From Setoptus koraiensis (Eukaryota > Animalia > Arthropoda): 64,000 nucleotides of DNA. Shown piece by piece: positions 1-64,000 of the stretch. The translations under genes and the position numbers were made by a program. A model generated the notes under the pieces. That model was not told where the DNA came from, searched no databases, and saw nothing but the letters and a program-made list of their open reading frames with translations. Each line of letters starts with the position of its first letter. The stretch's first letter is position 1. The stretch lies in NCBI GenBank assembly GCA_048013815.1, contig CM106585.1, positions 19,406,001 through 19,470,000 of the forward strand. The letters run 5' to 3'.

Positions 1-2234
1 ACTCAACAGACAAGATACCAGAGACGTTGCTCAATTCTTACTGTTGGGTACAAAGTACTTTTACAGTGCCACAAGCATGCAATCAACGCGTCGGAATAGA
101 TATACCCTACCCGTGCATAGATAATTCGCGCGGACGCGAAATTAAAATGTTCGCCTATTACCAATGGGTGGGAATTGTGTTATTTATCCAAGGACTTTTA
201 TTCCATTTACCTTATTACCTGTGGAAAATATGGGAAGCGGGTCTGATACGAGCAAGTGAGTAATAAATGTGTACACAAATAAATTATTTCATTATTAATT
301 CAGTATATTGTCTAACTTCCGCTTTAGTGTATTCAGAATTTGGCGGAATCTTAAGCGAAAAAATCTAACATGTATATTCTGAAACATCGTTACACCAATT
401 ACAAAATTCCACAGTTACAACCGGATTGAGGGTGACCGTATTGAGCGACATTGAACGATGCAAGAAAAAGGAAATAGTCATCGAGTATTTGCACAAACAT
501 ATGGGCTACCACAAGTCGTATGCGTTGAGATACTTCATTTGTGAATTATTTTGTCTTCTCAATCTGCTGCTTCAATTGTGGGCCACAGATAAATTTTTCG
601 ACGGGCAATTTGTAAGCTATGGTCTCGATGTTATTAGATATTCTTCGCCCGCTGGAGAGAACCAGCACCAGCATACGTCCAATTTGAATAATCACAATGA
701 CGACAACTACAACCGGCATATTGATAGGGTGGCCCAGGGCTACAGTCACAACCAATTGATGGCGATATCAAATAATATCACATCAATTGAGCCCAGAGTT
801 GACCCAATGGTAAGTCTATTTAGGGTCTAATTTTGTCCCAGGAAAAATCGCTTGCTCTTCGTGACTCTCGTCGTTCGAAAATCTAGCTAACTTATCTGTT
901 TACTTATTGAATATGCTTCATTGTGCAGACCTTCATATTTCCGAGGATAACCAAATGCAGCTATTACGACTTTGGCAGCTCAGGCGACATTCAGAAGCAC
1001 GACGCAATCTGCTTGTTACCTCTCAATATAGTCAATGAAAAAATTTACATAGCCCTCTGGTAAGTGTTAAATCCGACAACATCGCAGCATACCCACTGAA
1101 AAGTGGTACCCATACCCCAATTCTTAAATATTCGTCGCCACTAACCGTCACAACTCATTATAAATCGACGCAATCAGGTTTTGGTTTTTGATTTTGGCCC
1201 TATTAACCTCGATGGTTATTGTCTTCAGATTCTTCATACTTCTTTCCAGAGGAGTCAGAGCGAAGGTGTTACGTTCGCGATGCAAGCTATCGTTGGAAGG
1301 CGATGTGAACATTATATGCCAAAAGGGCGATATCGGCGATTGGTTTCTATTTTATATGATGGCCAACAATTTGGATCCGTTAATTATGAGAGAGATTGTT
1401 GCGGAGATAGCCGATCGCTTAGATCAAGAGATAATGTCCGATAAAGAGACGGAAGCGTTGGCCTCGTTTAGTCGCATTGCTAATTGTGATAATATTAATA
1501 GCAATTTGATCGAACGGCAAGCCGTCAGATCGGCAGATATCATAACATCAAGCAGCACATCAGACAGTATGCTAACTTATACTGGGCAAACGAAGCAACC
1601 AACAGCAAAGACTTCATTGGGCAAGAAGTTCAGGAGGAGATTTAATTTGAAAGGATTCATGAAAGGAGGAAGACTATTTTCATTTGACGACACTTCAGTA
1701 ACTCCGACAGCATCGCATAGGGGCCACATGAAAAGACTCAATTCTCTGCAAGGCGATAGACAGCACCTTTTTAATGGTCAACTTTGTTTAGATTTGGAAG
1801 ATGGCTCCTCCACAACATTTTACCTGAGTAGATCTGAGAGAAAATACGCCAACAAGCAAAACAATAGGCAGTTGGAAATTAAGCAAGATACCGGTGACAG
1901 AGCTCGTCCATCAGTGAAACCAGAGGAATCGGCAGCCTCGTCATCTCGAGATGCTGTTAGCGAAACTCCGGCAGTCAATACTGACTGTCTTCCGTTGCCT
2001 CGCCAAGAGACTTCGGATAGTAATAATTTAACTGAGATAAGACACAGGAACAGAAGTTCGGAGCGCACTGCTTCAAATCAAATGCAAAATTGCCAAACTA
2101 ATACATTGTCATCCTTAGCTCGCCATCTCACATCGTTGGATACCACCAATAATAGTAATGGGACATTATCGTTGGCTCCACCTCTTGCCCGTCAATCAAA
2201 TCGCTCTATGACAGTATTGGATATCTCGAGTTAA
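1..2234 (+). CDS. Innexin (gap-junction protein), 5'-partial, 4 exons visible: <1-255, 415-809, 929-1059, 1178-2234
   Basis: Innexin motifs [91 protein letters not shown] introns 256-414, 810-928 and 1060-1177 join with compatible phases (1, 0, 2). Confidence 0.95.
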
Positions 2235-3088
2235 AAAAATTAATTAACACATAATCATCTATCAGACGTGTTGTGCTAAAAGAAAAAATGATCAGTATTT
2301 GTAGTATTGTGATTAGACTTGCTATTTGTATTTTTTACCATCTATATTTATATCGAAAAACCCAAATAAATATCTTTACACCATACTTATTACGTCATAC
2401 TGCACACAACTCTCGTGAGAACTGACAGGGTACAGACTATGAACAAGGTTTTTAGTTTCTCTTTTCTTCTCGAAGTAGTGAACATGGAATGGACATGTCG
2501 TAGATTGATTTTTTTTTTATTAAAAACGTATAACGTTGACGCACTAATTATGTCTTAACTAGTAATCTATTTAGATTCATTTACTAAAATCAAATGACTC
2601 ATAACTATCTCATTAATAATATATTATCTCTACAAGGTATAATGATGTCAAAATTGACTCAAGTGCCTTTGATGAACCACGAGATGGTGTTTGGCCACAC
2701 TGGTATCTCACATGCATCTGTCACCATTTATCTGACATTGGATGTCGGTAAAGTCCGTTAATTAATTGATTTATGGAATGTCTAATTTACAATGACGGCC
2801 CGTTTGCGACGTTGTTTTATTAACCAGTGCGCACTATTGTTGCAAAGTCCGCCTCTCGCCAATCCAACCGTGTCGAATCAAGCTAGTGATTTTGTTTTGC
2901 GATGAATTGGGTTGAGGTTAGTTGTTGGTTCAATTGGTATCTTTGTATTATAATGGGTATGTTTATGTGTACGTTGACCGGTAGAGGCGAGGTTAATGTG
3001 TGCTATTTCTCGTCATTATCAATCTGTTGTTGTATGTTGGTTAAGCATATCAGACAATTGTTGTTATAGACAGATTTTTGATTTTGTT

Positions 3089-3265
3089 TCAAAAACAGCA
3101 TAAGAAAAAAGGATGTAAGTGAATATAAAAAATGATAGACATTCCAAAGGTTGGATGGGGCAGGTAGGAGGGGGGCAGGGGATGAAAGAGCGCATCTGAA
3201 AGAATTACGTAACATTGCGCAGCCAGTAAGACAGAGACGCAGATGGAGCGCAAAATTGTTGCCAT
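3089..3265 (-). CDS. Possible small secreted peptide or first exon (MATILRSICVSVLLAAQCYVILSDA...)
   Basis: ATG at 3265 is followed by a signal-peptide-like hydrophobic stretch. No homology recognised and no clear downstream exon. Confidence 0.25.
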   Translation of the reverse strand: MATILRSICVSVLLAAQCYVILSDALFHPLPPSYLPHPTFGMSIIFYIHLHPFFLCCF

Positions 3266-3467
3266 TGTCGGATAGGGGAATCCGTGGAACAATCCACAGC
3301 CGATGACTGTAGTATTTCTTCTTTTGTTTCTGGGAAAATTTGACTTGCTGTTGAACTGGACTAATCGAAAAATCTAACGCGTTGTTGGCTGTCCTATGGA
3401 ATGTCCAGCAGTCACTTCAATCATTTCCGGTTCGGATGATGCCAGTCCTAGGATGTGATTTTCGTTT

Positions 3468-5944
3468 TCATTCGTCGGCGCTAGCCGACACTTCAACACC
3501 GTCGCCAGCTGACGCCAGGGCATCACCGCCGCTTGCTTCTGCCAGGGCGGAATCGTCGGAGCCCGCCACCGCCAAGGCTGACGATCTGCTCAATGAGGCG
3601 GCCGCGGCCGCTGCGGCCGAAGAACTTTCATTGGGCACGGGCAAAAAATTGCCGCTCGACGACGAGGCCGAGGCCGATGCCGACGAGAGACTCTCCTTCG
3701 GGAGCGAGTACTCCAGGCCAGAGTGCTGGCCTCCGTCAACCCGAACTTTCACCTGAGAGCTGGTGTCGACAATTTTGCCGGTTGCTCCAATCGAGGGCAT
3801 ACTGAACGATTCGGCGGACGCTCCGGCCTTGCTTGAGTCCACCAAGACATTTCCGTTTTGACCCTGGCGCAAAGCGCTGTGTATATCCTCTACGGCGGCT
3901 GCCGCGGAGGCCGCCGACGCCGACGACGAACTAGAGCTAGAACTGGAGCTTGAACTTGAACTTCCGCTCTGATAAAATTTGTAGTTAGTCGAGTATGAGC
4001 TGGCGGCATTGGCCGTAGCTGTGTCCGCTCTGCTGTCGCCGGCATCCTCGCTCGACGCCGAGTCTGAGTGGGGTGCCGATGATGGCAGGCTGTGTGAGCC
4101 AACTGCTTCGAGCAGCTTCGCCGGATCCTCATCGTGTTTTTTGGCTAGAAGCTCGCCATCGGCGCCCTGCTTCTCGATGACTTCGCCATCTTTGTTCAAT
4201 TTGACCGAACTGATTTCCTTCTCATGTTCGCCATTTTCATTTTCTGTCTCAACTATGGTTTCAATTTCTGTAACTTGTGCGGGCGCGATTTTTTTCACTA
4301 TTGTTGGAGGTTTGCTTGTTGTTGCGATTGCAACAACTGCATGTTTGGTGGTGGTCGCTTTTGGCGCACTCTTAGCGGGTGCTGCCGACGGTCGTTTGCT
4401 GCTCGTCGGAGCCTCATGACCGATGGCTGCTAATCTGCTTTTGCCTGTTGCTTTCAGCGCTTTCGGATCAACCGAAGCGGGTTTTTTTGTCGTCGTGGCG
4501 GCTGCCTTGGCGGCAGGCGGACCAGTCTTGGCAGTTTCAAGCTGTTTCTTGACAGTTTGTTTGGGCGCTTTGGTTCTATTCAGGCTAGATATGACGTCTG
4601 TCGGGTGAAATAGACGCTCGATTTTGTCTTTGGACATCTGTTGCGGCGCTGCGGTCGCTGGTTCCACGGGCACCTCTTTGTTTTCGAGATTCGGTTCCTC
4701 GTCCGGAGTCAAATCGCCAGAATGAGGCTCCCCTTTGTGTTTCGTTTGCGATTCGAGCTTTCTGTCTAGTTCTTGCGCTTGTATTCTGGCCAATTTCAGC
4801 TTGTTCTGGAGCGCTTGACGTTCGGTTTCGATTCGCAACTTCATCAGTTCTATTTCTTCTTTTTCAGTGACGCCTTTCAATTGCGAACCCGACGAGTCCA
4901 GCACTTTTGTCGAGACTTGGCGACTCTTCGGCTCTCCGGCCGCACCAAAGCCGTCCTCTTTGTTGTTCACTGTCACCTTTATGGTCAATTCTTGTGGCGC
5001 CGGTGTACTCTTGGCAGGCGGAGGAGGACCAGGATGAGGATGCGGATGCGGCGGCGGCGGAGGGGGAGGCGATGGAGGATGGGCACCGGCAGCATGATGT
5101 TCTGTGTTGTTGCTCGCATGCTGATCAGCGTGCTCGGGATGATGAGGCAACTCATGGGGGTGGGGGGCTTCGGGATGAGGCAATTCATGGGGGTGGGGGG
5201 CCTCGGCATGATGATGAGCCTCTGTCTCGTGCTGACTTCCGGTGCTATCCGCGTGTGCAGTTGGAGTGGGCGACAGACTTTGGAAATGGCCGTCGTTTGT
5301 GACTTCGAATTCCTCGTTGACCATGCTGGAATCGCCCCCGATAACAGCCACTGGAACGGCGGCAGAGTTTATGATGATTTCGTTACTTTCGAGAGTTGGT
5401 TTTACAGTGGTTGTTGCGCTGTCGTGATGAGGCGCTGCCGTGCTGGCCCCATGATGGTGATCGGCCAGCTTCGAGGCGCTTGCTGATGGGTGCTGTTCAT
5501 GCGGCTTGTAATCGATGGACAGCTCTTCCGGAACGATAATTATCGGACTGGAGCTGGGTTTAGACGACGGCATCACTACTACGGGCTTGTGGCTCGTTTG
5601 TTCCAATTTATTAGCGCTGTGATGGGTTGTCGGCACCAAAACTATTGGCTTGCTACTAGTTGATGGGTGATGACTGGCATCGTCGATTTTGCTTGGTGCA
5701 GCCTTTTGCTTGTTGGCATCTTGAGATGCTGGCACGATGACGGCCTTGGCTGTCGTGGACACTTTCACCTTTTTACTGGCAACTTGGCTGGGATGGCTGG
5801 TGCTGCCCGGCGCGGGATCTTTCGAATATGCAGCCGGAGTTGTTGCTGGCGTTGTTGACGAGGCTCTGGAGGCAGATGGGTGCTCGAGTTGTTTAGTGAC
5901 GTCGTTGTGCGAACTGGGTTTTGCAGTTGTGCTAGCTGTTTCTT
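3468..5944 (-). CDS. Low-complexity Ser/Ala/His/Pro/Lys-rich ORF; putative exon 3 of the giant secreted structural protein
   Basis: The frame is open from about 6010 to the TGA at 3468 without an in-frame ATG at its start, so it needs an upstream exon. Candidate phase-1 acceptor catcgcAG at 5946-5945. Contains HPEAPHPHEL repeats, poly-Pro, a coiled-coil-like segment (EKEEIELMKLRIETERQALQNKLKLA) and poly-Ser/Ala. Confidence 0.75.
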
Positions 5945-6106
5945 CTGCGATGAGGTGCTCAGTCGCTTTTGTTTTCTCGCCGGAGAGTGCACGATATGAA
6001 TTTTTTATAGATTAGAATAGCCAGAAGTTAGTAACGAAATTTCAAGCACACTGCTTTTTGTAAAATTTTCACGCAATATTACGGAAAAAAATTTTACACA
6101 ATAGTC

Positions 6107-6215
6107 TAGAAAATTTTCTCCGAAAATTTTTTCTTCGAAATTTTGTTCCGAAAATTTTCTCCGAAAATTTTTTCTTCGAAATTTTTTTCCGAAATTTTTC
6201 TCCGAAAACATTCGA
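6107..6215. repeat. Degenerate ~14-15 bp tandem array (GAAAATTTT(T)CT(C/T)C) inside the putative intron
   Basis: About 7 imperfect units visible between the 6255 donor and the 5945 acceptor. Confidence 0.8.
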
Positions 6216-6255
6216 TCTTCGGGAAAATTCGACGGAACCGAGATTCAAAACTCAC

Positions 6256-8364
6256 CTGATGGGCTGCTATCCGGCTCAATGATCCACATCGCCATGATGG
6301 CCTTGGATTTTTTGGGAACAATCTTGCTCACTGTTTGGCTGATGTCGTCGAACACATTTTTTGTGTTGCTGTTGATAGCGCCGGTTTTGTTTGCCATCAA
6401 CAAGAGACCCTTCAAGAGGCTGGAATCTGACTGAACGAAAATATGCTGCTCGCTTGCTGCTGTAGGCTGATGAGTTGTGGCCGCCGCTAAATGTGCTGGC
6501 GCATCAGTTGTCTTGTGGTTCGTTTTTGAGCTCACATGAATATCGGTTGTATTGGCACTCAATCCCGAACGAGAGCCTATCCCTTTAATGCTGGTGGTGT
6601 CTGCATCTGGGACTTCCGAACTATACGAAGACGACCCACCATCATCGGCTGCCTCATCATCGCTGTATTGCTTCTTTTTATTTTGGCTGTTTCTTTTCTT
6701 CCACGCAGCCGTTTCTCTTTGATATGCGTCGCGATCTTTTTTCTTGTATTTTGAGTTCGGAATTGGCGAGCGAACGAGTACAACACCTTTTGACTTCTTC
6801 GAATTCTTGCCCCCTTTATCTTTCTTCGTGGGAACGAGCTTGGATAATTTTTCCTTAGGTTGCTTTGGTTTCGGTGTCTTGGGTTTCTTTTTATTCGATG
6901 CCTGCTTAGATTTGGATCTTTTGAAAGCGGCGCGACTGTCATCGTCGGGTTTCGATGAAGTTGTAACGTTGACATCATGAGGAGCCTCAGTTGTTGTTGC
7001 ACTTGTGTCACCGTCTGGTTTATGCGAAGTGCTTTCGGCCTCTGTCTTGTGTTGCGGTGTCGGTGTGGTTGATTTTGGTGTTGCTGTAGTAGATGGCGCC
7101 TCTTTAGGTGCTGGTGTCTCGCTGGTTGATGGTGCTGCTGTGGTTGATGGGGCTGATGTGGTTGTCTCATGTTCGATATCTGAGCGCTCGCTGCCATCAT
7201 CATCCTCGGCGGTTGCCTCTCTTCGTAAGCGCACCAATATTGAAGCACTTTTGGACGGTTTCTTTGTTGATAATGTTGATGACTTTGGCTTTTTGCTTGC
7301 TGTTTTTGGCTTTTTACTTGCTGATTTTGGCTTCTTTGATGATACACTCGTCTTGGCTAGCGCGGGCGCCTTCGTCTTACTGGCACTCTTGCTCTTCAAT
7401 TTCTTCAACAAACTTACCAAGTCTGGCTTCTTTGAAGCGCTCTTCTTTTTTGCTGGCCCCTTAGTGGACGCCGCTTTTTTCTTCGAAGGAATCTTAGTGC
7501 TGCCCATTTTGTCCAAGCCAGTGGATGGATCCAAGCGACTTTTGGAGGCCTCTCTTTTCTTTCGGCGCCCAGATGCTGCACCGGCAGCCGCACCATTGTT
7601 ATTGATTGGCGAACGGACACCAGCCCCAGCTCTTGCTGCCGCAATAGCGGCGGATTTCGATGCTGCCGCGGCCGCTGAACCTGAACCGGAACCAGACGAT
7701 GCTGCGGAACCGGAACCTGAACCAGACGATGCTGCGGAGCCAGAGCCGGAACCAGACGATGCTGCGGAACCGGAACCTGAACCAGACGATGCTGCGGAAC
7801 CGGAACCTGAACCGGAACTAGATGCTGCCGCTGAACCGGAACTAGCGGATGCCGAGGCTTGTTTTCCAGAGTTGTCGTGTTTCTTCATGAGGCTTTCGCC
7901 CACGTTGGCGATCGCTTTGATTGCCTTGTTTGGTAGCTCGCTCACGTTGTCATTGACTTTCGTAGCAAGATGCGAAACGGTTTTTATGCCCTCGTTTACA
8001 ACGGAACCTGTTACTTTCGAGGCCTTGTTCACAACATCGCTAGCCACATCACCTGTTGCCTCAATGCCACTGCCAAGAACTTTGCCTACGCCGCTGGCGG
8101 CCTTTTTCGCGACATCTAAGCCCGCCTCGAGAGGATGTGTAAGAATGTCCATGCCCTCTTGGTGATCTCGTGCTTTTCTTCTCTCGTGTTGGAGTTGGTC
8201 ATCGTTATTTGTCAATAATGAGGTAACACCTTTGATAATACCACTGATGGGATTGTCATCGTGTTCATCACCAGATTTCGAACTGGAACTAGAGGCAGCT
8301 GCCCCACTACCTGCCGACGAGCTAGCCGAGGAGCTGGCCGAAGATCCGTTGCCCGAAAAGCCAC
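6256..8364 (-). CDS. Low-complexity Gly/Ser/Ala plus Lys-rich ORF; putative exon 2 of the giant secreted structural protein
   Basis: 715-aa ORF (6245-8392) ending at a canonical donor TCAG|GTGAGT (intron starts 6255). Contains AASSGSGSGS decamer repeats, an amphipathic segment, Lys-rich tracts and RKKR/RLRR multibasic sites. Candidate acceptor aaacatccAG at 8366-8365. Confidence 0.75.
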
Positions 8365-9248
8365 CTGGATGTTTGACCGGTGAAATGACCATGATTTAAT
8401 ATATTTTTGCCTCCATTAAACTGTTTGTTGTGCTGGTGATTGCATTTGGTGTGGGGTACATATCTATATGTTTTGGTATGTTTTTTTTTTGCACGATGAT
8501 GGTGTGTGTGTGTGGGTGCGTATATCTAGATATGTACTAGTATAAATAAAGTTTATCTACAAACATTTGCAAACGTTTGTATATAGACTTATTTGTTGAT
8601 GTCAGTGTTCTTTCGAGCAACAACAACCAATTTCATCATTCACACATTTGACAAATATTAAACAAGAACAATTCTAGTGAGCAATGATACATTCCTTTTT
8701 CTCTCTAGCCATCACAGTTTGCTCTCTCGATGACAAACATCACTGACAGCCTGGCCTATCCGACACACAGTTCACTTGGTCCATCACTTACGGTCCACTT
8801 TGTCCACTTTGAACTTACGCCAAAACTCACCTGATTTTCCCGAGATACCTGTACGCAGGTCACCTACCTTTGGGTTGTTTTGTCTATGACCAATGACAAA
8901 GTGAACTCGCGTCAGATAAATTGCCAGTCAGCTGATCAGATTCTGATTCACCAACGGGTTAGCAGAGCGCTAATTGCTTCTCTCATGGATAGTCTGAAAT
9001 GAGTCTTGTTGGTGAGCAACACGATACCAGAAAAACATCCCCCTTTACGGAGCAGATGATTCTCATATCCGCGTCGATAGAGCTATCATCAGATTGATGA
9101 TTTAGTCGAGTCAGTGAGACAGGTAAAAAGATATAGAGACAGCAGGTGACTGGTGCAAGTGAACATCTCACACTCTACCGAGACAACCAAATCTATGTAT
9201 GCATCACCCCATAAGCACTGTTACAAAACTATGATACATTGTACTTGA

Positions 9249-11558
9249 TTACAAACCTTTGCCTCCGGATGCTGCACCGGCCGCCGATGATCCTCCTCCT
9301 CTACCGCCGGAAGCTGCTCCAGCCGCCGCGCCTCCTGATCCTCCAGAGGCGGCTCCAGCGGCTGAGCCTCCAGAACCGCCGGCCGCGGCTCCAGCTGCTG
9401 ATCCACCGTGTCCGCCAGAAGCTGCTCCCGCTGCAGAGCCGCCCGATCCACCCGAGGCAGCACCGGCCGCTGAACCTCCGTGACCACCGGACGCTGCTCC
9501 CGCTGCTGAACCGCCTGATCCGCCCGAAGCTGCGCCTGCGGCCGATCCACCGTGTCCACCTGATGCAGCTCCTGCCGCCGATCCGCCAGATCCACCTGAT
9601 GCGGCACCAGCTGCCGAGCCTCCAGAACCACCAGACGCTGCTCCTGCGGCTGATCCACCCGAACCACCGGATGCGGCTCCGGCTGCTGATCCACCGTGAC
9701 CGCCTGATGCTGCACCGGCTGCAGATCCACCTGATCCACCTGAAGCTGCACCGGCTGCTGATCCACCTGATCCACCTGAAGCTGCACCTGCTGCTGATCC
9801 ACCGGAACCACCAGAGGCTGCACCAGCGGCTGATCCACCATGTCCACCTGAAGCTGCACCGGCTGCTGAGCCTCCGGATCCACCCGATGCTGCACCAGCC
9901 GCTGAACCTCCATGACTACCAGATGCTGCTCCCGCTGCGGAACCTCCAGAACCACCAGAGGCAGCTCCCGCGGCTGATCCACCTGATCCACCCGAGGCTG
10001 CACCTGCTGCAGAACCACCGTGTCCACCTGATGCAGCTCCTGCCGCCGATCCACCGGATCCACCTGATGCGGCACCAGCTGCCGAGCCTCCAGAACCACC
10101 AGACGCTGCTCCTGCTGCTGAACCTCCATGTCCTCCTGATGCGGCTCCGGCTGCCGAGCCTCCTGATCCACCGGAAGCGGCTCCAGCTGCTGAACCACCA
10201 GAACCGCCAGAGGCTGCTCCAGCTGCTGATCCACCTGAACCACCTGATGCTGCACCAGCGGCAGAGCCTCCGGATCCACCTGAAGCTGCACCGGCTGCTG
10301 ATCCACCTGAACCACCTGAAGCTGCACCGGCTGCTGATCCACCTGATCCACCTGAAGCTGCACCGGCTGCTGATCCACCTGAACCACCTGATGCTGCACC
10401 AGCGGCAGAGCCTCCGGATCCACCAGAGGCTGCACCGGCTGCTGATCCACCTGAACCACCTGAAGCTGCACCGGCTGCTGATCCACCATGTCCACCTGAT
10501 GCGGCACCTGCGGCTGAGCCTCCAGATCCACCTGATGCGGCACCTGCGGCTGAGCCTCCAGATCCACCTGATGCTGCACCAGCCGCTGAGCCACCTGAAC
10601 CGCCTGAGGCGGCTCCAGCTGCTGAACCTCCTGATCCGCCAGACGCTGCACCAGCTGCTGATCCACCTGATCCACCGGAAGCGGCTCCGGCTGCCGAGCC
10701 TCCTGATCCACCGGAAGCGGCTCCAGCTGCAGATCCACCTGAACCACCTGATGCTGCACCAGCTGCTGATCCGCCAGATCCACCTGAAGCTGCACCAGCG
10801 GCAGAGCCTCCAGATCCACCTGAAGCGGCTCCCGCTGCTGAACCTCCGTGTCCACCTGAGGCGGCTCCAGCTGCTGAACCTCCTGATCCGCCAGACGCTG
10901 CACCAGCGGCTGATCCGCCTGATCCACCGGAAGCGGCTCCAGCTGCTGAACCTCCGTGTCCGCCTGATGCGGCACCTGCTGCTGATCCACCAGATCCTCC
11001 GGACGCGGCTCCTGCTGCGGAACCACCAGAACCGCCCGATGCGGCTCCCGCTGCCGAGCCTCCTGATCCGCCTGAAGCTGCACCGGCTGCTGATCCACCT
11101 GATCCACCAGAGGCTGCACCGGCTGCTGATCCACCGGAACCACCAGAGGCTGCACCAGCGGCTGATCCACCATGTCCACCTGATGCGGCTCCCGCTGCTG
11201 AGCCTCCAGATCCACCCGATGCTGCTCCAGCGGCTGCTCCTCTAAGTCCTGCAGCTGCGCCTGCTGCCGCGCCACCGAGTCCGCCCGATGCGGCTCCGGC
11301 TGCTGCTCCGGCTAGACCGGCCGCGGCTCCTGCCGCCGATCCGCCAAGTCCTCCTGCAGCTGCGCCTGCCGCCGCTCCGCCAAATTTACCTGATGCGGCT
11401 CCCGCTGCTGCTCCGGCTAGTCCGGCGGCGGCTCCTGCGGCTGCCATTGAGTTGCCGACTGCCATCATGTGAGGTCTACACTGAACGACACATAACATTG
11501 TTGCCAATGTTAGAGCTATCAGCGTTTTAGCTGTCTGATTTGATAAAAACTTCTTCAT
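9249..11558 (-). CDS. Secreted Gly/Ala/Ser repeat protein, fibroin/silk/cement-like (stand-alone 769-aa ORF, or exon 1 ending at 9257)
   Basis: ATG and signal peptide MKKFLSNQTAKTLIALTLATMLCVVQC, 7 degenerate AAAGAAxG units, then 52 dodecamers SAAGAASGG(S/H)GG at 9330-11201. Third codon positions vary while the peptide is nearly invariant. Confidence 0.9.
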   Translation of the reverse strand: MKKFLSNQTAKTLIALTLATMLCVVQCRPHMMAVGNSMAAAGAAAGLAGAAAGAASGKFGGAAAGAAAGGLGGSAAGAAAGLAGAAAGAASGGLGGAAAGAAAGLRGAAAGAASGGSGGSAAGAASGGHGGSAAGAASGGSGGSAAGAASGGSGGSAAGAASGGSGGSAAGAASGGSGGSAAGAASGGSGGSAAGAASGGHGGSAAGAASGGSGGSAAGAASGGSGGSAAGAASGGHGGSAAGAASGGSGGSAAGAASGGSGGSAAGAASGGSGGSAAGAASGGSGGSAAGAASGGSGGSAAGAASGGSGGSAAGAASGGSGGSAAGAASGGSGGSAAGAASGGSGGSAAGAASGGHGGSAAGAASGGSGGSAAGAASGGSGGSAAGAASGGSGGSAAGAASGGSGGSAAGAASGGSGGSAAGAASGGSGGSAAGAASGGSGGSAAGAASGGSGGSAAGAASGGSGGSAAGAASGGHGGSAAGAASGGSGGSAAGAASGGSGGSAAGAASGGHGGSAAGAASGGSGGSAAGAASGGSGGSAAGAASGSHGGSAAGAASGGSGGSAAGAASGGHGGSAAGAASGGSGGSAAGAASGGSGGSAAGAASGGSGGSAAGAASGGHGGSAAGAASGGSGGSAAGAASGGSGGSAAGAASGGSGGSAAGAASGGHGGSAAGAASGGSGGSAAGAASGGHGGSAAGAASGGSGGSAAGAASGGHGGSAAGAAAGGSGGSAAGAASGGSGGAAAGAASGGRGGGSSAAGAASGGKGL
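9330..11201 (-). repeat. 36-bp coding tandem repeat, 52 units
   Basis: 624 codons = 52 x 12 aa, counted from the ORF translation. Confidence 0.9.
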
Positions 11559-11949
11559 GTTTGTGGTTTTTCTGTTGTTTCTTTTTTTTTGGTATGTGCC
11601 TGGTATCGTTAATTTTAACCTTTTACTGTTCTGGTACTATACAATTTTCTATCAATCCAATCTAATTGATCAGATGAATCAATTTAGATGGCCAAGCAAC
11701 TCAATCAATTATCCAAATAATGGATTTTGACTAACGACTCCTCTACCGATGTGTGAAACAAGTCTTGAAAGTGTCAGATAATTACTACTTATATTACTGT
11801 TCAGCTCTAACTAGATCTACGACTGTCTGATTGGTGGATGAATCAAATCACTGATAAAATCTATCATTCAAGATTATCAATGTACTAATTAGTGATTAGT
11901 TTGACTTAGTAGCTGCTATTACATAGTATACTTTAACATTTCAGATGAG

Positions 11950-12940
11950 TGTTTAGTGATGACAAGTACATTCAGAGCTCTGAAAGAGGCACTGGAATCA
12001 GGATTATTAGTCGACTCAATGCCAATAATAATATCTTATCTGGAAAATTCGTTAATATTTCATCGATATTTCTCTTCAATTACATTTCAAAAGCGATATG
12101 TACATCCAAAATTCATTTACCTGAGAGAAAAATATCCATTAGAGTAGAACAAGTAACACTGAACAACATGGCCATGCCAGTGAGCCAGGCATATCGACAC
12201 CTCAATTTGTGTTAGCAAATTGAGTTTAAGCGCAATAAATTTTTTCATAAATCTTGCTGTGTTTTGTGTGGTCGATACGTAATTTACCAACAATCAAGTT
12301 ATTAGCAACAGATGAAAATTATGAACAGTTGATCTCAATTTGCACTGACAATGTTACAGGGAGCCGGTCTAGACTGCAAATATGCCAATATACTAGGCAA
12401 GGCAAGAAAATTTTTCCAACAAATCCGAGGTGAGTTTACACTTTTTTGCAAACTACTCTACCTCACTATTCATGGTTACTATCTTTGATTCAGTGGTATC
12501 AGATTACCAACCAATTACGTTGAACGTCATGCGGACCCGATTGAGAATATCTAGAAGCATCTGATGGAAATCATTGATGAGAGGTCCAAGAACCAAAGCC
12601 AAAAAAAGTTTCTATCAATGCTGGAAAACCTGCTCAGTCATGGGTGAGCCGTCCGGACTTTTTTGGATTGTTGGATCATTGGGACTCTCACCAATAATTT
12701 TCGCCAGATCCTTCTCGATATTCTCAATATGGTGCTTCGATATGCACCAATCAGTTTCTCTTTTTTCATTGACTCCAATCGTTTGAAGATATACGGCTCC
12801 TTGAATGTGATGCATGCTCTCGTTGGATTTGTGAAAAATTCGTCTTTTGCCATCTCGCCTCTTTCCGTAACTATTATGCCCTCACACTTTGCGTGATAAT
12901 TCGTGTAATAGCAGTACATGTCATTTGCAGTCTGATTCAT
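11950..12940. pseudogene. Possible decayed pair of inverted paralogous fragments of unknown origin
   Basis: Protein-like but stop-interrupted frames. + strand IENI*KHLMEIIDE matches - strand IENIEKDLAKIIGE (41/50 nt identical). Confidence 0.25.
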
Positions 12941-13592
12941 GTAATGTACACTTGATAAAATAATTCACGCGCCTCACATTCTTGTAGATTATTGGCTTAT
13001 CTTTGGGACTATTCACCGATTGAATATGTCGCGCGCTAGATTCATTCAGGCTCGATTATCTCCGGAATTCAGCTCATAATTTGAAATTCACTGTCATGGT
13101 GATAACTTGTCACTGATAAGTGACCGAAGGCATGCTTGCGTCATCTCTAGCTGCATCTTTGCTCGTTTTTTAGCAAACTGTTGTTGAGCTCGCCGACATA
13201 GATCTGGTGTCTTCATAGCTCAACAAGGAAAAAGATGGCGCAAGCATGAATTGAAATCGGGCTTCGAAACAAGTGTGAGCACTCAAAATTGAAATTCATG
13301 CCCGACAAGTTATGCTCGTTGGCCGTTACTTTATTCTAATTGTAACATGGTACACAAAAATGTAATCTATCTCTCGTGTATCAGCGACATATTGAGCCTA
13401 CCTAACAACCGCTAGAGGCACTTTAGCCGCTTCTAGAGCGCCAGTCGCCTGGAGACCAAACTGGCAAAAGTTGGCCTCCTCTAACTACTTTAGGGTTGCC
13501 CTTAAATGGTGCATGAAATTGGCGCTAGGTGGTGGTGCATGTGACGCAACATAAGCATGTCTAGTTTATTATCACGGGGGTTCAGACCGTGG

Positions 13593-13618
13593 CGCAACTA
13601 CAGCAGCGGCAACAACAG

Positions 13619-13676
<58 letters not shown>

Positions 13677-13740
13677 AGCAACAACAACATCAACGGCAGC
13701 AACAACAACAACGGCAACGACAGCAGCAACGGCAACGACA
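13593..13740. repeat. (AAC/AGC)n trinucleotide microsatellite
   Basis: Direct reading of the sequence. Confidence 0.9.
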
Positions 13741-16669
13741 AACATGCTCTTGGTTGTTTCATGCGTTGATTATTGGAATAATGATAGTGGCGGCGGCGGT
13801 CATCGTGGCAAAACTGGAGCCCACCACACAACAATAGCGGCGCGAGCAAGCGCCTAATGAGCATATCGTGAGTCGGTGGTCATTCTTTCAATTTTGCAAG
13901 TATTCTCACCTGAGCACCTTGGCTGTTTGGGCTGAAAAATCATTAACTTTATTTGTGTGAGCGAGCGAGCGAGCACTAACGGTGAGTAGTTTTCGCTGGC
14001 TTTCGCGTGGCCGGACTGCCGGCCACACAAGCCGGCCTATCAGGCACTATCTGAAACTGACCACTCGAATAGATAGATGGCAAATGGAAGTTAATGATGA
14101 CATCACAAGATTAGTGAGTGGAGTGCAGCGAAAATGGGCGTCAGCCACGCGATAGACGCGGCACGTTGCCGCTGTGAATACATCGCGATATAGCCGCTCA
14201 TAGCAGCGGCTCAAATATACTTACAAATATACAGCGCAGTGTGTGCCGTCGGTTAGGCATAAATAAATTGCCAACAACGAAGAGCGGCGCAACGAAGCCA
14301 ATTGAAATTGCAATATTATGTAATATAATGTCTAATGTCCGCTGGAAATGGACTGGAAACTTGACTGCGCTTTCACTTCTTACAGCGCGCTTATTTTGGC
14401 GCCCGCCGGCCAATAGTTATCGGCCGCCAGTAGTTATCAAAAGCCGCTCAGGTACGCAAGTGGACGCAACACGATAAAGATGAATGCCACAGCCATACAT
14501 CACGCGAAAAGCATGCCCGCGTAAAGCGCGTCAGTTTGCTAGCTCGCCAGTTGATGTGTGGTCACGATGTGTAACAACTGACTGATTTTTCATTAATTAA
14601 GACGACACTCGAAAGATGTTGCGTCGGTCGTTGTTCGCTGCTGCTGGCTCGAGCAACTGACACCGGTGAGTTACTGGCAGCAGCAGCGGGCCCCAAACGA
14701 CTTGCGATGGCGATTTGCAACTCGAAAATCAAATTGATGATCCGGCTTAACAATGGAGGCTGCGGCCTGGCACGAATCTCGCACGAGTCGCAAGGTGTCC
14801 GCGAGCGGGCTCGGGCAAGCCAGAGTTGCACCGGACAAATAGCACGAAAAGCTGCGCGCCATTAACAAAGTCAGGCCACTTCGCCCGTGTCACACGCGTT
14901 TGAAGCACGCGCGTAACAATTGCCACGTGCTAATAATCATATCCGATTATCTCTTTGTAGTTGGTGACACTAACTTTTTCGCTGCTTTCGGGCCCCACTG
15001 GCTGGGGCTCACTGTGGGGCCTCACTGTGAGCTCCAGCAGTGTCAGTGGCATGAATTCGCATACAGAGACAATGCACGGAGCCCACAATAATAGAATTAA
15101 CACAGGCACAAGTTCACCTAGCGAAAACAAAACCATTCTGGTGACTTTGTGTGGGCCCCAACGAGCGACTGAATACGCTGCCTACGAACTGTCGTCAGAC
15201 CGGACAACGACCGACGCGAGATAACGGAACTGAACTTGAGCTGGCTCTTGACGGCACTGGCTGGATGGTGCCAGCGGATCTGGCAAGCACGACAAGCCGG
15301 GCTTGTGCGCTGTGCCCAGATTAAATTGGAACGGAAATTGAAAATTGTCCAACTCAGACTGTGTGAATAAGTCTGGCTGGCGCACAGTAGCGCCACACCA
15401 GCCGCCACGGATCGGGCCTCAGATATCTGGTCTCGGATATCTGGCCCATGCCGTATCGCGCCGTATCGAGCCGCGCCTGGGTCAGTGATCAACATTATGG
15501 AGGCCCATTTTGCCAGTCAATTATCCTCTGGCTCTGGCTCTGGCTCTGGCGCGGGCGCATACTCTCGGCACTCGGTCAGTATTGTTCTATGGGACTGTTT
15601 GGGCTCGTTGCAATATTGTTGTCGGAGCCGATCTATGCCATCTGCTGCTTCTGTTGGTCGCCGGCAGTCGATAGATTGGACTGGATAAGCCCGAGTTCAA
15701 TCCATCTATTTTCTAATCATTTGCCACCGCGCCACATATGACAGGACTTGTCATTAACGTCGTGAATGGTCGGCCGATCATTCAATGGTCAATGGATGCT
15801 GGCTGACGTTGTGGGGGCGGCCACAATTTGCCAATCAGTTGAGCCGATCAAAATGTTTGCCAATACCAATGCAAATGCCGTTAACATCTCTATTGGACAG
15901 CTGTTTGGTTGACACGAGACACGCTTTTGATCGTCAGCAAACCATCAGCATCAACGATCGCTTTCTACCTTGATACTTGTAAAAATAGCCAACATTGCAT
16001 TGTTTTCTGCTTCTACTGAGAATAATAGCAACATTATAATAATATCGTATCAAACAGTAAAAGAGAATGACCAACTAATTACCATGATGCGTTACATCAT
16101 ACTTTCGATCAATGTCGGAAATGTGTTTCGAGAGTTGCGCTGGCACGTCAACAATGTTTGATCGCTCATGAATACATTGCGCACAATGGACATTTATAAC
16201 AATATTGGTTTGGGCCGGCCCAGTTTTCATAGTCTCCTATGGCTGCGCATTTTGGGGCCTAATACGATACAACCGACAAGATTCGATGTGGGCGAGGTGG
16301 AGCAAAAATGAGTCTACAAACGTCTGATCGAAACAACTATTCATGCATCAAGAATAGCGGTCACTCGGTTTGAAAACTCAATAATGATGATCGTTGGATT
16401 GCAACCGTTGAAATGAGCGAAACAGAAGGGAAACGATAAAGAGAAACGACGCCGGATGTTGAGTAAAATGTTGTCAGCTACTTATAATTTGTATTTATTA
16501 ATATGTTGTTTCATTCTTTGGGACTTGCGTGGTATGTGCACACTATTGTACTGAATGAGCATGTGTAACAAAATAAGAGGGACTTGATTGTCTCAATACA
16601 ATTCAAATACAACACACATCCGATGTGATGATGTGACATGATCCCAAAGTGTGAGCTATATCGTCGTCA

Positions 16670-17074
16670 TCAAGGCACAGCAAGATCCCCAGCACAGTAA
16701 CCTAAATACTTATCTATGATTAAGAGGTTAAATGTAGCTGCAATTATTGCAAACAATAGTAGTATATTGTTTGATTGTGTTGTAAAAAATTTACATGATG
16801 AACTAGAATGGTGGTGTATATTGTGATAGTTGCTTGATTGTTGCTGAAAACGATTCCTTTGTTGGTCAACAATATTCATTTTGCGCTCCATAGCCACAGA
16901 TTTGAAAGTTTCCTCAATTAGAGCCTCGCATTTAAAATTTCCACCTGAATTTAGATTAACATTGCTAAGGGTGACTATTCGATCAGTGGAGCGTAACAAA
17001 TCTACATGAATGCCCTCCATTCTGAACGCTTGTTTCCTTTCCTCTATCCTCTCGCTGGGCAAGAATCTATAGAA
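16670..17074 (-). CDS. Beat (beaten path)-like Ig protein, exon 3
   Basis: FYRFLPSER...FRMEGIHVDLLRSTDRIVTLSNVNLNSGGNFKCEALIEETF matches the Beat Ig1 consensus. Acceptor acgcAG at 17076-17075. Ends in a hydrophobic C-terminal tail. Confidence 0.85.
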   Translation of the reverse strand, partial: FYRFLPSERIEERKQAFRMEGIHVDLLRSTDRIVTLSNVNLNSGGNFKCEALIEETFKSVAMERKMNIVDQQRNRFQQQSSNYHNIHHHSSSSCKFFTTQSNNILLLFAIIAATFNLLIIDKYLGYCAGDLAVP

Positions 17075-17271
17075 CTGCGTTTAGTGTATTATGTGAGTAT
17101 TTAGTGTATTATGTGAGTATTTAGTGGCATTGTGGCACGCGTTTGCGAGCATTTAATTGAAGAGTTTATTCGTTTAGAATAGCGCCCGAGACGACAACAA
17201 TTCACTGTGATAAATGCGTTTTGATATTTTCATTGCATGCAATTTTCAATATGTGCTCAATATTAGCTTAC

Positions 17272-17417
17272 CTCTTTGCCGTCTCTGTACCATTTAAGCG
17301 CGTACAATTTCTCGTTATGAGACAGGTCGTAGTGGCAGGTGAGTGTGGCATTGTCGCCTATTTTCAGCATTGTGGGCACATCAACTCGTCTCAGGGTTAT
17401 TGACAGGGCCATTCTTG
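17272..17417 (-). CDS. Beat-like Ig protein, exon 2 (not in ORF track)
   Basis: Translates ARMALSITLRRVDVPTMLKIGDNATLTCHYDLSHNEKLYALKWYRDGKE. Acceptor ccccAG, donor GAG|GTAAGC; phases fit exons 1 and 3. Confidence 0.9.
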
Positions 17418-18017
17418 CTGGGGTTTTTTTTCGGGTGTTTGGCGAAATGTTTACGAAGCGTCCACAGGCACCGAATTGAGCAATGGAGGCCAGCAGTTAT
17501 GGTTACATAAGAGGGAAAATAAAAGAGCACAGTCGATTGTTGAAACGGGTGAGATTCGGTGAGATTCGGCGAGATTCGGTGAAATTTGGCCAGAGTGACT
17601 GGGCCGGCCTCACAAAAGGCGAGCTAATGTGATCTGGATGTAAACCAGTGAGTTGTCGAGCAGAGACAGAGAGCGCGAGCGAGCGAGTTTTCTGAGTTTT
17701 CTGGGCCATTAGTGAACACCGATCGAGCCTCATTCCTATATGCATTATACGTGCCAAGTGTATACTTTTCTTGACTTCAATTACGTCATTACATCCTCGC
17801 ATACAACTTAGTTATCTGGGCGCCATAGTCTATTCAATTGTGCCGAAAGACGAACAGGAAAGTGTCAACTGGCAGCATTTACATTAATATTATTCTACTT
17901 CTTTCGTTCGGCTTCTTTCTCTCTCTCTCTGTTTCTCTTATGCCACGACTTATTCTCCTAACAGGTGAGTGTGCCTATGTCAACATTCAATCAGCGCTGG
18001 GTGGCATTTACAGAGTT

Positions 18018-18018
<1 letters not shown>

Positions 18019-18062
<44 letters not shown>
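18019..18062. repeat. (CA)22 microsatellite
   Basis: Direct reading. Confidence 0.95.
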
Positions 18063-18063
<1 letters not shown>

Positions 18064-19287
18064 TTTACATCGCAATAGTGGGCATTATGTTGACACAAGC
18101 TGACATGGTCTGGCTAATGTGTCAGGTAATAAGAAGAACATAACCATCGGAAACACCAAATGACAACAACAATGGTTTGTGATTATATATTCAACATTGG
18201 CTGACAATCATCATTGGCCTACATCAAGTTGCCAGTTGGCTGGCGAGTTGGCGGCATCTGTGGATCTGAGTTGCGCCAGTCACTTACAGGCCGGGCCCCA
18301 TTCAATGAGTGGGCCCAGCACACAGAGCTGTTTGTGTGCTGCTAGAATGAAAACCATTCTAAGCCAAATCGCTGTTTTGTTTGTTCTGGGCCCCATTCTC
18401 GAGCCGGTCGGCGCGACTCGCTGCGAGCCGGTCGGCGCGACTCGATGCGAGCCGGTCGACGAGGATAATTTGTCAGGGCAAGCAACGCATCGGGCAACTC
18501 GGCTAAATCGAATATCAGTCAGCAGCAGTGGGCTCAGTTGCGAGCGAACAGTCGACGACTTGTAGCTGTGATTAGCTAATGAATACGTAATCAGTTTATC
18601 GCATCCACTGTTGGCTCTCTATTATTATTTCTGTTATTATTTCTTCGCTTCTTTGTAAATGCTGCCAAATCTAATGCCATTGTAGCCTCATACATGGGCG
18701 CTTGTGCTTGTCTATTGACAATGACAAAAGATAACTGTCTATCAAAGCGATGTGCCAATGATGTTGCCAGCAAAACTTGCTTTTCTGCCAGTATATCGGC
18801 CAGAAATCTTTTTCTCCAACTTGGCTGTATATGTGTGTACGTGTGTACGTGGCTCAATATCATCGTGTCGCCAGGCAAGCTGACAATATAATAATAACTG
18901 ATAATATTATCGCTGGCAAGGCCACAAATTGCTCTGGCACATCGCACATTGTTTATCTGTTCACCTACGACACAATAATGACAATATGCGCCTATGCGCC
19001 AATGATTAACCCTCTTGACTCGACACTTGCCGTTCTCTGTCCTATCGAGTCGTAACAATTGCAACAATCGACACACAACCAACGACAACGATTTTGGCGG
19101 GCCCCATAATTCTATTGGGCCAATTTAGCCCATGGTCAGGCAACGTCTATTGTGTGCCAGCCCGCTCGAGCGCAATCTAATTTTTAGGCTTATTAGCACC
19201 CTCAATAGCACTCATAACAATGGCTACTCGATGTGAGCCGATGATGGTAAAAATGTTCAACCAACGCACAGCAGTATGGTCACTCAC

Positions 19288-19708
19288 CTATAGTTAATAT
19301 GACAAACAATTGCAGTATTGTATTGATAATCCAGTTGTTGCTGTTTTTCGTGTAACTGGACATGCTGATAAATTGTGTATTTCTTGTGCCTCGGTTTATG
19401 TTTCGAGTTCCTTCTTTGTTACTGGGCCGATCATCGCTCAATGGCTGTCGATTATGTCCATTTAACGCCGGACAGTCTCGCCTGGGTTTTATCCTCGTTA
19501 CGATTCTATTATTTCTACTAATTAAAATTTCACGCACTGATCCGGTGTGAATTTTACTTCGGTCCATTGCAACAATAGCCTTGTTATGCTCCATTGATTC
19601 CATAGTGTGAACGGCTCTGCTATTGCTTCGTCGTCCACTAAACTGGCTTAAAATTTGGGATATTTCTGAAGAAAAAAAAAGTTCGGGGAGATAAGATAAA
19701 ACATACAT
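19288..19708 (-). CDS. Beat-like Ig protein, exon 1 (start codon uncertain: 19708 or 19363)
   Basis: ORF ends ...WIINTILQLFVILTI then ATAG|GTGAGT. Phase-1 join to exon 2 gives a signal-peptide-like segment. Confidence 0.6.
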
Positions 19709-20095
19709 GGCTCGTTTTAGTCTATGAGAAAGAATACATCGTGCGCTTCAATCTCTTTTTGGCATGTCAAAACAATGAATATATTTTCACCAAAAGTGAC
19801 ACTCTCGCAATTATTAGCAAATCTCACTCAATAACAACAACTCAATGAAGCTTTATAGGACACTACAATCTATGGGCCGATCGGTGCCGATCGACGCAAT
19901 TATTTCTTTCCACTCGCTGAAGGATTTTCAGAGAAAATCATAATCGATACTACAATTAACAGCACTATCGATGGCCTTCGAAAGTGTTGGAAAAAAGTGC
20001 TTTTCGTCTCGAATGAGATGCAAAATATGCCCATTCTGCAAGATGGTCAAGTCATCTGTTCTAGAAGCAATATTTGTTGAATTTGCCCATGATCG

Positions 20096-20605
20096 TTGAC
20101 CACTAAACAAAAATTTCGGTTTATAAGGCTTATATATAGTATGAGCACAGTGCAAATAGTTACCTATGGCTTGCTGGGGTGTCTCGATTTCTTAAAAAAA
20201 AAAACTCTTCGCTGTTCATGTCGACACCACTCAGGGCTCGATATCAAAAATGGAAGCATAAGTGCTCCTTATTCGTTCGGAAAGTATCGTCACTCTCCCT
20301 TCATGTTCCAATATGAATTGTCCGACAAAACAATCAGATATGCAGTGCAAAACTATCACACTGATCAAAGAATGCAATGTAATCGTTTTGACATTTTAAT
20401 TGAACTACCGAAAACTCCATTCTATACCATTATCCGCCATTCATTCAACTGTACGCCATCTCAACTAGATGAAGATATGTATGAGTCGCTTATGCTTTTT
20501 ATCTTCGTTTTATTCTCTCTGCCAGTTGAGTTGTTATGGCTCAATAGACTTGCACTCAATCTATTCAGAGAGCTATCTCTCAGCTTGCCCATCTTCAAGA
20601 TTTAG
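20096..20605 (+). CDS. Unknown 169-aa ORF, no recognisable homology
   Basis: Normal-complexity ORF in AT-rich sequence with a C-terminal hydrophobic stretch. May be spurious or a pseudogene. Confidence 0.2.
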   Translation: MTTKQKFRFIRLIYSMSTVQIVTYGLLGCLDFLKKKTLRCSCRHHSGLDIKNGSISAPYSFGKYRHSPFMFQYELSDKTIRYAVQNYHTDQRMQCNRFDILIELPKTPFYTIIRHSFNCTPSQLDEDMYESLMLFIFVLFSLPVELLWLNRLALNLFRELSLSLPIFKI

Positions 20606-23600
20606 CTCAGCGGACGCGAATCACTATAGGCCAACACTGACGGCGCCCCAAGGAAATCATCAGCAGTCGGACAACCAGCAGTCGGCTAGCCTAATTTATC
20701 TGCTAGCCATAGTGAAAGAAATCAACAATCAATTCAGCGTTCAACTAGCTGGTCTCGTGATAGCAACTCCAGATTATCAACACAACAAGAACCGGAACAA
20801 GCGGTAATAATATAATAATGGTTAATCAGATCGGATTGCTTGTGCCTTTGCTACTTTTAATACACTTATAATATCTTCTGGAATAAGGTAATTTATTAGT
20901 TGGTGTGTGTATTGTTGTTTGTGTATGGGGCGCCTTTTGAATAGCTGCAAAAATGGATAACAAGGCTACGGTTTAGATCGCTATCTCCTATTTGTATGGT
21001 TATAAATAATTGAGAGCGAGCCAACGAATTCATTAGTCTCTATAACTTGTAAGCATACTCGTCATATGCAGATTATCCAATGATCGCCTGATACACCGAC
21101 ACAATTCACCAACGAGTCATCATTAGTATTGTTGAGCTGATCTGTTTCTGCTACCACTTTTATTGTTTCGATCATGATTGCATTTGCCAAATCGAATCGA
21201 TACACTCTGTAAAAGAGTGACGAAAAAAGCCAGTGGCCCGAACATTTGGCGTTTGGCTTCGAAGTCTCGATTGCGCAATAATGTAGCATTCTAATGGGTC
21301 GTTTGAAACTTTATTATGATTACATTAATCTGCCCACTAACCGTGCTGTCACAGTGCACAGTATATCTGGCCCCCCTTTTGCATGCGATTTCGTAGGTGC
21401 TCGTTGTGGTCGTTCGCTATTTGAACTATTCGAAAATTGATACCATGAATTGTAGAGATTTAATAGAAATTTCGAGCGCGTAGAAAAATTTGAAATGCGC
21501 GTTATTGGCTCGATGTGTGGCCGAAAAGAAGACCGAAAACAACCGAAATAGACTGGCCCTGGGCCGCTGATCCCGAAGCGTTTGAATGATGAAAATCGTG
21601 GCGACGATATTTCATAAAGTGAATTTCGGACATGTTCAAATTGGAACAACAGCGGCCAGCTTCGCCGATAATTGATGCAACGTTAGTTAAGTCAATGTGA
21701 GCGGGCTGTCCCATGCAAATGTGCAACTCAAGAATGTGCAATCAGAGAGAATTTCGTCGATTTCGGGCATGTCCAGTGCCGAGAATTGTTCAAAATCCCG
21801 GGCGAAGGACATACGAGTCACATGATACGAGAGTTTGTGTTCGATTGAGCATTGATTTTCGGCCTCATACACACACACACACACACACACGAGCACGGAC
21901 ACAAGGCTAGAAACGTCGTTGGATGGAGGAAAAAGAGGATTTTCCGCGAGACCGTCTAGACAGACGGTATAATTCTCAAGAGGCCGACAACCATTTGTGG
22001 CGCTTTATTGTGCATGCTCTGGTTGTGTGACTCTGGTCTAACTAACGCATAGAGACGCTGTGTTGTGGAAATAGCAAGAATCGGAAGCAACCTTGTGCCA
22101 GAATAGATAGATGGGCGCATTGGATTGACTTTGCAAGCGAACGTATTTGCTTAATCATGCATAGAATTGGCATGATCTAATGCACATTTGAATGCATGAT
22201 AGAAGAGGAAAAACAGTTGCAGTGGCCCCAAAGAATATAAAGGAGCAAGCGAGTGCGATAAGATGTATGACTGGGCGCTGCCTTAAAAAGTAAATCACGA
22301 CGACCAGCCACACAGTTTTTTTTTGCAAACCATCCAGCGGTTTGCCTCATCGCGGGCCTCACTCAACTATGGCGACCAATGACTGACCAGTGGCCAGTTC
22401 TGTTGGCAGTGGCCGTTGGCCGTTGCGAGTCCCAAGTCCGAAGTCCGAAGTTCGGACACAATTGGACAGTGGCAGCATCGCTCACAAAGAGGGCACACAT
22501 TATTTTGCAAAGATAGCCGACGAGATTGGTCAATTGGCGTTGGCGGAGATGGTCGAGTTGGCCTGGCCGGCAGCGATGTGAGCAACGGTGAATAATCAAA
22601 TAAAGAGGCCAAAGAGACGAGCAAAAGAAGAAACAAAAACAACAGAGAGAAAGAGAAAAAAGGAGCCAGCAAAAATTAGGGGGCCGCCTCTTGGTATGTT
22701 GGCTGCAAATGTATTCGGTGTTTATAGACTGCATCGGTGGGGCCGGCGAGCGAGCCATTGGGGGCGAGGGGCACGAGCAAAAGTGGAGCATCATGTTGTT
22801 GAAATGTGTTCCTAGATCAAATGTCGTCACACAACAACATACTTGACCAGTTCATTTGTTTGTTTTCTTTTCATCCTATTTGCCTCATCGACCACCGACG
22901 ACTGTGATTTTCGTGTCGTGTCGTCCAGCCCGAGAGTCACTTCATTAAATTTGATCAAGTCCTCGCGCTGGCGGCCGCCCGCAATTGGCCAATCCGACCA
23001 AACAGAGTCAGCCATCGAAATGGGGCCTCCAGTCACTGGAGTCCAGTGTGCGGCTGGTCCGAATCGGCGGCGAACCAGGCAGCCAGCCGAAACAAAGATG
23101 TCGGTTGTTTTTTGGTCACGGATCTCTTGCGTCGTCGATGATGTTACATGCTTGGCCCACTGACCACTGGCCACTGGCCACTGGCGCACTGGCACGGGCA
23201 CTAGCTTGCACAAAGTGCACTCAGGCAGTAGATGATGACAACAATTAATACTAAGATGCCACCACTAGACAACTGGTGGTGGTAATGAACGACAGCGACA
23301 ATCTCTGTCCAATGGACGGTGGCACCAACAACTGGCCAGTTGTGGGGCCAACTCGAGCGCTTCAGCGCAAGCCGGGATATACACAAGCCGGGATATACAC
23401 AAGTCGGGATATAAAAGCATAAATAAAGTCGGCGAGCGAGATATAATCTTATGATAATAATCTAATCATAAATGACTGTGCGCAATATTTCAACTGGCAA
23501 CGTATCGGCATGTAACAAGGGGCCCCTGGTCGAGAGGAAACAGCCGAACAGTTATTGTTGCAACATTGTATCGACCGTTAGAACAGTTGTTGTGCAGCAG

Positions 23601-24475
23601 CATTGTTGTTGTAGTATGACAAACAACACTGGCAACAAACAAAACAGCGACCAATCGAGACCAAACGATCGGCTGCCGATTGTTGGCGGAATTTTTCGCC
23701 GATTTTCATCGCTTGTTTTCTGTACTTCCACTGATTGGGCGTGCATTGGCATTTGGGGTCCGAAAAAGATTTCGCGTGGATGAACTTTTTTCGGGCTCTC
23801 ATTTTCACAACAGATTGGGCTGCTTTCGGTGATGAAGAGCGGAGATTTCGCGAAACAATCTGCAAACTTGCAGCCTCTAGTGAGACAGAAAAACTGTTCT
23901 CAGTCACAGCATCTGGCATTCGATTCTGTCTAGGAATCTATCGCCATTGTTTGCCATCGCACAAATTTTTTGAATTTGTCTAGGTGATAAAATGTGTACT
24001 CTAGGTGTGTTGAATCGTCGCCGATTGTGACCTGCCAGCGACGCCAGCAACGGGCCACTGCCGGTGCCAGTGGCGAGCCCGAAAATGGTTTCGAAGGTGA
24101 GAGTCGCGGCCAGAATATCCGCGCTCGACTTTTTCCGCTGCCAATCGGCCAACGCAACCCAGTGGCTACAACCCGAAACAACTTTTGATGTTATTATAGA
24201 TAACAAGAGAGACATGTGCTCCAGCGGACTGCATCAACGCAACGCAGGCTGTGTCTCAGACTGTCGCTCAATGTTGGCGCTACTTGTGCCTACTTTCCGA
24301 CTTCCGGTCCAGCAACTTCCGGCTGGCAACTTCTTTCTAGTGTTGATAGTGGCTGGTGTTGTTCGTGTACAAAGTGTGCTGTCGAATGTGTTGTGTTGAG
24401 CACACAGCATTGTTGAAGTTGAATTGGATCATAACACAATCATTAGATTAGCATGTGTTGTGTTGCGCGTCGCCG

Positions 24476-24560
24476 TTGTTGTTGTTGTTGTTGTTGTTGC
24501 TGGTGTTGTTGCTGTTGCTGGTGTTGTTGCTGCTGGTGTTGTTGTTGCTGTTGCTGTTGT
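24476..24560. repeat. (GTT/GCT)n microsatellite
   Basis: Direct reading. Confidence 0.85.

Positions 24561-64000: not shown

Follow-up and report, generated by a model that had tools for sequence, protein, structure and literature searches.

A fibroin-like mite gene with a 6.4-kb terminal intron enclosing two further long reading frames

Reading frames and the main RNA form

Three long open reading frames lie on the minus strand of the window (the whole stretch of DNA that was analysed, 64,000 nucleotides from Setoptus koraiensis).

11558-9249, minus strand: ORF1, 769 aa, with a hydrophobic, signal-like N-terminus
8392-6245, minus strand: ORF2, 715 aa
5768-3468, minus strand: ORF3

When the sequence was re-read, these frames and their splice motifs were found at the positions given in the original prediction, which had joined them into one secreted, silk- or cement-like polyprotein of ~2,295 aa. 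The motifs are GGCAAAG/GTTTGT at 9257, AG/GTGGC at 8364, TCAG/GTGAGT at 6256 and CGCAG/AA at 5944 (slashes mark exon borders), and a recount of the proposed exon lengths gave the same sum (2302 + 2109 + 2477 = 6888 nt). By sequence reading, the signal peptide is confined to the first frame and is lacking from ORF2. ORF3 has no in-frame start, the first ATG in frame being residue 131 of the exon-3 product.

The RNA evidence consists of contigs from one RNA-like public run, X4. An abundant contig ends exon 1 exactly at 9257, showing that the predicted donor is used, and then continues with 28 letters from elsewhere. These letters map uniquely to 2855-2882, directly behind an AG. This acceptor (...CACTAG/CTTGATTCG) lies beyond the coordinates of the prediction and is the sole partner seen for donor 9257 in X4.

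9257-11558, minus strand: coding part of exon 1, from ATG 11558 through 767 codons and one further nt to a phase-1 end
11478-11558, minus strand: signal-peptide-like N-terminus, from sequence read by eye
9330-11201, minus strand: dodecamer array, 52 in-register SAAGAASGG(S/H)GG units with a 36-nt period
2883-9256, minus strand: intron of the main form, 6,374 nt, GT..AG, enclosing exons 2 and 3
2800-2882, minus strand: short terminal exon, its 3' end near 2800 being an estimate

In the main mRNA, exon 1 is thus spliced across both ORF2 and ORF3 to 2882. The joint yields the split codon G/CT (Ala) followed by TGA at 2880-2878, and the main product is therefore a protein of 768 aa made up of the signal peptide and the 52 dodecamers. 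AATAAA stands at 2821-2816, ~60 nt beyond the joint. No RNA was found to end after the TAA at 9249, an end that the prediction had named as evidence against a single gene, and between 8390 and 9189 X4 has zero depth.

The exon 1 product is 39% Gly, 34% Ala and 20% Ser (93% together). Its N-terminus consists of MKK, a 14-residue hydrophobic core and ...VVQC/RP, with the cleavage site placed by eye, and this signal-like sequence suggests that the 768-aa protein is a secreted, fibroin-like Gly/Ala/Ser protein. The fibroin-like gene appears to be highly expressed, as X4 covers 9257-9379 at a depth of ~237. Histidine occupies position 10 in 12 of the 52 dodecamers. Between dodecamers, amino-acid identity is 96%, compared to 41% at codon position 3, and 48 of the 52 are distinct at the DNA level. 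AF2 run on the single sequence of the repeat region gave a mean pLDDT of 29 and no secondary structure; as a monomer prediction, this is silent on fibre assembly.

Exons 2 and 3 and their product

As had been predicted, one mRNA contains both ORF2 and ORF3 as exons. X4 record 27 links 6256 to 5965 ("skips 290, CT..AC" on the plus strand), so that the proposed joint of 6256 to 5944 is right in its donor and wrong in its acceptor. The acceptor used is an AG/CG at 5965, which is 21 nt upstream of 5944 in the same frame and adds seven codons.

6256-8364, minus strand: exon 2, 2,109 nt, phase 1-1 (symmetric), stop-free, with patchy X4 depth of 1.4-4.9
5966-6255, minus strand: intron 2, 290 nt, GTGAGT...AAAAG, phase 1
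3468-5965, minus strand: coding part of exon 3, 2,498 nt, TGA at 3470-3468, X4 depth 4-9
2883-3467, minus strand: 3' UTR of the exon-3 RNA, which continues unspliced past the 2882 acceptor into the common terminal region
7856-8251, minus strand: amphipathic helix, ~130 residues predicted to be continuous, with 7-8 eleven-residue repeats and 11/3 periodicity
7553-7564, minus strand: furin-type site RKKR, then EAS, at the upstream edge of a Lys-rich block
7220-7231, minus strand: furin-type site RLRR, then EAT, at the opposite (downstream) edge of that Lys-rich block

The exon-3 RNA shares its terminal region and AATAAA with the main form, because X4 record 23 (1,069 nt) places 534 nt on 3923-3390 and then carries 535 nt more, stopping precisely at 2855, the point at which a k=31 graph would be expected to break off when two paths merge. 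X4 therefore holds two splice patterns, 9257 to 2882 and 6256 to 5965, with a common 3' region. Sequence scans detected no AATAAA or ATTAAA between the ORF3 stop and 2821, and no poly(A) signal in 9256-8401. Depth over exons 2 and 3 is ~2-8, compared to ~237 for exon 1, although contig depth is a poor gauge of expression.

Among runs, 10 synonymous and 8 nonsynonymous variants were found in ORF2 and ORF3, where 24% of sites are synonymous (P=0.004); this excess shows that they are coding sequence under constraint. Together with the repeat conservation in ORF1, it also shows that the reading frames exceed chance.

The exon 2 product runs from a Ser/Ala/Gly block through the 11-mer amphipathic helix and SGSGSGSAAS repeats to a first Lys-rich block; a mucin-like Thr/Ser/Pro block then separates it from a second Lys-rich block, and the tail is mixed. 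For the helix block, AF2 on the single sequence predicted a helix at residues 9-140 (mean pLDDT 81), and hydrophobic power at a period of 3.667 was 205 vs 9.4 (P<0.0005). ORF2 contains two RX[KR]R sites, compared to 0.09 expected from shuffled sequences (P~0.002), and they bracket the +30 Lys-rich block. Such furin-type sites between modules, at which cleavage is predicted from the motif, fit the earlier idea of a polyprotein, and by composition and motifs the proteins do look like secreted structural or adhesive ones. Exon 3 encodes Thr/Ser/Pro/His-rich, His-Pro repeat, poly-Pro, charged helical and Lys/Ala/Thr-rich blocks and a poly-Ser/Ala tail. None of the three pieces matched a Pfam family at E<=1, save two sub-threshold chance matches; HMMER found no homologue of exon 3 among 1.84 billion representative proteins, searches with exon 2 gave no match, and the Atlas search returned only scores of 0.74 or below.

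Relation of exons 2 and 3 to exon 1

On balance, we lean towards one transcription unit in which exons 2 and 3 are optional, giving a 2,302-aa long isoform beside the 768-aa form.

8365-9256, minus strand: candidate first intron of the long form, from sequence (GT..AG, phase 1)

The rarer RNA would share its promoter with the main form and use the proximal acceptor 8364, with exons 2 and 3 as optional coding exons and 2,302 aa as the length of the extended repeat protein (2302 + 2109 + 2498 = 6909 nt with acceptor 5965). All junctions are phase 1 and exon 2 (2,109 nt) is a multiple of 3, therefore any combination of exons is in frame. The signal peptide of exon 1 would bring the long form into the secretory pathway, where cleavage by a proprotein convertase at RKKR/EAS and RLRR/EAT would give a fibroin-like block with the 11/3 helix, a polycationic Lys-rich peptide, and a mucin-like, His-Pro-rich and poly-Ser/Ala tail. 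The choice between acceptors 8364 and 2882 would set the ratio of short to long form, the short form serving as bulk structural component and the long form adding interface-active (amphipathic helix), polycationic and glycosylated adhesive modules. From composition and motifs, we propose a role in extracellular fibre or attachment material, and we infer a silk or adhesive function for the locus.

Several observations count against the long isoform. Donor 9257 is seen only with 2882, acceptor 8364 is of no special strength, and the ORF2 ATG at 8392 stands in a favourable context, with A at -3 and G at +4. A 9257 to 8364 joint is not thereby refuted, as X4 depth is zero at 8190-8389 as well as at 8390-9189, leaving such a joint without cover. 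The points against the long form would in part be explained if ORF2-ORF3 were instead a gene in its own right, with two exons, a start at ATG 8392 and a product of ~1,545 aa, a reading that we regard as possible but unlikely. Such a gene would be nested in the 6.4-kb terminal intron with its own promoter, on the same strand and with the same poly(A) site as the fibroin-like gene, and its low-complexity product, lacking a signal peptide, would stay inside the cell or be exported unconventionally. The Kozak-like context of ATG 8392, which has an in-frame stop two codons upstream, is consistent with this, as are the absence of the 9257 to 8364 joint from the X4 contigs, the ~30-100-fold difference in X4 expression from exon 1, and a TATA-like stretch near 8580 that, with the ATG context, makes an internal promoter possible.

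However, ORF2 combines furin-type sites at block borders and a mucin-like block, which are secretory features, yet has no signal peptide; exon 1 is therefore needed. Between the in-frame stop and the body of ORF2 there is no AG other than that at 8364, which has the exact phase of donor 9257. The 5' UTR of a nested gene would hold four ATGs within 175 nt upstream of the ORF2 ATG (8566, 8461, 8445 and 8416), which would make it a poor one. X4 provides no RNA cover at 8390-8589, and a search of public runs found 8393-8650 in DNA-like runs only, the RNA-like runs of study P4 not being among the holders. The poly(A) site common with the fibroin-like gene also speaks against independence. The genome's lineage is intron-poor, with intron loss biased to the 3' end (PMC7738191), and that a highly expressed gene of such a lineage has kept its 3'-terminal intron suggests a use for it.

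It is very improbable that the exon 2/3 RNA is partly processed pre-mRNA or an excised-intron remnant that yields no protein, with ORF2 and ORF3 open merely since they are low-complexity sequence free of stops. The gene whose intron holds this RNA is indeed very highly expressed, the RNA itself having a few per cent of the depth of exon 1, and the same stretches also have antisense and off-frame frames about as long. However, a lariat or pre-mRNA would cover the whole intron, whereas X4 covers exons 2 and 3 together with the 3' UTR but has zero depth in both proposed introns, including 8390-9189 of the first. The precise, in-phase GT..AG splicing from 6256 to 5965 and the synonymous excess (10 of 18 vs 24% expected) also speak against a by-product, and stop-free low complexity by itself would not give a non-repetitive 11/3 helix block with ordered motifs. 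The original reading of a single, constitutive ~2,295-aa polyprotein as main product could draw on three phase-compatible frames, two real donors and a signal peptide in exon 1 only, but it is hardly credible for the X4 sample, where the dominant RNA ends after 768 aa, exons 2 and 3 are so thinly covered and the true acceptor is 5965; it could apply only to a tissue or stage in which the 8364 acceptor predominates.

Comparison with known silk, adhesive and helix proteins

Apolipoproteins, group-3 LEA proteins, synucleins and perilipins carry class-A amphipathic helices of 11-mer repeats, and such repeats with an 11/3 hydrophobic period in a long helix are an architecture that binds lipid or other hydrophobic interfaces. 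The exon 2 block resembles them in its 7-8 eleven-residue repeats and predicted continuous helix. It differs in having no Pfam match at E<=1 to apolipoprotein, LEA_4, synuclein or perilipin, and in that its helix is a module within a large, putatively secreted low-complexity protein.

The proposed isoforms have a parallel in Bombyx mori sericin 1 (Ser1), a silk glue for which mRNAs of 2.3-10 kb arise from one primary transcript (PMC8329953). As in Ser1, a single gene would encode a secreted, Ser-rich, low-complexity product, that of Ser1 being associated with silk, and kilobase-sized coding exons would be included or skipped, here giving mRNAs of ~2.4 kb vs ~7.6 kb. Unlike Ser1, this mite locus has a short form that arises from an acceptor in the 3' UTR which creates the stop codon. 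The common primary transcript is established in the moth and inferred here. Pfam and HMMER searches detected no sequence similarity, sericin repeats included.

The Bombyx heavy-chain fibroin repeats GAGAGS, and the glycine-rich cement proteins of ticks and the egg-stalk silk of lacewings are secreted arthropod adhesives or fibres with short, periodic Gly/Ser/Ala repeats; the latter two resemble this locus in composition only. Like fibroins, the exon 1 product has a signal peptide and, behind it, many short Gly/Ala/Ser repeats in a long array. Unlike them, it has a 12-residue unit, SAAGAASGG(S/H)GG, with no detected homology; Pfam, HMMER and Atlas searches for membership of the spidroin or another known silk family found neither conserved non-repetitive terminal domains nor a family-level match. 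Its likeness to fibroins is one of composition and repeat architecture. In Tetranychus urticae, 17 Gly/Ala/Ser-rich silk genes have been predicted, and several "fibroins" have been re-assigned to a salivary role (PMC12534534), which calls for caution in naming proteins by composition.

The neighbouring COG4 gene places the genome beside Eriophyoidea, whose anal glands make silk and attachment secretions (PMC13027148). The COG4 placement concerns the genome; the species may be one that does not spin, and saliva, egg glue, spermatophore and cuticle are equally possible settings for this protein. Quite speculatively, the locus might encode the fibre or attachment secretion of gall-mite-lineage mites, with one splice choice switching between "thread" and "glue". 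If so, splicing to the distal acceptor 2882 would yield the 768-aa fibroin-like core by itself, and use of the proximal acceptor 8364 would extend it by 1,534 residues bearing a surface-active 11/3 helix, a furin-released polycationic peptide and mucin-like and His-Pro-rich adhesive modules. Both a fibre and its primer or adhesive would then come from a single promoter, in a genome extremely poor in introns. The peptide repeat, almost invariant while its synonymous divergence is saturated, would be the mark of an ancient, strictly selected array.

Long minus-strand ORFs and the exon 1 repeat

An ORF scan of the window found three long ORFs that are collinear on the minus strand, as the original prediction had described.

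ORF1: 11558-9249, minus strand, 769 aa
ORF2: 8392-6245, minus strand, 715 aa
ORF3: 5768-3468, minus strand, with the frame staying open farther upstream

All of the splice motifs that had been named for them were also found (GGCAAAG/GTTTGT at 9257, CCAG/GTGGC at 8364, TCAG/GTGAGT at 6256 and CGCAG/AA at 5944; slashes mark splice or cleavage points), and the exon arithmetic that had been derived from these sites is correct (2302 + 2109 + 2477 = 6888). Long ORFs on the plus strand (4773-5486, 7005-8165 and 9239-11245) and an off-frame ORF on the minus strand (9221-11275) were rejected as genes, since they are shadow frames, left open because the repetitive coding sequence has few stops. Across 2.3-12.6 kb, neither Rfam families nor tRNAs were detected.

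Read from the sequence, the N-terminus of ORF1 is signal-like (MKK, a hydrophobic core, then VQC/RP). ORF2 has no signal peptide, in agreement with the proposal that only ORF1 supplies one. Gly, Ala and Ser make up 93% of the remainder of ORF1, which contains 52 SAAGAASGG(S/H)GG dodecamers in perfect 12-residue register. The units are 96% identical as peptides compared to ~41% at third codon positions, and 48 of the 52 are distinct at the DNA level. It follows that protein-level selection, and not recent homogenisation of the DNA, maintains the array, which is a clean natural case of a long repeat retained in this way. AF2 did not give a confident fold for the dodecamer array.

Splicing of RNA from the locus

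The locus is present in four public sequencing runs (X1-X4). Since X1-X3 cover exons and introns evenly, they are DNA-like, and the RNA evidence on junctions comes from the contigs of the one RNA-like run, X4. Eight of nine X4 contigs match the window at 99% identity or more, and X4 depth is zero at 5990-6189 and at 8390-9189.

In X4, the contig that covers the 3' end of exon 1, at a bin depth of ~237, matches the window up to exactly 9257, confirming the predicted splice donor, and then continues with 28 other letters. Their single occurrence in the window is at 2855-2882 (0 expected by chance); on the minus strand this segment is immediately preceded by ...CACTAG/ and lies 60 nt ahead of an AATAAA at 2821. 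Therefore, the dominant RNA form removes a 6,374-nt GT..AG intron, 9256-2883, which contains both ORF2 and ORF3. Because the donor is in phase 1, the join reads G/CT TGA, and the resulting short-form protein has 768 residues, ends in ...SGGK-A, and uses a stop codon that is present only in the spliced mRNA. The main product is thus this short protein and not the ~2,295-aa silk/cement-like polyprotein into which all three ORFs had been joined; annotation ORF by ORF would err as well.

The exon 2-exon 3 splice is also present in X4. In record 27, 6256 is directly followed by 5965; the 290 nt left out have CT..AC ends on the plus strand (GT..AG on the minus strand). The donor half of the proposed 6256^5944 junction is therefore real, while the acceptor used is AAAAG/CG at 5965, 21 nt upstream of 5944, leaving the frame unchanged. 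With this acceptor exon 3 is 2,498 nt long, and the predicted three-exon form comprises 6,909 nt and encodes 2,302 aa.

A further X4 contig, record 23, is 1,069 nt long, and 534 nt of it cover 3923-3390. The spliced contig terminates at 2855, and the remaining 535 nt of record 23 would reach exactly that base. Both exon 1 and the intron finish with AG, and the sum 1 + 2 + 28 = 31 is exactly what a k=31 graph predicts for paths merging at 2882, so record 23 is collinear across 2883/2882. RNA with exon 3 thus continues unspliced into the terminal region of the short form. The stretch from the ORF3 stop to 2883 contains neither AATAAA nor ATTAAA, consistent with a common terminal region.

Exons 2 and 3 have a patchy X4 depth of 0-8.8 that decreases toward the 5' end. 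Contig depth reflects expression poorly, but the contrast with exon 1, roughly 30-100-fold, is large. No X4 contig covers 8121-8389, and the 5' end of the exon 2 RNA is unassembled in this run. The locus is real, expressed and secretory-looking, and the long protein remains a prediction. The observations in the original prediction were largely right and usefully precise; its interpretation was partly right.

Both RNA-verified acceptors (contexts at 5966 and 2883) are preceded by an A-rich AAAACAAAA motif with no polypyrimidine tract, which may represent a lineage-specific 3' splice-site context. Intron 2 carries short tandem TTTTCGGAGAAAA-type repeats at 6115-6200, and X2 and X3 differ from the window there by a 55-nt deletion (6123->6179), a strain indel polymorphism. 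A short ORF that starts with ATG and resembles a signal peptide, MATILRSICVSVLLAAQCY, lies within the exon 3 3' UTR (3209-3265, minus strand); the GTAATT directly behind it could serve as a donor. Record 23 is collinear through this stretch, with no splicing seen there, and the ORF may be due to chance or belong to another small secreted gene, as its first exon or a remnant of it.

Coding content of exons 2 and 3, and one gene or two

Among the runs, 18 positions vary within ORF2 and ORF3, 10 synonymously and 8 nonsynonymously. As synonymous sites make up 24% of these ORFs, this is a synonymous excess (binomial P=0.004; pN/pS ~0.25), showing that ORF2 and ORF3 are under coding constraint and are genuine coding sequence. 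Exon 2 has 702 full codons and exon 3 has 831, with no Cys in all 1,533 residues.

Modules encoded by exons 2 and 3
Exon 2, block 1: Ser/Ala/Gly stretch, continuing the style of exon 1
Exon 2, block 2: non-repetitive, predicted single helix of ~130 residues (AF2, pLDDT 81)
Exon 2, block 3: five SGSGSGSAAS repeats and an Ala-rich stretch
Exon 2, block 4: Lys-rich, ~110 residues, net charge ~+30, flanked exactly by RKKR/EAS and RLRR/EAT
Exon 2, block 5: Thr/Ser/Pro mucin-like
Exon 2, block 6: second Lys-rich block
Exon 3: Thr/Ser/Pro/His-rich; HPHELPH-type repeats and a poly-Pro run; a charged helical stretch; a Lys/Ala/Thr-rich part; a poly-Ser/poly-Ala tail

The helical block of exon 2 consists of 7-8 eleven-residue repeats with a sharp 11/3 hydrophobic period (power 205 vs 9.4, P<0.0005). 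The exon contains two furin-type RX[K/R]R sites, compared to 0.09 in shuffled sequences (P~0.002).

We lean towards a single gene with an optional long isoform, rather than a nested gene. A mucin-like block and convertase sites placed where modules meet are features of the secretory pathway, and the signal peptide comes from exon 1 only. From the in-frame stop at 8397-8395 to the ORF2 body, the 8364 site is the sole AG, and its phase exactly matches that of the 9257 donor; since every junction is in phase 1 and the length of exon 2 is divisible by 3, all exon combinations stay in frame. The poly(A) region is common to both RNA forms. A single gene is also favoured because a 3'-terminal intron has been retained in a highly expressed gene of an intron-poor lineage, which suggests that it is used. 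The lineage has undergone massive, 3'-biased intron loss (PMC7738191), and against this background it is unusual to find 4.6 kb of optional coding sequence within a 6.4-kb 3'-terminal intron.

The main rival, which we judge unlikely, is that ORF2 and ORF3 form a same-strand nested gene with an internal promoter. It fits the good context of the ATG at 8392, a TATA-like sequence near 8580, and the fact that no 9257->8364 junction read was seen in X4; the same ATG is preceded by four upstream ATGs, which favours a single gene. Independent transcription of ORF2 would be expected to place a 5' UTR at 8393-8650. In a presence/absence search this segment matched only DNA-like runs, and three RNA-like runs of study P4 with 20-28% of the ORF2 words were not among them, which counts weakly against a start near 8580. 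A repeat search of 2.5-12.4 kb, aimed at a promoter duplicated between the regions preceding ORF1 and ORF2, was dominated by the 36-nt array and uninformative on this point. That the exon 2/3 RNA is a pre-mRNA or lariat by-product is opposed by its precise in-phase splicing and the absence of intron 1 RNA.

Lineage, homology and proposed function

We read the genome as that of an eriophyoid-lineage mite or its nearest sister group, from one neighbouring gene, COG4 (37789-39645, minus strand). Its best named match is Aceria tosichella (Eriophyoidea; 40% identity), which sits among ~34 other matches at 39-45%, with oribatid mites lower at ~35%. Relatives have COG4 identities of 39-48%, and no exon 3 homologue was detected in them. 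In the COG4 tree, the window copy is sister to the Aceria-containing clade with 100/100 support and a long branch. The window's genes are nearly intron-free: a SAM synthetase (33722-34876, plus strand), COG4 and a 1,309-aa protein (40651-44580, plus strand) are each one uninterrupted ORF, which fits an intron-poor, eriophyoid-like genome.

No homologues of the ORF1, ORF2 or ORF3 products were found by Pfam, phmmer or word-indexed searches. Pfam gave nothing meaningful for any of the three pieces, and exhaustive phmmer of the 831-aa exon 3 product against 1.84 billion representatives gave 0 matches at E<=0.001. Word-indexed searches found no match for the entire ORF2, where low-complexity words saturated the 8,000 candidates, or for its non-repetitive residues 38-185. 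These searches were restricted to proteins of 393-1,251 aa and are uninformative on gene structure, because this filter hides gene models of 1.5-2.3 kaa. Exact-sequence look-ups of ORF1, ORF2 and the SAM synthetase returned no entry in the collection. For ORF1 and exon 2, the ESM Atlas gave weak look-alikes (Gly-rich cell-wall/keratin-like, dermokine and mucin-like; scores <=0.74), which are compositional and serve as leads only. The locus is an orphan gene for a probable secreted low-complexity structural protein, with large, predicted optional exons.

Eriophyoid mites are major crop pests and virus vectors. To our knowledge, neither the Eriophyoidea nor their nearest relatives have an identified silk, cement or attachment protein. 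The locus is a concrete, highly expressed candidate for such an eriophyoid silk or attachment gene, with exact junctions. Eriophyoid silk and attachment secretions originate in anal glands, and a 2026 review of eriophyoid webbing names the glands and not the proteins (PMC13027148).

Under the single-gene reading, the choice between acceptors 8364 and 2882 would set whether a 2,302-aa precursor or a 768-aa fibroin-like protein is made, and the precursor would be cleaved at the two furin-type sites. The material may be an extracellular fibre or adhesive, in which the repeat block would give bulk and the amphipathic helix, polycation and glycosylated/His-rich modules would give surface binding and adhesion. 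In its gene logic the locus would come closest, among worked-out cases, to Bombyx sericin 1, to which there is no homology; alternative splicing of the one primary transcript of sericin 1 gives mRNAs of 2.3-10 kb (PMC8329953). Spider-mite proteins that had been called fibroins from their composition and from proteomics turned out to be salivary (PMC12534534), which cautions against naming the S. koraiensis gene from composition.

Elsewhere in the window, a Ras-like small GTPase is apparently split over two long minus-strand ORFs, 53884-56226, which ends with the P-loop GASGVGKTS, and 50304-52067, which begins with ...DAFILVYSVDD...; both are embedded in hundreds of poly-Q, poly-N and Ser-rich low-complexity residues. 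An N run at ~46900-47430 is an assembly gap, seen as X in translations of both strands, and falls within an Ig-domain-like fragment. An Ig-like fragment (16670-17062, minus strand) also lies within 11560-33000, ~21 kb with no ORF of at least 200 aa and with GC of up to 0.53-0.57 at 24-28 kb. This region, unusual beside compact intron-poor genes, may be a multi-exon gene or non-coding territory.
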